Assembly: GCA_035649735.1 (NCBI GenBank)
Contig: DASRIZ010000454.1
Span: 1,519-65,518, forward strand
Source of the DNA: Blastocatellia bacterium
GTDB taxonomy: Bacteria > Acidobacteriota > Blastocatellia > UBA7656
Direction: 5' to 3'
DNA length: 64,000 nt
Numbering within the stretch: position 1 is the stretch's first letter; every line of letters starts with the position of its first letter. The translations under genes and the position numbers were made by a program. The notes beneath the pieces were generated by a model, which had not been told where the DNA came from, did not search any database, and was given only the letters and a program-made list of their open reading frames with translations. Shown piece after piece: positions 1 through 64,000 of this stretch.

Positions 1-2
1 CT

Positions 3-239
3 CTGCTGATAACTGCCCGCCAGCTGGTTCCCGCGATGGCGGTTCTGGTGCTGCTAATGCTTGGCGCTACGCTGCTTTGGAATCAAGCGCCTGTTGATAC
101 CAATCAGAGGACAAACCAGGCAGCGGTTCGTCCAAGAGAGCGCGTCATATTCCCGGAAATGTACGACTATCCCGAGCCAACTCAAGAGGATGTGCTCGAA
201 ACCTTAGTGGCGGTCGAGGAGAAGGAAAATGGAAAGTAG
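3..239 (+). CDS. Partial (5'-truncated at window edge) hypothetical membrane protein; hydrophobic helix then periplasmic tail; possible anti-sigma-like partner of downstream LTXXQ protein
   Basis: Open frame runs to window start with no stop; TM-like segment LVLLMLGATLLW; 11-nt overlap with next ORF suggests coupling. Confidence 0.3.
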   Translation: MLITARQLVPAMAVLVLLMLGATLLWNQAPVDTNQRTNQAAVRPRERVIFPEMYDYPEPTQEDVLETLVAVEEKENGK

Positions 240-660
240 CACCAACAGCCGGTCAAAGGCTCGTATCATCGTTGTTACGGTATTCGTAATTGGATTCGCG
301 GCGGGGGCGCTTTCGCTAAATCTGTATCAACAACTGAACCCCTCCAGCAAAAACAACGGCCCACGCGGAGGACCCGAATACCTCATAAAGCGATTGAACG
401 ACGAAGTCGGACTCAAGTCTGATCAGCAGGACCAGATTAAGCAGATTCTCGACGAGACTCAGGAAAAGTATCGCGCGGTGAGGAAGGAAATGGAACCCGC
501 GGTAAAAGGGTTCGAGCCTAAATTCAACGCGGTTCGTGAAGAATCGCGCAACCGCATTAGAGCGTTGCTTACTCCCGAGCAACTTCCCAAGTACGAGGAA
601 ATGGTCAACAAACATGACCGAATGCGGGAGCAGGAAAGAGAGCGGTCCAAGAACAAGTGA
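229..660 (+). CDS. Periplasmic LTXXQ-motif (Spy/CpxP-like) protein
   Basis: N-terminal TM/signal segment, LTPEQ motif, charged coiled-coil-like composition. Confidence 0.45.
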   Translation: MESSTNSRSKARIIVVTVFVIGFAAGALSLNLYQQLNPSSKNNGPRGGPEYLIKRLNDEVGLKSDQQDQIKQILDETQEKYRAVRKEMEPAVKGFEPKFNAVREESRNRIRALLTPEQLPKYEEMVNKHDRMREQERERSKNK

Positions 661-756
661 TGGCTGCGAGTCATTGCCCCTTTTTAGTGTGCCGGCAGCT
701 CAAATCTGTGGAACTTGCAAGCTGCCACAAATGAATAGAAGAGAAGAATAAAGATA

Positions 757-3753
757 ATGAAAAGAACCACTGCAATCTTTCTCAGCTCACTTTTAGTGCT
801 GGCGAACCTTTTGAGTATCGCGGGGGGCGCGGCATTCGCTCAGGGATTGGTTGAACTGCGCGGCACGGTCATCGACGAAACCAACGCGTACATCGCCGCG
901 GCACCGATCACGCTCGAAGACTCTCAGGGCATAAAGCTCACCACCGTGGCCGATGAACGCGGCCGCTATCGTTTCAATGTAAAGCCGGGTATCTACACGC
1001 TGACCGTGGAAGTCGAAGGCTTTGCCAAGTTCGTCGAGCAGATCGATCTCACTTCAAAACCCATCGGGCCATTTGATGTGAAGATGAAGGTGAGTCTCAC
1101 CGAACAGGTGGAGGTCAAAGACACCACGGCTATTTCCACCGATCCGGATAAGAATCTGTCCGCGATTACTCTGACCGAGAAAGACCTCGAAGCTTTGCCC
1201 GATGACCCCGACGAGTTGCTTGAAACGCTAAAGCAGATGGCCGGTGCGGCCGGCGCCGACGCCGCCGTGTTTGTCGGCGGATTCCGCGAGCGCGGTCAGA
1301 TCCCGCCAAAAGAAGCGATTCTCAGAATAAACATGAATATGAATCCGTTCTCGGCGGAGCACACGGAGACCGGATTCGGTCGAATCGAAATCATTACTAA
1401 ACCGGGTGTTGATACATACCACGGCGGTTTCAATCTCAACTTCAACGATGAATCGCTCAACGCGCGCAACCCGTACGCTACGTTCCGGGCGCCTTTGCAG
1501 ACCCGCAGATTCGGCGGCTACTTCAGCGGTCCGATCATTCGAAATCGCGCGGGATTCTTCTTCGATTTTTCACGAAATGCGCTTGATGAGAATGAAGTAG
1601 TGAACGCTATCGTTTTGAATCCGGCGACGTTTCAACCGGAACCGTTTCTTGCAACTGTGCTGACCCCAAGGCGAGGCTACAACTTTTCTGTACGCACGGA
1701 TGTTCTCCTCACCAAGAAACACACGATCGGGTTTCAGTATCGGCATTCGATCAATGAGTCGCCGCTTGGCGGCGTCGGCGGTTTCAATCTTCCCGAGCGC
1801 GCCACATCCTCCAGTTCCAAAGAAGACACATTGCGGTTCTCGCTGACTACGATCGCAAGCGAACATGCGGTGAATGAGATGCGTCTTCAGTTGGGACGGC
1901 GCTCGAACGAGTCGCGCGGACAGTCGAATGAGGTCGCAATCAATGTGTTGGACTCGTTCTTCGGGGGAGGCGGTCAAAGCTTTACTGACAACCTCAACCG
2001 CAACCTGGATTTCGCCAACATTCTCACTTATACGCACAAGACTCACACAATTAAGACCGGTTTCACGGCCGAAGCCGAACGGTTTACCAATCTGAATCGC
2101 TCGAACTTCAACGGCACATTCACTTTCAGCTCACTGGCGCAATATTCGGCAGTGCTGCAGGGCGTGCCAGGCGTCCGTCCGTCTCAGTTCTCGACCAATC
2201 GCGGCGATCCGTTTATCGGGTTCTCGCAGTGGAATTACGGATGGTTCGTGCAGGACGACTGGAAGCTATCGCAAAGGCTTACGCTGTCGGCAGGGCTCAG
2301 ACACGATTTCCAAACGCACCTACAGGACAAGATCAACTTAGCGCCACGCTTCGGCGTCATTTGGGCTGTCGACAAGAAGACCAACATTCGCGGCGGCGGC
2401 GGAGTCTTTTATAGCAGGCTCGATACCAGCATCACGTCTGATGTGATCAGGTTCGACGGGGAACACCAGCAACAATTTGTGATTCAGCAGCCCGGCTTCT
2501 TCCCCACTATCCCGAGCAACCTTGCGCTTGTCGCTCAAATTCCGCCAACCACGCGAATAAAGGCCGAGGACATAAACGCACCGTACACCATACAAAGTAG
2601 CGTCAGCTTTGACCGTCAGTTGCCCAAAAACATGTTTGTTTCGACCACCTACAACTTCTTCCGGGGCATCCATCTGCTGCGTATGCGAAACATCAACGCT
2701 CCGATTGGGTTTGAGAACGGCCAGCCGATACGACCCTTCCCTGATCAAGGACCCATCCTTCAATACGAGTCGACCGGGTTCTCGAGACGACACGAATTGC
2801 GAGTCGTCTTACAAGCAAGAATTAACCAGAAGTTCCAGATGTTTACGACCTACACGCTCGGGTCCGCGCATAGCGATACGGATCGTTCGTCCACGATGCC
2901 GGCCAATCCGTATGATCTTTCAAACGAGTACGGGCGAGCGTCGTTTGATTCGCGGCACAGGTTCAGCATCGTCGGAAACTTTACGCTGCCGTGGGAAGTG
3001 CGACTTACACCAAATATCAACTTGCAGAGTGGTGGTCCGTTCAATATCACAACCGGCCGCGACAATAACGGCGACAATTCATTCATGGACCGGCCGGCGT
3101 TTGCGAATCCCGGTGATCCCGGAGCAATCGTAACGCGATTCGGAACGTTCAACCCCTTTCCGCAGCCGGGCGATGAAATAATCCCACGCAACTTCGGGCA
3201 GGGACCGGGCTCGATTACTATGAACGTCGGCATATCGAAGACCTTCAGCTTCGGTCCGCCGCCTAATAACTTCCCCGGCATGTCAGCCGCTAACCGTGGT
3301 CCGCAACCCACCCAGGGGCGACAACAAGGTGGCGCCCAGGCACAGAATCAAGGGCGCGGTGGCCGGGGTGACGGCGGCAGTGGCGGCGCCGGTCGCGGTG
3401 GTCAGGCCGCAGCCGCTCAGGGTGGTCGCGGGGGCGGAAACGCCGGCGGACAAGCTCGTGGTGGGCCCGGCGGTGGTGGTCCTACGATGATGATGGCCGG
3501 CGGTGGCGGCGGCGGGATGATGATGATGGGCCCTGGCGGCTTTGGGCAAACCCGACACAAATACAACTTAACGTTCAGCATCAATGCCATTAACGTCCTT
3601 AATCACCAAAACGAAGGTCAGTTCAACGGTACGCTGACTTCGCCGTTTTTTGGGAGATCCAATAGCAGCGGCGGCGGCGGCGGCGGTGGCTTTGGGGGCT
3701 TCAGTTTTAACGGCGCCAGGAGAATTGACCTCAGCCTGAGGTTTAATTTCTAA
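757..3753 (+). CDS. TonB-dependent-receptor-like outer membrane protein with N-terminal carboxypeptidase-regulatory-like domain and Gly/Met-rich low-complexity insert
   Basis: Signal peptide; CarbopepD_reg-like N-terminus (VIDETNAYIAAAPITL...); beta-barrel-like length; C-terminal ...LSLRFNF terminal Phe typical of OMP sorting signal. Confidence 0.7.
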   Translation: MKRTTAIFLSSLLVLANLLSIAGGAAFAQGLVELRGTVIDETNAYIAAAPITLEDSQGIKLTTVADERGRYRFNVKPGIYTLTVEVEGFAKFVEQIDLTSKPIGPFDVKMKVSLTEQVEVKDTTAISTDPDKNLSAITLTEKDLEALPDDPDELLETLKQMAGAAGADAAVFVGGFRERGQIPPKEAILRINMNMNPFSAEHTETGFGRIEIITKPGVDTYHGGFNLNFNDESLNARNPYATFRAPLQTRRFGGYFSGPIIRNRAGFFFDFSRNALDENEVVNAIVLNPATFQPEPFLATVLTPRRGYNFSVRTDVLLTKKHTIGFQYRHSINESPLGGVGGFNLPERATSSSSKEDTLRFSLTTIASEHAVNEMRLQLGRRSNESRGQSNEVAINVLDSFFGGGGQSFTDNLNRNLDFANILTYTHKTHTIKTGFTAEAERFTNLNRSNFNGTFTFSSLAQYSAVLQGVPGVRPSQFSTNRGDPFIGFSQWNYGWFVQDDWKLSQRLTLSAGLRHDFQTHLQDKINLAPRFGVIWAVDKKTNIRGGGGVFYSRLDTSITSDVIRFDGEHQQQFVIQQPGFFPTIPSNLALVAQIPPTTRIKAEDINAPYTIQSSVSFDRQLPKNMFVSTTYNFFRGIHLLRMRNINAPIGFENGQPIRPFPDQGPILQYESTGFSRRHELRVVLQARINQKFQMFTTYTLGSAHSDTDRSSTMPANPYDLSNEYGRASFDSRHRFSIVGNFTLPWEVRLTPNINLQSGGPFNITTGRDNNGDNSFMDRPAFANPGDPGAIVTRFGTFNPFPQPGDEIIPRNFGQGPGSITMNVGISKTFSFGPPPNNFPGMSAANRGPQPTQGRQQGGAQAQNQGRGGRGDGGSGGAGRGGQAAAAQGGRGGGNAGGQARGGPGGGGPTMMMAGGGGGGMMMMGPGGFGQTRHKYNLTFSINAINVLNHQNEGQFNGTLTSPFFGRSNSSGGGGGGGFGGFSFNGARRIDLSLRFNF

Positions 3754-3789
3754 GCTGAACGCGTATTCATTTAGGAGTTCGAAGTAACA

Positions 3790-4515
3790 ATGAAAAAAAT
3801 TCTGGGAGTAGCGTTTTCTCTTGCAATGATAGCCGGCGGAGCAACGACCGCCTCCGCACAGGATCAGCCACCGCCACCTCCTCCGGGGTTCCAGGGCGGC
3901 GGTGGTCAACGAATGATGCAGTTTCAAATGCCGACTTTTGCTGATCTGGACAAAAACAAAGATAAGAAGATCAGCAAAGACGAAATGCCTTCTCAGTTTC
4001 CACCTCAGATGTTCGACAGAGTGGACACAAACCGCGATGGTTCAATCGATGAAGAGGAGTGGAAGGCGCTGACCACTCAGTTCGGTGCGGGCCGGCCCGG
4101 CGGAGAACGGATGATGGTACAAGGTCCGCGGCTCGGCGAGACCTTGGCCAAACTTCTGGATGGAAACACCGACACCAAAGTGTCACGCGAGGAGTTTGCC
4201 AAGATCGTTACGCTTTTCGACGCACTTGATAAGGACCACAACGGCGAGCTAACAACCGAAGAGATGAATGGTTTCCTTCGGGCGGCGAACGAAGCGTCGA
4301 ATGAGGCGACCGGCGGCGTCGAGGTGGCGGCCCTTTTCGATAAAAACGACAAGAACAAGGACGGCAAAATCACCGCCGAGGAAATGGCCAACGAGCGCGC
4401 GTTCAAAGGGCTGGATCTCAACAAAGACGGCGAGGTTACTCGCTCCGAAGCCGATACAGCGCTAAAGCAACTAAAGAAGGCGAGCGAGGCGAAAAAGACA
4501 GCGCAACCGAACTAA
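3790..4515 (+). CDS. Secreted EF-hand calcium-binding protein (five EF-hand loops)
   Basis: Signal peptide; repeated DxDxDG-type loops (DLDKNKDKKISKDE, DTNRDGSIDEEE, DKDHNGELTTEE, DKNKDGKITAEE, DLNKDGEVTRSE). Confidence 0.7.
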   Translation: MKKILGVAFSLAMIAGGATTASAQDQPPPPPPGFQGGGGQRMMQFQMPTFADLDKNKDKKISKDEMPSQFPPQMFDRVDTNRDGSIDEEEWKALTTQFGAGRPGGERMMVQGPRLGETLAKLLDGNTDTKVSREEFAKIVTLFDALDKDHNGELTTEEMNGFLRAANEASNEATGGVEVAALFDKNDKNKDGKITAEEMANERAFKGLDLNKDGEVTRSEADTALKQLKKASEAKKTAQPN

Positions 4516-4622
4516 CTTCAGCTTGCGGGCTGAACGCTTAGCGCCAACAATCAGAGGAGTGACGAGCTTTAAAGCTTTTCACTCCTCGGTCCTTTTATAG
4601 GCATCAGAAACTTCAAACCAGC

Positions 4623-5303
4623 ATGCTCAAAGCCATCATTTTCGATTGCGACGGCGTGATCGCCGACACCGAGCCGATTCACCTCGCCTGTTTCAGACGC
4701 GTTCTCGCCGAGGAAGGCATCACTCTCACCGATGAGGATTACTTCGCGCACTACCTCGCGCTCGACGATCGGGGCTGTTTTTCAAAGGTATTCGCACAAA
4801 ACCGTGCTTCAATGTCGCCGGATAAATTGACGGAGCTGATCACGAGGAAGGCCGGACACGTCGAACACGCGATGAAAACAGAGCTCACACTGTTGCCAGG
4901 AGCCGCGGAGTTTATACACAGAGCAGCAGAGCGATATCCGCTTGCTGTTGCATCCGGCGCGCTCCGAGCGGAGGTCGAGACGATCGTGAATCACGGCGGG
5001 TTGCGAGATTGTTTCAGAGCGATCGTCTGCGCTGAAGATACGCCTCGCAGTAAGCCTCATCCCGATCCATTCATCAAAGCACTTGAACTCCTCAACCTGC
5101 CACCTGCTAGTCGAATCGAGCCGCGGGAGTGTCTGGTGATCGAAGATTCCATTCACGGTATTCGAGCGGCACAGGAGGCAGGAATGCGATGTCTCGCGGT
5201 AACCAATTCCTATCCCAGAGAACAACTCTCCGAAGCACAGCTTGTTGTTGATAGTCTCCTCGGATTGTCTTTGGATGACATCGAAAGACTTTTCCATGCG
5301 TAG
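4623..5303 (+). CDS. HAD-superfamily hydrolase, subfamily IA (beta-phosphoglucomutase-like)
   Basis: Motif I FDCDGVIADTE at N-terminus; overall HAD-IA architecture. Confidence 0.75.
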   Translation: MLKAIIFDCDGVIADTEPIHLACFRRVLAEEGITLTDEDYFAHYLALDDRGCFSKVFAQNRASMSPDKLTELITRKAGHVEHAMKTELTLLPGAAEFIHRAAERYPLAVASGALRAEVETIVNHGGLRDCFRAIVCAEDTPRSKPHPDPFIKALELLNLPPASRIEPRECLVIEDSIHGIRAAQEAGMRCLAVTNSYPREQLSEAQLVVDSLLGLSLDDIERLFHA

Positions 5304-5398
5304 AAACGTAAGCCTGCATCGTGGACTTTCAATGACCACCGTCGTAATATAGTCGATCACTGCGTGAGCGATTAGAGCGAATCTAGGAGCCATTGAGC

Positions 5399-6427
5399 AT
5401 GTCCGAGCCGGTGATTGAAAGCATCGTGCCCAACGCGGGGGTGGAAGGCGGCGAAGTGATAATCACGTGTAAGGATTTCGTCTTCTCCACCTACGACGAT
5501 GCGCGAGTCCGATTCAGCGGGGCGGAGACGAGACCGATAAGCGCCTCATCGACCCGGGTGATTGCGCCGGTGCCTTCCGAGATGTTTGTCGACGGCGGCG
5601 AAGTATACATAACTCTGGAATCCAACGGTTCTGTTAGCGCTGGCGTGCCATTCATAGTTGGGGTGAAGATGGCCGAGAACCTGCATCCGGTGGCGAATCC
5701 CGCGTACGATCGCGATAACGGCGCGGTGTTCACAACTCTCTCGGGCACTCGCGGACAGAAAGTCCCGGTCTCTGTTTACAAGATCACCCCGGACGGCGAT
5801 AGCCAGCCGTTTTTGACCGACATGATCAATCCGACCGGGCTAGCCTTCAGTCCCGGCGGAGAAATGTTTATCACAAGCCGCTACGACGGCACGGTATATC
5901 GGGTGACGCCGTTCAAGGAAACCGAGGAGTTCGCGCGTAATCTCGGTATCGCCACCGGGATCGCCTTTGATTCCGAGGGGCAGATGTTCGTAGGCGATCG
6001 AAGCGGGACTATTTACCGAGTGAACGATATCGGCGAAGGGACAAGTTTTGCGACTCTCGAGCCGAGCATGGCCGCCTACCATCTGGCGTTTGGACCTGAC
6101 GGTTATCTGTACGTGACCGGCCCCACGCTTTCGAGCTTCGATTCGGTTATGCGGATCAGCCGGGATGGAGAAGTGACGAGATTCTTTTCGGGGCTCGGGC
6201 GGCCCCAAGGTCTGGCGTTTGATCGCGACGGAAATCTGTACGTCGCCGCCAGTCGCAAGGGGCATCGCGGAATCGTAAAGATTACGCCCGATGCTGAGGC
6301 CGAGATGGCTGTTGCCGGAATCGGCATCGTGGGTCTCTGTTTTGACGATCAGGGAAATATGATCGCGGCAACCAACCGCGAGCTATTCCGGGTACATCTT
6401 GGGATCGAAGGCTATTGGCCGTTTTGA
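5399..6427 (+). CDS. NHL-repeat beta-propeller protein with N-terminal IPT/TIG-like domain
   Basis: Repeated GxAFD / GxxYVxD blocks (GLAFSPGGEMFIT, GIAFDSEGQMFVGD, GLAFDRDGNLYVA) typical of NHL repeats. Confidence 0.55.
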   Translation: MSEPVIESIVPNAGVEGGEVIITCKDFVFSTYDDARVRFSGAETRPISASSTRVIAPVPSEMFVDGGEVYITLESNGSVSAGVPFIVGVKMAENLHPVANPAYDRDNGAVFTTLSGTRGQKVPVSVYKITPDGDSQPFLTDMINPTGLAFSPGGEMFITSRYDGTVYRVTPFKETEEFARNLGIATGIAFDSEGQMFVGDRSGTIYRVNDIGEGTSFATLEPSMAAYHLAFGPDGYLYVTGPTLSSFDSVMRISRDGEVTRFFSGLGRPQGLAFDRDGNLYVAASRKGHRGIVKITPDAEAEMAVAGIGIVGLCFDDQGNMIAATNRELFRVHLGIEGYWPF

Positions 6428-6447
6428 CACTATAGGGCTCACGTAGT

Positions 6448-6520
6448 AACGAATTTATTCGTTACGTTTTGTGAGTCGCAATTCGTTAAACACCCAGAAC
6501 GAATAGATTCGTTGCTACGT
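6448..6520. promoter_or_regulatory. Two 16-bp palindromes AACGAAT-NN-ATTCGTT plus an extra half-site, in an AT-rich island upstream of the M50 protease gene; candidate operator array
   Basis: aacgaatttattcgtt (6451-6466) and aacgaatagattcgttg (6501-6516), half-site attcgtt at ~6485; flanked by larger imperfect inverted repeat cacgtagtaacgaat / attcgttgctacgtg. Confidence 0.4.
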
Positions 6521-6655
6521 GGATACCGCAATACCTGAACACCTACTACTTCCAAACACCATCTTCCAATACCCATTCTTTGACATGACCAACAGCGCGT
6601 GTTAGCTTTCAGATGATTATAAGAGGACCCCGAGTCGGACGCGGAGCATTCATTT

Positions 6656-7369
6656 TTGGAAAACATCGATTTTGGAAACCTGATCATCTGGTTCATAGTT
6701 CTTTTGTTCTCACTGTCGTTTCACGAGGCTGCTCACGCGTGGACATCTGAGCGATTTGGTGATTCCACTGGACGCTATCAGGGCCGGATCACTCTCAACC
6801 CGATGGCTCACATCGATCCAGTGGGCACGCTAGTGTTCCCGATTTTAGGCTTTATCACGGGGTTTCCGCTTCTGGGATGGGCGAAGCCCGTGCAGACCAA
6901 TCCGTTGTTGTGGCGTGATAAGACGAAAGCCAACATATGCGTCTCGGCCGCCGGGCCGATTAGCAACTTCATTCTGGCCTCCGTCGCGTTCATCATCATC
7001 AAAGCATTAATCATCGGGGGTTTGCTGTTCCCGATCGGCGGATTCTTCACTTTAGTGGTCCCCGCTGGCGCAGTTTTTTCTGAAGTTGCGCAGCCTGCCT
7101 ATTTGGAGCCGCTGGCAAAGTTCTTGAGCGTCATGCTGATGCTCAACATTGCGCTCGGGGTGTTCAACTTGATTCCCGTACCGCCGCTAGATGGCAGTCA
7201 CGTGCTTGAGGAATTGCTGCCACCAGGAATGTCGGCGGCTTACGAGCAGATACGTCCTTACGGATTCATTTTGCTGTACGCTCTGTTATTGCTCGGCGTG
7301 TTCACAGCGATCTTCAATCCGATAAGCGGGCTTATCGAAATGCTGCTGGGCGCGCGCCGATTCCGCTAG
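6656..7369 (+). CDS. Site-2 protease family (M50) zinc metallopeptidase, membrane-embedded
   Basis: HEAAHAW (HExxH) in first TM helix; second motif LIPVPPLDGSHV (LDG); multiple TM segments; TTG start assumed. Confidence 0.7.
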   Translation: MENIDFGNLIIWFIVLLFSLSFHEAAHAWTSERFGDSTGRYQGRITLNPMAHIDPVGTLVFPILGFITGFPLLGWAKPVQTNPLLWRDKTKANICVSAAGPISNFILASVAFIIIKALIIGGLLFPIGGFFTLVVPAGAVFSEVAQPAYLEPLAKFLSVMLMLNIALGVFNLIPVPPLDGSHVLEELLPPGMSAAYEQIRPYGFILLYALLLLGVFTAIFNPISGLIEMLLGARRFR

Positions 7370-7393
7370 ATGGGTCGGCAAGAGTATTAGCCA

Positions 7394-8407
7394 ATGCCCT
7401 CCATAAGTGAAAAAAAGAAACGAATAGTCAGCGGCATGCGCCCGACCGGGAATCTGCATCTCGGCAACTATGAAGGCGCGCTCAAGAACTGGGTCCGCCT
7501 GCAAGACTCAGGCGAATACGAGTGCTTCTACTTTATCGCCGATTTGCACGCGCTTACGAGCGACTACGCCGATACCAGCGCGATCAAGCAGAACACGGTT
7601 GACATGGTAAGCGACTGGGTTGCGTCCGGGCTCGATCCTGAGCGCTCGACGATATTTGTTCAGTCGATGATACCCGAGCACTCGGAGCTTCACCTGATCC
7701 TCTCGGCGGTGACGCCGCTTGGCTGGCTCGAACGCGTGCCAACCTACAAAGAGCAGCGTGAGAACATCAGCGGGAAGGATATCGGCAACTACGCTTTTCT
7801 TGGCTACCCCGTGCTCCAGGCCGCTGACATCATCATCTACAAGGCCGACTTTGTGCCGGTCGGCAAAGATCAAGCGTCGCACGTCGAGTTGACCCGCGAG
7901 ATCGTCCGACGCTTCAACAACTTCTTTGGTGACGTATTCCCCGAGCCTAAGGCGCTTCACACCGAAGTCCCGGTGTTGCCAGGTACCGACGGCCGGAAGA
8001 TGTCCAAAAGCTACGCGAACGCGATTTATCTGGTGGATTCGGCCGAAGTAGTGCGAGAGAAAGCGAGGTTGATGATCACCGATCGCACCCGGATTAAGAG
8101 GACCGATCCGGGTCACCCGGAAAACTGTGACGTGTGCCAGATGCATCGGTTCTTTTTGAACCCGGCCGACGCTGACCGTTATGATGACGATTGCCGCGGC
8201 GCTCGGATCGGTTGCGTCGATAGAAAGCGCGCCTTGGCTGATTCGATCATCGAGCGATATGGCGCAATCGCCGAACGGAGCCGGCAGCTTCGTGAAACGC
8301 CGGAGCAGGTCGTCGCAATAATCAAGGAAGGCTCGCGGCGCGCAAGACTCGAAGCGCAAAAGACGATGGGGGAAGTTCGTCGAGCAATCAAGATGGATTG
8401 GGACTAA
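7394..8407 (+). CDS. trpS: Tryptophan--tRNA ligase
   Basis: Class I aaRS HIGH-like motif (PTGNLHLGNYEGAL) and KMSKS motif; length ~337 aa. Confidence 0.9.
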   Translation: MPSISEKKKRIVSGMRPTGNLHLGNYEGALKNWVRLQDSGEYECFYFIADLHALTSDYADTSAIKQNTVDMVSDWVASGLDPERSTIFVQSMIPEHSELHLILSAVTPLGWLERVPTYKEQRENISGKDIGNYAFLGYPVLQAADIIIYKADFVPVGKDQASHVELTREIVRRFNNFFGDVFPEPKALHTEVPVLPGTDGRKMSKSYANAIYLVDSAEVVREKARLMITDRTRIKRTDPGHPENCDVCQMHRFFLNPADADRYDDDCRGARIGCVDRKRALADSIIERYGAIAERSRQLRETPEQVVAIIKEGSRRARLEAQKTMGEVRRAIKMDWD

Positions 8408-8411
8408 AAGA

Positions 8412-8439
8412 ATTGCGGATTGTGGATTGCGGATTGCGG
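8412..8439. repeat. Tandem heptamer repeat (ATTGCGG/ATTGTGG x4) between trpS and scpA; same heptamer family as hairpin at 17505-17568
   Basis: attgcgg attgtgg attgcgg attgcgg read directly. Confidence 0.6.
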
Positions 8440-8441
8440 AA

Positions 8442-9215
8442 ATGAAAGAAGCGTCAGGTCAGGAAATAAATCAGCTTGCTGGGGAATCACAACCCGAATT
8501 TGCTGAGACTACCGATCAGTACAAAGTCAAGCTCTCGATGTTCGAAGGGCCGCTCGACCTTTTGCTATACCTGATCCGCAAGGAAGAGGTTTCGATTTAC
8601 GACATCCCAATCGCGCGGATCAGCGAACAATACCTCGAATACCTGCGCGCGATGCAGGAACTGGACATCGGCGTGGCTGGCGAGTTTTTGGTGATGGCTG
8701 CGACGTTGATTCACATCAAGACCCAGATGCTTCTGCCGCGCGATCCGGATGCGCCCGAGGGCGAGATCGAGGACCCGCGCAAAGAGCTTGTCTACCAATT
8801 GCTCGAGCATCAGAAATTCAAGGGCGCCGCGAATGTGCTTCACCAGCGGGCGATGATGGAATCGGCCGCCTTTACCCGAGCTTCGATGGATGAGGATAAG
8901 GACAATCCCGAAGTTGCGGCGACGGTTTTTCAGTTATTCGAGGTCTTCAAAGAAGTGATGGATCGGCGCCGAGCGATCAGCGAGATCGAGATCGCTCGAG
9001 ATGAGATGACGATGTCCGAGAAGATCGCCGAGATCAAACTGATGCTCGAGGATTCGGCTCAAGTCAGCGCCAGGACGCTGTTCGAGCGCGCCCGTTCGCG
9101 CCGCGAGATGGTGTTGATCTTTTTGTCAGTGCTCGAACTGGTCAAGGAGCTGGCAATCCGCCTGACCCAATCCGAGATATTCGGTGACATTGTGTTGGTG
9201 AAACGTGAAATGTGA
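8442..9215 (+). CDS. scpA: Segregation and condensation protein A
   Basis: Conserved N-terminus LSMFEGPLDLLLYLIRKEEVSIYDIPIARI; ATG at 8442 chosen over in-repeat TTG at 8427. Confidence 0.85.
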   Translation: MKEASGQEINQLAGESQPEFAETTDQYKVKLSMFEGPLDLLLYLIRKEEVSIYDIPIARISEQYLEYLRAMQELDIGVAGEFLVMAATLIHIKTQMLLPRDPDAPEGEIEDPRKELVYQLLEHQKFKGAANVLHQRAMMESAAFTRASMDEDKDNPEVAATVFQLFEVFKEVMDRRRAISEIEIARDEMTMSEKIAEIKLMLEDSAQVSARTLFERARSRREMVLIFLSVLELVKELAIRLTQSEIFGDIVLVKREM

Positions 9216-9280
9216 TGCGTGAAACGTGATGCGTGACCGGAGGTCCGGTCACGCATCACGTTTTACGCATCACGTTTCAC
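9198..9280. repeat. Long near-perfect hairpin (22-bp stem, 4-nt loop) built from GTGAAAC/GTGATGC heptamers, between scpA and scpB
   Basis: gtgaaacgtgatgcgtgaccgg-aggt-ccggtcacgcatcacgttttac; 1 mismatch in stem. Confidence 0.7.
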
Positions 9281-9288
9281 TTATCCTT

Positions 9289-9822
9289 ATGACAGTTGAC
9301 GAACTAAAGCCAATCATCGAATCGTTGATCTACGTCTCCGAAGAACCGATAACCGTAAAACAGCTTGCGGCGATCCTCGACGGCGAATCGGTTGCGGATA
9401 TTCAAACTGCAGCGGATCAACTTGTCGAAGAGTTCAACGCGCGCGGCGGCGGGCTGGAGGTCCGGCAGCTCGCCGGCGGTTATCGAATAACGACCAGGCC
9501 GGAATTCAGCGAGTATGTGCGGCGCTATTTGAAGTCGCAACCGTCAGCTCGTTTGTCGCTTGCCGCGCTTGAAACGCTCGCGGTTATCGCCTACAAACAG
9601 CCGATAACGATTCCAGAGATTCTCGAGATTCGAGGCGTCACATCAACTTCTGCGATAAAGACGCTTCTGGACCGGCGGCTGATCGTCGCAAAGGGGCACA
9701 AACAGGTGGTAGGTCGCCCAATGTTGTACGGTACATCAAAGGACTTCCTGATCCATTTCGGACTCAACGATCTATCCGAACTCCCCAACCTCGAAGACTT
9801 TGAAGACTTAATGACAAGTTGA
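9289..9822 (+). CDS. scpB: Segregation and condensation protein B
   Basis: ESLIYVSEEPITVKQLAAIL winged-helix N-terminus typical of ScpB; follows scpA. Confidence 0.85.
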   Translation: MTVDELKPIIESLIYVSEEPITVKQLAAILDGESVADIQTAADQLVEEFNARGGGLEVRQLAGGYRITTRPEFSEYVRRYLKSQPSARLSLAALETLAVIAYKQPITIPEILEIRGVTSTSAIKTLLDRRLIVAKGHKQVVGRPMLYGTSKDFLIHFGLNDLSELPNLEDFEDLMTS

Positions 9823-9902
9823 GTAACGTAGACTCTAGTTGCGTCTGCCATCTCAACGGAAACAATCGACCGGACATACAGATAAGAGTCTTTGCTACTT
9901 CT

Positions 9903-10718
9903 ATGCTCGAACGACTCCAAAAGATAATCGCAAACGCCGGCATCGCCTCGAGACGCGCCGTCGAGGAGATGATTGTGCGAGGCGAAGTCACCGTAAACGG
10001 GGCCCGAGTCACGGAACTTGGCTCGAAAGCCGATCCCGAACGCGACCACATCAAGGTGCGCGGCAGACTTATCAGGTCGATTCGCGCACAGGAGAAACGT
10101 TACTATCTCATCAACAAACTTCGCGGTTATCTATCCTCGGCGTCAGATCCAAAGAATCGCCCGCTCGTAGCTCACCTGTTGCCGCCCTCGGCACGCCGAG
10201 GCCTTCATCCGGTTGGCCGTCTCGACTTCAACACCGAAGGATTGATTATCCTCACAAACGATGGCGAATTGACGAATCTACTAACCGCCGGCGGCAGGGT
10301 CGAAAAGGTTTATCACGTGAAAGTAAAGGGAGCGCCCGGCGACGCTCAGGTGGAGCGGTTACGTCGCGGTATAGCGATTGGCAGATCCCGTACTTCTCCC
10401 GCGGAGATCCGAATGATCGATAGAACACGGGAAGCCGGCAACACCTGGTTTGAGGTCACGCTCCGGGAAGGCAAGAACCAGCAGATACGACGGATGTTTG
10501 ATTCGATCGGGCATTCGGTTGTGAAGCTGCGCCGCGTCAGGATCGGGCATATCGCCGACGCTGGGCTTGCACCTGGTCAACATCGTGAACTCACAACCAG
10601 TGAGGTGAAACGATTCTTTCAGGCAACGGCCGCTAAGGTGCCTCGAAAACCAAAAGCAGCAAAGCCCCACCGTCCAAATATCAAGTCGTTTTCGCGAACC
10701 AAGAAAAAACGAGTCTGA
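9903..10718 (+). CDS. rluB: 23S rRNA pseudouridine synthase (RluB/RsuA family) with S4 domain and Lys-rich C-terminal tail
   Basis: S4 domain LQKIIANAGIASRRAVEEMIVRGEVTVNG; catalytic GRLD motif (VGRLDFNTEGLIILTNDGEL); scpA-scpB-rluB synteny. Confidence 0.8.
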   Translation: MLERLQKIIANAGIASRRAVEEMIVRGEVTVNGARVTELGSKADPERDHIKVRGRLIRSIRAQEKRYYLINKLRGYLSSASDPKNRPLVAHLLPPSARRGLHPVGRLDFNTEGLIILTNDGELTNLLTAGGRVEKVYHVKVKGAPGDAQVERLRRGIAIGRSRTSPAEIRMIDRTREAGNTWFEVTLREGKNQQIRRMFDSIGHSVVKLRRVRIGHIADAGLAPGQHRELTTSEVKRFFQATAAKVPRKPKAAKPHRPNIKSFSRTKKKRV

Positions 10719-10724
10719 TGAAGT

Positions 10725-11024
10725 CTAGTTGTGATTTGAAATGTGACGCTCCACGGTCAAGAGCAGCACATTGAGGTTCTCCTCGGTGATTTTCTGTTGC
10801 TCTGCCAAGCGGTTTATCGCTGCTTCGGTGGCGCGTCTTGCTTCTTCGGCCTCGATTTGTCGTTCGGCGAGGCTGGCTAGAATCTCGTTTGTGCGTTCCT
10901 GAGCATTCGCTACATCCACTAGGGTCCGCACCACATCCAGAATTGTCTCTTGCACCTTGGTAAGAGTCTCATTCGATCGGGCCTGCTGGTCGAGAATGAA
11001 CTGCATAGTTTTTTCGATATCCAT
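10725..11024 (-). CDS. Hypothetical small coiled-coil protein
   Basis: ORF only; charged helical composition; no recognisable motif. Confidence 0.3.
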   Translation of the reverse strand: MDIEKTMQFILDQQARSNETLTKVQETILDVVRTLVDVANAQERTNEILASLAERQIEAEEARRATEAAINRLAEQQKITEENLNVLLLTVERHISNHN

Positions 11025-11226
11025 GCGTCTCCTCTGACTTCGAGAGAAGTGATGGGAAGTAAACTCGCCCAGGCCGGATTGCTTCCGGTTGAAGGATTTT
11101 CCAGTTTAATGCCGGCTGTCAAGCATGATTTTTTCGTTTCGCGCGTGTAGAATGTTCAGTTCGCAGCAGCCCCTGGTCGCTGACAATCTGGTTTGAGTGT
11201 GTCTCGTGGTGGATCCCGGAGGTGCG

Positions 11227-12369
11227 ATGGATTTTGAGTTGAACGAAGACCAGCAACAGATTAAACGGACAATTCGCGAGTTTGCGGAGGCGGAACTAAA
11301 GCCTCACGTGCTTGAATGGGACGAAGCCGCGCACTTCCCGGTCGAGCTGCAGCCGAAATTCGCCGAACTCGGGATCATGGGAGTTCTCTTTCCTGAAGAG
11401 TATGGCGGGGCGGGAATGGGCTACATTGAATACGCGACCATAATCGAGGAACTAGCCCGAGTCGATCCTTCCATAGCCCTCGCCATTGCCGCGCACAACT
11501 CGCTTGGCGCCGGGCATATTTTTATCGCCGCAAGCGAAGCTCAGAAACAGAAGTATCTGGTGCCGTTAGCAAAAGGAGATCACTTTGCGGCGTGGGGGCT
11601 GACTGAGCCAAGCTCAGGCTCGGACGCCAGTTCAATGCGCACAACTGCGGTGCGACGCGGTGGGTCCTGGGTGCTGAACGGTTCGAAGAACTTCATCACA
11701 AACGCGACGTTTGCCGAAACCACGGTAGTCTTGGCCATCTCCGATCGAGCGGCGGGCTCACACGGCATATCGGCTTTTATAGTCGAGCGCGGAACGAGCG
11801 GCTTCTCAGTGGCTAAAAAAGAGAACAAAGTCGGAATGCGGGCAAGCGACACCGCAGCGCTGATCTTCGACGACTGCACGTTGCCCAACGCAAACCTGAT
11901 AGGCGAGCCCGGCCAGGGTTTTATCCAGGCGATGAAGGTTCTTGACGGGGGCCGAATATCAATCGCCGCTTTGGCGGTTGGAATCGCGCAAGGCGCCTTT
12001 GAAGCCGCGGTGAAGTACGCAAAGGAACGACATCAGTTTGGACGATCCATTGCCGAGTTTCAGGCCATACAGTTCAAGCTTGCCGATATGGCTATGCAGA
12101 TAGATGCAGCCAGACTGCTGACCTATCGAGCGGCGGCGATGAAGAACGCGGGGAAACCAACGACCAAGGAATCTTCGATGGCCAAGCTGTACGCAAGCGA
12201 GGTCGCAGTGCGCGTCTCTGAAGAGTCCGTTCAAATACACGGCGGATACGGATACATCAAAGACTATCCAGCCGAGAAATTCTGGCGCGACTCGAAACTG
12301 TGCACGATTGGCGAGGGGACGAGTGAGATCCAACGAACAGTTATCGCCCGCCAGATTTTGCGAGCGTAA
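11227..12369 (+). CDS. Acyl-CoA dehydrogenase (short/branched-chain type)
   Basis: ACAD N-terminal, middle ([16 protein letters not shown]) and C-terminal (IHGGYGY...[11 protein letters not shown]) signature blocks. Confidence 0.9.
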
Positions 12370-12450
12370 AGTAGCATAGACTCTAGTATGTGTATTAACC
12401 GTCTCGTCTGCGGGGCCACAGACTAAAGTCTATGCTACGTGTTTCATTCG

Positions 12451-13401
12451 ATGAGCTTACTGTCAGAAAAGATTCTTTCCGGCGACAAGCGCTCAATCGG
12501 GCGCGCGATCAGCGCGGTTGAAGACGGGCGCTCGGACGGGACTGAACTACTGAAGGATATTTTTCCGCACACCGGCAAAGCGCTGGTAATTGGTATTACC
12601 GGGGCGCCGGGCGCTGGAAAGAGCACACTGGTCGATCGCCTCGCGGCTCACTATCGAGGCGCGGGCGAACGGGTGGGGATCATTGCGGTCGATCCGTCCA
12701 GCCCGTTTACAGGCGGAGCGCTGCTTGGCGATCGAATACGAATGCAGAACATGGCAACGGACCCGGGAATCTTCATACGCAGTATGGCCTCTCGGGGACA
12801 CCTCGGTGGCTTGGCGCGCGCCACAGTTGACGCGGTAGCGATACTGGATGCCGCCGGTTATAATAAGGTGATCATTGAAACAGTAGGCGTCGGGCAGGAT
12901 GAAGTTGATGTGGTGAAGGCCGCGGATGTAACCGTCGTCGTGCTTGTACCGGGAATGGGAGACGGGGTGCAGGCGATGAAGGCGGGGATCATGGAAATCG
13001 GCGATATCTTCGCCATAAACAAGGCCGACCGAGATGGCGTCTTGAGGACCGAGCGAGAGCTTGAAATGTTGCTCTCGATTTCGGAACGGCCCGATGGCTG
13101 GACGCCGCTAATAGTAAAAACCGTGGCAACCGAGGATAGCGGAACGCCTGCCCTTACCGCAGCGATCGCACAATACCAGGGATTTCTTGACGCGGATAGA
13201 AGTCGCTCAACCGATAGGCGAGCGACTACCGCGGAACATAGAATAGTAGAGTTGCTTCGGGACAGGTTGCTAAAGGCTGCGCTCAGTAGGGTTGTAAACG
13301 AGACCGATTTAGGCGAGATGGCTCGAGCGGTAGCCGATCGCCGTCGTGACCCGTATTCGGTTGTTGATGAAATAATCGCAAAGATGGGGATTAGTGAATA
13401 G
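12451..13401 (+). CDS. meaB: Methylmalonyl-CoA mutase-associated GTPase MeaB/ArgK
   Basis: P-loop GITGAPGAGKSTLVD; G-domain NKAD motif; typical MeaB length. Confidence 0.85.
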   Translation: MSLLSEKILSGDKRSIGRAISAVEDGRSDGTELLKDIFPHTGKALVIGITGAPGAGKSTLVDRLAAHYRGAGERVGIIAVDPSSPFTGGALLGDRIRMQNMATDPGIFIRSMASRGHLGGLARATVDAVAILDAAGYNKVIIETVGVGQDEVDVVKAADVTVVVLVPGMGDGVQAMKAGIMEIGDIFAINKADRDGVLRTERELEMLLSISERPDGWTPLIVKTVATEDSGTPALTAAIAQYQGFLDADRSRSTDRRATTAEHRIVELLRDRLLKAALSRVVNETDLGEMARAVADRRRDPYSVVDEIIAKMGISE

Positions 13402-13462
13402 TCATTGGTCATTTGTCATTGGTCAATTGCCAATGACTAATGACCAATGACCAATGACCAAT
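13401..13462. repeat. Palindromic hairpin built from CATTGGT/ACCAATG heptamers centred on CAATTG, between meaB and the epimerase gene
   Basis: gtcattggtcatttgtcattggtcaattgccaatgactaatgaccaatgaccaatgaccaat. Confidence 0.65.
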
Positions 13463-13876
13463 ATGAAGATCGACCATTTGGGTATTGCGGTTCGTTCGAT
13501 CTCAGACTCGCTGTCCTTCTATCGCGAGACGCTCGGGCTGGATTTGGCCGGGAGCGAAACCGTGGAGGATCAGGGGGTCACCGTCGCGCTGTTGCCCGTC
13601 GGCGAATCTCGGATCGAGCTTCTGGAGCCGCTTTCAGAGGAGACGCCAGTCGGCCGATTTATTGCGCGCCGCGGCGAGGGTCTTCACCATATTTGTTATG
13701 AGGTCGACGACCTCGCTTCTAAGATTGACGACCTCAGGTCCCGCGGCATACGTCTGCTGGATGGTTATCCGCGGCGCGGCGCTGAGGGAAAACTTGTTGC
13801 CTTTCTTCATCCGGCGAGCGCCAACGGCGTTCTCGTCGAGCTAGTCGAGAAGGCGAGAATACACGAGGAGAATTAA
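13463..13876 (+). CDS. mce: Methylmalonyl-CoA epimerase (VOC/glyoxalase family)
   Basis: MKIDHLGIAVRSI... N-terminus and HHIC/ E-x-VE metal ligand pattern typical of MCE; adjacent to meaB. Confidence 0.8.
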   Translation: MKIDHLGIAVRSISDSLSFYRETLGLDLAGSETVEDQGVTVALLPVGESRIELLEPLSEETPVGRFIARRGEGLHHICYEVDDLASKIDDLRSRGIRLLDGYPRRGAEGKLVAFLHPASANGVLVELVEKARIHEEN

Positions 13877-15162
13877 TGAAATTATCAATAAAGGTCATCG
13901 CGATGATGCTGCTGTTAGGCATGCTGGCTTCCGGGCTGTTGTTTGTTCAGTGCTCATCTTCGAGCCCGAAGACAGTCAAACTCACTGCGCAGGATATGCA
14001 ACTGATTTTTCAAGAACTGGTGCCGCCTCAGCAGCAGCAACAGATCGCGTCGGACCCAGAAGAAAAAAAGAAGCTGGTTGCCGATATCAAGAAGCTGCTG
14101 GCGGTTGCTCAGGTCGCGGAGCAGGAGGGTTATGCCGAGCATGCCGAGCTGAAAACCCAACTCTCTTTCCAGCTTGACCGAGCGTTGAACGATGCTTACA
14201 GAAAGAAGAATCCCGATGCGAAGGTTGGCGACGAAGAGATAAACGCCTATTACGCGACTAACCCGAAGGACTTCGATGACTTCCTTCAAAGCAACCCCCG
14301 CGCAGCCCAGCAAGCTCAGGGACCGCAACGCGAAGAACTCAAGAAGCAACTCGGCGAGTTCAAGGTAATCGCCCAGCGTGCCCGGAAAGACGGGCTCGAT
14401 CGCGATGATCTAACCAGACTGCAGATACTTCTTACTCGAAGCCAGGCGCTTGCCGGCGCATATCTGGGTGATCTTCAGAAAAATGCGGATAAGCTGGTCG
14501 CCGACGCAGATGTCGAACAGTATTACAAAGACCATCCCGCCGACTTCGACGAGATTCGCGTCCGTCACATCCTGATCAGCACCCAGCCCAAACCGGATAG
14601 CGAGGAAGAAAGCGACCCGAAGGATGCCAAAGACGGCAAAGCGAAGGATGCCAAAGACGCCAAAGCCAAGAAGCCTGCAGACAAGCCAAAAACGCTGACA
14701 AAGGACGAAGCTCTCAAAAAGAGCCAGGAACTGCTTGAGAGGGCTCGGAAAGGCGAAGACTTCGCAAAGCTCGCAACGGAGAATTCGGACGACCAGGGTT
14801 CAAAAGACAAGGGCGGCGAGTACGATTTCTTTGCTCACGGCAAAATGGTCCCGGAATTTGAGAAGGCCGCCTTCGCGCTCCAACCGGGGCAGATCAGCGA
14901 ACCGGTCGAGACCCAGTTTGGATACCACATCATCAAGCTCGAAGAGCGGCGTGCGGCAGCCGCTCCAACCGCGGATGAAAAGGTGCGGCAGCAGATCGTC
15001 GAGAAGCTAAAGCAGGAGAAAATAGAGGCGCGAATTGAGGAGATCACCGCTTCGAGCGATGTCGTGGTCCCGGAGGACTTCGACACGACCCCCAAGGTTG
15101 GGCAGCCTCAAACCTCCAGTGCGATGCCGGCAAATCGAGCCGGCACAGCCCAGGACTCCTAA
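13876..15162 (+). CDS. Lipoprotein parvulin-type peptidyl-prolyl isomerase (SurA/PpiD-like) with K/D-rich linker
   Basis: Lipobox LLFVQC; C-terminal PpiC domain (FGYHIIKLEE); repetitive KDAKD linker; 1-nt overlap with mce stop. Confidence 0.7.
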   Translation: MKLSIKVIAMMLLLGMLASGLLFVQCSSSSPKTVKLTAQDMQLIFQELVPPQQQQQIASDPEEKKKLVADIKKLLAVAQVAEQEGYAEHAELKTQLSFQLDRALNDAYRKKNPDAKVGDEEINAYYATNPKDFDDFLQSNPRAAQQAQGPQREELKKQLGEFKVIAQRARKDGLDRDDLTRLQILLTRSQALAGAYLGDLQKNADKLVADADVEQYYKDHPADFDEIRVRHILISTQPKPDSEEESDPKDAKDGKAKDAKDAKAKKPADKPKTLTKDEALKKSQELLERARKGEDFAKLATENSDDQGSKDKGGEYDFFAHGKMVPEFEKAAFALQPGQISEPVETQFGYHIIKLEERRAAAAPTADEKVRQQIVEKLKQEKIEARIEEITASSDVVVPEDFDTTPKVGQPQTSSAMPANRAGTAQDS

Positions 15163-15273
15163 CTTCAGATCAAGCAGAAGCGCGCAGTCCGATGAACTTC
15201 AATCTGTCGCTCGGCGATTGTCGAATCGGACTCGCGCCAAATGGGGTGTGTAGAACTTCTCGCGAGGAGACGA

Positions 15274-16146
15274 ATGCCAAAGGCAAAGATAGGAGTAATC
15301 GGCGGAAGCGGGCTCTACCAGATGGCTGGGCTCACCGAGATTGAGGAAGTCATTTTGTCGACGCCTTTCGGCGATCCGTCTGATGCCTTCATCATCGGGA
15401 CGCTGGCCGGTGAGCGGGTCGCCTTCCTCCCTCGTCATGGCCGCGGCCACACGCTCCTGCCGACTGAGATACCGTTCCGCGCGAACATCTACGCAATGAA
15501 GATGCTGGGCATTGAGCGAATCATCTCGGCCAGCGCAGTTGGTTCCCTTCGCGAAGAACTAAAACCGACTGACATAGTCTTTCCCGATCAGTTTTTTGAC
15601 CGCACTCGACATCGGGCCTCCACTTTCTTCGGCGGAGGCATCGCGGCGCACGTTACACTCGCCGATCCCGTGTGCAGCGACCTGGTAGGAACCCTGGAAC
15701 AGGCTGCCACAGCCTCGTTAACGCAAATCGATGTTCATCGCGGCGGCACCTATCTCTGCATGGAAGGCCCGGCGTTTTCCACAAAAGCCGAGTCCGAGGT
15801 TTATCGGTCGATGGGGATGTCGGTAATCGGCATGACCAATCTTCAGGAAGCGAAGCTCGCGAGGGAAGCAGAAATCTGCTATGCGACGATGGCGCTGGTA
15901 ACCGACTACGATTGTTGGCATCCGGGGCACGACTCGGTAACGGTCGAAATGATCATCGAGTACCTGAATCGCAATGCGGAGAACGCGCAGAAGTTGATCG
16001 CCGCGGCGGTTGCTCAGCTTGCGGATAAGCAACGCACCTGCAAATGTGGAGACTCGCTTCGACATGCTATTATTACGTCGCCCGAAAAAATCACGCCCGA
16101 AGCAAAAGTGCGCCTCAAGGCGATTATCGGGAAGTATGTTGATTGA
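15274..16146 (+). CDS. mtnP: S-methyl-5'-thioadenosine phosphorylase
   Basis: PKAKIGVIGGSGLY N-terminus; PNP/MTAP family blocks; C-terminal Cys cluster CKCGDSLRHAI typical of MTAP; AGGAGA RBS. Confidence 0.85.
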   Translation: MPKAKIGVIGGSGLYQMAGLTEIEEVILSTPFGDPSDAFIIGTLAGERVAFLPRHGRGHTLLPTEIPFRANIYAMKMLGIERIISASAVGSLREELKPTDIVFPDQFFDRTRHRASTFFGGGIAAHVTLADPVCSDLVGTLEQAATASLTQIDVHRGGTYLCMEGPAFSTKAESEVYRSMGMSVIGMTNLQEAKLAREAEICYATMALVTDYDCWHPGHDSVTVEMIIEYLNRNAENAQKLIAAAVAQLADKQRTCKCGDSLRHAIITSPEKITPEAKVRLKAIIGKYVD

Positions 16147-16163
16147 AATGAGAGGTGTTAACG

Positions 16164-16577
16164 ATGTCCGGCATGAAGTTCTTTGCCACAGCCCTGTTAA
16201 TGGCGATGCTATTGGCGATCGTGACATTAGCCCCTTCCCGAAGCCTTGCGCAGGGACCGGGCAAACCCATCGAGATGCCGCGGGACGCGGCGATGGAGAT
16301 CGCCGCAAAACATAATCTCGAAGTCGCGCGATGGAACCTGTCAAAGCGAAAGGCCTACGAAGGCGCTCGCGACCGGCTTCAAGAGATCATCGACACCTAT
16401 CCGGATTTCTCCAGGATGGACGAGGTTGTCTTTTTGATGGGCGAGGTCTCTTTGAAGCTTAATAAGAACGAAAAGGCTGCTGACTATTACAACAAGTTGC
16501 TAAAGGATTACGCCGACAGCGAGTTCGCGAAGAAAGCTCGCGCGCGGCTGGATGAACTTAAGGTTGAAAAAAGGTGA
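16164..16577 (+). CDS. Small TPR-repeat lipoprotein (YbgF/BamD-like)
   Basis: Signal peptide; TPR-like helical repeats (ADYYNKLLKDYADSEFAKKA). Confidence 0.5.
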   Translation: MSGMKFFATALLMAMLLAIVTLAPSRSLAQGPGKPIEMPRDAAMEIAAKHNLEVARWNLSKRKAYEGARDRLQEIIDTYPDFSRMDEVVFLMGEVSLKLNKNEKAADYYNKLLKDYADSEFAKKARARLDELKVEKR

Positions 16578-16585
16578 ACCGATAA

Positions 16586-17506
16586 ATGTCAATTCTTGTA
16601 GTGGGCTCCGTAGCGTTTGACGCCGTCAAAACGCCCTTCGGAGAAAGAGACCGGATACTGGGCGGTTCGGCGACGTATTTCAGCGTCGCCGCTTCTTTTT
16701 TTACGGACGTGCGGCTCGTTGCAGTGGTCGGCGATGATTTCGGCCCTGACGACGAAGCCGTGTTCCGGGAGCGCAGGGTCGACACGTCGGACCTCGAGCG
16801 AGTGCCGGGGCGCAGTTTTCATTGGAGCGGCGAGTACGGCTACGATCTGAACGTTGCGCACACTCGCGACACACAACTGAACGTTTTTGCGGACTTCAAA
16901 CCTAAACTCTCCGAAGGCGCCAAAGAAACGCCCTACTTGTTCCTCGGCAACATCCAGCCGCAGCTTCAAGTCGAGGTGCGACAACAAGTCGGAGCGAAGC
17001 TGGTCGCGGCCGATACGATGAACTACTGGATCAATAACACCCCGGACGATCTGCGCGAGATGCTCGGGCATATTGATATGTTGATCATAAACGACGCCGA
17101 GGCGAGAGAGATTGCCAAGCAAGCCAATCTGGTTCGCGCCGCTCGCAGCATACTATCAATGGGTCCAAAACGGCTGGTTGTCAAAAGAGGCGAGTACGGC
17201 GCCGCGATGTTCACACAAGATTCGTACTTTGCGACGCCGGCATATCCGCTCGAAGAGGTGTTTGATCCGACTGGCGCCGGCGACAGCTTCGCAGGCGGGT
17301 TTATGGGATACCTTGCGGGCACCAGCGCTATCGATGAAGCCGCTTTCCGGCGCGCCATCATCTATGGTTCGGTTATGGCATCATTCAATGTTGAGGAGTT
17401 TGGCTGCGAGCGCATGCGACGGCTGACACACGAGGAGATCAACGCTCGCTTTCGGGAACTGCGTGCGTTTTCACTCTTCGAAGAAGCTGAGATGCCGCCC
17501 TTTTGA
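16586..17506 (+). CDS. PfkB-family carbohydrate/nucleoside kinase
   Basis: N-terminal GG motif region and C-terminal DPTGAGDSFAGGF anion-hole motif of ribokinase superfamily. Confidence 0.8.
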   Translation: MSILVVGSVAFDAVKTPFGERDRILGGSATYFSVAASFFTDVRLVAVVGDDFGPDDEAVFRERRVDTSDLERVPGRSFHWSGEYGYDLNVAHTRDTQLNVFADFKPKLSEGAKETPYLFLGNIQPQLQVEVRQQVGAKLVAADTMNYWINNTPDDLREMLGHIDMLIINDAEAREIAKQANLVRAARSILSMGPKRLVVKRGEYGAAMFTQDSYFATPAYPLEEVFDPTGAGDSFAGGFMGYLAGTSAIDEAAFRRAIIYGSVMASFNVEEFGCERMRRLTHEEINARFRELRAFSLFEEAEMPPF

Positions 17507-17568
17507 TTGCGGATTTGCGGATTGCGGAAGTTGAAAACATCAATCCGCAATCCGAATTCCGCAATCCG
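17505..17568. terminator. Imperfect long hairpin of GATTGCG heptamers in convergent gap (candidate bidirectional terminator)
   Basis: gattgcggatttgcggattgcgga-agttgaaaacatc-aatccgcaatccgaattccgcaatccg; lies between stops at 17506 (+) and 17577 (-). Confidence 0.5.
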
Positions 17569-17576
17569 TAATGCTT

Positions 17577-17969
17577 TCACTGCGAGTAGCAAACAGTGCA
17601 GCGTTTAAGACCTTTTTGGCCTGCTGCTTCTTCGCTAAGAGCCGTGCGCTCGCATCGCGCAGGAAGGTGCGTCGAAGAGTGATAGTAGTCTTTGTCCTCG
17701 GCGCATGAGTAGACTAGCCTGGCCGTTGTAACGATGGCTTTGAGCTCGGGTGAGCTGGTTTCGGGGACGGCAGCCGCTGCGCTCTTTGAGGCGGAGACTG
17801 TTTCATAAGACCCATTTCGCCACCGATCAAATGAGTCGCTTTTGAGAAAGCTGACGACCAACCATCCCACGCAGAGCAAGACTGTAAAGGCGGTAAGAGA
17901 TACTAGTTTGTTTATAAAGAACAGCGGGTGGGCACTGCGTAACGGGCTTCGAGCTTGGAAGCTTGCCAC
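17577..17969 (-). CDS. Hypothetical membrane-anchored protein
   Basis: ORF with one TM segment; no motif recognised. Confidence 0.3.
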   Translation of the reverse strand: MASFQARSPLRSAHPLFFINKLVSLTAFTVLLCVGWLVVSFLKSDSFDRWRNGSYETVSASKSAAAAVPETSSPELKAIVTTARLVYSCAEDKDYYHSSTHLPARCERTALSEEAAGQKGLKRCTVCYSQ

Positions 17970-18060
17970 AGTTTACGCTCCTTTCAACTATCAACCGCTA
18001 GACTGCCTGGGGAAGTCGCAAAATACCATCCCCACAAAGGCCAGTCAAGCAGGAGAATAG

Positions 18061-18114
18061 GTCCTATTTGTCCAATAGGTTCTATTTGTCCAATAGATCC
18101 TATTTCCCGCAGGA
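18061..18114. repeat. Three tandem 18-bp direct repeats (GTCCTATTTGTCCAATAG; third copy degenerate) in divergent promoter region upstream of dapF
   Basis: gtcctatttgtccaatag / gttctatttgtccaatag / atcctatttcccgcagga read directly. Confidence 0.6.
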
Positions 18115-18123
18115 GATACCACA

Positions 18124-18978
18124 TTGAGCGATCTCAAATTCACAAAGATCCAGGGGATGGGCAACGACTTTTTGATAATCGAAGTGGATGACGTCGGCGC
18201 CCTCCCACCCGAAAGCGAGCTTGCGCGACAGATGTGCCGGCGTAACCACGGCGCCGGCGCCGACGGAATCGTATTCTTCACTCGCGCCGGAGACTGGGAC
18301 GGGGACTTCTCTTCCCGCATCTTCAACGCCGATGGTAGCGAGGCCGGAGTGTCCGGCAACGGCACTCGTTGTCTCGCAGCCTATCTCTATTACGAGGGAT
18401 TGTGGAGCGAGCCCGAGATTCGAATCGCCACCGCCGCCGGCGTGAAGCAGGGAAAATTCGTTGCACGAGACCGCACGCGCTTCGAGTTCGAGTTTGATAT
18501 GGGCAAACCAAATCTCTCCAGCGAGGCGGTGCCGATGTCCATTTCTCCTCCGATAAGTCCCGTAGTGCGATACCCTCTACATCTGGGCGGAGACCTTCTC
18601 GAAATCACCTGCTTGTCGATGGGCAATCCTCAGTGCGTCATTTTCGTGGCTGATTTGGGTGCAGTGAATCTGGAAGAGATTGGGCCGCTCATCGAAGATC
18701 ATCCAATCTTCCCCGATCGCGCAAACGTCGAGTTTGCGCGGGCGATCTCGCGTGACGAAATTGAGATTCGTATCTGGGAGCGTGGCGCCGGGCACACACT
18801 CTCATCCGGAACGGGCTCGTGCGCATCGGCGGTGGCTGCCGCATTGAACGAACTTACGAATCGTCGTGTTCGAGTTCAAACCGAAGGCGGCGTGCTTAAT
18901 GTGCACTGGCGAGATGATGATCGAGTGATGCTCGCCGCATCGGCAGAAGTCGTTTATGAAGGCAGGTGGCTGATCTAA
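18124..18978 (+). CDS. dapF: Diaminopimelate epimerase
   Basis: FTKIQGMGNDFLIIE N-terminal signature and second-half Cys motif region; TTG start with AGGAGA 8 nt upstream. Confidence 0.85.
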   Translation: MSDLKFTKIQGMGNDFLIIEVDDVGALPPESELARQMCRRNHGAGADGIVFFTRAGDWDGDFSSRIFNADGSEAGVSGNGTRCLAAYLYYEGLWSEPEIRIATAAGVKQGKFVARDRTRFEFEFDMGKPNLSSEAVPMSISPPISPVVRYPLHLGGDLLEITCLSMGNPQCVIFVADLGAVNLEEIGPLIEDHPIFPDRANVEFARAISRDEIEIRIWERGAGHTLSSGTGSCASAVAAALNELTNRRVRVQTEGGVLNVHWRDDDRVMLAASAEVVYEGRWLI

Positions 18979-18981
18979 ATC

Positions 18982-19485
18982 TCACTTGAATTCGTAGATC
19001 AGCACTCGCTTTGGCTTCACGTAAACCGCTCCTACCAGGGCTCCGATACCCGCCCCTATCGCCGCGCCGAACCCGCCAAGAAACCCCACAAGAGGCAAAG
19101 TGTCGAGATCTTCATAACTACCACCCCAAATGCCAACCACAGCGCCTGTCCCAAATCCGATTCCGGCGCCCATCGCCGTCGATTTTCCAACTGATCTGCT
19201 CACCGATCGAGGGACAACCCGATAGACCTTCGCAATCGTGTCGCGATTGAGATCCGTATCCGTCGTTCCTCGGGTGAGCATCAGAACCGAATCAGACGCG
19301 TTGCGCATGGTTCCCTCTATCTTTTTTCCGTCTTTCAGCTGGACACGCAAATGGTCACCAGCGGGCAGCGCTTTTACTGCCTGCCATTCGAGCGTCGGGT
19401 TGCCCATTTTCTGCGCAATCACCGAACCGGCGTTCGACAGCAACACGACCAGCACAATATTAACTACCAGAACCTTGGGTTTCAT
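18982..19485 (-). CDS. Secreted glycine-zipper (Gly-zipper_Omp-like) protein
   Basis: Signal peptide; GAGIGFGTGAVVGIWGG and GFLGGFGAAIGAGIGALVGA glycine zippers. Confidence 0.5.
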   Translation of the reverse strand: MKPKVLVVNIVLVVLLSNAGSVIAQKMGNPTLEWQAVKALPAGDHLRVQLKDGKKIEGTMRNASDSVLMLTRGTTDTDLNRDTIAKVYRVVPRSVSRSVGKSTAMGAGIGFGTGAVVGIWGGSYEDLDTLPLVGFLGGFGAAIGAGIGALVGAVYVKPKRVLIYEFK

Positions 19486-19654
19486 GAGGGTCTCCGGTGG
19501 AGAGTCGGTGAGGATTGAGTAATATCCGGTGGGTCTAAAAGCGCATCAGCATCATAGCACGTTAGCGGCTTTACTGAAGGCTTGATTTACCCTAATGGTT
19601 TATACAGTGGTAGGACTCGGGAGGAGTGGGTGACGCAATCACTCTGAGCTCCCG

Positions 19655-21478
19655 TTACCACTCAGCATCAGTGCCGGCGCCCAGAGCAACCCGGTGATCT
19701 TGAAACTGAATCTCGTAAAGTCTCTTGTAGAGTCCGCCGCCAGCCAGCAGTTCGTCGTGGCTGCCTTCCTCGACAATTCGTCCCTGATCGAGAACGATGA
19801 TGCGATCCGCTCGCCGAACAGTCGAGAGCCGATGGGCGATTACGAAGGTGGTGCGGCCCTGCATAAGTGTCTCCAGCGCGTCCTGAACCAATCGCTCTGA
19901 TTCAGAATCGAGCGAACTGGTCGCTTCATCGAGGATCAGTATCGCCGGGTTCTTGAGCAGTGCGCGCGCTATAGCGATTCGCTGCCGCTGTCCGCCCGAG
20001 AGCTTTACTCCCCGCTCGCCGACGACGGTGTCATACCCCTCAGGAAACTCGGAGATGAATTCATGAGCGTGGGCCGCGCGGGCGACCGCTTCAATCTCCT
20101 CATTCGATGCGCCCAACTTTCCGTAGCCGATGTTCTCGCGAATCGGTCCGCCGAAGAGCGTAGTCTCCTGTGGCACCATACCGATCGCGCTTCTCAGATC
20201 CGCGAGTCGCAGCGACCTGATGTCGTGGCTGTCTATCCGGATCGACCCCGCACTCACGTCGTAGAAGCGCGGGATCAAGGCCACCAGCGTCGACTTCCCC
20301 GCCCCGCTCGGACCGACCAGCGCGATGATCTCGCCGGGCTTTGCTTCGATAGTCACGCTTTTTAACACAGCTAAGGCGCGTTCGTCGGGATACGTGAACT
20401 CTACATCGATAAGCTCAACGTGACCCTGAACTTTTTCGAGCGTCTCAGGATCCTGCGGGTCCTTGATCTCTGGTCTGGTATCAAGCAGCTCAAACACACG
20501 CCGGGTCGCGCCGATCGCCTGGTTAAATTGGCCGTACAACTCGGTCATGCCGCCAACGGCACCGCCGACAAAAAACGTATAGAGCACGAACTTGATCAAG
20601 TCACCGGCGGTCATTTGACCGGAAATAACCATTCGGCTTCCGAACCACAGCACCACAGCGATGCCGCTGTACACGACCAGGATGATGAAAGCGATAAAGC
20701 CGCCGCTTGCAATCGCCCGCTTCACGGCAAGCTTGAGCGAATCCTGAATTCTGCTTCGATAACGCGCGCGTTCATACTCCTCGCGTACGAACGATTGAAC
20801 GATGCGGATAGCGGACAGCGTTTCCTCGAGGACGGAGTTGGCTTCGGCTAAACGGTCTTGAACCTGAGTGCTCAGCCGCCGAACGTAGCGGCCATAGAAA
20901 TGCGCCGAAACAATCACTACCGGCACGATGGCGAGCATCAACACCGACAATCGGACATTGGTGATGAAGATGATTGTTATCCCGCCGACCAGCAACAACC
21001 CCGAGCGAAGCAGTTCGGTGATGCTGCCGGTTGTGACGGTCTGGACGACGCTGACATCGGAAGCCAGGCGCGAGGTCAGCTCGCCGACTCTGCGGTTAGC
21101 AAAGAACGACACCGGAAGACTGGTCAGGTGGTTGTAGAGCTGGGTCCGAACATCGGCGACGATGCGTTCGCCGGTATACGAGAGCAGATAAGTTCGTAAG
21201 AAACTGAATCCCGCCTGGGCGGCAAAAACTCCGACGAGAAGCAACGCGAACTGGTTGAGCTTCTGCGAATCGCGTTGGACGAAGGCGGCATCTATGAGCA
21301 TCCCGACAACCTGAGGAAAGGCGAGCCCCAGCGCGCCGGCAACCAGCAATGAGATCAACGCGATGCCTAGCCTGACTCGATAGGGCTTTGCGTAGGATAA
21401 AAGCCGCAGCAGGTCACGCGGTGACACCCGAGGCTTTTCCTTGGTCGCGTTCTCGTCTTGCCGTTCGAGGGCTTTCAC
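19655..21478 (-). CDS. ABC transporter permease/ATPase fusion (MsbA/lipid-exporter type)
   Basis: Six-TM ABC_membrane domain followed by Walker A (GPSGAGKST), signature LSGGQRQRIAIARAL, Walker B ILILDEATS. Confidence 0.85.
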   Translation of the reverse strand: MKALERQDENATKEKPRVSPRDLLRLLSYAKPYRVRLGIALISLLVAGALGLAFPQVVGMLIDAAFVQRDSQKLNQFALLLVGVFAAQAGFSFLRTYLLSYTGERIVADVRTQLYNHLTSLPVSFFANRRVGELTSRLASDVSVVQTVTTGSITELLRSGLLLVGGITIIFITNVRLSVLMLAIVPVVIVSAHFYGRYVRRLSTQVQDRLAEANSVLEETLSAIRIVQSFVREEYERARYRSRIQDSLKLAVKRAIASGGFIAFIILVVYSGIAVVLWFGSRMVISGQMTAGDLIKFVLYTFFVGGAVGGMTELYGQFNQAIGATRRVFELLDTRPEIKDPQDPETLEKVQGHVELIDVEFTYPDERALAVLKSVTIEAKPGEIIALVGPSGAGKSTLVALIPRFYDVSAGSIRIDSHDIRSLRLADLRSAIGMVPQETTLFGGPIRENIGYGKLGASNEEIEAVARAAHAHEFISEFPEGYDTVVGERGVKLSGGQRQRIAIARALLKNPAILILDEATSSLDSESERLVQDALETLMQGRTTFVIAHRLSTVRRADRIIVLDQGRIVEEGSHDELLAGGGLYKRLYEIQFQDHRVALGAGTDAEW

Positions 21479-21634
21479 AATGGCTTATAGCTTCGGCTAC
21501 GGCCCCCGTCGCGTCAAGCACCGCAGTTGACCGATTGCCGTCAAGTACATTGGCCAGGCCATCCTTCTGAGTTGTATGATGGAGATGCGACGCTTGAATT
21601 TAAAGTCAACTTCACCCGTAGCACCGGAGGAAGA

Positions 21635-22039
21635 ATGATTAAGAGGAGCTGTTCAATAATCGTCGCTTGCCTGCTCACCCTTTCAACCATCAGTCAGCAA
21701 CCCGCTACTGCCAGTTCAAAGCCGGAAAAAGACGCCCAGTTTGCTCAGAAGATAAAGTCCGCTATCGAAAAACTTGGCACAGGTCAGTCGAGCCAGGTGA
21801 ATATCAAGCTCCGCGACAAGACGCGATTGACCGGATACGTCAGCGAGATCGGGGACACATCTTTCGTGGTCACCGATCTGAAAAGCGCGGCGAGCACTAC
21901 CGTGGCTTACCCTCAAGTCGTACAGGTCAAAGGGAATAATCTGTCGACCCGCACAAAGGTAATCATAACTGCTGCGGTCATCGCGGGCATCGCAATCACG
22001 CTTTACATCGTTCGCGGCGCCTTTTGCGACGGATGTTGA
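21635..22039 (+). CDS. Hypothetical secreted protein with C-terminal TM anchor
   Basis: Signal peptide, GGAGG RBS, C-terminal hydrophobic helix; no motif. Confidence 0.4.
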   Translation: MIKRSCSIIVACLLTLSTISQQPATASSKPEKDAQFAQKIKSAIEKLGTGQSSQVNIKLRDKTRLTGYVSEIGDTSFVVTDLKSAASTTVAYPQVVQVKGNNLSTRTKVIITAAVIAGIAITLYIVRGAFCDGC

Positions 22040-22284
22040 TCCCTTGCTAGTTCCTTTACTTCACACGACCTAAAATCAGTCGGAACACTCGGCTCCGGCT
22101 AAGCGTTTTGCACACTGGGAACGCTTTGCCGGACGTCCGTTTGCGCTTCCGGAATCGACAGGGTTCGCCGCAAGCCGTACGGTTCTTGCGAAGATCTGAT
22201 CGCCGGTTGATCTCGAAATGGTCGACTGCTAGACTGACGGCAATTTAGAAGCTCAATTCAGGAGGTGTACGCTTGTATAATCTG

Positions 22285-23016
22285 ATGAAGATCGTTTTGG
22301 TCGGCGCATTCGTAACTGTGGTGGCCGCCCAGTCGCCGCAAACTCCGCTCACAGACTCTCGGTTAACCATTCACACTCTAGTCCGCGAGGATATTTTCGC
22401 CGGGTTTATGGCTGATGACATGAAACGCTTCGAGCAAGGAGAAAAGAACATTGAGCTTCTGCTCGAGCAGCGGCCTAACCAAAAAGGCAACCTGCTGTCC
22501 TGGAAGGGCGGGGCGCTTCTTTACCGCGCCGTGCGGGCCCACGAAAACAACCGCCCTGATGAGTTCAAGCAACTTTACCGACAGGCTCTTGAAGTTTTTG
22601 CCGAAGCCGGCAAGCAACCCGGCGGCAACGACGGGGTGGCGGCGGTTACCGGAGGGAGCTTCGCGATCTTCGCCGACCGGCTTCCCAAAGAGTATCGCAC
22701 CGCGGGATGGTCAACGGCCTATGACAACTACCTGACTCTGTACAAACAACAGGCTCAGATACTCGATAAACTGCCCGTCCACCTGCGAGGCGAAGTGCTC
22801 GGCGGACTGGCTCAAGCCGCTCAACGAACCGGACGCAAAGAAGAGTCGGCCCAGTACGTCGACAAGATCCTTGCGGTGCTTGGCGGAACGCCGTACGAAC
22901 CGGTCGCCAAGAAATGGAAAGCGAATCCGGAGTCAGCAGCAAATACCAGCATCACTTGCATGACTTGTCACGACGGTGGACGCCTCGCCGCCCGAGTAGC
23001 CGAAATCAACAAGTAA
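22285..23016 (+). CDS. Hypothetical secreted protein with C-terminal CXXCH motif
   Basis: Signal peptide; single CMTCH near C-terminus (possible heme-c site). Confidence 0.4.
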   Translation: MKIVLVGAFVTVVAAQSPQTPLTDSRLTIHTLVREDIFAGFMADDMKRFEQGEKNIELLLEQRPNQKGNLLSWKGGALLYRAVRAHENNRPDEFKQLYRQALEVFAEAGKQPGGNDGVAAVTGGSFAIFADRLPKEYRTAGWSTAYDNYLTLYKQQAQILDKLPVHLRGEVLGGLAQAAQRTGRKEESAQYVDKILAVLGGTPYEPVAKKWKANPESAANTSITCMTCHDGGRLAARVAEINK

Positions 23017-23142
23017 TCGCCAGGGTCAAACCCTGAAGCGCAAAACCGGGTGGTGTCAAACGGCCGAAAAACGTCGAAAGAAAAGGCGTCGTTTCGGCCG
23101 TTTGTATTTATGTTTGGCAACCCCGAGTTCGAGGTGCGTGAA

Positions 23143-23619
23143 ATGTTACGAGTGTTTGGCCTGGCAGTACTAATCACATTGAGTATGGTTCATCACGGAG
23201 ATGCGAACATGGCGAACCAGTCTAGGGCAGTCGCTTCCGATTTGACCCAAATCGAGCACCGGCTGGTGAAAGCCTGGATCGAGGGCGATCGGGCGGCAGT
23301 CGACTCGATACTGGCGGCCGATTGGTCGGTAATCGATCTGACCGGCAACGTGCTGACCAGGGCCCAGGTGATGCAAGAGCTTGGCTCGGGAGTCCGGCGA
23401 ATTGAATCAGGATCGGTCGATGATCTGAACATCCGAACGTTTGGCGATGTTGCAATCGTCACCGGCCGGTCAGTCCTCGCAGGCAGCTATCAGGGTGAGC
23501 GAGCCAGTGTGGTTCAACGTTTCACCGATGTCTTCGTAAGGCGCGATGGTCGCTGGCAAAGCTGTCGCGTCCCAAGGCACCCAGGTAGCGCAACCGGCAA
23601 AGTGACCAGGTACCTATGA
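23143..23619 (+). CDS. SnoaL-like / DUF4440 (NTF2-fold) secreted protein
   Basis: Signal peptide; WIEGDRAAVDSILAADW ... RDGRWQ pattern typical of NTF2-like DUF4440. Confidence 0.45.
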   Translation: MLRVFGLAVLITLSMVHHGDANMANQSRAVASDLTQIEHRLVKAWIEGDRAAVDSILAADWSVIDLTGNVLTRAQVMQELGSGVRRIESGSVDDLNIRTFGDVAIVTGRSVLAGSYQGERASVVQRFTDVFVRRDGRWQSCRVPRHPGSATGKVTRYL

Positions 23620-24041
23620 AGACCAAAGCAATAGCAAAATTTGTTTATGGGTTTTTCGGTGCGGCGTTCCTGATCGTTGGCGTCACCGTGCTCTTGCTTC
23701 ACACAGGTTTGCTGCCCGAGTCAGTCAAGAATGTTGTTGTGGGCTTTGCGCACGACGACGAACTAGCCGTGCATCTCATTCAGGAGCTGGCTTCAGTTCT
23801 AGTCTTCGCCGGGCTTATAACGTTCTGGTTCATTCGACACTATGAGCAAAGCAAGGCTTATCACTGGGCGATGACGACATTCTGGGCGTTGATCTCATTT
23901 GCCCACTGGTTCGATGGACGAGAGGGTCCTCGATCGGTCACCGGTCCGTTGATCAATACAATCCCGTTTGTTTTGTTTTTGTTGATTGGCTTGTTTCGGT
24001 GGCATGCAGAAAGACGGCTCTCGAGTGTCATATCGAGATAA
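23616..24041 (+). CDS. Hypothetical integral membrane protein (4 predicted TM helices)
   Basis: Hydrophobicity pattern only. Confidence 0.4.
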   Translation: MKTKAIAKFVYGFFGAAFLIVGVTVLLLHTGLLPESVKNVVVGFAHDDELAVHLIQELASVLVFAGLITFWFIRHYEQSKAYHWAMTTFWALISFAHWFDGREGPRSVTGPLINTIPFVLFLLIGLFRWHAERRLSSVISR

Positions 24042-24070
24042 GCGACGTCCTTTTTTGCAGTGCACCCTCT

Positions 24071-24270
24071 ATTTGGACTGCGCCGCCCCATGTCGCATTG
24101 CGTAACTTTCGCAATGGCTGGCGGCGCTTTTGCAGGAAGGGTCAGAAACATCAAAGACACCGCGTGGTTGGCGCATCTCCCGCTGTTGCCGGCGTGACAC
24201 ACCCACACTACAAAAGCGCCGCCACGCACGCAACAGTCACTCAATTCGAAAGAGGGCAGCGCACTCCAAA
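24071..24270. repeat. REP-pair (BIME/MITE-like) element: two inverted copies of a ~60-bp GC-rich palindromic unit (ATTTGGACTGCGCCGCC...GGCGGCGCTTTTG)
   Basis: Left copy 24071-24132, inverted right copy 24212-24270; same unit recurs at 60256-60456. Confidence 0.65.
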
Positions 24271-24392
24271 CATTGGCTCTGAATCCAAGTTGACGCGATA
24301 CAACCATTGCGATATGAGTAGCTCTTGCGGTTAGCCGTTGCTAGCTTTTCGCATTCCAGCTTCGCTCCACAACTCATCCTTCGGAGGTTCGT

Positions 24393-26573
24393 ATGCTTAG
24401 ACTCATAAAGCTCCAACGGACATCGACTGTAGGTATCCTTGCTCTGACATTATTACTGACGGTAGGCGGACCTCGCGGTACTGTCGCCAGTGCCCAGACT
24501 CAACCGAGTGGCCGAGCATTGGAGCTAAGGGATTACTATCGAGTGGAGAGCATCGGCAGCCCGGCCATCTCGCCCGATGGCAAAAGCATCGCCTTCGTGC
24601 GGACGTATACCGTCGAAACCGATAATCGACGCCAGAGCGAAATCTGGATCGTCCCTTCCGATGGTTCATCCGCGGCAAAACGAGTGACGGACCCCACGGT
24701 CAGCTCTTCGAACCCTCGGTGGAGCCCCGACAGCAAACTGCTCGCTTTCTCCGCCACCCGCCGCAGGGCCGCGGGATCCGGAGCAGAAGAGTCGAGCCCG
24801 ATATGGTTTCTGCGAATGGATCAACCCGGCACTCAGCCGTTTCAGGTTCAAGGACTGGGCGGGAGCCCGATCTTCAGCCCCGATAATCAGTGGATCGCAT
24901 TCACCAAGCGAACTCCTCCCGCAGCAAAGTCTCCGAAACAATACACTTCAGATTTCGAAAAGAAGATCGATGAACGATTCAAGGGCAAGGTTTTTGATTG
25001 GATGGAATATCGTTTTGATCAGCGCGGCTACCTTTCCGATCCGCGCGATCCGATGTCGACGCCCCCTGAGGAGCTTTACATCCTGCCGCGATCCGGAGGA
25101 ACTCCAAAGCAAATCACAAAACTCGGAGTGAACGTTCAGTCGGCTTCGTGGCGTCCGGACAGCGGTGCGCTGGTTATAGAGGCCAACTCCCATCAGCGGG
25201 ACGAATACCTGTACGAGCGATCCGATTTGTGGATCGTGAACGTTGGCGGGGGGATCAAACGCCTGACCGACGACGGTTTCAATCACAGCGCGCCTTCGTA
25301 CTCACCCGATGGAAGCAGCATTGTCTTCCGTAGACAGCAGAGCCTGACATCCGTGATTGCCGCAAAGCAGAGTCATGGCGGCGCGGTCGATGTATGCCGG
25401 ATCTCGATCGAGGGCGGTAAGATGGACAACCTTACTGCGAACTGGGATCTGCTTCCGGGGAGCACCGCCTGGAGCCCTGATGGGCGCTTCGTCTATTTCA
25501 GCGGCGGCGTCGGAGGCAGCAATCATCTGTTTAGAGTCGCGGCAGCGGGCGGCGCGGTGGAACAATTGACTAAAGGCGAGCGCGGGGTGAGCGGTGTCAG
25601 CTTATCAAGCGCGTTCGATCGGATCGCATACGCCGCGAGTGATTCAACACATCCTTCCGAGGTTTTTTCCGCGCGCATCGACGGGAGTGATGAAAAGAAA
25701 CTCTCTGCTTTCAACGACACATTGATCGGCGAATTGAGACTGAGTCCGGCGGAGCGAATTCTTTATCCAAGCAAGGACGGGACACAGATCGAGGGTTGGG
25801 TCGTGCGGCCGCAAGGTTACGATCCCGCGAAGACAAAGTATCCGCTGATCCTGAACACGCACGGCGGACCGCACGGCGCTTACGGGAACGACTTCTCATT
25901 TCAGTTTCAGCTGCTGGCTGCAAACGGTTATCTGGTCCTTTACACCAACCCGCGTGGCTCGACCGGCTACGGCGAGAAGTTTTTGTGGGGCACCTGGGGC
26001 GGCTGGGGTGTCCTCGATTATCAGGATGTGATGGCCGGTGTTGATTACACGATCAAGAAATACGCGGTAGACGAAAAGCGTATGGGAGTGACTGGTTATT
26101 CATACGGCGGGTTTTTGACCGATTGGATCATAACTCAGACAAATCGGTTTTCGGCGGCTATCGCGGGAGCCGGTATTTCAAATTGGATCAGCGACTATGG
26201 GACGGCAGACATCCCGCGAACCAAGGAAAGCGAGTTCTACGGACCACCGTGGGAACCGAAGAGCCGGGACCTGCTGATCAAGCTTTCGCCGATCACTCAC
26301 GCTGCAAATGTCACAACTCCGACGCTGTTTGTTCACGGCGAGTCTGATTTGCGCGTCCCAATTGAGCAGGCGGAGCAGATGTATACCGCACTAAAGAAAC
26401 GGCGAGTGCCGGCGAAGTTCATCCGATATCCGGATTCGTATCACGGTGGCTGGACTCCGTGGAATACCGTGCATCGGTTCTATCACGAGTTGCAGTGGTG
26501 GAACGAGCACCTATCGGGGAGCGCAGACGCTAGTCGCGCGGTCGGGCGATCGTCGACGAAGGGGCGCCCCTGA
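24393..26573 (+). CDS. S9-family serine peptidase (prolyl oligopeptidase/acylaminoacyl-peptidase type) with N-terminal beta-propeller
   Basis: Signal peptide; TolB-like WD40-like repeats; nucleophile elbow GYSYGG; catalytic D/H region at C-terminus. Confidence 0.8.
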   Translation: MLRLIKLQRTSTVGILALTLLLTVGGPRGTVASAQTQPSGRALELRDYYRVESIGSPAISPDGKSIAFVRTYTVETDNRRQSEIWIVPSDGSSAAKRVTDPTVSSSNPRWSPDSKLLAFSATRRRAAGSGAEESSPIWFLRMDQPGTQPFQVQGLGGSPIFSPDNQWIAFTKRTPPAAKSPKQYTSDFEKKIDERFKGKVFDWMEYRFDQRGYLSDPRDPMSTPPEELYILPRSGGTPKQITKLGVNVQSASWRPDSGALVIEANSHQRDEYLYERSDLWIVNVGGGIKRLTDDGFNHSAPSYSPDGSSIVFRRQQSLTSVIAAKQSHGGAVDVCRISIEGGKMDNLTANWDLLPGSTAWSPDGRFVYFSGGVGGSNHLFRVAAAGGAVEQLTKGERGVSGVSLSSAFDRIAYAASDSTHPSEVFSARIDGSDEKKLSAFNDTLIGELRLSPAERILYPSKDGTQIEGWVVRPQGYDPAKTKYPLILNTHGGPHGAYGNDFSFQFQLLAANGYLVLYTNPRGSTGYGEKFLWGTWGGWGVLDYQDVMAGVDYTIKKYAVDEKRMGVTGYSYGGFLTDWIITQTNRFSAAIAGAGISNWISDYGTADIPRTKESEFYGPPWEPKSRDLLIKLSPITHAANVTTPTLFVHGESDLRVPIEQAEQMYTALKKRRVPAKFIRYPDSYHGGWTPWNTVHRFYHELQWWNEHLSGSADASRAVGRSSTKGRP

Positions 26574-26672
26574 GCACGCGATGTATCGCGCATTCTCAGC
26601 TCGACGTTGACCGAGGACTTTAGCTGTTGTACGGTGAGCCTGTACAAGTCAGGGCTTCAACACAGACGGATT

Positions 26673-26960
26673 ATGGCAACCCACACAACTTATTCTAATG
26701 CGCGCGCGAATCTTGCGGCTATCCTTGATCGAGTTGTCGCTGATCGTGAAATCGTTATCATCAATCGACGCGGGGGTGAGGATGTGGCGCTTGTGGCCGC
26801 GAAGGAACTCTCGAGTCTTGTCGAAACCGCTCACTTGCTCAGGTCTCCGGCAAATGCGCGGCGGCTGCTGAAGGCCCTGCATCGTGCTAAATCGAGAACG
26901 CTAAAGCCCCAACCTCTGGAGAAGCTACGACGTGAGATGCGGGTTGCGGAGAAAAAATAA
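26673..26960 (+). CDS. Type II antitoxin, Phd/YefM family
   Basis: MATHTTYSNARANLAAILDRVVADREIVIINRRG... matches Phd/YefM N-terminal fold signature. Confidence 0.8.
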   Translation: MATHTTYSNARANLAAILDRVVADREIVIINRRGGEDVALVAAKELSSLVETAHLLRSPANARRLLKALHRAKSRTLKPQPLEKLRREMRVAEKK

Positions 26961-26994
26961 AGAAAAGACTGTCACTAAGCGGGATCGCGATGCG

Positions 26995-27273
26995 GTGTTC
27001 CATCCCGAATTCCGAGAAGACTTACGCTTTTGGGTGGACGCAGACCGGAAGGTTGCTCTTCGAGCATTCGATTTGATTGAAGCGATCTTGCGAGATCCCT
27101 TTCAAGGCATCGGTAAACCCGAGCCTTTAAAATATTTAGCGTCTGGCACATGGTCGCGCCGCCTAACTCAGGAACACCGAATCGTGTATCTAGTTAGTCA
27201 CGATCGCATTGATTCCTGCAGGCCCGTTATGACTACTAGCTTTGTTTTGCCCAGTCACAACGTGATTGTTTGA
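26995..27273 (+). CDS. yoeB: Type II toxin, YoeB/Txe family mRNA interferase (GTG start inferred)
   Basis: ...DPFQGIGKPEPLKYLASGTWSRRLTQEHRIVYLV closely parallels E. coli YoeB core ([28 protein letters not shown]). Confidence 0.75.
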   Translation: MFHPEFREDLRFWVDADRKVALRAFDLIEAILRDPFQGIGKPEPLKYLASGTWSRRLTQEHRIVYLVSHDRIDSCRPVMTTSFVLPSHNVIV

Positions 27274-27312
27274 TCAAAGGAGCCGCACGTCCCCTACGAA
27301 GAGGTGGCAAGA

Positions 27313-30045
27313 ATGTCTAATCTTCTTCCTATTCTTCTGCTTATCGGCCTACTTGCAACGCCGATCGCCGCTCAATCCAACATCACCACTCCCAAACAAG
27401 AATTCGGATTCAACTTCGGTGACGACTATCAACTAGCCAACTACAAACAAATCTCGGCCTACTGGCGCAAGCTCGCGCACCAGTCCAATCGAATTGTCAT
27501 CCGCGAGATCGGCAAGACCGCCGAAGGCCGTCCCCACTTCATGGCGATCGTTACGTCACCGGAGAACCATAAAAACCTGACACGCTACAAGGAAATCTCT
27601 CAGCGCCTGGCTCGCGCTGAGGGGCTCACCGACGAACAGGCTCGCGTGTTGGCCAAAGAAGGCAAGGCGGTGGTATGGATCGACGGCGGGTTGCACGCCA
27701 GCGAAGTTCTCGGCGCGCAGCAATTGGGCGAGATGGTTTATCAAATGGTCAGCCGCAACGACGAAGAGACGCTCCGCTTTCTAAACGACGTCATCATCCT
27801 CTTCGTCCATGCTAACCCGGACGGCAACGATCTCGTCGCCGATTGGTACAATCGCAATCCGATTCCGGAGCAGCGGAGCATGAGCGGATTGCCGCGGCTA
27901 TATCAAAAGTACATCGGACACGATAACAACCGGGATTTCTTCGCGTCGACTCAGCCCGAAACTGAAAACATCAACCGCGTTCTCTATCACGAATGGTTTC
28001 CGCAGATTCTCTACAACCATCATCAGAGCGGCCCGGCCGGAACGGTTGTCTATTCTCCGCCGCTGCGTGATCCGTTCAACTACAACCAGGACCCGTTGCT
28101 TGTGCTCGGCATTCAAACGGTGGGCACGGCAATGCACACGCGACTGGCCACTGAAGGCAAACCGGGTGCGACCATGCGCTCGGGCGGTCCTTACGACGGC
28201 TGGTGGAACGGTGGTATTCGCAACACCGCGGCGTTTCACAACATCGTGGCGTTGCTGACGGAGATGATCGGCAACCCGACACCAGCGCGGATTCCGCTTG
28301 TAATGCAGCGTCAATTGCCCACCAGTGATCTAACCTATCCGATAGCTCCACAGGAGTGGCATTTCCGCCAATCAGTCGAGTACTCAATCACGATGAATCG
28401 AGCGGTGCTTGATGTTGCGTCGCGGATGAAAGAGAACTTTCTCTTCAACATCTACCGCATGGGCAAGAACTCGATTGAGCGCGGCAGTCGCGATACGTGG
28501 ACGCCGGCGCCGCATCGCTATGCCGCCGCAAGCGCAAAGCTTGGGATTGTCGAGACCGCAGGCCCGCGGGGCGCGCCGGCAAACCCCGAACGCGACGCGA
28601 AGCTCTGGGCAGAACTACATAAACCGGAATCGCGAGATCCGCGAGGGTTTATCCTTTCATCGGATCAAGCCGACTTCCCTACCGCGATAAAGTTCATCAA
28701 CGCCCTGCTTGAAACAGGCATCACCGTGCATCGGGCGACTCGCGATTTTGAAGTGTTGGGGAAAAAATACCCTTCAGGGTCTTTCGTCGTTCTCACGGCG
28801 CAAGCATTCCGACCGCACGTGATGGACATGTTCGAACCGCAAGACCATCCGGACAACATCCCTTATCCGGGTGCACCGCCCACACCGCCTTACGATCACG
28901 CTGGTTGGACACTGGCGTTTCAGATGGGCGTCGAGTTCGATCGAATACTTGAAGGGTTCACGGGTCCTTTTGAAAAGATCGAAGCGTGGAATATCAAACC
29001 ACAATCCGCATCGGTTAGCGTGGTTAACGATACGGCGGGTTACCTTACTAGTCGAGCTGTCAACGATTCGTTCATAGCTCTCAACCGAACGCTGCGGTCC
29101 AGCGAAGAGGTGTATTGGCTTCACAGTCCAATGACCGCAAATGGCCGCACTTATCCTCCCGGCAGTTTCTATTTTGCGGGCGACAGCTCGAAGTTGACGT
29201 TAATGCGAAAAACCGCTCTGGACCTCGGACTCACTTTCAATGCTACGCGCGAGACCGCGCCGGTGGACGCCGTAAAGCTAAGACGCCCACGGATCGGGTT
29301 ATGGGATCAATACGGCGGTTCGATGGATGCCGGTTGGACGCGTTGGATTCTCGAGCAATTTGAATTCAAATTTGACCGCGTGTTTCCGCCGGTTTTGGAT
29401 GCCGGCAATCTCGCCGATAAGTACGATGTATTGATCTTTGTTGAAGGCGCCATCCCCGGCGCCACCGGTGGTCGCACGGGAGGTGGAAGTGGCGTCGGCA
29501 CGTTTATCGACAACGTTCCCGCGGAATATCAAGCCCAGCAAGGTCGCGTGACGAACGAGCGAACGCTGCCGCAGATCAAGGCTTTCATCGAGAACGGCGG
29601 AACGGTTATCGCCCTAGGCACTTCAGCCGCGAACCTTGCATCATTCTTACAACTGCCGATCGAAAACCATCTGGTTGAGAACGGTGCGCCGTTGCCACGC
29701 TCGAAATTCTATGTCCCCGGCTCCGTACTTTCAGTGCGGGTGGACGTCACGCATCCGCTCGCACACGGAATGGCCGAACACACCGACATCTTTTTCGACA
29801 ACAGCCCCGTATTCAAGCTCGGAGCCAAAGCTCAATCATCCGGGATAAAGGCTATTGCCTGGTTTGATAGCAAGACCCCGCTTCGAAGCGGATGGGCGTG
29901 GGGCGCGCAATATCTCGAGGGCGGGGTGGCGGCGATCGAGGCGCCAGTCGGCAAGGGGAAAGTTCTTTTGTTTGGTCCTGAGATACTAAAGCGCTCCCAA
30001 CCGCACGGCACATTCAAGTTTCTATTCAACGCGATCTACCGCTGA
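27313..30045 (+). CDS. Secreted M14-family zinc carboxypeptidase with large C-terminal extension
   Basis: Signal peptide; HxxE zinc motif (GGLHASEV), NPDG motif (HANPDGN); 910 aa. Confidence 0.65.
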   Translation: MSNLLPILLLIGLLATPIAAQSNITTPKQEFGFNFGDDYQLANYKQISAYWRKLAHQSNRIVIREIGKTAEGRPHFMAIVTSPENHKNLTRYKEISQRLARAEGLTDEQARVLAKEGKAVVWIDGGLHASEVLGAQQLGEMVYQMVSRNDEETLRFLNDVIILFVHANPDGNDLVADWYNRNPIPEQRSMSGLPRLYQKYIGHDNNRDFFASTQPETENINRVLYHEWFPQILYNHHQSGPAGTVVYSPPLRDPFNYNQDPLLVLGIQTVGTAMHTRLATEGKPGATMRSGGPYDGWWNGGIRNTAAFHNIVALLTEMIGNPTPARIPLVMQRQLPTSDLTYPIAPQEWHFRQSVEYSITMNRAVLDVASRMKENFLFNIYRMGKNSIERGSRDTWTPAPHRYAAASAKLGIVETAGPRGAPANPERDAKLWAELHKPESRDPRGFILSSDQADFPTAIKFINALLETGITVHRATRDFEVLGKKYPSGSFVVLTAQAFRPHVMDMFEPQDHPDNIPYPGAPPTPPYDHAGWTLAFQMGVEFDRILEGFTGPFEKIEAWNIKPQSASVSVVNDTAGYLTSRAVNDSFIALNRTLRSSEEVYWLHSPMTANGRTYPPGSFYFAGDSSKLTLMRKTALDLGLTFNATRETAPVDAVKLRRPRIGLWDQYGGSMDAGWTRWILEQFEFKFDRVFPPVLDAGNLADKYDVLIFVEGAIPGATGGRTGGGSGVGTFIDNVPAEYQAQQGRVTNERTLPQIKAFIENGGTVIALGTSAANLASFLQLPIENHLVENGAPLPRSKFYVPGSVLSVRVDVTHPLAHGMAEHTDIFFDNSPVFKLGAKAQSSGIKAIAWFDSKTPLRSGWAWGAQYLEGGVAAIEAPVGKGKVLLFGPEILKRSQPHGTFKFLFNAIYR

Positions 30046-30112
30046 GGTCATGGCGCTGACAAGTTTCCGCGCTGGACAAATCGAATGTCAGCTCTGACCC
30101 CAGGATCAGAGG

Positions 30113-31375
30113 TCAGAATCCAATTTTGTCGATAAGATCGATGACGTGCGGGGTATCCGCCTGGACTATGCTGACCCTCTCCGCGAAGTCCTTATTCTCC
30201 GCGAAGAAGCTCGTCAAGCTGTGCTTCTTGGGTGACCAATTCTCTCTCACCTTCGTCGTCGGTTTGTCCTTTTTTTTCGTTTTTTCCTTCTGCTGTTCCT
30301 TCTTCCAATCTGCCTCACGTCCGATGTCGATCTCGTCGATGGGGTAGGTGAGATGAATCGTGAATTCGTTGTCACCGTTTTCATCTAACAACATTTGCAA
30401 CGTCTCCCGTTCCGGATTGCCGTGCTCGCCGTTTCCCGAAAACACATAGTGGTCGGCGGTGACACGCTGGAAGAAGACACGATCAATGTTACGGTCACTT
30501 CCGTGATGCGGCATTTTGAGGATATTCACGTGCATCTTGCCCTTCTTCAGAAGGCCCGCCAACTCCAAGCCTTCCAGGATCTTGTCGCCGCGGGCGTCAC
30601 CCGTCAGTAGCATACTCTTCTTACTAACCTCTGCTAGCAGCACCAGGCTCGACAGATTGGCAACCGAGGTATCGGTGAACGATGCGAGCGCCTTCTTTGT
30701 CTTCTTATCGGCCTCGTTCTTCTTAAGGAATGCGTCGTGATCCTTCTGTAATTTAATCAGCTCAGCTTTCATTGGCCCGGCCACTGTGATCTTTAGCCCT
30801 TTCCCGATGTCTATCGGAGCGCCGTTCTTCTCCGCAATGACGAGCTTCTCGCCGAACTGGGGATTGATTCGAAGCTGCAGGTTTCTGGCATCGTCGCGAA
30901 GCCTGAATCCCTGCCCGACACTGGCGAGGACCCGCGCCGCGTCCGGATCGAGACCTTCGGTGTCGGGCTCGCCGCTTAACGACGCAGCCCCAAACGACGC
31001 TTTCACGGAGGCCACCAATTCGTCGGGTGTATTGCCGATGATGTCGTCGAATGTGTTGTGCCAAAAGCTGCGGATCTTTAGCGGCAAAGGCTGTTGTGAT
31101 GCCTTGGCCTCGACGAGTTCCTTGGTTAGTTCCAGGATGCCGTTGATGTGGTCGTCGTCGATGTGACTGACCATCATCAAGTCGACCGGGAGAGATTCGT
31201 TGTTGCCAAGTCCGCGCGCTTTCCTTATTTGCCCGAGCCGCGGCTCTAAATGCGGCTTATAAACTTGTGAAGGGCCGCCGTCGATCAGGACAAGGCCGGG
31301 TTCGTCTTTCGAGCCATAGTGCACGATCAAACAGTCGCCCTTTCGAGCCCGTCTTACATCCATGCTAAAGATCAT
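30113..31375 (-). CDS. MBL-fold metallo-hydrolase (ComEC-like HHGS variant) with Lys-rich C-terminal tail; third gene of patatin-S8-MBL operon
   Basis: DCLIVHYG...LIDGGP, SHIDDDH (variant HxHxDH), LTGDA, MPHHGS motifs; GGAGG RBS 6 nt upstream of ATG at 31375; no signal peptide. Confidence 0.6.
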   Translation of the reverse strand: MIFSMDVRRARKGDCLIVHYGSKDEPGLVLIDGGPSQVYKPHLEPRLGQIRKARGLGNNESLPVDLMMVSHIDDDHINGILELTKELVEAKASQQPLPLKIRSFWHNTFDDIIGNTPDELVASVKASFGAASLSGEPDTEGLDPDAARVLASVGQGFRLRDDARNLQLRINPQFGEKLVIAEKNGAPIDIGKGLKITVAGPMKAELIKLQKDHDAFLKKNEADKKTKKALASFTDTSVANLSSLVLLAEVSKKSMLLTGDARGDKILEGLELAGLLKKGKMHVNILKMPHHGSDRNIDRVFFQRVTADHYVFSGNGEHGNPERETLQMLLDENGDNEFTIHLTYPIDEIDIGREADWKKEQQKEKTKKKDKPTTKVRENWSPKKHSLTSFFAENKDFAERVSIVQADTPHVIDLIDKIGF

Positions 31376-31386
31376 GACTTGCCTCC

Positions 31387-33300
31387 TCAGATTTTTTGGA
31401 ATGCTCGGAGCACATCCAACATTCCGTTTCCCTGGAAACTGCGTTCGCGGCCGAGATCGGTTGCGCTTTCGCAGAGAATTCGCTTGATCCTTCGCGGCTC
31501 GCCGATCAGCTCGGCGTAGCGCGCCAATAACATAGCCGCTGCCCCGCTGACGTGCGGAGCCGCCATACTCGTTCCATCGAGTTCGCCCCAGCCGCGATCC
31601 GGAAGGCACGACTCGATTCGTTCACCTGGGGCGACCAAGTCCGGCTTCAGTCGGCCGTCCCCGGTTGGGCCGCGGCTCGAGAAAAAGCTAACGCCGTACG
31701 TGTGCGGTCGGTACCGATGAGTTGCGCCGACGGTGATAACTCCATCTGCATTGCCCGGATCGGTTACGCTGAAAGCCGTGTAGCCTTCGTATGAGCCCTC
31801 CGCGGTTTTGAACCTTTGGTAGCCTAGATTGCCGGCCGCGGCGACGACCACCACACCGCTGTCAACCAAGCGCTCGCATTCGTTGCAGATTGGCGTGCGC
31901 CCGCACGCGAAATTGCGCACATCATGAGGGATCGAAAGACTGAGATTGGCGCCATGTATGCTGATGTACGTATGGCGCTCGTTCAGATAGCGCAGGAATT
32001 GGAGCGCTGCAATGATCGCAAATTCGGTGTCTTCCAAAGACTTGGACAACACACGAAAATCGTAGAGATTTATATCCGGACACATTCCATCAGCGTAATT
32101 TGAATCTGGGTTGGTGCCAGCGGTTCGCCCCTCTGTGCTTGCATTATCGCTCCTCGCCCCGAGGATACCTGCAACATGGGTTCCATGTCCGCCGCCACGG
32201 ACCGGCGTTTTTGGGTCGATCTCGATGAATTTCTCTACTAGTTCCCAATGGATCGGTCGATCATTCTCGGCATCCTTTGCCAGTTCGTGCAGTTTTTTGG
32301 TCGCCTCTTCTTCAGTCAGTGTTTCCGTTCGACCCTCCAGCAATTCCTTCAGCCTTTTCTTGAAGGCGGGTGTCTTTGTATCGAGATTGTCGAGACTGAC
32401 AATCCCTCGAATATTGCTGAAGTCGAACGCCCTTACGATGCGGCACTTACCGTTCGCGTCATTAAACGCAGGGTGCGTGCCGTCGATGCCCGAATCCAAC
32501 ACTGCCCAACTGATCCCGTTGCACTTCACGTTGAATAGCGTCCGGGCGGCGTCAGCTTTGACTGCCGGCACCGATTTGGCAAGAGCAGGCAACACCCTGC
32601 GATTGAGTGAAATCTGAAAGACTTGCGGTTCCTTACTCCATCTGGTTGCGTCCTTAAGCTGTAAGTCCTTCTGAATTTCTTTGAAGAGCTCGCTGAGCGT
32701 TTTGACAATAGCGTCAGGGCTCTTGATCCTCGCCATCGCCTCGATGATATCGCCCCGTGATGCCGGCGTGTTCTTGTTTTTGGCGCCGGCCCACACAACG
32801 ATTCCCGCCAGGGCAACATAGCGATCCAATGCCTTGAATTCGGCTAAGTCCTCAGCACGTTTGGCCCTCTCCTCCTCATTCTTGGCGTGGGCCCAGTCGA
32901 TTATTGCTTTGATTTTGGGCCGCAACAGATCTTCTTTTACATAGGCACCTATTCGCTCTTGTACCTTCGGATCTTGCCACCATTTCGTCATGGGCACGAT
33001 GAAACGAATCACCTCTCGAAACGAAAGACGCGCTGCTACGAGGCCTTGAAGATATGCGACCTGCGACAACGCATTATTGCGGATCTTTTTCACTTCTCGA
33101 AGCCGGTCGGCGATCAGAACGGCCACGGGACCGGCCGCCCTCTCCCTGGTTAGCGTAATCAGCAAATCAATCGCGTCGTAAGGTTTCGCTGCAAACGCGA
33201 TCCAGACGTCCCCGAGGACCGGCGAATCCTGTAACTGGCGGCGATCGCTTGAGTGGCCGAGGAGGACCAGATCGACTAGGTCTCGCGAAGTAATATCCAT
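31387..33300 (-). CDS. Subtilase (S8 peptidase) with ~250-aa N-terminal domain of unknown function; second gene of operon
   Basis: Catalytic triad motifs DSGID (Asp), HGTHVAG (His), GTSMAAPHVSG (Ser) in C-terminal 2/3; N-terminal 250 aa unmatched; no signal peptide; start 3 nt after patatin stop. Confidence 0.75.
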   Translation of the reverse strand: MDITSRDLVDLVLLGHSSDRRQLQDSPVLGDVWIAFAAKPYDAIDLLITLTRERAAGPVAVLIADRLREVKKIRNNALSQVAYLQGLVAARLSFREVIRFIVPMTKWWQDPKVQERIGAYVKEDLLRPKIKAIIDWAHAKNEEERAKRAEDLAEFKALDRYVALAGIVVWAGAKNKNTPASRGDIIEAMARIKSPDAIVKTLSELFKEIQKDLQLKDATRWSKEPQVFQISLNRRVLPALAKSVPAVKADAARTLFNVKCNGISWAVLDSGIDGTHPAFNDANGKCRIVRAFDFSNIRGIVSLDNLDTKTPAFKKRLKELLEGRTETLTEEEATKKLHELAKDAENDRPIHWELVEKFIEIDPKTPVRGGGHGTHVAGILGARSDNASTEGRTAGTNPDSNYADGMCPDINLYDFRVLSKSLEDTEFAIIAALQFLRYLNERHTYISIHGANLSLSIPHDVRNFACGRTPICNECERLVDSGVVVVAAAGNLGYQRFKTAEGSYEGYTAFSVTDPGNADGVITVGATHRYRPHTYGVSFFSSRGPTGDGRLKPDLVAPGERIESCLPDRGWGELDGTSMAAPHVSGAAAMLLARYAELIGEPRRIKRILCESATDLGRERSFQGNGMLDVLRAFQKI

Positions 33301-33303
33301 GAG

Positions 33304-34542
33304 TCACACTCCAGCGGCCGGGTAAGGGAAACCAGCCGGCTTTGTTATTGACGTATCGACGTGTCGGCGCAAAGCAGCATCGCACACCGCGTATCCCCAG
33401 TTAATCAGTCGCTCCTGCACATCGTCGTCCAGACGTTTGAGTCGCGTCGGCGTCTCGGCCAGTGCCGTCGTCCGGCCCAGCGGACACGGCAGCGGGTCAG
33501 TCAACTGGTAGTCGGCAATATCAGTACGAATACCCCAATAGACGCCTTGACGAACGCCTGCTTTGAACGAGTCGATCAGTTGCCGCTTGCGTAACGAACG
33601 CACCTGATTGTCCACCAACTCAAGGACTCTATACGCGTGACGAGCCCAGTCGCTCTTTGGTTCCTCTTCCGCTTGGAGCTTCCCGCCTGCGTCGCTGACC
33701 AAGACGGTCTGATAGTTTTTCCAGGCAGTTTCCAGACCGAGATTGTCGTAAACGCCTCCGTCGGTGAGAAACACGCGTGTGGTGAACGGTTTGCGCTGGA
33801 GGTCGCGGCCCGAGTTTGGGGTAAACGCTTCTTCCTCGAGCCGCATCTCGAACGGCGAGAGCACCGGCGGAAACGCAGAAGACGCCGCGACTGCTTGCGC
33901 CAGCGGGATCGTCGGCGTCTTCACCTCGCCCACGCGGTAGTCACGCATGTATGGCTTCATGAAACGCCAGAGCGCGCCCGACTGAATGTTGGTTGCGTTA
34001 ATCACAAACCGAGGCGAATCCGGAAGATCCTGGAGTGTTCTGCCGTGAAAGAGATGTCGGTCATAGGCGCGCGCAATTCGATCACTCACCCTTCCGGGCA
34101 AAGCTATCCCTAGAACGATGGCGTCCGCGTCAATCGTCTCTTCTCCGAGCGCGCGTACGGGTGCAACAACTTCGGCAACGAAGTCGTCGCGGACCCGCGC
34201 GGGATCGAAGCTGAGCCGACCCCACTTCAGGCCCAACACCCCTGCGGTTATGGACCCTCCTGAGACGCTTGAGATTCTCTGAACACCTTGCAACAGGCGT
34301 GTTTCGTAAAGTCGCCAGAGGGATCCGATGTGAAATAACATTGCCCTATAGCCGCCGCCCGAGAGGCAAAGCGCGATGCCGGGTTTCACCTGAGTTGCGC
34401 CGCCGTCGGCATCCGGTTCGATCGACGTTACAGGCGAAGCGGCCTCAGCTGGGCGTGACGGATCTAATTCATTGGTCACAGCTGTAATACCTCCGTTAAA
34501 TTCGGCGCTTAAGCTTGACGCGAAACTCAGATTTGGCCTCAA
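33304..34542 (-). CDS. Patatin-like phospholipase; first gene of operon
   Basis: Oxyanion GGGYRA, nucleophile elbow SVSGGS (GxSxG variant), catalytic DGGVYDNLG; no signal peptide. Confidence 0.75.
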   Translation of the reverse strand: MRPNLSFASSLSAEFNGGITAVTNELDPSRPAEAASPVTSIEPDADGGATQVKPGIALCLSGGGYRAMLFHIGSLWRLYETRLLQGVQRISSVSGGSITAGVLGLKWGRLSFDPARVRDDFVAEVVAPVRALGEETIDADAIVLGIALPGRVSDRIARAYDRHLFHGRTLQDLPDSPRFVINATNIQSGALWRFMKPYMRDYRVGEVKTPTIPLAQAVAASSAFPPVLSPFEMRLEEEAFTPNSGRDLQRKPFTTRVFLTDGGVYDNLGLETAWKNYQTVLVSDAGGKLQAEEEPKSDWARHAYRVLELVDNQVRSLRKRQLIDSFKAGVRQGVYWGIRTDIADYQLTDPLPCPLGRTTALAETPTRLKRLDDDVQERLINWGYAVCDAALRRHVDTSITKPAGFPYPAAGV

Positions 34543-34603
34543 ATGCGAGCGGTTGTCCCCAAAGGAGTAGACGTAACCTGTTGGCCTAAAAATGCGGGTT
34601 TAT

Positions 34604-35407
34604 CTAATCACTAGGGTTTGGGGCTATCCGCATATACGCCTCACGCCAATCGCCGGTGTTGTCCCAAACGAACGGAGTTTGCACGGTGGTCCGCGCGTGG
34701 CTTGCAGTCTCGAGGAGATCGAGCGCGATACCAACGATCGCTCGTTGCATCCCCACATCATCCGGCTTACCGCAAGGGTTGCCGAGAGGAAAATCGGTGA
34801 ACACAAAGCGGGGAACGCCGCACTGCTCGACGATATCTCTAGCCGAGCCAATCACCACGGTTGAAACGCCATTTGTCTCGAGGCGTCGAGCTATCAGACT
34901 CCCGGTCTGATGACAGACCGGTCAGAGCGGTACCACAAGCGCAATATCGACGGCATCCGCGCGGCAAAGTTCAAGGACTGCAGGCGCGTACTCGTCTACG
35001 GTGCGACGCTGACTGAAGTCCGTCGGCACTCCGTAGAATCGTGACGAGAGACTGCCGATCCGACCGCTGGCCGCAAATTCAGCAAGCCGTCTGAGCGGAA
35101 GAAAGGTCTCTACATCGCGTGTGTGCGTAGCCTTTTTATCCCAGGAGCGGTGGTCCGTATACAGTGCGACTGGCGGAGGTTCGGTAGGTGCACCGTAAAC
35201 CGCCGCCACTCGACACGTTTCCTGGTTCAACGCCGCAGTCGTGATTAAAGCGACCCGGCTCTGGCTGAGTGGCTTCGCGAGCGGCGCGAACGGAGCGTCC
35301 TGGTGGTATGCCCAACGGTAAGGATTCTCATAACCGCGGGCGAGATAGTATTCGCGAGACTTGTCGATATAGCTGACGAAAATACGTTGCGCGGAGTCTA
35401 GAGCCAT
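34604..35407 (-). CDS. Candidate selenoprotein (GrdB/PrdB-family-like) with in-frame UGA at 34924-34922 followed by UxxC motif
   Basis: Two same-frame ORFs separated only by TGA; no ATG at start of second ORF; read-through gives ...ALVVPL-U-PVCHQTGS...; perfect hairpin immediately 3' of UGA. Confidence 0.5.
34902..34921 (-). promoter_or_regulatory. SECIS-like hairpin immediately downstream of in-frame UGA
   Basis: UGA-CCGGUCUG-UCAU-CAGACCGG (8-bp perfect stem, 4-nt loop); second weaker hairpin ~+21 to +45. Confidence 0.4.
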
Positions 35408-35410
35408 CGA

Positions 35411-36310
35411 TCAATCCCACGCATCCGCTTTTTTGTAGGCCTCGAACATCTTAAGCACGCCTTCACGACCCGCTATCGACGTGCCATGTTCCAGCCCTAT
35501 GATTCCACGATATCCCGCGTCATAAATGGCCTTAAGGACATTGCGATAGTTCACCTCGCCCGTCCCAGGTTCCTTTCGACCCGGCACATCCCCGGTCTGG
35601 ATGTAGCCGACCAGATCGACATAAGCGCGAAAGTTGTTAATCAGGTTCCCTTCGGTGATTTGGAGATGGTAAAGGTCAAACAGCATTCGCGCATGTTTGC
35701 TGTTGACTGCGGCGATTATCTCAGCCAGCTCATCCGAGTGAGTCATGAAGAACCCTGGATGGTCTATGTGATTCAGCGGCTCGACCACCAAAGCGAGCTC
35801 AGTCTTTTCAAGAAGCTCCGCCGCGCGTTTGAGCCCCTCGATGGCGCTTCGGCGTTGCGAGCTTCGAGAGACTCCGGGTATAGCGGGACCAGTAAGAGTC
35901 GTCACCGAGTGATTTCCGATAACCTTGTGGTACTCGATCGTCTTCTTGATTTCTTGAAGGAACGCATCGCGCTGCTTTGGATCGACCAGACCGGCGGTCT
36001 TCCATCCACCCGGGTTCGCAACGAAAATGCCCATCTCAATACGCAAGCTATCAAGCTTCTTGCGTATCTCTTCCACTTCGTTCAGCGGATGATTGAGTAG
36101 GCCGTTGTATTCCGTCGCGTCGAACCCGTGCTCGGCGATCAGATCCAGTCGTTGAGGAATCGTCAGTTCCTTGTTGAGGATGGTTAGGTGCGGCGCGTAA
36201 CGCAGGTGATACTTCCCGGGTTTGGTTTGTGCAAACCTGTTGGGCGGCAGACCCAACGCAACTGCACCGCTTGCGAGTAGTGTTGTCGTGATGAATCTGC
36301 GCCTTTCCAT
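35411..36310 (-). CDS. Tat-secreted sugar phosphate isomerase/epimerase (xylose-isomerase-like TIM barrel)
   Basis: Twin-arginine MERRRFITTTLLASGAVALG; TIM-barrel AP-endonuclease-2 family blocks; GGAGGAG RBS; stop 3 nt before selenoprotein start. Confidence 0.75.
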   Translation of the reverse strand: MERRRFITTTLLASGAVALGLPPNRFAQTKPGKYHLRYAPHLTILNKELTIPQRLDLIAEHGFDATEYNGLLNHPLNEVEEIRKKLDSLRIEMGIFVANPGGWKTAGLVDPKQRDAFLQEIKKTIEYHKVIGNHSVTTLTGPAIPGVSRSSQRRSAIEGLKRAAELLEKTELALVVEPLNHIDHPGFFMTHSDELAEIIAAVNSKHARMLFDLYHLQITEGNLINNFRAYVDLVGYIQTGDVPGRKEPGTGEVNYRNVLKAIYDAGYRGIIGLEHGTSIAGREGVLKMFEAYKKADAWD

Positions 36311-36340
36311 TCTGAACTCCTCCTTCGATTGACCGTATTC

Positions 36341-36420
36341 CGTGGGCCGTAGTCCGTAGTCCGTAGTAATTGACTACCGACTTCTGACTTCCGACTGACC
36401 TCTGACCTACGGATCACCCC
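36341..36420. repeat. Heptamer-repeat region (CCGTAGT x3 followed by GACTNCN-type heptamers) upstream of the isomerase-selenoprotein operon
   Basis: ccgtagtccgtagtccgtagtaattgactaccgacttctgacttccgactgacctctgacctacgga. Confidence 0.5.
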
Positions 36421-36484
36421 GCGACGTTTTCGCAGCCTCAGTATGTCACCACTTCGCTCGGCTGCGCACAAGTCCTGAGAGCAC

Positions 36485-37534
36485 TTAGTTGGCCTTTTCT
36501 TTCTTCGGCTGAGCTGTTTTTGGCACTTCCTTCCACCGATAAGTTTCAACCATGGATTCGCCTCTAGCAGTTGTCTGTGTGAACAGGGCGGCCGCGCCGG
36601 GTGTCGAGTCAATGAGCCTCGACCCTTTAGCAGGACCCATAACGCTCGCCGCTGTCGCAAGCGCATCTGACGTCGTACAATCAAGCGCCACTACCGTCAC
36701 ACTTTGGTGCCCCTTCAAACCGAGACCGGTCTTAGGGTCCACGATATGCGAGTAGCGAACGCCGCCGATTTCAACATACTGATGAGCATCTCCTGAAGTT
36801 GAAACCGCCCGGTCGCGCAAACACAAATAAAGCCCGTGCTGCGCTTCGCCGCCGTGAGGAGCGACGGAAATAGTCCAGCCGTCTGATCCCGGCGGCGCGC
36901 CCATCACTGATATATCTCCGCCGCCGGCCACCAGAGCACGGGTAACGCCCTGCTGCTTCAACACCCGCATTGCCGCGTCAACAGCATACCCCTTGGCTAT
37001 GCCGCCAAGATCGAGCAGCATGCCGGCTCGCTCCAGAGCTACACTGCGACTCGGACGATCAAGACGTAGCTTGTGGTAGCCGATCAAGTCCATCGCCTGG
37101 GCCAGACGGTTAGAGTCGGGGAGCTCGCCGATTCGTCTTGCCCGCCGCCATAGTCGTACTACTGGCCCAATTGTTACATCGAACGCGCCGTCGGATCGTT
37201 CTGCGATTTCCTGGGATGTCTCCAGCACGCGAAAGAGATCTTCGCTAACTCTTATCTTGCTCCCAGCTGCGGTCTTGCAGACCAACATCAACTCGCTGGT
37301 TTCGAGATAGTCGCTCGTGATAGCATCGATCTCCGCAATTCGTTCGAAAGCGTTTGAAGAAAGTGTGGTTGCGGCCTGGGCACTCTCGCAATAGAGGATG
37401 ATCTTGAACTGAGTTCCCATGTGCAACTGCGAGAACTCGAAGCGAGCGAGGGCAGGTTCAAAGCCTAAACAGCAGCTGGCTAGTACGATCAAACCGACGG
37501 GTGAGAGTGCGTAGATAGAGGTCCGCGAACGCAT
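36485..37534 (-). CDS. apbE: FAD:protein FMN transferase (ApbE family) lipoprotein
   Basis: Signal peptide; ApbE blocks FDVTIGPVVRLW, LDLGGIAKGYAVD. Confidence 0.8.
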   Translation of the reverse strand: MRSRTSIYALSPVGLIVLASCCLGFEPALARFEFSQLHMGTQFKIILYCESAQAATTLSSNAFERIAEIDAITSDYLETSELMLVCKTAAGSKIRVSEDLFRVLETSQEIAERSDGAFDVTIGPVVRLWRRARRIGELPDSNRLAQAMDLIGYHKLRLDRPSRSVALERAGMLLDLGGIAKGYAVDAAMRVLKQQGVTRALVAGGGDISVMGAPPGSDGWTISVAPHGGEAQHGLYLCLRDRAVSTSGDAHQYVEIGGVRYSHIVDPKTGLGLKGHQSVTVVALDCTTSDALATAASVMGPAKGSRLIDSTPGAAALFTQTTARGESMVETYRWKEVPKTAQPKKEKAN

Positions 37535-37612
37535 CGACTTAATCAGCTATCTCCGAGACGGTTTCAGATTTTACGCGAGATCTTATCACGGTTTTTCAAA
37601 ACGCACATCCAG

Positions 37613-38650
37613 ATGACACGATCGTGTTTTAACTTTGGCGCTGCCCTGTTGATCCTGGCTCTTTGCACATTTTTTACAGGTAATCTTGCAACCGCTGTCG
37701 TAGCAGAGCCAAGCCATGCCGTCGAGTTTGAACGGTATGTCGAGACCATACCGGGCACGAATGTTACATTCACTATGCTGCCGGTACCCGCCGGCGCATT
37801 TGCGATGGGAAGCGCGGACGGTGAGCAGGGACACAAACGCGACGAGGGGCCGCAGCATCAGGTGACCATTCGACCCTTTTGGATGGGCGCGTTGGAGGTG
37901 ACTTGGGACGAATACGATCTTTTCGCATTCAGCCGTGAGCTAAGCAAGGACAGGAAGTTGACCGCGCCGGCAGCAAACGTATCCGCCGATGCGATTACAT
38001 ATCCGACGCCTCCTTACGCCGATGAGTCATTTGGTTATGGAAAAGGTCGACAGCCGGTTCTCAGCGTGACCTACCACGCCGCGATGGAGTATTGCAGATG
38101 GTTGTCGGTCAAAACAGGCAAAACGTATCGACTACCAACCGAAGCCGAATGGGAGTACGCCTGTCGGGCGGGATCAAAAACGGCTTATGCGTTTGGAGAT
38201 GACTCGGGCAAGCTCGGCGAGTACGCGTGGTATCTGGACAACTCAGACGCCGCGCCTCATCTCGGCGGAAAGAAGAAACCAAACGCGTGGGGCTTGTACG
38301 ACATGCACGGAAACGTAAGCGAGTGGTGCATCGACCAATATGATCCGGGCTTTTATGACCGGTTCAAATCGATTGCAACCGTGCTTTCACCAGTACTGCT
38401 GCCAGGCCAAAAGCGATACCCACACGTTGTTCGAGGCGGTTCCTGGGATGATGACGCGACATTGCTTCGTAGCGCGGCGCGTAAAGCTTCGCGAAAGGAA
38501 TGGAGCAAGCGCGACCCACAATCGCCTCAGAGTATCTGGTGGCATACGGAAGCGATCACTGTTGGATTTAGGATCGTGAGACCATTGGAGGAGCAGCAAA
38601 ACCTAAAAGGGCTCCGATCTAGAATTACCCGGCAAAGCCCGGATCAATGA
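37613..38650 (+). CDS. Formylglycine-generating-enzyme family protein (SUMF1/FGE-sulfatase domain)
   Basis: Signal peptide; FGE-domain blocks (MGS..G, RLPTEAEWEYACRAG, HGNVSEWC, RGGSWDD). Confidence 0.75.
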   Translation: MTRSCFNFGAALLILALCTFFTGNLATAVVAEPSHAVEFERYVETIPGTNVTFTMLPVPAGAFAMGSADGEQGHKRDEGPQHQVTIRPFWMGALEVTWDEYDLFAFSRELSKDRKLTAPAANVSADAITYPTPPYADESFGYGKGRQPVLSVTYHAAMEYCRWLSVKTGKTYRLPTEAEWEYACRAGSKTAYAFGDDSGKLGEYAWYLDNSDAAPHLGGKKKPNAWGLYDMHGNVSEWCIDQYDPGFYDRFKSIATVLSPVLLPGQKRYPHVVRGGSWDDDATLLRSAARKASRKEWSKRDPQSPQSIWWHTEAITVGFRIVRPLEEQQNLKGLRSRITRQSPDQ

Positions 38651-38687
38651 TACCGGCAACAACTTTCCAAACTTAGCGAGGTGACCC

Positions 38688-40076
38688 ATGACCAAGTCAG
38701 AGAAGAAACACGAACCAAACGATTCACGCCGCTCGTTTATCAAAATTTCTACCGCAGCAGCGGTAGGAGCTACGATCGCGCCTAACTTCAATGCAATGGC
38801 AGGGGCCTACGCTGCAGGAAGCGACACGATCAAGATTGGCCTCATCGGCTGTGGAGGACGAGGCACCGGCGCGGCAATGAATGCTCTTTTCGGATCGCCC
38901 GGCGTCAAGCTGGTTGCGATGGGCGACGCGTTTAAGGACAGGCTTGATGAGAGCCGCGCTACGCTGCTCAACAAGGGCGGCGAGCAGGCGTCGAAGAAGG
39001 GCATGAAGATCGGCGACTTTATGGAGGTGACCGATGACCGATGCTTCGTCGGCTTCGACGCATTCGAGAAAGTAGTCGCGAGCGATGTGAACTACATTAT
39101 CCTCGCAACGCCGCCGGCTTTCAGACCTCAGCATCTGAAGGCCGCCGTCGCCGCCGGGAAGAACATCTTCACCGAGAAGCCGGTCGCGGTCGATGGCCCG
39201 GGAATTCGAAGCGTGCTTGCTACCTACGAAGCGGCAAAAGCGAAGGGGCTGGGCGTCGGCGCCGGCACCCAGCGTCGTCATCAGACCGGCTACCTGGAGA
39301 CAATGAAGCTGATACACGACGGCCAGATCGGTCAGATCGTCGCGGCGCGTTGTTACTGGAATCAGGGCGGCTTATGGAAGAAGGATCGCCAGTCAGATTG
39401 GAGCGATCTCGAGTGGCAGTTGCGGAACTGGCTCTATTTCACCTGGCTTTCCGGTGACCACATCGTCGAACAACACGTGCACAACATCGACGTAGTCAAC
39501 TGGGCAATGAATGGCCACCCGATTCGCGCTCTTGGCCTTGGCGGGCGGCAGCAAAGGACCGATCCGGCATATGGGCACATATTTGATCACTTCGCCGTGG
39601 ATTACGAGTACGAAAACGGCACTCACCTGATGAGTATGTGCCGCCAGCAAGTCGGCACCGACGGGAACGTCTCCGAAGCGCTGACAGGAACAAAAGGCGC
39701 GTGTATCACTCAGGCTTCCCAGCGCTACGCAATCAAGGGAGAGAATACGTGGCAGTTCCCGCGCGAAAAAGATAACGATCCATACGTTCAAGAGCACATC
39801 AATCTGATTGCGAGCATCAGAGCCGGCAAACCTATCAATGAACTAAAGACCGTGGCGGAGAGTACGCTAGCGGCGATCATGGGACGGATGTCGACCTATA
39901 CCGGGAAGAGCGTTAGTTGGGATCAGGCGCTTAACTCGACAGAGAACCTGGTGCCGGCAAAGCTGCAATGGGGGAAGATGCCGGTCCCACCGATTCCGAT
40001 ACCGGGACAGATGCCGGTAGAGGCGCCTGAGGCGAAGCCGGCAGGTTCGGCTTCAAGGAGCGGATCTGGCGTTTAA
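38688..40076 (+). CDS. Tat-secreted Gfo/Idh/MocA-family oxidoreductase (GH109-like)
   Basis: Twin-arginine SRRSFIK; Rossmann IGLIGCGGRG; Gfo/Idh/MocA C-terminal domain. Confidence 0.8.
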   Translation: MTKSEKKHEPNDSRRSFIKISTAAAVGATIAPNFNAMAGAYAAGSDTIKIGLIGCGGRGTGAAMNALFGSPGVKLVAMGDAFKDRLDESRATLLNKGGEQASKKGMKIGDFMEVTDDRCFVGFDAFEKVVASDVNYIILATPPAFRPQHLKAAVAAGKNIFTEKPVAVDGPGIRSVLATYEAAKAKGLGVGAGTQRRHQTGYLETMKLIHDGQIGQIVAARCYWNQGGLWKKDRQSDWSDLEWQLRNWLYFTWLSGDHIVEQHVHNIDVVNWAMNGHPIRALGLGGRQQRTDPAYGHIFDHFAVDYEYENGTHLMSMCRQQVGTDGNVSEALTGTKGACITQASQRYAIKGENTWQFPREKDNDPYVQEHINLIASIRAGKPINELKTVAESTLAAIMGRMSTYTGKSVSWDQALNSTENLVPAKLQWGKMPVPPIPIPGQMPVEAPEAKPAGSASRSGSGV

Positions 40077-40244
40077 GGCTCTGCCTCCGATTGACGATCG
40101 GGAACTCCGCTTAACACGCTGGTCGCCATCCAGTCCGTCAACGAGCCGCATAGAGTTATTTGCTTAGGCTCGTCGACAGACACTGGTCGGATGCACGGCA
40201 ACCGTTCTTATCTTGCATTCGAATCTTTTCGGCTTGGTCATCTA

Positions 40245-43200
40245 TTACGAGACTGTGGGCAGCGTTAATTCCCCGGCAGCCGCCGTTTTGTCGGCGGGCG
40301 AACGTCCTACTTTCTTCAAGCCTGTTTGACCCAGTGGGACTCTGGCAACAATCTGCGTCCCGTGTGACGGTCGCGAATCAATCGTGATTCTTCCGCCGAC
40401 CAGGCGAAGGCGCTCCCTCATGCCAACCAGCCCGAGGCCGTACTTTAATCGACCGGATTTAACGTCAAATCCGATTCCCGAATCAGAGACACTAAGCGCG
40501 ATCTCCCCTTCCGTCCCAACAAGCTGAATCCGAGCGCTTTGCGCGCCGCTGTGCCTGATTACGTTGTTTAGACACTCCTGCGCAATTCGATAGAGGCAGA
40601 GCGAGATGCCTTGCGGTAGATCATCCGGGACTTGATGGTCGTTGAACTCTATTTTTACTTGATGATGTTGATGAAGTTCGCCACACAGCCCCTTAAGCGC
40701 GCCCACGAGGCCGAGGTGCACCAGGTTCGACGTATGCAAGTTGTAGGACATCCCGTGGATCTCCTTTGATGTTTCATTGATCTGACGCCGCACTGCTATG
40801 AGTTGTTGTTCGAGTGTCTCAGAAGGTGCAGGAAACCCCTGGATGATCTGGTCGAGCTCCACCGAAACGAGTGCCATCCTTTGATTGATGTCATCGTGCA
40901 GCTCTCTGGCAATCCGCGCACGCTCATCTTCCCGCGCCTGGATCAGTTGCCCACTCAAGTTCGCCAGCGCTTGTTCAGCCTCTTTGCGTTCGGTGATGTC
41001 AATGCAGGAGCCTATGTATCCAAGAAATTCTCCGCCCGGCGAGAAGCGGGCAATCCCTGCATCATATACCCAGCAGAACTCGCCGTCCGAGCGGCGTAGC
41101 CTGTATTCCATCTTGAATGGCTGGCGAAGGTCAAACGCCGACGTGTAGGTCACAATGAAGCGCTCGTAATCTTCGGGGTGGACTCCCTCAGTCCAAGCGT
41201 CGCCAAGCTCCTCTTCCATCGTGCGCCCGGTGAAGTTGAGCCACTGCTGGTTGAAGTATGTGCGAAGCTTGTCGACGCCCGAGATCCAAATCATAACGGG
41301 CGCCGTATCAGCCATATTTCTGAATCGCTCTTCGCTCTCGCGCAACGCATCGACTGCCCGTTGGCGCTTGGTGATATCGCGCAGAATGACCGTGTAGAAC
41401 TTTTGACCGTGCAAATCGAGCTGGGAGATGGAGGCTTCCATTGGAAACTCCTCGCCATTGGTGCGGCGTCCAAATATCAGACCCGAAGATCCCATCGATT
41501 TATTCTTTACTCCGGAGTCACTGAAGGCGCGAGTGTGCCGACGATGGGCGTCCCGGAACCGCTCCGGGATAAAGCGATCAAGCGGCTGCAACATAGCTTC
41601 GTTCTCAGTGCAACCAAACATCTTCTGGGCAGCGTCGTTGAACAGCACGATGCGCTGGCTCTCATCAACTGAGATGATAGCGTCCATTGCTGAAGCGACT
41701 ATTCCACCCAACTTCGCCTCATTCTCTTTCACCGCTTCTTCAGCGCGCTTGCGATCGGTGATGTCGCGCACAAGGCTCAGAACCTTGACGCCCTCTGTAA
41801 CGACGATGCGCGCTTCAAACCATCGCTCTTTACCCCTAAGCGGAAGCCTGTACTCTACGGACTGGGGCTCGTTGGTCTCCTTCGCGCGTCGGAAAGAAAT
41901 CAGAAAGGCCTCAGTCAATTCGGCAGGCATCAAGTCCTGCATATTCCTGCCTAGGAACTCCGAAGGAGGAACCAGCAAGTCGTTCGGGTCTTTTGCCTGG
42001 TAGTCAAGAAAGGTGCCGTCCAATGTTTGAAGGAACATCAGATCGGGGATGGCTCGCAGGACTGCCCTGTGTCGTTCTTCACTCTTACGGAGTGACTCAT
42101 CTGCCAGTTTTCGTTGGGTGATATCGATGTTGATGCCAGACAGCTTCAGCGGCTTGCCGTTGGAATCTAGAAAGACCTGAAACCGCGCGAAGATCCAATG
42201 ATTACTCCCGTCCGGCCACGTTATTCGCCATTCTTCTTCAACCGGCGCACCCGTCTTGAGGGCTCGTTGAACGCTTGCAAGAGCCCGCTCACGATCGTCG
42301 TGGTGGACCAGGCGTTCCCACGCAGCTTGAGTTCCGGCGAAGCTGCCGCGCGGTAAGCCGTGCATAGCCTCGAGTTGCCGCGACCAGATGTTGACGCCCG
42401 TCAGGATGTTCCATTCGAAGGTGCCGATGCGGGCCGCTTGTTGCGCGAGCAGTCGCCTCGCCTCGCTCTCGCGCAAGTGCTCTTGAGCACGCTTGCGCAG
42501 CGAGCGGTTTATGACAAGGCCGGCAATGAGTGCGGTTTGGAGTAAGATCACGGACAACCCGGCTATCGCATACCACTTGTACTGTTCCCAAAATGAAGGC
42601 ACGCGAAAGCGCACGATGCTTCCGGGCGGGAGACTGCTCTCGCTAATGCCCCAGCGCTTGAGCTCGCGCCAGTCAAATATTGCGACGCTCGGAATTCCTT
42701 GAGGAGCGATTGCCTCAGGTTTTTCGCCTGACAACACACGCAAGCCCATCTCAGCTGCCCCCACACCGAGCGCTTCAAAACTCATGAGCCTCCCGCCAAC
42801 AATCCCAAGTCCCAGTTGCGCGTCTGTGCTGCCGTACACCGGCGCGCTTGATCCCGGCGAGATTTGACCGAGCACCTCAAGGTTGCCGTAACGATTGCCG
42901 CCATTGTCCTGTACGCTTGAGACAAACATTACTATCGTCTGCGGCGGCAAGGCGGCGAGCGCCTTCTGCTGTTCTGGAATGCTTAAGCCGATGAGGTAGG
43001 AGAATTCGAGCTTGCCTTCAAATGCGCGGAAATCCTTTTGCACTGCAGCCATCCAATACTTGTCCCACTCACTGACGCCGGAAATCACTACTACCCTTTT
43101 GGTTCCGGGATGCAATGCCAGGGCAAGTTCCAGATTGGACGCGTAGTCGGTCTCTCCCCAGACCCCGGTCACATTCGGAACTGGATTGAAGTCGGAAAGG

Positions 43201-43625
43201 TTACTTTGATCGAGAACCAGAAAAACGATAGGAGTGTCGGGCAACAACGCTGGCCGATTTTTCAACAGCAGTTTCAATGCCGGGGGATTAATGGCAAAGA
43301 TCAAGTCGAACTTATTGACCCCATACTTGTGCTGGAACTGCCTTACCAAGTCTTGCTCATAATCTTCCATGTGCGTGCGCACGGCATCCAGATATTCTGA
43401 ATATATTTCGATGGGAACCGGCGAGCCGCTTTGGAGAGTTGATCGCATAGCCCGTTCGAGAAGGACCTGCGCGGGTAAGTGCGATTCATGCGTAAACAGC
43501 ATCAAAATCCTTTTACGCTCTCCGTTGCCCTGTGCAGCCACTGAAGTCGCACACAGCACTATCGCCAGGACGTGGAAGAGAGCCTGGGCCAATATCCCTC
43601 TCAATTCAAACTGTCTTACGCGCAT
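40245..43625 (-). CDS. Sensor histidine kinase: periplasmic binding-protein-like domain, TM, four PAS domains, HisKA_3 + HATPase_c (NarX-type); no receiver
   Basis: Signal/TM; PAS-like repeats with conserved W/R/D patterns; HisKA_3 box ARELHDDINQRMALV; HATPase N/G boxes; starts 7 nt after upstream OMP stop. Confidence 0.8.
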   Translation of the reverse strand: MRVRQFELRGILAQALFHVLAIVLCATSVAAQGNGERKRILMLFTHESHLPAQVLLERAMRSTLQSGSPVPIEIYSEYLDAVRTHMEDYEQDLVRQFQHKYGVNKFDLIFAINPPALKLLLKNRPALLPDTPIVFLVLDQSNLSDFNPVPNVTGVWGETDYASNLELALALHPGTKRVVVISGVSEWDKYWMAAVQKDFRAFEGKLEFSYLIGLSIPEQQKALAALPPQTIVMFVSSVQDNGGNRYGNLEVLGQISPGSSAPVYGSTDAQLGLGIVGGRLMSFEALGVGAAEMGLRVLSGEKPEAIAPQGIPSVAIFDWRELKRWGISESSLPPGSIVRFRVPSFWEQYKWYAIAGLSVILLQTALIAGLVINRSLRKRAQEHLRESEARRLLAQQAARIGTFEWNILTGVNIWSRQLEAMHGLPRGSFAGTQAAWERLVHHDDRERALASVQRALKTGAPVEEEWRITWPDGSNHWIFARFQVFLDSNGKPLKLSGINIDITQRKLADESLRKSEERHRAVLRAIPDLMFLQTLDGTFLDYQAKDPNDLLVPPSEFLGRNMQDLMPAELTEAFLISFRRAKETNEPQSVEYRLPLRGKERWFEARIVVTEGVKVLSLVRDITDRKRAEEAVKENEAKLGGIVASAMDAIISVDESQRIVLFNDAAQKMFGCTENEAMLQPLDRFIPERFRDAHRRHTRAFSDSGVKNKSMGSSGLIFGRRTNGEEFPMEASISQLDLHGQKFYTVILRDITKRQRAVDALRESEERFRNMADTAPVMIWISGVDKLRTYFNQQWLNFTGRTMEEELGDAWTEGVHPEDYERFIVTYTSAFDLRQPFKMEYRLRRSDGEFCWVYDAGIARFSPGGEFLGYIGSCIDITERKEAEQALANLSGQLIQAREDERARIARELHDDINQRMALVSVELDQIIQGFPAPSETLEQQLIAVRRQINETSKEIHGMSYNLHTSNLVHLGLVGALKGLCGELHQHHQVKIEFNDHQVPDDLPQGISLCLYRIAQECLNNVIRHSGAQSARIQLVGTEGEIALSVSDSGIGFDVKSGRLKYGLGLVGMRERLRLVGGRITIDSRPSHGTQIVARVPLGQTGLKKVGRSPADKTAAAGELTLPTVS

Positions 43626-43632
43626 AGAATGA

Positions 43633-46600
43633 CTAAAACTCGAATCTAAGCCCGAACTGAAATTGTCGTGGCGGCGCCGCGCTCACAAACGCGAGCGGCG
43701 CCGTCGGCGGCAGACCGGGAATCCCTTTAAAGTCGAACGGCCCCGTCAGGAATTTCGGATCGCACCCATTGATGAAACCTGGTTGGGCTGTTCCGCAGAC
43801 GACGTCGTTGACGCGAAGGAAGTTGGCGCGGTTAAGCAGGTTCGTCGCTTCGACGATCAACTCCACGTGTGGGCCATCGGAATTCTGATGCCAGTACAAT
43901 CGCTTGCTCACCCTGATATCAACGCTGTAGTAGTTCTCGCCCCGTCCCGAATTGCGCGGAGCATAAAACGGCCGGTCGGTGCTATTCAAATCACCGTTCA
44001 CGTCGCGACCGATGTAAAGATTGAACGGGAATCCGCTGCGCAGAGTAATGATCGGACTGATCGTGATGTCGGCCAGCGCTAGCGCCATCCAATGGTGTGT
44101 GTGGCCTGCCTTGGATGGGCTTTCAAAATTTCCGCTCCCGACAAAACTATGACGCACATCGTAGGCCGAGAGACCTCTATCCACGTAGCGCCGCGTCACC
44201 AGGTATGGCGTCGAGGCGCCGGTGAAGTCCAGCACGTCGTCAAGTCCCTTGCTGTAGGTGTAGCCGGCCCGAAACTGGAATCCTTCGCCGAACCTCTTGA
44301 CCAGAGACGTGGTCAGCCCGTAATAGATCGAGTTGCCCTCAGATGAATGCACAATCTTCTGGGCAAGAGAAGGATCAATCCGCTCAAGCCGCGGGCCGAA
44401 AAGGTCGCTTCCGGGCATACCCGGCACCGGAACGAACTGACCGCTCTCACGGTAATTCGCTTCGAGCGCGATGGGTAGGTGAACTCCGTGGTACATCTGT
44501 AAGGCAATTTCCATCGCGAGGTCACCGCCCAGTTGTTGAGACAGGCCGAGACTGGCTTGAACCGTGTAAGGATTATCGTAGTCCTTAGCAGCTTCCGACA
44601 CTCGGCGGTTCGGCTGGCCGGGGGCCGGCGTGATGCCAAAAGCGCGCACGTCTGCCTCGGTGAGCGCCACGAAGGGGAGCTTTCCCAGGTTGACGCCATA
44701 AGCCCATAGCGCCTGGGTTGACTGTGCGCCGTCTTGCAGCGTCCGCGATTGAAGATTAATGAACTCTCCGCTATCGCGTTGCAGCGTGGCCGCGGATAGA
44801 ACCTGAAGCGACACCGGGGCATAGAAAGTCCCAAACCCGCCACGGATCACCGTTTCACCCTTACCGAACGGATCCCACGAAAAGCCGATGCGTGGAGAGA
44901 GACTGACGTTTCGGTCAAGCGGCTCAGGTTCTCCATCATAATTCAGTCGCGCCCCAAGGTTGAAAGTCAGCCGAGTCGTCGCGTTCCACGAAACTTGTCC
45001 GAATGCGCCCAGATTATGTTGCCAGGCTTGAAAACCCGGGTTCCCGAACCCTTGCTGCCAGATGGACGGAAGCCCCAGGTTGAACGCCTGAAGCGAGGTA
45101 AGAACTGTGTCGGCGGGCGCCGCCAGCTGCCCGGTCAACACATCAAGGTCAGCCGGAGAGAGGGCACGCGCAAGCGGCAGTCCGGCAGCAAACTGGAAGG
45201 TGCCTCCGAATCCGAGTTCGTTGACTAGCTGTGCATCGACGGGCCGGTACGAAACGCCAAATTTGAAATCTTGTGTCCCTCTACTCCAACTCAATATGTC
45301 TTCAAACTGGAATCGCTGCTGCCTCATCACCGTGGGAATTGTTAAGACACGTCCGTAATCAATCAGTCCACTGATGCGAATCAGTGCGCTTTCCGGCGCG
45401 CGCGAGATTTGGCTGTAATCGTCGTCGGCAAACTGAACGCGCAGTTGGTTCACCAAACTGTTGCTGAAAATGTGGCTCCACGTCCCGACCGCCGTGGAGT
45501 CATCAAGAACTTCCAGGATTCCGTTGCTCGGAGCCTCCACGTTATCAAAGCGAAGCAGGTCGTTATCTTCCCGCGCCAGAGTGAAACGCCCGTTGATCAA
45601 ATCTCGCTCGCCCCGGGTGTAATCCAGCCGTGTCGTCCAGTTGTATGTTCGGCTAGGCGCGGTGAATTGACCCTCACTTTGTTGCAGCAGTTGCATGGTG
45701 ATCGGGTGACTCGCACTGGTGAGTGTGGACCGCAATTGCGCGGCGATGCGCCGCGTCGTGGCGCTCGCGATTGGACCGGACTCCAGAGTTTGCAGATACG
45801 CCGACTGCGCCCCGTTCGGTCCCAGCAGAGATGGATTGCTCGTGTAAGAGCGAATCCTGGCAACGTCGTACTTGAGCGCTTCAAATGAGGTGAAGAAGAA
45901 TGCCTGGTTTCTGACGAGCGGGCCGCCGAGAGTAAATCCCGGCGAGACTCTTTGCTCGAACGCCTCATTGCCGCTCCCGTTTAGTGGGTCGCGCGCCGCC
46001 GTTTTCTGAGAGCGATAAAAGACATAGCCCGCGCCGTGAAATGTATTGTTCCCGCTCCTTGTTACGACGTTGATTGCCGTCCCGGCGGTGAATCCGTACT
46101 CGGCGGAGAAGGCATTCCGGTTTACCTGAAACTCCTGCACCGCTTCCACGCTCATGTTTCTTATTCTCAAACTCCCGACCCCGGAATCGTTCTCGCCTCC
46201 GTCAATCGAGAAATAGTTGCTGCGGCCATTGCCGGCGCCGACTGAAAATCCTGAGGTCGGCACCGGGGCCACACGCGTCTGCTGTACGCGGGCCGCCGAC
46301 ACGTCAGCAACACCCGGCAGAGTGAAAACGTAAAAACTGAAATTGCGTGAGAGATTCGGCAGGGTCGCAATCTGCCCACGTTCGACGGTATCGGACTGCT
46401 GCGTGCGCTCCGTTTCGACTAGTGTCGTTGCGGTGCCAATACTCAGCGCATCGGTTAACATGCCGACCTGGAGCCTGATGTCATGAACGCCGACCTGCCC
46501 AACCGTCAGCACCATTTTCGAAACCTGTGGCCGGAACCCTGAAGCCTCGACGCGCAGCTCGTAGGTGCCGGGTTGCAAAAGCGGCACGTGATAGGCGCCT

Positions 46601-47001
46601 TGGTCATCCGTCTTGACGCTGCGCACGACTCCTCGCCCGGCGTTTGTCACGGTGATGCTCGCGCCGCTCACTGCGGCGTCGGACTGATCCGTTACCTTGC
46701 CTTTGAGGGTTGAGTGCGCGACGTCAGCCTGGGCTAGTACGGAAAGCGTTTCCGCGTTGGCTGTTAACCATTGTGAGCCAGCCAAGGCAATCAGCAAGGC
46801 CGATTGTCTCGTTCGAGGGGTAGCAGGGAAACGCGGATTGTCCGAAGGAAAGATGAGCTTTTGAGCCGCCTCCCTGGAAGCAATGATCGGTAATTGAAGC
46901 GGCAATAAAAACAACAAGCCCGAAATGAGTTGTAGCGGCACACTCATCGTAAGCGTCCCTGCCGAAAGACTGGTAGTGAGGCAGTATGACCGCCTAATCA
47001 T
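43633..47001 (-). CDS. TonB-dependent-receptor-like outer membrane protein with carboxypeptidase-regulatory-like N-terminal domain
   Basis: CarbopepD_reg-like segment (GKVTDQSDAAVSGASITV...); ~1100 aa beta-barrel; C-terminal ...FGLRFEF terminal Phe. Confidence 0.7.
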   Translation of the reverse strand: MIRRSYCLTTSLSAGTLTMSVPLQLISGLLFLLPLQLPIIASREAAQKLIFPSDNPRFPATPRTRQSALLIALAGSQWLTANAETLSVLAQADVAHSTLKGKVTDQSDAAVSGASITVTNAGRGVVRSVKTDDQGAYHVPLLQPGTYELRVEASGFRPQVSKMVLTVGQVGVHDIRLQVGMLTDALSIGTATTLVETERTQQSDTVERGQIATLPNLSRNFSFYVFTLPGVADVSAARVQQTRVAPVPTSGFSVGAGNGRSNYFSIDGGENDSGVGSLRIRNMSVEAVQEFQVNRNAFSAEYGFTAGTAINVVTRSGNNTFHGAGYVFYRSQKTAARDPLNGSGNEAFEQRVSPGFTLGGPLVRNQAFFFTSFEALKYDVARIRSYTSNPSLLGPNGAQSAYLQTLESGPIASATTRRIAAQLRSTLTSASHPITMQLLQQSEGQFTAPSRTYNWTTRLDYTRGERDLINGRFTLAREDNDLLRFDNVEAPSNGILEVLDDSTAVGTWSHIFSNSLVNQLRVQFADDDYSQISRAPESALIRISGLIDYGRVLTIPTVMRQQRFQFEDILSWSRGTQDFKFGVSYRPVDAQLVNELGFGGTFQFAAGLPLARALSPADLDVLTGQLAAPADTVLTSLQAFNLGLPSIWQQGFGNPGFQAWQHNLGAFGQVSWNATTRLTFNLGARLNYDGEPEPLDRNVSLSPRIGFSWDPFGKGETVIRGGFGTFYAPVSLQVLSAATLQRDSGEFINLQSRTLQDGAQSTQALWAYGVNLGKLPFVALTEADVRAFGITPAPGQPNRRVSEAAKDYDNPYTVQASLGLSQQLGGDLAMEIALQMYHGVHLPIALEANYRESGQFVPVPGMPGSDLFGPRLERIDPSLAQKIVHSSEGNSIYYGLTTSLVKRFGEGFQFRAGYTYSKGLDDVLDFTGASTPYLVTRRYVDRGLSAYDVRHSFVGSGNFESPSKAGHTHHWMALALADITISPIITLRSGFPFNLYIGRDVNGDLNSTDRPFYAPRNSGRGENYYSVDIRVSKRLYWHQNSDGPHVELIVEATNLLNRANFLRVNDVVCGTAQPGFINGCDPKFLTGPFDFKGIPGLPPTAPLAFVSAAPPRQFQFGLRFEF

Positions 47002-47636
47002 TGTGATTTAAGACAGTCGAGATCCCGAACGCGACGCTCGGTTTAGTCCCGGACTTTTTCGGTCGGTGTGCTGCAGCGGGGATTAGTGAAAGCTCTCCTC
47101 CGGGCTCTCGACCTAATCCCTCAACGGCCCCCTGTGACTGGTTGCGGCCAGTTTAGATAGCCGAGAGAGCCACAGTTGAAAGCGCTCTCCGCAATCTACT
47201 GCTTCGGGCAACCCTAGTTCCGAACCCGTAATTCGCCATTGTGGACCTCTCCCACAAAGGCTGCATCAAAGAACCTTTGATTAGTGTATTAATACTAAAG
47301 GGGGTTTGATACTGTCAGTTTTGACAGGTGCACAAACTGACAGGGAATCTTTTTGGCGCGAATCAGCGGAATCGGGTTGACACAAAGAGATTGAAGTCAT
47401 CACGGAGGCACAATCCTGAGTCTGGAGCGTCTAAAAATATATTTTGTTGCAAAGTTCTGTGCGCTGCTCGGCGAGAGGGAGTTGGCACTCTCGGACTGTA
47501 TCAAATACTCCAAAACAGCTTGATCGGGTTGGGGCGCACGCGTATATTCGCCTTGCGGGATCCATCGGTCTACGCGATCAGCCGCGACGACAGCGCCCAA
47601 AAAAAGGCGGTTGAACACTAGAGAGAGGAGAAAACC

Positions 47637-48254
47637 ATGAAAAAGCGTGTCTTTGCTATGTTCACGCTTGTGGTTGTGACGATTTCGACATACTCACAAG
47701 CAGCAGGTCAGTCGAAGTGCAACTTGACGGAAACCAATTCGCCAAGCGTCCGCGGCCTTCGGTTAGGCATGAGCACTCAGCAGCTATTGGCTTTGTTTCC
47801 GGGAAGCGCCGCAAGATGGGCGAAACAGCCAAAGGAGGTTAGGGAAGCCCGCGAGAAAGCAATGGCCCAAACAAATAGCGAACCTGCTTTCCTCGCTTTC
47901 GAACCAGCCGACGCCGCCAAGGACCGGTTCTCGGGTGTTGATTCAGTGTCGGTCGCCCTCTATAAGGACCGGGTAGTCGAATACACTCTCCAATACACCG
48001 GCACGGTTTGGACCAACATAGACGAGTGGATTGGAAGACTCTCTGAGACCTTAACGCTTCCTGGTTCCCGAGATTGGGAGGTCGGACCAAGCGAGAATCC
48101 GAACAAGGTCCTGAAGTGCTCGGGAGTTGAGATCGAGGCCGCGATACAGGGCGGAGGCTCATCCATAAGCATTAGAAACGTTCAGTATCCAAAAGGGCTG
48201 GGCGATCGATCGAACAGCGGCGCTGAACAGAAACGGCGCGAATTCAAGCCCTGA
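47637..48254 (+). CDS. Hypothetical secreted protein
   Basis: Signal peptide, GAGAGGAG RBS; no motif. Confidence 0.4.
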   Translation: MKKRVFAMFTLVVVTISTYSQAAGQSKCNLTETNSPSVRGLRLGMSTQQLLALFPGSAARWAKQPKEVREAREKAMAQTNSEPAFLAFEPADAAKDRFSGVDSVSVALYKDRVVEYTLQYTGTVWTNIDEWIGRLSETLTLPGSRDWEVGPSENPNKVLKCSGVEIEAAIQGGGSSISIRNVQYPKGLGDRSNSGAEQKRREFKP

Positions 48255-48269
48255 AAGAACAGTTATCAC

Positions 48270-49148
48270 CTAATTATTGTCTTTGTCCTTGAAGAGATTG
48301 ATGAATCCCTGCGTTCCCTGATCGCCTAATCCGTTCTCGACTGCTTCGGTGAACAACCGATACGCAAGCTCGGTCGCCGGGTACGAGCCACGCATATCCT
48401 TCAAGGCTTCGCACACCAGCCGCAGGTCTTTGTGCTGAAGCCTGATCCTGAACCCCGGTGCGAAATCGTTCTCGAGTATTCTCGGCGCGAGATTTGAAAG
48501 CATCCAGGACCCTGCTGCTCCACCGGAAACAACTTTGAGTGTCGTTTCCGGTTCGAGCCCGGCCTCGCGGGCAAAACGCAGGCCGTCAGCCATCGCGACG
48601 ATGTGCTGCGCGCATAGAATCTGATTGACGAGCTTTGTCTTTTGCCCGCTTCCACTTTGCCCGGCGTACACGATCGTCTTTCCCATCGCCTCAAAGATCG
48701 GAAGGCAACTGGTGAATGTCTCTGGGTTGCCTCCAACCATAATTGCCAGCGTGCCCTCGATCGCTCCCTTTTCACCACCGGTCACCGGGGCGTCGAGCAT
48801 CTCTACTCGTTTGTCTCTCAGGCGGGTCGCGAACCTTTCGGTCTCCGCGGGCGAAATCGAACTCATATCGATCACGATCTGGCCGGGCTTCAAACCAGCC
48901 GAGATGCCTTCGTCTCCAAACAGCACCGCTTCCACATCGGTAGTGTCTGATACGACGATGACAATCACATCGGAGCGCTCGGCCACCTCGCGCGGCGAGC
49001 TGACCGCAACCGCGCCCGCTTCAACAAGAGGACTGCACTTTGTTGCTGTGCGATTGAACACGGTGAGCGTAAAACCAGCGGTGATTAGATTCATGGCCAT
49101 GGGCTTTCCCATGATCCCCAAACCAATAAAGCCAATTTGCATACTCAT
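48270..49148 (-). CDS. NAD(P)-dependent 3-hydroxyisobutyrate/2-hydroxy-3-oxopropionate reductase family dehydrogenase
   Basis: N-terminal Rossmann MQIGFIGLGIMGKPMAMNL and 6-PGDH-like family blocks. Confidence 0.8.
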   Translation of the reverse strand: MSMQIGFIGLGIMGKPMAMNLITAGFTLTVFNRTATKCSPLVEAGAVAVSSPREVAERSDVIVIVVSDTTDVEAVLFGDEGISAGLKPGQIVIDMSSISPAETERFATRLRDKRVEMLDAPVTGGEKGAIEGTLAIMVGGNPETFTSCLPIFEAMGKTIVYAGQSGSGQKTKLVNQILCAQHIVAMADGLRFAREAGLEPETTLKVVSGGAAGSWMLSNLAPRILENDFAPGFRIRLQHKDLRLVCEALKDMRGSYPATELAYRLFTEAVENGLGDQGTQGFINLFKDKDNN

Positions 49149-49165
49149 CCTCCTGACTCTCTACC

Positions 49166-49248
49166 GGTGCCAGGCTTGGGATTTGCGATTAGATACGAGG
49201 GTCCAAAAAACGCGCGGTGATTGAATCGCAAATCGCAGGCCTGGCACC
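49166..49248. promoter_or_regulatory. 25-bp imperfect inverted repeat (2 mismatches) separated by 33 bp in divergent promoter region
   Basis: ggtgccaggcttgggatttgcgatt (49166-49190) vs aatcgcaaatcgcaggcctggcacc (49224-49248). Confidence 0.5.
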
Positions 49249-49334
49249 GCAACTACTCCTTGGTCCAACGTAAGCCGTGTGCCAATATGCTTGTCGAAAA
49301 GTAGCCAAATCGAACCTGGAAACACTCGGATCGG

Positions 49335-50327
49335 ATGACAGTCGACAAGATCGAGATATTACACGGAGCGCGCAAGGCTCCGATACCCAATTTCACCGCT
49401 CCCCAGCTTGCAACGCTTGTAAAAGAGCCGCCGGCCGGAGATGAGTGGTTACACGAGCTGAAGTTCGACGGGTATCGAATGCTGTGCCACATCGCTGGTG
49501 ACAAAGTCCGTTTCTGGAGCCGCAATGGAAAAGATTGGACCCACAAGTTTCCGAGTCTGACTAAGGCCGTGAAAACCCTCCCGGTCAAGAGCGCTGTCAT
49601 AGATGGCGAGGTTGTCATTTTTGAACGTGACGGGCGCCCCAGCTTTCAGAAGCTGCAACACGCACTAGGCAGCGGCAGCGGCGGCGGGTTCAGCTTTGTG
49701 ACCTTCGATTTGATTTATCTCGACGGGCTGGATCTTACCGGGGTTGCCCTCGAGGACAGAAAGCTTGCTCTCAAAGGGCTGTTCGATGCGAAAGCGGTAT
49801 CCGGACCATTACGTTACAGCGATCATGTCGAGGGAAACGGCGAGTTGTTCTACAGTCACGCGTGCAAAACCGGAATCGAGGGCATCGTCTCAAAGCTACG
49901 CACTTCTCGCTATGAGTCTGTGCGCAGCCGAAATTGGCTAAAGGTGAAATGCAACAGGCGACAAGAGTTTGTCATTGTCGGCTACATCCCGTCGAACAAA
50001 GGTCTGCCCGGGTTCGGCTCGCTGGTTCTCGGCGTCCATGAAACCGGTAGATTGGTGTACGCGGGCCGAGTGGGTACCGGCTTCACGATGAAGCAGCGGG
50101 TTGAAATACAGCAAAAGCTCGATAAACACTCGCGGGCGACTTCACCTTTGTCGGCCGTCCCAAACGACCCAGGTCTGCGCGAGGCCCATTGGGTTGAGCC
50201 AAAACTTGTTGCCGAAGTGAGTTTTATTGAATGGACTTCCGATGGAGCGATTCGACATCCATCATTTCAGGGGTTGCGTGAAGACATTACTCCGAAACAG
50301 GTCCGGCGAGAGGAGCCTCAAAAATGA
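49335..50327 (+). CDS. ATP-dependent DNA ligase, LigD ligase-domain type (stand-alone)
   Basis: Motif I KFDGYR (KxDGxR), adenylation and OB-fold blocks; ~330 aa without Pol/PE domains. Confidence 0.8.
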   Translation: MTVDKIEILHGARKAPIPNFTAPQLATLVKEPPAGDEWLHELKFDGYRMLCHIAGDKVRFWSRNGKDWTHKFPSLTKAVKTLPVKSAVIDGEVVIFERDGRPSFQKLQHALGSGSGGGFSFVTFDLIYLDGLDLTGVALEDRKLALKGLFDAKAVSGPLRYSDHVEGNGELFYSHACKTGIEGIVSKLRTSRYESVRSRNWLKVKCNRRQEFVIVGYIPSNKGLPGFGSLVLGVHETGRLVYAGRVGTGFTMKQRVEIQQKLDKHSRATSPLSAVPNDPGLREAHWVEPKLVAEVSFIEWTSDGAIRHPSFQGLREDITPKQVRREEPQK

Positions 50328-50350
50328 ACCTCACAATGCGTTGGTGTTCT

Positions 50351-51226
50351 TTAAGGGAATTTGAATTCCACAACAACCGGGAGGTGGTCTGAGGCATTTG
50401 ATGCGGCGACCAATGCGCTTACCGGCGCGACGCCCTTTCGCTTATTAACAAAAACATAGTCGATGCGCTTCTGTGGTTGGGTGCTCGAGAAACTCAAGCC
50501 TTCACCCTTACCGGCTCGGCTCCAGCAATCGATCAAAAATTCTTCCATCTTGCGGTGCATGGGACTGTCTGGGGTGTCGTTGAAGTCTCCGCATAAAATA
50601 AACGGCAGTCCCTTGTATTGACGTAGAACCTGTTCAATCTCGTCGACGTTGCTCAATCTCTCGGCATCATCGCGGCGATAGTCTAAATGCGTATTCAAAA
50701 ACACCAGGTGCTTGCCTTCCACCTGTAACACGACTTGCAAAAGTCCCCGTTGCTCGCCGTCACGGATCATCTTGTAATGACGATTCTCGTACTTCAATAC
50801 TCGGAAGCGAGACAGGACCGCATTGCCGTAGTCGCCTCCCTGGTAGTCGATATTCTTGCCAAAGGCAAAGTTCATTTTTGTCAGCTCGGCGAGTTCAGCG
50901 ACCAGGTCACGGCGCGCGGTACGTTCGACACCGCGGTCCACTTCCTGGAGCGCCACGATGTCCGCCTTGGAGCTCATGATGACTTCGGCGATGCGGTTTA
51001 GATCGATCTTGCCGTCGGTTCCTTCTCCGTGGTGGATGTTGTAGGTCATCACACGGATTGGCTGTTTGGGGATGACCGACGTTTTGCTGGTGCTAGGCGC
51101 CGCAAAGACTAGAGCCATTGCGGTACAAAGCAATAGCTTGATCAGCGAACTGGAACGCGCCGCTTGAATGCGGCATGTCTCAGAAGAACGGGCGATGCTA
51201 ACAGTCTGTAAGAATCGAAGTCGCAT
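50351..51226 (-). CDS. Secreted endonuclease/exonuclease/phosphatase (EEP) family protein
   Basis: Signal peptide; EEP blocks MTYNIHHGEG, ALQEVD, GDFND, SDHLPV. Confidence 0.75.
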   Translation of the reverse strand: MRLRFLQTVSIARSSETCRIQAARSSSLIKLLLCTAMALVFAAPSTSKTSVIPKQPIRVMTYNIHHGEGTDGKIDLNRIAEVIMSSKADIVALQEVDRGVERTARRDLVAELAELTKMNFAFGKNIDYQGGDYGNAVLSRFRVLKYENRHYKMIRDGEQRGLLQVVLQVEGKHLVFLNTHLDYRRDDAERLSNVDEIEQVLRQYKGLPFILCGDFNDTPDSPMHRKMEEFLIDCWSRAGKGEGLSFSSTQPQKRIDYVFVNKRKGVAPVSALVAASNASDHLPVVVEFKFP

Positions 51227-51410
51227 GAGTCCCGGTATTCTAGCATTGAACTCCGGGACGCCCGCTCCGTAAACCGCATAGCGGTTATCTTGTTGTGTTG
51301 TTGAAGACTGGTTAGCGAAATGTCATGAATGGCTGACTCTCAACGGCCAGAAGCTTTCTCGTGCCAATGCGGTGCGATAAAATAAGAAACAAATCCGGGG
51401 GAGACAATCT

Positions 51411-51686
51411 ATGTCCGAAGACTATGATAAGCGAGAGCATTCTACCAAGAAGGAAGTTGACGACTTGACCGACTATCAAAAACTCAACTCGTTGGACGGC
51501 GCCGGTGTCTTGGTGAATCCCGAGGAAGTCCCGCCGCTTAATGTCTCTGAAGAGGATGTTGATCAAACATCGGTTAAGCCAGGCCCTCTTGCCAATGCGC
51601 CCGATTCCGTTACTGTCTACGATAGCGATTACGATGATGGCGTCGATTTCAGTATCGTGGACGACGAAGGGAAAACCAACACCTGA
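51411..51686 (+). CDS. Hypothetical highly acidic small protein
   Basis: ORF with D/E-rich composition; GGAG-like RBS; no motif. Confidence 0.3.
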   Translation: MSEDYDKREHSTKKEVDDLTDYQKLNSLDGAGVLVNPEEVPPLNVSEEDVDQTSVKPGPLANAPDSVTVYDSDYDDGVDFSIVDDEGKTNT

Positions 51687-51718
51687 GATTAGTTCTGCGA
51701 AGGTTGTGACGCGAGGAG

Positions 51719-52372
51719 GTGCCATTGACGAATACCACGGCCACAGATACAAGACCCACGGATACCAAGGCCACGGATACTCGAACCCGTAAACACCGAG
51801 TTAGTCCCTTCCTGTGGATAATTGCCGGGACGCTTATTGCGGCGGCGTGCGCAGGTATTTTTGGACTCATCTGGTTAACTAACCGGTTTTCACTTCAGCC
51901 CAGCGTCACAACGGTGAACCACTCAGTCGTTGTCGAAAAAATCCAGAGAGTGGCAAAGCTGGTCTCGAGCGAAACCACTCTGAGAGATGTGATCATCTAC
52001 GAAGATACCTGGTACGGATCAACCAAACGGTCACTCGTGGTGGTAACCGGGAAGGTCCTCGCAGGGATAGATCTTGACGCCGGAAATTCAGTGCAGATCG
52101 ATGACAAGGCTAAAAAGATAACGATTACCTTACCTCAACCGAACATTCTCGGGATTGAGATCACCGAGATGAAAACATACGATGAGCAGCGCGGGCTTTG
52201 GAATCCTTTCAGTGCTGCCGACCGGGATATTTTGTTCCAACGGGCGCGAGAACAACTGGAAACAACAAGCCGCGACTTGAAGATAACCGAGACCGCCCAG
52301 CTGAGCGCACGCGAATTGTTAGAGGGTATGTTTACTTCAAACGGCTACTCGGTCGAAGTCGTGTATAAGTAA
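51719..52372 (+). CDS. DUF4230-like membrane-anchored protein
   Basis: N-terminal TM anchor then ~180-aa domain with pattern resembling DUF4230; GTG/TTG start after GAGGAGG. Confidence 0.4.
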   Translation: MPLTNTTATDTRPTDTKATDTRTRKHRVSPFLWIIAGTLIAAACAGIFGLIWLTNRFSLQPSVTTVNHSVVVEKIQRVAKLVSSETTLRDVIIYEDTWYGSTKRSLVVVTGKVLAGIDLDAGNSVQIDDKAKKITITLPQPNILGIEITEMKTYDEQRGLWNPFSAADRDILFQRAREQLETTSRDLKITETAQLSARELLEGMFTSNGYSVEVVYK

Positions 52373-52584
52373 GAACCGAACTCGCTCCCGCGCGAGATTG
52401 CGATCAACCCGATTGTGTCGTAACCTTGCGTTTCAGACCGCGAAAAATGGGCGGTGTCGCGGAAACGAGCATCGTCCATGACACCGCAAATCAACTGACA
52501 GTGTAATTCCTGAGTTCACCCGAGGGAACAAGAGATCCGCGGCGGGCGTCCAATCAACGCATTTTCTCGGGCAGAGGTGATCAC

Positions 52585-55500
52585 GTGAGGAGCGGCATTT
52601 CAACCGTGCTTGTTGGGCTTGTGCTCGCCGTCTCCAGTCTCGTCTTCGCCCAGGATCAGAAAAACCAAACCGTATCAATCGACTTCAACCGCGACATTCG
52701 ACCAATCCTGTCAGACACTTGTTTCGCCTGCCACGGTCCCGACGCTTCGCAACGAAAGGCCGGTCTCAGGTTCGATAACAAAGAAGGAACCTTCGCGAAA
52801 ACCGGCGTGGTAGTTCCCGGTAACTCCTTGAACAGCAGGCTGGTCAAACGCATTACCGCTACTGAACCTGAGTCGCGCATGCCGCCGGTGGGTTCCGGTC
52901 GCGCACTGACCGCCAAACAAATCGAGCTACTGCGACGCTGGATAGATGAAGGCGCGAAATGGGAGACACACTGGGCTTATTTGCCGCCAAAACGGCCGGA
53001 GCCTCCCGAGGTGGCCGACACCAACTGGCCCCGAAACCCGATTGATAGATTTATCCTTGCTCGTCTCGAGCGCGAGGGGCTGAAGCCGTCGCCACCGGCC
53101 GACAAGATTACTTTGCTTCGCCGCGCAAGTCTCGATCTGACGGGTTTGCCGCCCACTCCGGCGGAGATCGACTCGTTTGTCAAAGACACGTCCGCTGATG
53201 CTTACGAGAAGCGTGTTGATCGACTGCTCGGCTCTCCGCACTATGGTGAGCGGATGGCTATGGAATGGCTTGATCTTGCACGCTACGCCGACACCCACGG
53301 CTACCACATCGACAGCCATCGCGATATGTGGCGCTGGCGAGACTGGGTGATCAACGCATTCAATCGCAATATGCGGTTCGACCAATTCACGATCGAACAA
53401 CTGGCCGGCGATTTGTTGCCTGGCGCGACGGTCGAACAAAAAATAGCGTCGGGTTTTAACAGAAATCACATGATCAATTACGAGGGTGGAGCCATTCCTG
53501 AGGAGTATCAGGTTGAGTATGTGGTCGATCGCGTCGAGACAACGTCAAATGCGTGGATGGCTACAACCCTGGGCTGCGCCCGCTGTCATAGTCACAAATA
53601 CGACCCAATCACCCAGAAGGAGTTCTACCAGTTCTTCGCCTTCTTTAACACGGTATCCGAGGAGGGACTCGACGGCAGGACCGGGAACGCAAAGCCTTTT
53701 CTGCCGCTGCCATCGAATGAACAGAAGACTCAATTAGAAGAACTGACCTCCACAATAAAGGCCAGAGAAGAGACGCTGTCCGAAAAAGAAATCGCACCTC
53801 TGCAGGAGAAATGGGAGAAGTCCCTGGTCGGCAAGAAAGCGGTCTTCTCACGGGATGGTCTCACGGCTCACTACGAACTCGACGGCAACTTCTCGGATGT
53901 GTCGGGCGGGTATCGGCACGGGCGAACCGTAAGCGGCGATCCAACATTCGGCTCGGGATACGTTGGCAGGAGCGTAAACTTCGACGGCGATTCCCACGTA
54001 AGTTTCGGGAACGTCGGAGCCCTCGATCGCTCGAATCCTTTCAGCATCGCTTTTTGGCTACGCGGAAGCGGAAACACGCCAACCGCAGTATTGCAGAAGA
54101 TCGATAACCCGGAGACCCGGCGAGGCTACGAGTTTCTTCTCGATGATCACGAACTGATCGGTATTCAAAGACGCGCGGCGCATCTCTCGTTCAGGCTGAT
54201 TTCACATTGGCCGGATAGCGCTGTACAGATTAGAACAAAGACCCGGCTCACGCTTGGGGATTGGTATCATGTCGCGGTTTCCTATGACGGCTCCGGCAAG
54301 GCCGCCGGTTTGCGGCTGTACATAAACGGCAAGTCCCACCAGGCTGAAATTCAACAGGATAATCTTTCGGGTATCACCAAAACCGATGCCGAGTTGCAGA
54401 TCGGAAACAAGTTCTTAGGAAAACCGTTCAGAGGCGGAATCGATGATCTTCGATTGTATGAACGCGTATTGGACAACTCCGAGATCGAGCAGCTTGCGAT
54501 TCATCATCCGATCCAGACCATCTTGTCTGGAGTCTCCGGGAGAAGATCAAGAGACGAGACAGCGCGAGTCCGCGATTACTTCCTAACCTACGCTGCGTCG
54601 GATTCTGTGCAAAAGCTCTACGCTGAGCTAAAGAGTCTGCGGAAGAAAAAAGAAGCGCTCGACAAGGAGATCCCAACGGTAATGGTGATGTCGGAAATGG
54701 AGAAGCCGCGCGAGACTTTTATTCTCGGACGCGGGGACTACCGCAACAAGACCGACAAAGTAACACCGGGAGTTCCCGCCGTACTGACGGCGCTACCTGA
54801 AGGCGCACCCGCCAATCGGCTCGGTCTGGCCAGATGGCTCGTTTCACCATCACACCCCCTCACTGCGCGGGTGACAGTGAACCGCTACTGGCAGATGTAC
54901 TTCGGCACCGGTATCGTCAAGTCTTCTGAAAACTTCGGCGTGCAAGGCGATCCGCCTGTACATCCTGAACTACTGGATTGGCTCGCAACTGAGTTCATCC
55001 GAAACGGCTGGGATGTGAAGGCCCTGCAACGCTTGATCGTAACTTCGGCGACATATCGCCAGTCATCAAAAGTCAGTGCGCCTTTATTGGAGAAGGACCC
55101 CGAGAATCGGCTTCTGGCTCGGGGATCTCGATTACGTCTGCCGGCCGAGTTGGTGCGAGACAACGCCCTGGCGATAAGTGGCCTGTTGAACACCGAGATT
55201 GGCGGTCCGCCCGTTTTTCCCTATCAACCGAAAGGCCTCTGGGACGAGCTGGCGTTCGGCGACGGGTTCTCCGCGCAGACGTTTACCCCCAGCACCAATA
55301 AGGATCTCTACAGGCGGAGTATGTATACATTTTGGAAGCGCACCGTTCCGCCGCCGCAACTCACGACGTTCGACGCGCCTGATCGCGAGAAGTGCACGGC
55401 TCGTCGCCCGTTGACTAATACGCCGCTGCAGGCCCTGATATTGATGAACGACCCGACCTATCTCGAAGCCGCGCGACGGCTGGCACAGCGCGCGATGATT

Positions 55501-55767
55501 GAGGCTGGTAGAGACGTTGATAGCCGGATCGGTTTTGTTTTTCGAGCTGCGACCTCGCGCTCTCCGTCCCCCAAAGAGTTTCGCGTGCTCCGTAATCTGT
55601 TTCAGCAACAGATTGATCGCTACCGCCGCGACGCGAAGGCCGCAGTTGAGTTGCTTGGGGTGGGAGAGTCGAAACGGGATGCGCACCTCGATGCATCCGA
55701 GCTTGCGGCGTGGACGATTGTTTCGAGCACGATATTGAATTTGGACGAGACGATTACGAAGGAGTAG
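52585..55767 (+). CDS. PSCyt1-DUF1549-DUF1553 (PSD1) family protein with planctomycete-type cytochrome c domain
   Basis: Signal peptide; CFACHGP heme motif; conserved PSD1 architecture; partner DUF1501 gene follows. Confidence 0.8.
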   Translation: MRSGISTVLVGLVLAVSSLVFAQDQKNQTVSIDFNRDIRPILSDTCFACHGPDASQRKAGLRFDNKEGTFAKTGVVVPGNSLNSRLVKRITATEPESRMPPVGSGRALTAKQIELLRRWIDEGAKWETHWAYLPPKRPEPPEVADTNWPRNPIDRFILARLEREGLKPSPPADKITLLRRASLDLTGLPPTPAEIDSFVKDTSADAYEKRVDRLLGSPHYGERMAMEWLDLARYADTHGYHIDSHRDMWRWRDWVINAFNRNMRFDQFTIEQLAGDLLPGATVEQKIASGFNRNHMINYEGGAIPEEYQVEYVVDRVETTSNAWMATTLGCARCHSHKYDPITQKEFYQFFAFFNTVSEEGLDGRTGNAKPFLPLPSNEQKTQLEELTSTIKAREETLSEKEIAPLQEKWEKSLVGKKAVFSRDGLTAHYELDGNFSDVSGGYRHGRTVSGDPTFGSGYVGRSVNFDGDSHVSFGNVGALDRSNPFSIAFWLRGSGNTPTAVLQKIDNPETRRGYEFLLDDHELIGIQRRAAHLSFRLISHWPDSAVQIRTKTRLTLGDWYHVAVSYDGSGKAAGLRLYINGKSHQAEIQQDNLSGITKTDAELQIGNKFLGKPFRGGIDDLRLYERVLDNSEIEQLAIHHPIQTILSGVSGRRSRDETARVRDYFLTYAASDSVQKLYAELKSLRKKKEALDKEIPTVMVMSEMEKPRETFILGRGDYRNKTDKVTPGVPAVLTALPEGAPANRLGLARWLVSPSHPLTARVTVNRYWQMYFGTGIVKSSENFGVQGDPPVHPELLDWLATEFIRNGWDVKALQRLIVTSATYRQSSKVSAPLLEKDPENRLLARGSRLRLPAELVRDNALAISGLLNTEIGGPPVFPYQPKGLWDELAFGDGFSAQTFTPSTNKDLYRRSMYTFWKRTVPPPQLTTFDAPDREKCTARRPLTNTPLQALILMNDPTYLEAARRLAQRAMIEAGRDVDSRIGFVFRAATSRSPSPKEFRVLRNLFQQQIDRYRRDAKAAVELLGVGESKRDAHLDASELAAWTIVSSTILNLDETITKE

Positions 55768-55887
55768 CAGTTCTTAGCGTCTTGGCGGTCCTTTGCGTCT
55801 TTGCGCTGTACTGTCGCTTCGAATTGTTTGTTTAGCGCCTGACGCAAAGGACCGTCAAGACGCAAAGGACCGCTAAGACGCGAACTT

Positions 55888-57354
55888 ATGGACTTCAAGC
55901 GAGAGCTCGAACTCACACTGACGCGACGCCAGCTTTTTGGCCTTGCGAGCACCGGCATTGGTATCGCCGCGCTCGGTTCGCTAATGAAGCAAGCCGCATT
56001 TGCGGATACGCAGTCCGGCCGGGATCCGCGGAGTGGCGGACTCGTCGGTCTTCCGCACCTCGCTCCGAAGGCTAAGCGAGTTATTTTTCTGCATCAGTCC
56101 GGTGCGCCTTCGCAGATGGATCTGTTTGACTACAAACCGAAACTTCAGCGCTATCACTCTACGGAGCTACCCGACTCGGTTCGAATGGGTCAACGAATTA
56201 CCGGCATGACTTCGGGCCAGACCTCGTTCCCAGTCGTAAACTCGCTATTCAAGTTCAGCCAGCACGGACAGTCGGGCGCCTGGCTGAGTGAGCTGCTCCC
56301 TCATACCGCGAAGATCGTCGATGAAATCACAATCATCAGGAGCATGAATACCGAGGCCATCAACCACGACCCGGCGATCACTTTTATTCAGACCGGCAGT
56401 CAGCAACCGGGCCGGCCCAGCCTGGGATCTTGGGTGAGCTATGGTCTTGGCAGCGAGAACCAAAACCTCCCCTCGTTCGTCGTGTTGCTCTCAGTGGCCA
56501 ACGCCCTCAATACAGATCAGCCGCTTTTTTCGCGTTTGTGGGGACCCGGGTTTCTGCCTTCCAGCTATCAGGGCGTGCGGTTTCGCGGAAGCGGTGAGCC
56601 GGTACTGTATCTCGACAACCCGCCCGGCATTAAGAAGACCACGCGTCGTCAGATGCTGGACGCAGTCGTTAGCCTGAATAAAATCAAGTCAGAATCCTAC
56701 GGTGATCCCGAGATTGACACCCGTATCGCACAATACGAGATGGCCTATCGGATGCAGACATCGGTGCCCGACTTGATGGATCTATCTCGCGAGCCCGCTC
56801 ACGTGTTCGAGATGTACGGTCCGGATTCGCGCAAGCCCGGCACTTATGCTGCAAATTGTTTGCTCGCGAGGCGTCTCGCCGAACGCAACGTTCGATTCAT
56901 CCAGCTGTATCATCGCGGTTGGGACCAGCACAACGATCTGCCTCGCGACATTGCGTTGCAGTGCAAAGGGACGGATCAGGCTTCGGCGGCGTTGATACTC
57001 GACCTGAAGCAGCGCGGACTGCTCGACGACACGCTGGTAGTCTGGGGCGGAGAGTTCGGGCGCACCGTCTATTGCCAGGGCAAACTGACTGAAAACAACT
57101 ATGGCCGCGATCATCACCCTCGATGTTTTGCGATGTGGCTTGCTGGTGGCGGCATCAAGCGAGGACTGACGCTTGGCGAGACCGATGATTACTCGTATAA
57201 CGTCGTCTCGGACCCGGTCCACGTGCACGATTTGCAGGCGACGATTTTGCATTGTCTGGGCATCGATCACAAGCAGCTTACATTCAAGTTCCAGGGCAGG
57301 CACTTCAGACTCACAGACGTACACGGCGAAGTAGTCGCCAAGGTATTAGCCTGA
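55888..57354 (+). CDS. Tat-secreted DUF1501 (sulfatase-like) protein
   Basis: Twin-arginine [19 protein letters not shown]; DUF1501 blocks; canonical PSD1-DUF1501 pairing. Confidence 0.8.
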
Positions 57355-57435
57355 CCCCGAGCGTCAAGACTCGAAAGTCGCCAATGGTTCAATGAAACTA
57401 GGAACAATTCGCGGTACTAAACAAGGAATAACAAC

Positions 57436-58188
57436 GTGACTTCCGAATCCTACAAAGTTTTGGCTGGAGCGACACTGCTATTGCTGTTCCTCGAAACGGT
57501 GTGCGTTGCACAGAACAAGAAGGACAGCCCAGCGGAGTTCGGTCCACAGCAGACTTCAAAACACCTCGATGTGAATCACGTTATTTCTGTAGTCGCAGCC
57601 AGTGAGAATGGCTTCCGAACCGCTTTGGGCGACTATGGCTATAAGTATGATGTGATAATTCAGACTTTTAAGGATGGGAAAGTGACAGGCGAGTATCGCC
57701 GGACAACCCAGGTTGCCCTCGATAAGAAAGGCACACTTGAGGAAAGAGTACTTTACTTTCCTCGACCGTCGGTGACAGATATACAAGTCACCCGAGAAGA
57801 CTTGGAGGATCTATCAGGTAGGAACCAATTTGTCCTAGAGACGGTCAACATAAGCAAGTACAACTTTACTTACGCCGGTAACGAGCGCATCGACAATATA
57901 GATTTATATGTCATTGACGTAGAACCCAAGGCAATTTCTTCTCGCGAGCGTCTTTTCAGCGGTCGCATCTGGTTAAGAGCGAACGATCTAAGAATCCTTA
58001 GGATGCGAGGCCGCACTGTCCAAAAAGGTTCTCAGAGATTTCCCGTAATGGACAGTTACCGCGCTCAGGTTGGAGAGCAATATCTATTCCCAGCTCTAGC
58101 CGTCGCAGAAGAGCAATTGGAGTTTCCAAGGGGATCTGTTCATCTGCGGATCGAAGTAAAATACAGCGATTACGTCAAACTTAAATGA
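57436..58188 (+). CDS. Hypothetical secreted protein (possibly LolA-like fold)
   Basis: Signal peptide; beta-rich composition; no motif. Confidence 0.35.
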   Translation: MTSESYKVLAGATLLLLFLETVCVAQNKKDSPAEFGPQQTSKHLDVNHVISVVAASENGFRTALGDYGYKYDVIIQTFKDGKVTGEYRRTTQVALDKKGTLEERVLYFPRPSVTDIQVTREDLEDLSGRNQFVLETVNISKYNFTYAGNERIDNIDLYVIDVEPKAISSRERLFSGRIWLRANDLRILRMRGRTVQKGSQRFPVMDSYRAQVGEQYLFPALAVAEEQLEFPRGSVHLRIEVKYSDYVKLK

Positions 58189-58300
58189 CGGCGGCGGTAG
58201 AACCTCAAGCACGAGGACAAGTTAGATCGGAGGACAACCGCAACGGGGACACTTTGCAAACCGTAGGTGGCGCTGAGACTCGGTGAAGAGGAGAACGATC

Positions 58301-59548
58301 ATGAATAAAAGGCGAATCGAGCGGAGAGAGTTTCTCAAACAGGCAGCGACGGCTTCGGCGATTGGACTCGCATATCGAAGCTCGAGCGTGCTGGGCGCTA
58401 ACGATCGCGTTCGACTGGGTATCATCGGGCCCGGGGCGCGCGGGCAGGAGCTCATGAAGGAGTTCCTTACGGTGCCAAACGTAGAATTTGTCGCGGCAGC
58501 CGACGTATATACACGTCGCCACGACGAGGCCGGTCGCCTGTCGCCTGGGATCAAGACAGTTGCAGACCATCGACGTCTTCTCGATATGAAGGATCTCGAC
58601 GCTGTTATCGTAGCGAGCCCTCTGCACTGTCACGCGCGTCATTTCCTGGACACGCTAGCTGCGGGCAAAGACCTGTATTGTGAAAAAACCATGACCTGGT
58701 CAATCGCCGAAGCCGAAGCGTGTCTCGAAGCCGCGAAGAAATCCAAGCAGGTGATCGGAATTGGATTGCAACATCAGAGCTCCGGCAACCTTAATGACAC
58801 CAGGCGGTGGATCAAGGATGGACTGGTCGGCAAGGTCACCCACGTCGAATGCTGGATGAGCCGGAACACACCTCGAGGAAAGGGGCAATGGGTGCGACAA
58901 ATTCCCTCCGACTGCACCGCGGCGAATGTTCAGTGGGACGCGTTTCTAAACGGTAGGCCGCGGCGCTCGTTCGATGCAAACCAGTTCATCAACTGGCGAT
59001 TGTTCTGGGATTTCTCGGGCGGAAACGTCACTGAAAACATGGTTCACCAGATCGCATTCGTCATGCGCGCGCTCGATTTACCGCTGCCGTCGTCAGCTTA
59101 TATGTCCGGCGGTGTCTTTTCTGAGAAAGATGGCCGGGAGGTGCCGGACACAATCGCGGTGACGCTCGACTTTCCGGGCGACCTGGTTATCACCTGGCAA
59201 TCGACCTTCAGCAACAGCCGATTCGGCATCGGAGATCGTATTCTGGGCTCGCACGGGACGATCGAGCGTCTGATGGGATCGACGGATATGGTGACCGGAA
59301 AGTCGCAGAGCGGTCTCCGTTACTATCCCGAGAAGGCCAACCGCGCCGATGAGAGCTCGCAGGTGGGCGAGAGCAAAGACGAAAACCATTATGCGAACTT
59401 CGTCGAGTGCGTTCGCTCGCGTAAGGAACCCAATGCTCACGTGGAAATCGGGTATCGTTCGGCGGTGGCAGGGCATATGGCCAATATGTCGTACCGCAAG
59501 AAGCAGCGAGTTGCGTTGGAATCGACCGGACTCGCAGTTCGCAAATAG
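58301..59548 (+). CDS. Tat-secreted Gfo/Idh/MocA-family oxidoreductase
   Basis: Twin-arginine RREFLKQAATASAIG; Rossmann LGIIGPGARG; GAGGAGAA RBS. Confidence 0.8.
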   Translation: MNKRRIERREFLKQAATASAIGLAYRSSSVLGANDRVRLGIIGPGARGQELMKEFLTVPNVEFVAAADVYTRRHDEAGRLSPGIKTVADHRRLLDMKDLDAVIVASPLHCHARHFLDTLAAGKDLYCEKTMTWSIAEAEACLEAAKKSKQVIGIGLQHQSSGNLNDTRRWIKDGLVGKVTHVECWMSRNTPRGKGQWVRQIPSDCTAANVQWDAFLNGRPRRSFDANQFINWRLFWDFSGGNVTENMVHQIAFVMRALDLPLPSSAYMSGGVFSEKDGREVPDTIAVTLDFPGDLVITWQSTFSNSRFGIGDRILGSHGTIERLMGSTDMVTGKSQSGLRYYPEKANRADESSQVGESKDENHYANFVECVRSRKEPNAHVEIGYRSAVAGHMANMSYRKKQRVALESTGLAVRK

Positions 59549-59573
59549 CTACACAACTCCTGGAGGAACGGTA

Positions 59574-60239
59574 ATGCGAATCATTTTCCCAAGAATACTG
59601 GTCCTGACAGCGGTCGTAGTATGCACAACCCCCTTCGCGTGGGGACAGGATAAGAAAGGTTGGATCCCGCTGCTCAACGGTAAGGATCTGACCGGATGGC
59701 ACCTCCGCAAACCGGACGGGCCCAATGGCTGGAAGGTTGTCGATCACGTTACCGTAAACACGCCTCCGAGCACTGACATTCAGACCGATGCCGAGTATTA
59801 CGATTTCCAGCTTCACGTAGAGTTCAAAGTCACCGCCGGAGAAGGAAACTCCGGGGTGTATATGCGCGACAAATACGAAGTGCAAATCTTTAACAGTTTT
59901 GGCAAGCCAATCGCGATCAACGGATGCGGAGCGCTCTACAACAAGATCGCGCCATCGGTTAATGCTTCAAAGCGTGACGGCGAATGGCAAACCTACGATA
60001 TTACCTTCATAGGAAAGCGGCTGACCGTGATTCACAATGGTCAGAAGGTGTTGGACAACGTGGATGTCGGGCCGATGGGAACCGGCGCCGCAAGCAGCCG
60101 CGCCGACGGACCAGGACCTTTGCGGTTGCAAGGCGATCACGAGGCGGTGTCATTTCGAAATATTCGTATTCGACCGTTGTCTAAAGAAGACGCAGAGAAG
60201 CTGCAGAAGCAGATCGATTCGGGCCGTGCCCGTACTTAA
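59574..60239 (+). CDS. Secreted DUF1080 (3-keto-disaccharide hydrolase / LamG-like) protein
   Basis: Signal peptide; DUF1080 blocks (GW..L.NGKDLTGW, NSGVY.R, YEVQI.NS, LRLQ.H); TGGAGGAA RBS. Confidence 0.7.
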   Translation: MRIIFPRILVLTAVVVCTTPFAWGQDKKGWIPLLNGKDLTGWHLRKPDGPNGWKVVDHVTVNTPPSTDIQTDAEYYDFQLHVEFKVTAGEGNSGVYMRDKYEVQIFNSFGKPIAINGCGALYNKIAPSVNASKRDGEWQTYDITFIGKRLTVIHNGQKVLDNVDVGPMGTGAASSRADGPGPLRLQGDHEAVSFRNIRIRPLSKEDAEKLQKQIDSGRART

Positions 60240-60255
60240 CGCGACTGCGTTGCTT

Positions 60256-60456
60256 ATTTGGACTGCGCCGCCTATTCCGCATTCAATGACTATCGCATGG
60301 GTGGCGGCGCTTTTGTTTCGGACATTACGAATGACCTGTTTTCGCGGCCGCTGACTCTGAATATCCAAAGCGCCGCCACGCATGCGATAGTCGTTGAATG
60401 CGGAACAGGCGGCGCAGTCCAAATAGGCGGCGCCAAATAGGCGGCGCAGTCCAAAT
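60256..60456. repeat. REP-pair (BIME/MITE-like) element: two inverted ~60-bp copies (3 mismatches) of the unit also present at 24071-24270, with a partial internal duplication
   Basis: 60256-60316 (+) vs 60367-60427 (inverted); extra caaataggcggcgc duplication to 60456; sits in convergent gap between DUF1080 gene and rne. Confidence 0.7.
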
Positions 60457-60462
60457 TTTCCC

Positions 60463-63400
60463 TTACATCACCGCAAAGTCGAACTGCTCCTGATGCAAAT
60501 TCGGGTCGGGTTCGATAACCACCGGGTTCCCGAAGTGGGCTTCCACCTCCTCCATTACCTCGCGCTCAGTCGAACGCAAAGCCTCCGCTACGTGCGGTGA
60601 CACCCTCAACATCACATCGCTTGCACCAGCCAACTGTTTGCTCATCGCCTTTGCTTGCTCGAGGATCTCGAAACACATCGTCTGCGCCGATTTCACCATC
60701 CCCGCTCCCTGGCAATAGGGACACGGCGTGCACAGCGTGCGCTCCAGCGACTGCTTGACTCGCTTGCGAGTGATCGCAACCAGACCGAAGTCATTGATCG
60801 AAAGAATCTTTGACGGTGAACGGTCGTGCGATAGCTCCTGCTGCAGCGCCATCATCACCTTCTGACGGTTCTTGCGCTCCTCCATATCTATCAGGTCGAG
60901 CACGATTATCCCGCCCAGATCGCGAAGGCGGACCTGTCGCACGATCTCCTTTGCGGCTTCCAGGTTTGTTCGAGTGATGGTGTCTTCGAGCCTGTCGGAC
61001 TTTCCGACAAACTTGCCGGTGTTGACATCGATGGCCACAAGCGCTTCTGTCTGATTGATTACGATATAACCGCCCGACTTCAGCCAGACCCGCGGGCGGA
61101 CTGCTTTATCAATCTCTGCCTGTACGCCAAACTTTTCAAGAATCGGCTGGTCCGCGGTGTACAGCTTTACCCGTTTGACAAGTTTCGGCTGGACTCGATT
61201 CACGAACTCGACTATCCGCGCGTATTCGACTTCGTTGTCTATCCGGATCGCGGTGAACTCTTCGGACATCTGATCGCGGAGGATTCGCTGAACCAGATCG
61301 AGGTCTCGATGCGTCAACGCCGGCGCCTTGCTGCGTTCAGCCTTCTTTCGAACATCCGCCCAGGTGCGCAGCAGGTATCGCATATCATCGGCCAGCTCCT
61401 GCTCGGAATGCCCTGCGCACGCCGTCCGCGCGATAAACCCGCCGGTAGCCCCTTCGCGGTCTCGAAGCGCGGTCACGATTCGCTTCAACCGGATGCGCTC
61501 CATTTCGTTTGGTATCTTTCGAGATACGCCGATGTGATTGACCGTCGGCATATAAACAATAAAACGACCCGGCAGCGCAATGTGAGAAGTGATACGCGCG
61601 CCCTTTTTGGCGATCGGCTCTTTGGCGATCTGAACCAGAATCTCCTGCCCCTCGTGAAGCAGTTCGCTGATCGTCGGAGCGCCTCCTCTTTCCGGACGAC
61701 GTGCCGGTCCAATGTCCGGCCTGCGCTGCTCCGGACCGCGCGGCTCTGGTCTTCGAGGATCAGGTCTGCGCGGGTCGGGCCTCCGCTGGGGACGAGGTCC
61801 CTGAGGACGACCCATAGGCTGTCGTTGCTCCCCAGGCCTTCCCTCCGGTTGCCGATTCTCAACCGGTCGCGCATCGAGCTGACGAGCATCGGGCTGACGA
61901 GCATCGGGCTGACGAGCATCGGGCTGGTGAGCTTCGGGCTGCCGAGCTTCGGCCGGCCGAGCCTCAGCAGCGCCGGCACTCTCTTCTTGCTGCGGTGCTT
62001 CTTCAACGCTGACGACTCCTTCCTCCGGCGCCGCCGCCGCACTCGCTGACTCCTCGTCACCCGGAGCGAGCGCCTGCGCCGGGGGCTCGCGGCGGCCTCC
62101 ACGCCCTCGACGACCCCTTCCACCTCGGCGAACAGCAAACTCTCCGCGAGTACCGCGGTCTCTCACCCCCGCGTCTCGATCTTCATCAACCGAGGGCTCC
62201 GACGGGTTCTCGGCGCTTTCGGCTGATGACTCATACGCAACATCGCTCCGATTTGACTCACTGGAGCTAACGCTCTCGTCCAACTCGCTCGTGTCGCCGG
62301 TGGTCCCGGATTGTATGCGACCGTAAAGCCCGCGCACCACATCGGACAGGTGCCGGAAGGTTGACGGCTTCGTCTCTTCAGGCTGGGCGGTCGGTATTTC
62401 GACGGACGCTAACTCGGGGACCTCGTTGTCGAACCGCAACGCCTCTTCTCGTGCCGCCGCTTCGGCGTTCTCATCCACAACGCGTAGGAATCCCGAGTCA
62501 CTTTCAGTCAGAGATCGAAGACTCCCGACTCGCCATTCAGGCTCGGGCTCGGGTTGAAAACCGCCGGTTTGAAACTCCGCGGTATGGAGCCGCTCAATAA
62601 TCTTCTCCTCGACAATGGCGTCCTTCAAAAGCTCCCCTGCTTCCGCTCTGACGTCTTCGTCGGTAACGCGTTGAAACTCCGGCGTGCTCTCGCTCGGAGT
62701 TGTCGAGTCGTCCTCGCCGCGTCGTCGCGATCTTTTTGCGGGTGCCTTTGCCGGTGCTTTTCGCGAAGTCGCTTTCGCGGGCTTTTCATCGGGTTTGACC
62801 AGTTTTTTTCTGGGTTCGCTCGCTTTCCTGCCGCGACCGCGCTTTGACTTCTCTTCCGGCTCAACAGCTTCTGCCTGCTCGGGCTCCTGAGCGGTCGCTT
62901 CGACCGGTTCCAGTTCATCATCGGTGACGCGTTGGACCGGAAACATCTCAAGCGGAGCTGCTTGCACATCGCCGGGTTCAAGCTCTGGGAGGTCCTCCTC
63001 GGGAGGCGGCGGCGGGATGACGCTCTCATCGGCGATCTCAGCCAGTTGCTCCACCGCATCTTCAATGCGCTCCGGCCTTTCGCCGTGCGTCTCGTCTTCT
63101 CGCGCGGGTTCTGCAACCGCGGGTCGAGCGGAGACGGCGGGCGCAGGTTCCAGCCGCGGCCGGTCGCCGCGCCGCGCGCGGTCGTCGATGCGCGGAGGAG
63201 GAACGCGCTCGTCGCTCACTTCGCGGAAATCGATTTCCTCCTCCTCTTCCATGAACTCGGTAAAATCAGATACGTAAAGGAAGGCGTCGCGCTCGAGCCC
63301 GATGTCTACGAAGGCCGACTGCATTCCCGGGAGCACCTTCATCACCCGTCCCTTGTAGAGGTTGCCTACGACGCCCTGATTCTCATCTCTGCGTTCGACG

Positions 63401-63483
63401 TAAAACTCGGTGACCACGCCATCTTCCAGCATTGCCACCTTCTTCTCGTGCACGTTGGCACTAATGATCAGCTCTTTTGCCAT
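60463..63483 (-). CDS. rne: Ribonuclease E/G with ~490-aa acidic/Pro/Arg-rich low-complexity insertion in the S1-domain region
   Basis: N-terminal MAKELIISANVHEKKVAMLEDGVVTEFYVER...GNLYKGRVMKVLPGMQSAFVDIG and C-terminal catalytic core (DNase-I-like, Zn-link CPxCxGxG); insertion carries ARQPD and RRPDP repeats. Confidence 0.85.
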   Translation of the reverse strand: MAKELIISANVHEKKVAMLEDGVVTEFYVERRDENQGVVGNLYKGRVMKVLPGMQSAFVDIGLERDAFLYVSDFTEFMEEEEEIDFREVSDERVPPPRIDDRARRGDRPRLEPAPAVSARPAVAEPAREDETHGERPERIEDAVEQLAEIADESVIPPPPPEEDLPELEPGDVQAAPLEMFPVQRVTDDELEPVEATAQEPEQAEAVEPEEKSKRGRGRKASEPRKKLVKPDEKPAKATSRKAPAKAPAKRSRRRGEDDSTTPSESTPEFQRVTDEDVRAEAGELLKDAIVEEKIIERLHTAEFQTGGFQPEPEPEWRVGSLRSLTESDSGFLRVVDENAEAAAREEALRFDNEVPELASVEIPTAQPEETKPSTFRHLSDVVRGLYGRIQSGTTGDTSELDESVSSSESNRSDVAYESSAESAENPSEPSVDEDRDAGVRDRGTRGEFAVRRGGRGRRGRGGRREPPAQALAPGDEESASAAAAPEEGVVSVEEAPQQEESAGAAEARPAEARQPEAHQPDARQPDARQPDARQLDARPVENRQPEGRPGEQRQPMGRPQGPRPQRRPDPRRPDPRRPEPRGPEQRRPDIGPARRPERGGAPTISELLHEGQEILVQIAKEPIAKKGARITSHIALPGRFIVYMPTVNHIGVSRKIPNEMERIRLKRIVTALRDREGATGGFIARTACAGHSEQELADDMRYLLRTWADVRKKAERSKAPALTHRDLDLVQRILRDQMSEEFTAIRIDNEVEYARIVEFVNRVQPKLVKRVKLYTADQPILEKFGVQAEIDKAVRPRVWLKSGGYIVINQTEALVAIDVNTGKFVGKSDRLEDTITRTNLEAAKEIVRQVRLRDLGGIIVLDLIDMEERKNRQKVMMALQQELSHDRSPSKILSINDFGLVAITRKRVKQSLERTLCTPCPYCQGAGMVKSAQTMCFEILEQAKAMSKQLAGASDVMLRVSPHVAEALRSTEREVMEEVEAHFGNPVVIEPDPNLHQEQFDFAVM
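61871..61960. repeat. Six tandem 15-nt repeats (GCATCGGGCTGACGA) inside rne, encoding (A/P)RQPD pentapeptide repeats
   Basis: gcatcgagctgacga / gcatcgggctgacga x2 / gcatcgggctggtga / gcttcgggctgccga / gcttcggccggccga. Confidence 0.7.
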
Positions 63484-64000
63484 GAATTCTCCTGATGTGA
63501 GCTGTGCCGCGCAGGGGTAAGATAGAATGCCGCCGGGGAGAGACCCGGAACTTCCGGTCCTCAGATCGCAGAATGGCTTCGAGCAGATGAATTGAGGTTC
63601 AGATCCCTGATCCTCGTTAAAAGGATCAGGCTCAAAGTCGCTTGGCGAATGTCGCTGACAATCTTTGGCGCTCGCGTCGCAATTCGAATACTCTGCGCTA
63701 GATTACTGCAGATCCGCTCTCAACGGCCGCAGTCGCCTAACCTTGCTAAACCAGATCGATGATCTGTCATTAAGCTCGCGGGAAGGCGAATGTCAAAACT
63801 TACCTTGTGCTGACTAACGGCACAAACTTTTGAAAGTATCTATGAGTGACCGCCTGTCACTCGCAACTTGTCTCCTTGCTCGCCCATTCGAGCGGCCGCG
63901 ACACCGTGCTTCCAATTCGCAGGGTCGCTTGTTTGATCTTCCGAAAACAACCGCAGTCGCCGCACACGCGAACCGAGAGAAGTAGTCTCAGTCTCGGTCA

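What the first reader, a model, noticed from the sequence alone, without database searches (positions are those of the whole stretch)
30113..34542. Tightly coupled cytoplasmic patatin - subtilase(+unknown N-domain) - MBL-hydrolase operon next to a TA module: candidate undescribed conflict/defence cassette
Three minus-strand genes are packed with 3-nt and 11-nt spacers, the second preceded by a GGAGG RBS. Gene 1 is a patatin-like phospholipase with intact GGGxR, S-x-S-x-G and DGG catalytic motifs. Gene 2 is an S8 subtilase with intact D/H/S motifs fused to a ~250-aa N-terminal domain with no recognisable signature. Gene 3 is an MBL-fold hydrolase (variant HIDDDH, HHGS) with a Lys-rich tail. None has a signal peptide, so they are not ordinary secreted degradative enzymes. 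The operon converges on an M14 peptidase gene and lies next to a Phd/YoeB toxin-antitoxin pair. Patatin phospholipases are established abortive-infection effectors in CBASS (CapV). Proteases and MBL nucleases/hydrolases recur in bacterial conflict systems. This particular triad matches no named system I know of. Inference: a protease-gated lipid/membrane-attacking effector module, with the subtilase N-domain or the MBL protein acting as sensor.
Basis: partly seen in the sequence, partly recalled or inferred. Interest (0 to 1): 0.82.

Follow-up and report, generated by a model that had tools for sequence, protein, structure and literature searches.

The report
Subtilase-licensed nuclease module with patatin
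The three genes are real and co-transcribed, but the core is a recently recognised kind of bacterial suicide/defence module, a protease paired with a latent DNA-cutting enzyme; here the protease is a subtilase that keeps its own pro-domain, and the phospholipase is an optional, previously undescribed add-on.

Summary
Three cytoplasmic minus-strand genes (patatin, S8 subtilase, MBL-fold protein) lie 3 and 11 nt apart, with catalytic motifs intact.

The interpretation needs revising.
- The conserved unit is the subtilase-MBL pair. It is adjacent in all 80 related genome loci, and the two proteins co-evolve (r = 0.83).
- The MBL protein is a collinear homologue of Avs1a/HamM/LmuA-type pro-nucleases, so it is the likely gated effector, not a sensor. 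MBL partners of S8 proteases were named as a third clade in a 2025 preprint but not studied.
- The "unknown" 250-aa N-domain is a subtilase I9-type pro-domain carrying a ~130-aa helical insertion. It is modelled docked as in pro-subtilisins and CspB.
- Patatin is an accessory, present upstream in about 28 of 80 loci, with repeated gain and loss. The same patatin family also sits beside MBL pairs with other putative proteases. I found no description of that link.
- The Phd/YoeB pair is incidental, and no fused sensor or defence island is present.

Most likely mechanism: a trigger releases the pro-domain, the subtilase cleaves two MBL gating loops, and a DNase kills the cell. Patatin may be a second effector.

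Verdict: a new variant of a known kind, of moderate interest.

The parts
33304..34479 (-). Patatin-like phospholipase gene, an accessory component. The listed ORF runs to the TTG at 34542; the probable start is the GTG at 34479.
   Evidence: Pfam Patatin 3.7e-17. Motifs GGGYR, SVSGG and DGG are intact. The family is typically 378 aa, and a 99%-identical protein has 391 aa. A homologue lies upstream of the subtilase in about 28 of 80 genome loci at 62-81% identity.
33301..33303 (-). 3-nt spacer (CTC) between the patatin stop codon and the subtilase ATG.
   Evidence: Sequence. The same 1-9 nt spacing occurs in 17 of 23 related loci.
31387..33300 (-). S8 subtilase gene, 637 aa.
   Evidence: Pfam Peptidase_S8 2.2e-40. 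PADLOC 'subtilase' PDLC03014 6e-46. Full-length homologues occur in at least 152 species. D269, H375 and S578 are conserved.
32581..33300 (-). N-terminal region of the subtilase, aa 1-240: an I9-like pro-domain.
32635..33021 (-). Helical insertion in the pro-domain, aa ~94-222. It lies between strand 3 and the last strand (aa 227-232) and is a candidate regulatory or sensor element.
   Evidence: Secondary structure and pLDDT of about 90. The sequence is variable among homologues except W107/W108 and LDRY. The sensor role is inferred only.
31390..32580 (-). S8 catalytic domain, aa 241-637, starting near KSVPAVKAD. It carries a ~70-aa helical insertion between catalytic D269 and H375.
   Evidence: It is extremely conserved from aa 440 to the C-terminus.
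31376..31386 (-). 11-nt spacer with the GGAGG ribosome-binding site, between the subtilase stop codon and the MBL ATG.
   Evidence: Sequence. The spacer is 8-16 nt in 70 of 78 related loci.
30113..31375 (-). MBL-fold protein, 420 aa: a putative latent DNase (pro-nuclease) of the Avs1a/HamM/LmuA type.
   Evidence: PADLOC LmuA PDLC03854 2.7e-50, RTasMBL 2.1e-32, Avs1a 6.6e-27. NCBIfam Avs1a 3.4e-43, below the equivalog cut-off, and ComEC/Rec2 2.9e-07. A family profile against an annotated Avs1a gives E = 1.8e-34 and is collinear. The gene is adjacent to the subtilase in every locus that has room.
30935..31042 (-). Variable segment 1 of the MBL protein, aa ~112-147: candidate gating loop 1.
   Evidence: Low conservation between conserved blocks. 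It aligns to the inter-block region of Avs1a where the known cut site lies, I133/I134. Cleavage here is inferred.
30680..30763 (-). Variable Lys-rich segment 2 of the MBL protein, aa ~205-232: candidate gating loop 2. It ends in the semi-conserved A-L-A-[AS]-[YF].
   Evidence: It lies at about the same position as the second cut site of VcMBL/EpiAvs1a, I232/I234. Cleavage here is inferred.

Best explanation
This is a cytoplasmic, protease-licensed cell-killing module of the protease-MBL kind.

Core pair. The MBL-fold protein is a latent ComEC-like DNase kept off by two insertion loops. The co-translated S8 subtilase is its dedicated activating protease.

How it differs from the studied versions. 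In the studied systems a trypsin-like protease is fused to a STAND, Hachiman, Lamassu or RT sensor. Here the subtilase carries no such sensor. It keeps an I9-type pro-domain, docked on the catalytic domain as in pro-subtilisins and CspB. That pro-domain is enlarged by a ~130-aa helical insertion.

Proposed sequence of events:
1. In the resting state, the pro-domain blocks the protease.
2. A trigger, most likely an infection or mobile-element cue acting on the helical insertion, displaces or destroys the pro-domain.
3. The subtilase cuts the two gating loops of the MBL protein.
4. The freed DNase degrades DNA and the cell dies or arrests.

Patatin. The patatin gene, translationally coupled upstream in about one third of loci, is an optional add-on. 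It most likely acts as a second, membrane-directed effector under the same protease.

What is shown: gene anatomy, homology, fold, co-occurrence, co-evolution and patchy horizontal distribution. What is inferred: every activation step, the nature of the trigger, the defence role and the role of patatin.
For: - MBL homology to protease-activated pro-nucleases: PADLOC LmuA 2.7e-50, RTasMBL, Avs1a; NCBIfam Avs1a 3.4e-43. A profile of 64 S8-linked MBLs matches an annotated Avs1a at E = 1.8e-34. The match is collinear and shares the HIDxDH and HHGS motifs.
- Two poorly conserved segments, aa ~112-147 and ~205-232, lie between the conserved blocks. These are the positions where the experimentally mapped cut sites fall: I133 and I232 in VcMBL, I134 and I234 in EpiAvs1a.
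- The subtilase and MBL genes are adjacent in all 80 genome loci with room, with spacers of 8-16 nt in 70 of 78. Pairwise distances correlate at r = 0.83.
- The literature establishes the mechanism for the trypsin clade and lists an S8-associated MBL clade.
- All three proteins are cytoplasmic.
- Distribution is patchy: at least 152 of 185,579 species across more than 8 phyla, with 50-73% identity between phyla.
- The pair occurs on conjugative plasmids. On pCMU01 it sits directly after a cyclase-E2-TIR operon and near ImmA/IrrE, an integrase and IS21.
- Patatin link: present in about 28 of 80 loci with 1-9 nt spacers. Of 21 patatin-anchored metagenome loci with at least 2 kb on both sides, 12-13 hold a protease-MBL pair. 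These include pairs with a different putative HExxH protease, in either gene order and on either strand.
Against: - There is no experimental datum for any S8-MBL pair.
- Cleavage sites are not mapped, and the shared 'A-L|small' motif has too little information to count.
- There is no fused or adjacent sensor, so the trigger is unknown.
- Flanking genes are mostly housekeeping. Only about 10 of 128 flanking proteins hit PADLOC models, and most of those hits are generic. Nothing else in the window hits.
- The pair is syntenic within Pyrinomonadaceae, between a LytTR regulator gene and an RND pump operon. That looks vertically inherited rather than mobile.
- The module is absent from viral contigs and phage records.
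- Patatin co-evolves only weakly with the subtilase (r = 0.39).
- Patatins of the same family stand alone in roughly 40% of informative loci, and they show no indel or signature that distinguishes linked from unlinked copies. That argues against obligatory proteolytic licensing of patatin.
Confidence: 0.6

Rival explanations
1. The core works as in the best explanation, but patatin is not a substrate of the subtilase. It would be an independent one-gene membrane-attacking or stress-response system that often co-localises and is co-transcribed with protease-MBL pairs. Alternatively it acts upstream, for example as a membrane-damage sensor or activator.
For: - Patatin is absent from two thirds of S8-MBL loci and scattered over the subtilase tree.
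- Its co-evolution with the subtilase is weak, r = 0.39.
- The same family occurs alone in about 8 of 21 well-flanked loci.
- No feature separates linked from unlinked copies.
- The position is flexible in the HExxH-type loci, before or after the pair and on the opposite strand in L132, L105 and L145.
Against: - The conserved 1-9 nt spacing to the subtilase start in 17 of 23 loci argues for stoichiometric co-expression.
- Association with at least two unrelated putative protease classes, each paired with an MBL, is hard to explain by chance co-location when these modules are not in defence islands.
Confidence: 0.25
2. The module is not an anti-phage or anti-plasmid system. It would be a regulated self-destruction or remodelling device for stress, development or nutrient scavenging. 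One version is controlled DNA and lipid turnover during starvation or dormancy in soil bacteria, by analogy with the Csp subtilase cascade that licenses a lytic enzyme in spore germination.
For: - The chromosomal context is housekeeping, and the locus is stable within Pyrinomonadaceae.
- There is no enrichment of known defence genes nearby.
- The best structural matches include the CspB/CspC/CspA germination proteases.
- Very high sequence conservation, about 70% identity over hundreds of clusters, suggests strong purifying selection rather than an arms race.
Against: - The module is present in only about 0.1% of species, with phylogenetically incongruent, cross-phylum near-identity.
- It occurs on conjugative plasmids next to TIR and cyclase genes.
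- Every experimentally studied relative of this MBL family is an anti-phage effector.
Confidence: 0.12
3. These are ordinary secreted or lipid-catabolic degradative enzymes that merely happen to be neighbours.
For: The window neighbours include secreted S9 and M14 peptidases.
Against: - None of the three proteins has a signal peptide or transmembrane segment.
- The pairing, order and spacing are invariant over 80 loci in many phyla.
- The MBL protein is homologous to defence pro-nucleases, not to lactamases or lipid enzymes.
- The M14 and S9 genes are not conserved next to the module.
Confidence: 0.03

Closest known systems
Trypsin-like protease + MBL pro-nuclease modules: HamMAB, AVAST Avs1/Avs2/Avs4-MBL, Lamassu 'hydrolase-protease', DRT UG9 variant (Tuck et al. 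2025, PMC12799240; Evans et al. 2025, PMC12642450; Huang et al. 2025, bioRxiv 2025.09.03.673762)
   Same: The MBL protein is homologous and collinear, shares the metal motifs and has two inter-block variable segments. A dedicated protease gene lies adjacent and co-evolves with it. The module is cytoplasmic and patchily distributed.
   Different: The protease is an S8 subtilase, not trypsin-like. It is not fused to a STAND, HamA, LmuA or RT sensor and has no such neighbour. The gene order is protease then MBL, rather than MBL upstream. The protease retains an enlarged pro-domain. An optional patatin gene is present.
MBL 'Clade 3', encoded next to S8 subtilisin-like proteases (Evans et al. 2025, PMC12642450, text and Fig. 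1B legend)
   Same: By definition it is an MBL-fold protein of the protease-associated family encoded next to an S8 protease. The window pair fits that description.
   Different: The clade is only named in the paper. No architecture, mechanism, pro-domain or patatin association is given in the accessible text (0 occurrences of 'patatin'). I could not check whether the window protein falls inside their tree.
Canu (caspase-nuclease) and other caspase-MBL modules (Tuck et al. 2025)
   Same: The logic is the same: a protease licenses an MBL nuclease. One patatin locus (L136) carries an ORF with a caspase/CHAT-like C-terminus followed by two MBL genes.
   Different: The protease class differs. Canu components are described as fused, whereas these are separate genes.
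Clostridial Csp subtilases (CspB/CspA/CspC) that activate pro-SleC
   Same: These are intracellular S8 proteases whose I9 pro-domain stays associated, and which license a latent hydrolase by cleavage. They are the best PDB sequence hits and among the top fold hits.
   Different: The substrate (a cortex lytic enzyme) and the biology (spore germination) are unrelated. There is no MBL partner. Sequence identity is only about 21-29% in the catalytic domain.
CBASS CapV and other patatin effectors of abortive-infection systems
   Same: It is a patatin fold with an intact Ser-Asp dyad and oxyanion motif, placed in a conflict-type operon.
   Different: There is only a marginal hit to the PADLOC phospholipase effector model, E = 0.0011. 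There is no cyclase or nucleotide-sensing domain. The C-terminal ~140 aa are specific to this family.

Membership tests
Protease-MBL pro-nuclease defence modules (broad kind) | MBL-fold protein homologous to Avs1a/HamM/LmuA-associated nucleases, with ComEC-like metal motifs | tested here: met
   PADLOC LmuA 2.7e-50, RTasMBL 2.1e-32, Avs1a 6.6e-27. NCBIfam Avs1a 3.4e-43 and ComEC/Rec2 2.9e-07. Family profile against an annotated Avs1a gives E = 1.8e-34, with HIDxDH and HHGS shared.
Protease-MBL pro-nuclease defence modules (broad kind) | Dedicated protease encoded adjacent to the MBL protein and co-evolving with it | tested here: met
   The genes are adjacent in all 80 genome loci with room. 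Spacers are 8-16 nt in 70 of 78. The distance correlation is r = 0.83.
Protease-MBL pro-nuclease defence modules (broad kind) | Two active-site-blocking insertion loops that carry the protease cut sites | tested here: inconclusive
   Two variable segments (aa ~112-147 and ~205-232) lie where the Avs1a inter-block regions and published cut sites lie. No MBL structure model was made and no cleavage data exist.
Protease-MBL pro-nuclease defence modules (broad kind) | Protease fused to, or partnered with, an infection sensor (STAND, Hachiman, Lamassu, RT, etc.) | tested here: not met
   The subtilase consists only of a pro-domain plus the S8 domain. No recurrent third gene other than patatin was found. 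No PADLOC hits occur in the window.
Protease-MBL pro-nuclease defence modules (broad kind) | Proteolysis-dependent DNase activity and anti-phage protection | not testable with these tools
   This needs biochemistry and phage assays.
MBL clade 3 (S8-associated) of Evans et al. 2025 | MBL of the protease-associated family encoded next to an S8 subtilisin-like protease | tested here: met
   Searches show the pairing. Placement in their tree could not be checked.
AVAST type 1 (Avs1) | STAND NTPase with an N-terminal trypsin-like protease, encoded downstream of avs1a | tested here: not met
   There is no STAND or trypsin-like gene in the window or in related loci. The NCBIfam Avs1a score of 148 bits is far below the 420-bit equivalog cut-off.
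Lamassu (hydrolase-protease type) | LmuB SMC-like ATPase (and LmuC) in the operon | tested here: not met
   No SMC-like ORF lies adjacent. PADLOC on the window ORFs gives only a generic ABC ATPase hit 10 kb away.
CBASS (patatin/CapV type) | CD-NTase cyclase gene together with a nucleotide-activated patatin effector | tested here: not met
   No cyclase is present in the window. The patatin hits the PADLOC phospholipase effector model only at E = 0.0011.
IetAS | IetS-type subtilase paired with the IetA ATPase | tested here: not met
   IetS models hit only at 2.9e-06 or weaker, over part of the S8 domain. NCBIfam IteS scores 15.6 bits against a cut-off of 900. No ATPase partner is present.
Subtilases with an I9-type pro-domain (zymogen architecture) | N-terminal beta-alpha-beta-beta-alpha-beta pro-domain docked on the catalytic domain, followed by the S8 domain | tested here: met

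The most novel reading that the evidence does not exclude
The triad is a dual-effector suicide switch with no separate sensor protein. The helical insertion in the subtilase pro-domain would be the infection sensor, so that pro-domain release is the trigger. The freed protease would license both a DNase (MBL) and a phospholipase (patatin). That would make this patatin family a new class of proteolytically activated effector. It would have been recruited independently by subtilase-MBL, HExxH-metalloprotease-MBL and caspase-like-MBL modules.
Probability: 0.2. Interest if true: 0.7.

Novelty: new variant of a known kind. Interest (0 to 1): 0.5.

Why it matters
Protease-licensed effectors have become a major theme in bacterial immunity, with parallels to caspase/CAD and gasdermin. 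All mechanistic work so far is on trypsin- or caspase-type proteases fused to known sensors.

This locus represents the unstudied subtilase branch in its simplest form, two proteins with no sensor partner. That turns 'how is the protease switched on?' into a question about a single pro-domain, which can be tested by deletion and binding screens.

The recurrent coupling of one patatin family to MBL pairs with different putative proteases suggests an unrecognised extra layer, membrane plus DNA attack. It also adds a candidate to the list of protease-associated effectors.

The weak defence-island signal and the vertical stability in Pyrinomonadaceae caution that such modules may serve stress or developmental cell death as well as phage defence.

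Tried and rejected
- I looked for the N-domain fused to other proteins, as a test of a promiscuous sensor domain. It is always N-terminal in proteins of about 600-770 aa, or in fragments. The promiscuous-sensor idea was dropped.
- I looked for Lamassu, AVAST or CBASS partners in the window and in related loci. None were found.
- I tested whether the Phd/YoeB pair or the M14/S9 peptidase genes are conserved neighbours. There were no hits in 160 loci.
- I tested for a defence-island context. 128 flanking proteins scanned against PADLOC gave only sparse, mostly generic hits.
- I searched viral contigs and phage records. There are no relatives, only generic S8 domains.
- I looked for an indel or signature separating protease-linked from unlinked patatins, which would hint at a cleavage loop. 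None was found.
- I tried to classify the alternative partner proteins c4 and c6 with Pfam, PADLOC, NCBIfam and PDB. There were no hits, so c4 is called a metalloprotease from its thermolysin-like HExxH...EAxxD motif alone.
- The promoter and terminator scan was uninformative.
- The literature was searched for the patatin + S8 + MBL combination. None was found.
- My own greedy ORF caller sometimes picked antisense ORFs. Counts were therefore cross-checked with tblastn.
Full report

Yes. One search lists three minus-strand ORFs: 33304-34542 (412 aa), 31387-33300 (637 aa) and 30113-31609. The last has an internal ATG at 31375 that gives a 420-aa product.

The sequence reads ...GTG TGA CTC ATG... 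between genes 1 and 2, a 3-nt spacer. Between genes 2 and 3 it reads ...ATC TGA GGAGGCAAGTC ATG..., an 11-nt spacer that contains GGAGG.

Pfam finds Patatin (3.7e-17) and Peptidase_S8 (2.2e-40, aa 262-626). It finds nothing for the third protein. None of the proteins has a signal peptide or a hydrophobic segment.

Small corrections:
- The GGAGG precedes gene 3, not gene 2.
- Patatin most likely starts at the GTG at 34479, which has its own GGAGG. The database twin has 391 aa and the family norm is 378 aa.
- 'HIDDDH/HHGS' is the normal motif of this MBL family, not a variant. A bona fide Avs1a has HIDADH and SHHGS.

**2. What is conserved?**

A scan of one genome per species found 152 species that encode a full-length relative of the subtilase, N-domain included (48-73% identity). 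The best 80 loci were fetched. The hosts include:
- Acidobacteriota;
- several proteobacterial classes, among them Bradyrhizobium, Rhodopseudomonas palustris BisB18 and Dongia;
- Verrucomicrobiota, Gemmatimonadota, Zixibacteria and Bacteroidales;
- a Clostridia MAG and Mycobacterium hubeiense.

In every locus with room, an MBL homologue (45-82% identity) follows the subtilase. The spacer is 8-16 nt in 70 of 78 cases. Pairwise distances of the two proteins correlate at r = 0.83.

Patatin, by contrast, is present immediately upstream in only about 28 of the 80 loci, at 62-81% identity. The spacer is 1-9 nt in 17 of 23 measurable cases. Loci with and without patatin interleave on the subtilase tree, and subtilase-patatin distances correlate weakly (r = 0.39).

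So the invariant unit is the subtilase-MBL pair, and patatin is a recurrent accessory.

**3. What is the MBL protein?**

It matches these models:
- PADLOC LmuA PDLC03854 (2.7e-50), RTasMBL (2.1e-32), Avs1a (6.6e-27) and PDC-M48B;
- NCBIfam Avs1a (3.4e-43; 148 bits, well below the 420-bit equivalog cut-off) and ComEC/Rec2.

A profile of 64 S8-linked MBLs aligns end to end with an annotated Avs1a from a Priestia plasmid, at E = 1.8e-34.

The literature now explains this family. In Hachiman, AVAST, Lamassu and DRT variants the MBL protein is a ComEC-like pro-nuclease. Its active site is blocked by two insertion loops. A partner trypsin-like protease cuts both loops and releases a Zn-dependent dsDNase. 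The mapped sites are I133/I232 in VcMBL and I134/I234 in EpiAvs1a (PMC12799240; PMC12642450).

In the window family, the two stretches of poor conservation are aa ~112-147 and ~205-232. They fall between the conserved blocks at about the same positions as the published cut sites.

PMC12642450 also states that protease-associated MBLs form three clades: trypsin-like, caspase-like and 'S8 subtilisin-like'. The last is mentioned but not studied. The window pair fits that third clade by description.

The MBL protein is therefore the probable gated effector, not a sensor.

**4. What is the 'unknown' N-domain?**

Sequence methods give nothing. An exhaustive profile-free search finds 528 cluster representatives. 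The domain is always at the N-terminus of proteins of about 600-770 aa, or in fragments of such proteins. It is therefore private to this subtilase family and not a shuffled sensor domain.

AlphaFold2 models are confident: the full-length model has pTM 0.86, and the N-domain alone has pLDDT 87.

It also returns generic ferredoxin-like folds. The elements E44-50, H56-71, E81-84, E87-92 and E227-232 make up the I9 topology. Residues ~94-222 are a helical insertion.

The full-length model aligns best with uncleaved or pro-domain-bound forms:
- pro-subtilisin E, 316 of 355 residues aligned;
- CspB;
- CspC and CspA, about 350 residues aligned.

The pro-domain is thus modelled docked in the canonical inhibitory position. 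The junction ...N233-R234-x-A-x-P-A239-L240-x-R-S243-V-P... is nearly invariant. It lines up with the AY|AQSVP autoprocessing site of subtilisin BPN'; that comparison rests on my own knowledge of the BPN' sequence, not on a tool result.

The subtilase is thus built like a zymogen, with an enlarged pro-domain.

**5. What about patatin?**

The family is large and very conserved. A metagenome scan anchored on patatin gave these results:
- Copies with at least ~66% identity are usually followed by the subtilase.
- Several loci have the pair on the opposite strand (L105, L132, L145).

Many more distant copies (57-69% identity) sit next to a different pair: a ~640-aa protein plus an MBL protein. The ~640-aa protein has a thermolysin-like HETTHALLDG...HEAFADI motif. 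The order is either PAT-x-MBL (L110, L114, L124) or x-MBL-PAT (L117, L128, L139, L143, L157). One locus (L136) has a third kind of partner followed by two MBL genes. The ~640-aa protein has no profile or PDB hit, so calling it a protease is an inference from the motif.

Among 21 patatin loci with at least 2 kb on both sides, 12-13 hold a protease-MBL pair and about 8 do not. Linked and unlinked patatins differ by no indel or signature.

I found no paper that describes a patatin/protease/MBL combination. The association is real and seems undescribed, but its functional meaning is open.

**6. Context**

The window holds no other defence gene. Its neighbours are S9 and M14 peptidase genes, a TIM-barrel enzyme gene and ApbE. 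The Phd/YoeB pair is genuine. It lies 3 kb away, and no homologue occurs in any of 160 related loci.

Around relatives, the flanking genes are mostly housekeeping: a PBP, MFS and RND pumps, a LytTR regulator and PGDH. Only about 10 of 128 flanking proteins hit PADLOC models, and most of those hits are generic. In Pyrinomonadaceae the locus is syntenic.

On the other side of the balance:
- The pair occurs on conjugative plasmids.
- On Methylorubrum extorquens CM4 pCMU01 it directly follows a cyclase-E2-TIR operon and lies near ImmA/IrrE, an integrase and IS21.
- Divergent S8-MBL pairs are common on rhizobial plasmids.
- The module is not found in viral collections.

**7. Mechanism proposed**

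Shown: the anatomy, homologies, fold, co-occurrence, co-evolution and distribution.

Inferred:
1. In the resting state, the pro-domain blocks the subtilase.
2. A trigger acts on the pro-domain, plausibly on its helical insertion, and releases it.
3. The protease cuts the two MBL loops.
4. The DNase kills or arrests the cell.
5. Patatin, where present, adds membrane damage, possibly licensed by the same protease.

A weak shared 'A-L|small residue' motif occurs at four places: the pro-domain junction, the end of MBL loop 2 (A229-L230-A231), MBL loop 1 (A131-S-L133-S-G135) and patatin (L361-A362, invariant). It gives concrete sites to test but is too short to count as evidence.

**8. Comparison with known systems, and verdict**

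The module works like the trypsin-MBL modules and fits the S8 'clade 3' description. It is not AVAST, Lamassu, CBASS or IetAS, because their defining partners are absent; see the membership table.

It differs from the studied modules in five ways:
- the protease class;
- the lack of any fused sensor;
- the retained, enlarged pro-domain;
- the gene order;
- the optional patatin.

The closest mechanistic analogue outside immunity is the Csp subtilase cascade of clostridial spores.

I rate it a new variant of a known kind, with interest 0.5. The 2025 papers remove much of that novelty. What remains untouched is the sensor-less subtilase architecture and the patatin link.

Noticed in passing
window 34604-35407 (-): The two ORFs 34922-35407 and 34604-34858 are one reading frame interrupted by a single in-frame TGA at 34922-34924, inside the motif L-U-P-V-C-H (UxxC). 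A perfect 8-bp hairpin (CCGGUCUG-UCAU-CAGACCGG) starts right after the TGA; the fold has z = -2.6. This is a candidate selenoprotein gene with a SECIS-like element, sitting directly upstream of the operon. It has no Pfam hit.
   Followed up: partly
L110 2415-5725; also L114, L124, L117, L128, L139, L143, L157: The same patatin family is linked to a different pair: a ~640-aa protein with a thermolysin-like HETTHALLDG...HEAFADI motif, plus an MBL-fold protein that gives weaker Avs1a/LmuA/6A-MBL hits. The order is either PAT-x-MBL or x-MBL-PAT. The ~640-aa protein has no Pfam, PADLOC, NCBIfam or PDB hit. It may be a fourth, metalloprotease class of protease-MBL module.
   Followed up: partly
L136 86-7137: A 654-aa ORF with a caspase/CHAT-like C-terminus (judged by eye only) is followed by two MBL genes, a 390-aa ORF, and then the patatin. 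The first MBL is 359 aa and hits PADLOC LmuA at 1.5e-68.
   Followed up: no
L164 (Methylorubrum extorquens CM4 plasmid pCMU01, 268,467-275,142): An operon of adenylate/guanylate cyclase, E2-domain protein and TIR-domain protein lies directly upstream of the S8-MBL pair on a conjugative plasmid, near ImmA/IrrE, an integrase and IS21. This could be a composite system or a small defence island.
   Followed up: no
L101 7569-8275 and L091 7146-7310: An intact patatin is followed by decayed remnants of the pair. L101 has an internally deleted subtilase fragment (aa 439-534) abutting an MBL C-terminal fragment. L091 retains only the first ~55 codons of the subtilase. Both look like snapshots of module loss.
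   Followed up: no
L027 7978-9567: A second, divergent MBL-like ORF of 529 aa lies 2 kb upstream of the S8-MBL pair. Its N-terminus is 37% identical to the window MBL protein.
   Followed up: no
window 32176-32494 (subtilase aa ~270-375): The S8 catalytic domain carries a conserved, largely helical insertion of ~70 aa between catalytic Asp269 and His375 (FDFSNIRxIVSLDNL...DAENDRPIHWELVEKFI). Classical subtilisins have about 32 residues there. It is a possible second regulatory or substrate-docking element.
   Followed up: no
L008-L031, L080 versus L049, L058, L062, L065, L073, L078 (Pyrinomonadaceae): The family holds two distinct lineages of the pair, at about 68% and about 56% identity to the window. 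The first lineage sits in a fixed syntenic slot between a LytTR response-regulator gene and an HlyD/AcrB efflux operon. That looks like vertical inheritance, which is unusual for a defence module.
   Followed up: partly
L003 8407-8862; L010, L031, L058: IS200/Y1-type transposase genes lie within 1-3 kb of the pair in several acidobacterial loci. In L003 an 'Unstab_antitox' antitoxin gene is also present.
   Followed up: no

What the first reader, a model, noticed from the sequence alone, without database searches (positions are those of the whole stretch)
34604..35407. Candidate selenoprotein: in-frame UGA followed directly by a perfect hairpin and a U-x-x-C motif
ORFs 34922-35407 and 34604-34858 are in the same frame and separated only by a TGA. 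The downstream ORF has no ATG start; the ORF track begins it with GTG. Read-through gives ...VDIALVVPL-U-PVCHQTGSLIARRLETNGVSTVV..., a Sec-x-x-Cys redox-type motif. The UGA is immediately followed by CCGGUCUG-UCAU-CAGACCGG, an 8-bp perfect stem, with a second hairpin about 20 nt later. This is the arrangement expected for a bacterial SECIS inside the coding sequence. The N-terminal region is reminiscent of the glycine/betaine/sarcosine/D-proline reductase selenoprotein-B family, but I cannot confirm that without a search. The gene is translationally coupled (3-nt spacer) to a Tat-secreted sugar-phosphate-isomerase-like gene.
Basis: partly seen in the sequence, partly recalled or inferred. Interest (0 to 1): 0.6.

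Follow-up and report, generated by a model that had tools for sequence, protein, structure and literature searches.

The report
Mis-split PrdB-like selenoprotein gene
Two adjacent "hypothetical" ORFs are really one gene for a selenocysteine-containing relative of proline reductase subunit PrdB.

Summary
On the minus strand, 35407-34604 is one reading frame interrupted only by TGA at 34924-34922, which gives ...VPL-U-PVCHQT... (U-x-x-C).

Evidence that the TGA is a selenocysteine codon:
- The TGA aligns exactly with Cys in full-length homologues (PL-C-PVCHQT) and with the Sec/Cys site of Clostridium PrdB (27% identity, E 6e-30).
- In 160 related loci from metagenomes and species genomes, 155 carry TGA at this codon, with the frame conserved downstream. 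The taxa include Blastocatellia, Binatia, Chloroflexota, Myxococcota, Syntrophales, Burkholderiales and Spirochaetales.
- Window-versus-relative dN/dS downstream of the TGA is about 0.1-0.2.

This is therefore a selenoprotein gene that gene callers split into 161 aa and 84 aa products.

However, it is largely dictated by the PVCHQT peptide, also forms in Cys homologues, and fails the published bacterial SECIS rules. The conserved element is the overlapping hairpin CAGAC-[CGUGA]-GUCUG (CGGGA in the window), 34911-34893. It is invariant at synonymous sites in 135 distinct Sec forms, disrupted in most Cys forms, and meets all four rules.

"Proline reductase PrdB" UxxC selenoproteins were catalogued from metagenomes in 2005-2008, so this is a new member of a known kind. 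No PrdA partner or conserved neighbour was found. The selenocysteine machinery could not be checked.

The parts
34604..35407 (-). Complete PrdB-like selenoprotein gene: ATG 35407, Sec-UGA 34924-34922, stop TAG 34606-34604. The product is 267 residues with U at position 162.
   Evidence: Translation. NCBIfam TIGR04483 match over residues 39-247, E 4.6e-30. Full-length Cys homologues. Gene callers split it into 161 aa and 84 aa products.
34922..34924 (-). In-frame UGA read as selenocysteine (residue 162).
   Evidence: It aligns with Cys in full-length homologues and with Cys151 of C. sporogenes PrdB. TGA is present at this codon in 77/80 metagenome loci and 78/80 species-genome loci.
34913..34915 (-). 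Codon of Cys165, the resolving cysteine of the U-x-x-C-H motif.
   Evidence: P163, V164, C165, H166 and Q167 are invariant in 50 aligned family members. The motif aligns with C-G-T-C-H of PrdB.
34893..34911 (-). Proposed SECIS hairpin (hairpin B): AUCAGAC-[CGGGA]-GUCUGAU, a 7-bp stem. The loop is 34904-34900. Outer pairs G-C and U-G extend it to 34914-34890. There are 17 nt between the UGA and the loop.
   Evidence: RNAalifold consensus of 60 Sec forms. 95.6% of cells paired. Codon entropy of 0.06-0.23 bits at CAG ACC GTG AGT CTG in 135 Sec forms, against 0.9-2.2 bits in the flanks, while most of the 10 Cys forms use AGC and/or CTC/CTA. Folds at -9.4 kcal/mol once the first nucleotides are removed. 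Meets all four bSECIS constraints of PMC13188914.
34902..34921 (-). It is mutually exclusive with hairpin B because both use CAGAC.
   Evidence: It is the minimum-free-energy fold in the window. Pair 4-23 forms in 1 of 60 sequences, pair 6-21 is broken in 20 of 60, and pair 9-18 is broken in 10 of 60. It also folds in Cys forms L039 and L166.
34877..34890 (-). It is not conserved.
   Evidence: Only 65.3% of cells are paired across 60 Sec forms, and three of the five pairs are frequently broken.
35411..36310 (-). Upstream xylose-isomerase-like TIM-barrel gene with an RRxF N-terminus. Its TGA stop lies 3 nt before the ATG of the selenoprotein gene and in the same frame. This neighbour is specific to the lineage.
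   Evidence: PF01261, E 3.6e-33. Found next to the gene only in the same-species contigs L001-L003 and L167. Same frame shown.

Best explanation
35407-34604 (minus strand) is a single gene for a 267-residue selenoprotein of the PrdB/GrdB ("selenoprotein B") superfamily. It belongs to a stand-alone PrdB-like subfamily that is widespread in soil and sediment bacteria.

Recoding (inferred from comparative data and the general bacterial mechanism):
- UGA at 34924-34922 is read as selenocysteine.
- SelB-GTP-Sec-tRNA(Sec) is recruited by a short hairpin that starts 10 nt after the UGA. The stem is AUCAGAC/GUCUGAU and the loop is CGGGA; the family consensus loop is CGUGA.
- When the ribosome reaches the UGA, its mRNA channel covers that upstream arm. 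CAGAC is then free to form the conserved downstream hairpin.

Enzyme (inferred by homology to PrdB):
- The Sec162-x-x-Cys165-His166 centre acts as a selenolate nucleophile.
- The intermediate is resolved by Cys165 into a selenenyl-sulfide, which a thiol system then re-reduces.
- The substrate is unknown. No PrdA-type pyruvoyl partner or any conserved neighbour is present, so D-proline reductase activity should not be assumed.
For: Shown:
- One frame, with U-x-x-C.
- A single PrdB-profile match spans the UGA.
- BLASTP to C. sporogenes PrdB gives 27% identity over 213 residues, E 6e-30, and the UGA codon aligns to its C-G-T-C-H cysteine.
- Cys stands at this column in all full-length homologues.
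- TGA occurs at this codon in 77/80 and 78/80 related loci from many phyla, with the frame conserved after it.
- For the 105 codons after the UGA, dN is about 0.08-0.18 and dS about 0.6-2.2 between the window and its relatives. This dN matches that of the N-terminal part.
- TGA is the commonest ordinary stop in the window (13 of 30 genes), so there is no code reassignment.

SECIS:
- In 135 distinct Sec forms the five codons CAG ACC GTG AGT CTG are nearly invariant, including synonymous sites. Most of the ten Cys forms use AGC for Ser and/or CTC/CTA for Leu, and vary residue +7.
- RNAalifold selects this hairpin, and 95.6% of cells are paired.
- It satisfies all four bSECIS model constraints: a 5-nt loop, G at loop position 2 followed by G or U, 17 nt of spacing, and -9.4 kcal/mol.
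- The window's variant is shared as far as a 96%-identical relative's contig (L167) reads: loop base GUG to GGG and His codon CAU. That contig ends before the 3' arm. The AUA partner that completes the C-G to U-A closing-pair change is seen in the window and in the same-species contigs L001-L003.

Literature: "Proline reductase PrdB", motif UxxC, is among the most abundant selenoprotein families in the Sargasso Sea and GOS metagenomes. It is also listed in Anaeromyxobacter and Geobacter (PMC1088965, PMC2398784, PMC1794560).
Against: - No selA, selB, selD or tRNA-Sec was found in the 64-kb window or in about 17 kb of extra flank. This is uninformative for a genome of several Mb, but it means the machinery is unverified for this organism.
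- The hairpin stems are invariant, so there is essentially no covariation. Support is sequence conservation rather than compensatory change; only one double change is seen, and it is in the window itself.
- The window's loop is CGGGA rather than the consensus CGUGA.
- In the naked RNA the competing 8-bp hairpin is much more stable.
- The protein scores far below the curated cut-offs of TIGR04483 (104.8 against 300) and PF07355 (12.8 against 22).
- No incorporation of selenium has been demonstrated for any member, as far as I could find.
Confidence: 0.85

Rival explanations
1. The reader's 8-bp hairpin immediately 3' of the UGA (34921-34902) is itself the functional SECIS in this lineage.
For: It is the dominant fold of the free RNA. 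The Val-to-Gly change (GUG to GGG), found only in the window lineage, lengthens it from 7 to 8 bp.
Against: - The loop UCAU has no G, and the loop begins 8 nt after the UGA. This fails two of the four bSECIS constraints.
- Pairs 6-21 and 9-18 vary without compensation in homologues.
- The same hairpin forms in Cys homologues, which need no SECIS.
- From general knowledge of ribosome footprints, these nucleotides would lie inside the mRNA channel when the UGA is in the A site.
Confidence: 0.07
2. The TGA is a true stop or nonsense mutation. The locus is then a pseudogene, or two separate small genes of 161 aa and a GTG-started 84 aa.
For: Automated gene callers annotate it this way. The Sec machinery is unverified for this genome.
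Against: - The TGA sits at the same codon in 155 of 160 loci across many phyla.
- The downstream part is under purifying selection with no frame disruption.
- Cys homologues are single polypeptides of about 290 aa.
- The 21 codons between the TGA and the GTG carry the most conserved motif of the family, PVCHQT.
Confidence: 0.04
3. The UGA is read through without selenium, for example by near-cognate Trp or Cys tRNA, with the hairpin acting as a generic read-through stimulator.
For: The machinery is unverified. The UGA-C context is known to be leaky (general knowledge).
Against: - The position is the catalytic Sec/Cys of PrdB-type enzymes. Trp there would inactivate the enzyme.
- The hairpin fits the SelB-type bSECIS model.
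- The same family is listed among selenoproteins of Sec-decoding organisms (PMC1794560).
Confidence: 0.04

Closest known systems
"Proline reductase PrdB" UxxC selenoprotein family catalogued from metagenomes and some Deltaproteobacteria (Zhang, Fomenko and Gladyshev 2005, PMC1088965; Zhang and Gladyshev 2008, PMC2398784; Zhang et al. 2006, PMC1794560)
   Same: - It has the same UxxC motif and the same mixture of Sec and Cys forms.
- It occurs in non-clostridial environmental bacteria, including Myxococcota and Geobacter-type organisms.
- It is assigned by weak similarity to pfam07355/PrdB.
- The window gene is most simply a soil Blastocatellia member of this catalogue entry.
   Different: I could not compare sequences from those papers directly, because no sequences were held. 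Identity of the two sets is therefore inferred from motif, annotation and taxa. Those papers call it proline reductase. The loci examined here show no PrdA and no conserved partner.
PrdB, selenoprotein subunit of clostridial D-proline reductase (TIGR04483; Kabisch et al. 1999, cited in PMC1088965)
   Same: - It is homologous over nearly its whole length: profile positions 19-233 of 238, and 27% identity to C. sporogenes PrdB.
- The Sec/Cys-x-x-Cys-His motif is at the aligned position.
- The following helix and the strand ...GIPT(V/I)... are conserved.
   Different: - It scores 104.8 bits against the 300-bit family cut-off.
- It has an extra, highly conserved N-terminal segment of about 38 residues (SYIDKSREYY...NPYRWA).
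- The GFMGGGG region is replaced by YGVPT(D/E)(F/Y)SQR.
- No prdA, prdC or prdDEF genes are nearby.
- Its hosts are largely non-clostridial soil and sediment lineages.
GrdB/GrdF/GrdH, substrate-specific selenoprotein B of glycine, sarcosine and betaine reductases (PF07355, TIGR01918)
   Same: It is distantly homologous to their C-terminal part, which carries the UxxC site (E 3e-10 to 7e-7).
   Different: It lacks their N-terminal half of about 190 residues and scores below all cut-offs. No grdA or grdE genes are nearby.
Bacterial SECIS consensus model (bSECISearch model as summarised in PMC13188914) and the E. coli fdhF SECIS
   Same: A small hairpin lies inside the coding sequence. The loop has G followed by G or U in its first positions, there are 17 nt between the UGA and the loop, and the stability is below -7.5 kcal/mol.
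   Different: - It is unusually short.
- It is unusually invariant in sequence across many phyla.
- In many members it competes with an upstream alternative pairing that the peptide sequence imposes.

Membership tests
Bacterial selenoprotein gene (Sec-decoding UGA) | In-frame UGA aligned with Cys in homologues | tested here: met
   PL-C-PVCHQT in all full-length homologues. The UGA aligns with Cys151 of C. sporogenes PrdB.
Bacterial selenoprotein gene (Sec-decoding UGA) | UGA and downstream reading frame conserved among relatives, with the downstream part under purifying selection | tested here: met
   TGA in 77/80 and 78/80 loci. dN/dS is about 0.1-0.2 after the UGA.
Bacterial selenoprotein gene (Sec-decoding UGA) | SECIS hairpin meeting the bSECIS model: 3-9 nt loop, 4-16 bp stem, G in the first two loop positions, 16-37 nt from the UGA, MFE <= -7.5 kcal/mol | tested here: met
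   Hairpin B at 34911-34893 has a 5-nt loop CGGGA, a 7-bp stem, 17 nt of spacing and -9.4 kcal/mol. Hairpin A fails the loop-G and spacing criteria.
Bacterial selenoprotein gene (Sec-decoding UGA) | Genome encodes selA, selB, selC (tRNA-Sec) and selD | not testable with these tools
   None is present in the 64-kb window or in about 17 kb of extra flank.
Bacterial selenoprotein gene (Sec-decoding UGA) | Selenium incorporated in the protein | not testable with these tools
   This requires 75Se labelling or mass spectrometry.
D-proline reductase subunit PrdB (NCBIfam TIGR04483, equivalog) | Score at or above the curated cut-off of 300 bits | tested here: not met
   104.8 bits, E 4.6e-30.
D-proline reductase subunit PrdB (NCBIfam TIGR04483, equivalog) | Sec/Cys-x-x-Cys-His active-site motif at the homologous position | tested here: met
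   BLASTP alignment with P0216: LCPVCHQ aligns with GCGTCHR.
D-proline reductase subunit PrdB (NCBIfam TIGR04483, equivalog) | Encoded with PrdA (pyruvoyl proprotein) and other prd genes | tested here: not met
   - The window's neighbours are a TIM-barrel protein, ApbE, an FGE-sulfatase protein, a GFO/IDH/MocA oxidoreductase, a patatin and an S8 peptidase.
- No neighbour family recurs widely among 160 loci. The best non-artefact cluster is acyl-CoA dehydrogenase-like, in 22 loci.
- PrdA was not searched for with its own profile.
Glycine/sarcosine/betaine reductase selenoprotein B (Pfam PF07355 GRDB) | Score at or above the gathering threshold of 22 bits | tested here: not met
   12.8 bits, E 0.074, and only residues 84-154 match. 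The Bradyrhizobium Cys homologue P0049 has no Pfam hit at all.

The most novel reading that the evidence does not exclude
The stand-alone PrdB-like proteins may be a functionally distinct, still uncharacterised selenoenzyme family rather than D-proline reductases.

- They have no PrdA partner, no Pfam model and no solved or Foldseek-detectable structural relative.
- They carry a conserved extra N-terminal segment.
- They occur in at least seven bacterial lineages, including aerobic soil Acidobacteria.

Their almost invariant 15-nt SECIS also overlaps an alternative hairpin imposed by the peptide. Ribosome-driven refolding from hairpin A to hairpin B could therefore be part of how Sec insertion is timed.
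Probability: 0.5. Interest if true: 0.45.

Novelty: new member of a known kind. Interest (0 to 1): 0.3.

Why it matters
- Annotation. In the source assembly, and in the many related contigs examined, this gene is called as a truncated hypothetical protein of 161-162 aa, followed in the window's own lineage by a small orphan ORF. Recognising the UGA as Sec restores a 267-aa enzyme and flags the organism, a Blastocatellia-type soil bacterium, as a probable selenium user.
- SECIS. The comparative data give a very clean, family-specific signature, CAGACCGUGAGUCUG starting 12 nt after the UGA. This signature could be used to find and correctly annotate this family in metagenomes. It also shows how a conspicuous perfect hairpin can be a coding by-product rather than the signal.
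- Biology. The biochemical role of PrdB-like selenoproteins outside Stickland-fermenting clostridia remains open. Nothing here changes the understanding of Sec decoding itself.

Tried and rejected
- Conserved neighbourhood. tblastn-style comparison of the six window neighbours against 160 loci matched only same-species contigs. All-against-all clustering of flanking ORFs gave no widely recurrent partner. The two largest clusters were artefacts: antisense ORFs and the gene's own C-terminal half. The only local regularity is a secreted PIG-L deacetylase upstream in the closest clade.
- Covariation. Neither hairpin shows meaningful compensatory change, because the stems are invariant. The argument therefore rests on synonymous-site conservation and on the Sec-versus-Cys contrast.
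- Known RNA families. No Rfam family reaches its gathering score anywhere in the window, and ARAGORN finds no tRNA or tRNA-Sec.
- Sec machinery. It was not found among the window's genes or in the contig flanks.
- Other read-through candidates. A mechanical scan of the window found no other convincing selenoprotein candidate. The EF-hand protein with a weak \"deiodinase family\" hit has no room for an extension.
- Genome-wide UGA reassignment is rejected, because 13 of 30 supported genes end in TGA.

Full report
**1. What is in the sequence**

Read on the minus strand, 35407-34604 is one open frame interrupted once, by TGA at 34924-34922.
- The ORF list shows the two pieces as 34922-35407 (161 aa, ATG start) and 34604-34858 (84 aa).
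- The second piece starts at an internal GTG only because the tool begins ORFs at the first start codon after a stop.
- Read-through gives 267 residues with ...DIALVVPL-U-PVCHQTGSLIARRLETNGVSTVVIG..., a U-x-x-C motif.
- The 20 nt after the UGA form CCGGUCUG-UCAU-CAGACCGG. The 60 nt from the UGA fold at -26.7 kcal/mol, and none of 200 dinucleotide shuffles folds as well.
- The upstream gene (35411-36310) is a xylose-isomerase-like TIM barrel (PF01261, E 3.6e-33). It has an RRRF-type N-terminus and ends 3 nt before the ATG.

**2. One protein, with Cys in homologues at the UGA**

- NCBIfam places residues 39-247, across the UGA, on positions 19-233 of the 238-position PrdB model TIGR04483. The E-value is 4.6e-30, but 104.8 bits is well below the 300-bit cut-off. 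Matches to the betaine, sarcosine and glycine reductase B models are weaker. Pfam GRDB is sub-threshold.
- A database search returned 2327 relatives. Proteins of about 290 residues, annotated "glycine reductase" or "PrdB" (for example in Bradyrhizobium), have PL-C-PVCHQT with Cys exactly at the UGA column.
- Proteins of 161-162 residues, 77-100% identical to the window, all stop at ...VPL.
- The 100%-identical entry is named as a hypothetical protein of a Blastocatellia MAG. The source contig is 94 kb, and gene callers split the gene into 161 aa and 84 aa.
- A direct BLASTP against bona fide C. sporogenes PrdB gives 27% identity over 213 residues (E 6e-30). LCPVCHQ aligns to GCGTCHR, which is the Sec/Cys-x-x-Cys-His site.

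**3. The UGA is conserved, and the downstream part is translated**

- Of 80 related metagenome loci, 77 have TGA at this codon and 3 have TGC.
- Of 80 loci from species-representative genomes, 78 have TGA and 2 have TGC. The taxa labelled in those records include Blastocatellia, Binatia, Anaerolineae, Dehalococcoidia, Myxococcota, Syntrophales and other Deltaproteobacteria, Burkholderiales and Spirochaetales.
- In every case the frame continues into ...PVCHQT(V)SL(V)ARHLE.NG..TVV.GSA(R/K)D....
- Between the window and relatives at 70-80% identity, the 99-105 codons after the UGA have dN 0.08-0.18 and dS 0.6-2.2. This dN equals that of the N-terminal part.
- The short C-terminus of the window protein is typical of its clade. 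More distant members carry a tail of about 25 residues with an ERRxxQ motif.
- TGA is also the commonest ordinary stop codon in the window (13 of 30 family-supported genes), so the genetic code is standard.

A pseudogene or two-gene reading is therefore untenable.

**4. Which hairpin is the SECIS**

- Its outermost pair exists only in the window.
- The Pro3-Thr3 pair is broken in 20 of 60 sequences, and the Val3-Gln3 pair in 10 of 60, with no compensation.
- Six of its eight pairs are fixed by the codons of P-V-C-H-Q-T-G.
- The same hairpin folds in Cys homologues L039 and L166, which need no SECIS.

RNAalifold instead selects hairpin B, CAGAC-[CGUGA]-GUCUG, extended by A-U and C-G/U-G pairs. 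95.6% of its cells are paired.

The decisive evidence is synonymous-site conservation.
- In 135 distinct Sec forms, codon entropy is 0.06-0.23 bits at the five codons CAG ACC GTG AGT CTG. The flanking codons have 0.9-2.2 bits.
- In the ten Cys forms, Ser is AGC in 8 of 9 cases, Leu is CTC, CTG or CTA, and residue +7 varies (T, A, V, M or I).

Hairpin B also meets all four constraints of the published bacterial SECIS model.
- That model requires a 3-9 nt loop on a 4-16 bp stem, G in the first two loop positions (usually followed by G or U), 16-37 nt between the UGA and the loop, and MFE <= -7.5 kcal/mol (PMC13188914).
- In the window, the loop CGGGA is at 34904-34900, the stem is 7 bp, the spacing is 17 nt and the energy is -9.4 kcal/mol.
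- Hairpin A fails the loop-G and spacing constraints.

The two hairpins share the CAGAC arm and so cannot coexist. I infer, but have not shown, that the ribosome approaching the UGA unwinds hairpin A and lets hairpin B form for SelB.

The window lineage has a variant.
- The loop U is replaced by G (Val to Gly), and the closing C-G pair is replaced by U-A (CAU...AUA).
- A 96%-identical relative (L167) shares the GGG loop codon and the CAU His codon as far as its contig reads. That contig ends before the 3' arm.
- The AUA partner is seen in the window and in the same-species contigs L001-L003.

**5. Context and function**

- The window's neighbours are the TIM-barrel protein, ApbE, an FGE-sulfatase protein, a GFO/IDH/MocA oxidoreductase, a patatin and an S8 peptidase. 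They accompany the gene only in same-species contigs.
- In the closest other clade the upstream gene is a signal-peptide PIG-L deacetylase. Elsewhere the neighbours are heterogeneous.
- No PrdA-like or other prd/grd gene was seen.
- No solved structure exists for this superfamily by sequence. A confident AlphaFold2 model of a Cys homologue has no significant PDB match.

By homology, the protein is a Sec/Cys redox enzyme of the selenoprotein-B type: selenolate attack, a Se-S intermediate with Cys165, and thiol-dependent re-reduction. Its substrate is unknown. It fails the membership tests for PrdB proper and for GrdB.

**6. What is known already**

- "Proline reductase (PrdB)" with motif UxxC was the third most abundant selenoprotein family in the Sargasso Sea data (42 Sec forms). 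It had 235 Sec and 110 Cys members in GOS (PMC1088965, PMC2398784).
- "Proline reductase" is listed among the selenoproteins of Anaeromyxobacter dehalogenans and Geobacter uraniumreducens (PMC1794560).
- The window gene is most simply a soil Blastocatellia member of that family. It is a new member of a known kind, mis-annotated because of the UGA.

**7. Limits**

- The selenocysteine machinery of this genome could not be examined. It is absent from the window and from about 17 kb of further flank, which says little.
- Support for hairpin B is conservation, not covariation.
- Identity with the published metagenomic "PrdB" set is inferred from motif, annotation and taxa, not from direct sequence comparison.

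**Verdict.** The finding is ordinary in kind but cleanly resolved. Interest 0.3.

Noticed in passing
window 35405-35413 (minus strand): The TGA stop of the upstream TIM-barrel gene is in the same reading frame as the selenoprotein gene (...W-D-TGA-TCG-ATG...). Read-through of that stop would fuse the two proteins. This is probably coincidence, with a 1 in 3 chance.
   Followed up: partly
L004, L008, L010, L011, L013, L015, L017, L019, L021, L023, L035, L082, L086 (about 0.5-1.4 kb upstream of the gene, same strand): In the closest other Sec clade, the gene directly upstream is a PIG-L family deacetylase of about 273 aa with a signal peptide (PF02585, E 2.5e-27), in place of the TIM-barrel gene. 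Both alternative upstream neighbours look secreted, whereas the PrdB-like protein has no signal peptide.
   Followed up: partly
proteins P0122 and P0176: Database entries of canonical PrdB carry W (TAGWGTCH, presumably UGA translated as Trp by a gene caller) or R (Spiroplasma alleghenense, TAGRGTCH) at the Sec/Cys position. An Arg at the catalytic site in a genus that reads UGA as Trp is odd.
   Followed up: no
L093:6477-6540 and L138:717-780: Two Sec-form members (Promineifilaceae and Anaerolineae MAGs) depart from the otherwise invariant SECIS string: CAG TCT GCC AGT TTG and CAG ACC GCC AGT TTG. L138 keeps the stem through G-U pairs. L093 may use a different structure.
   Followed up: no
window 34607-34921 compared with 34925-35407: Synonymous divergence from relatives is about half as high downstream of the UGA (dS 0.6-0.85) as upstream (dS 1.5-2.0), at equal dN. 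The 15-nt SECIS explains only a small part of this.
   Followed up: no
L169:1081-3380: The contig of the closest Cys homologue (P0001) holds two tandem 291-aa copies of the gene. Each copy is followed by a 57-aa fragment with a faint ALS_ss_C hit. This is either a recent tandem duplication or an assembly repeat.
   Followed up: no
window 3790-4515 (+): A secreted EF-hand protein has sub-threshold matches to NCBIfam "deiodinase family protein" (NF038285, E 2.4e-13, 50 bits against a 250-bit cut-off) and to lanmodulin/XopAW calcium-binding models. There is no room downstream for a read-through extension.
   Followed up: partly
window 40245-43625 and 43633-47001 (minus strand); L161:18135-18476: Close to the locus are a multi-PAS histidine kinase fused to an ABC-type substrate-binding domain, a large CarboxypepD_reg/OMP beta-barrel (TonB-dependent-like) protein, and a YoeB-type toxin gene. 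None has an evident link to the selenoprotein.
   Followed up: no
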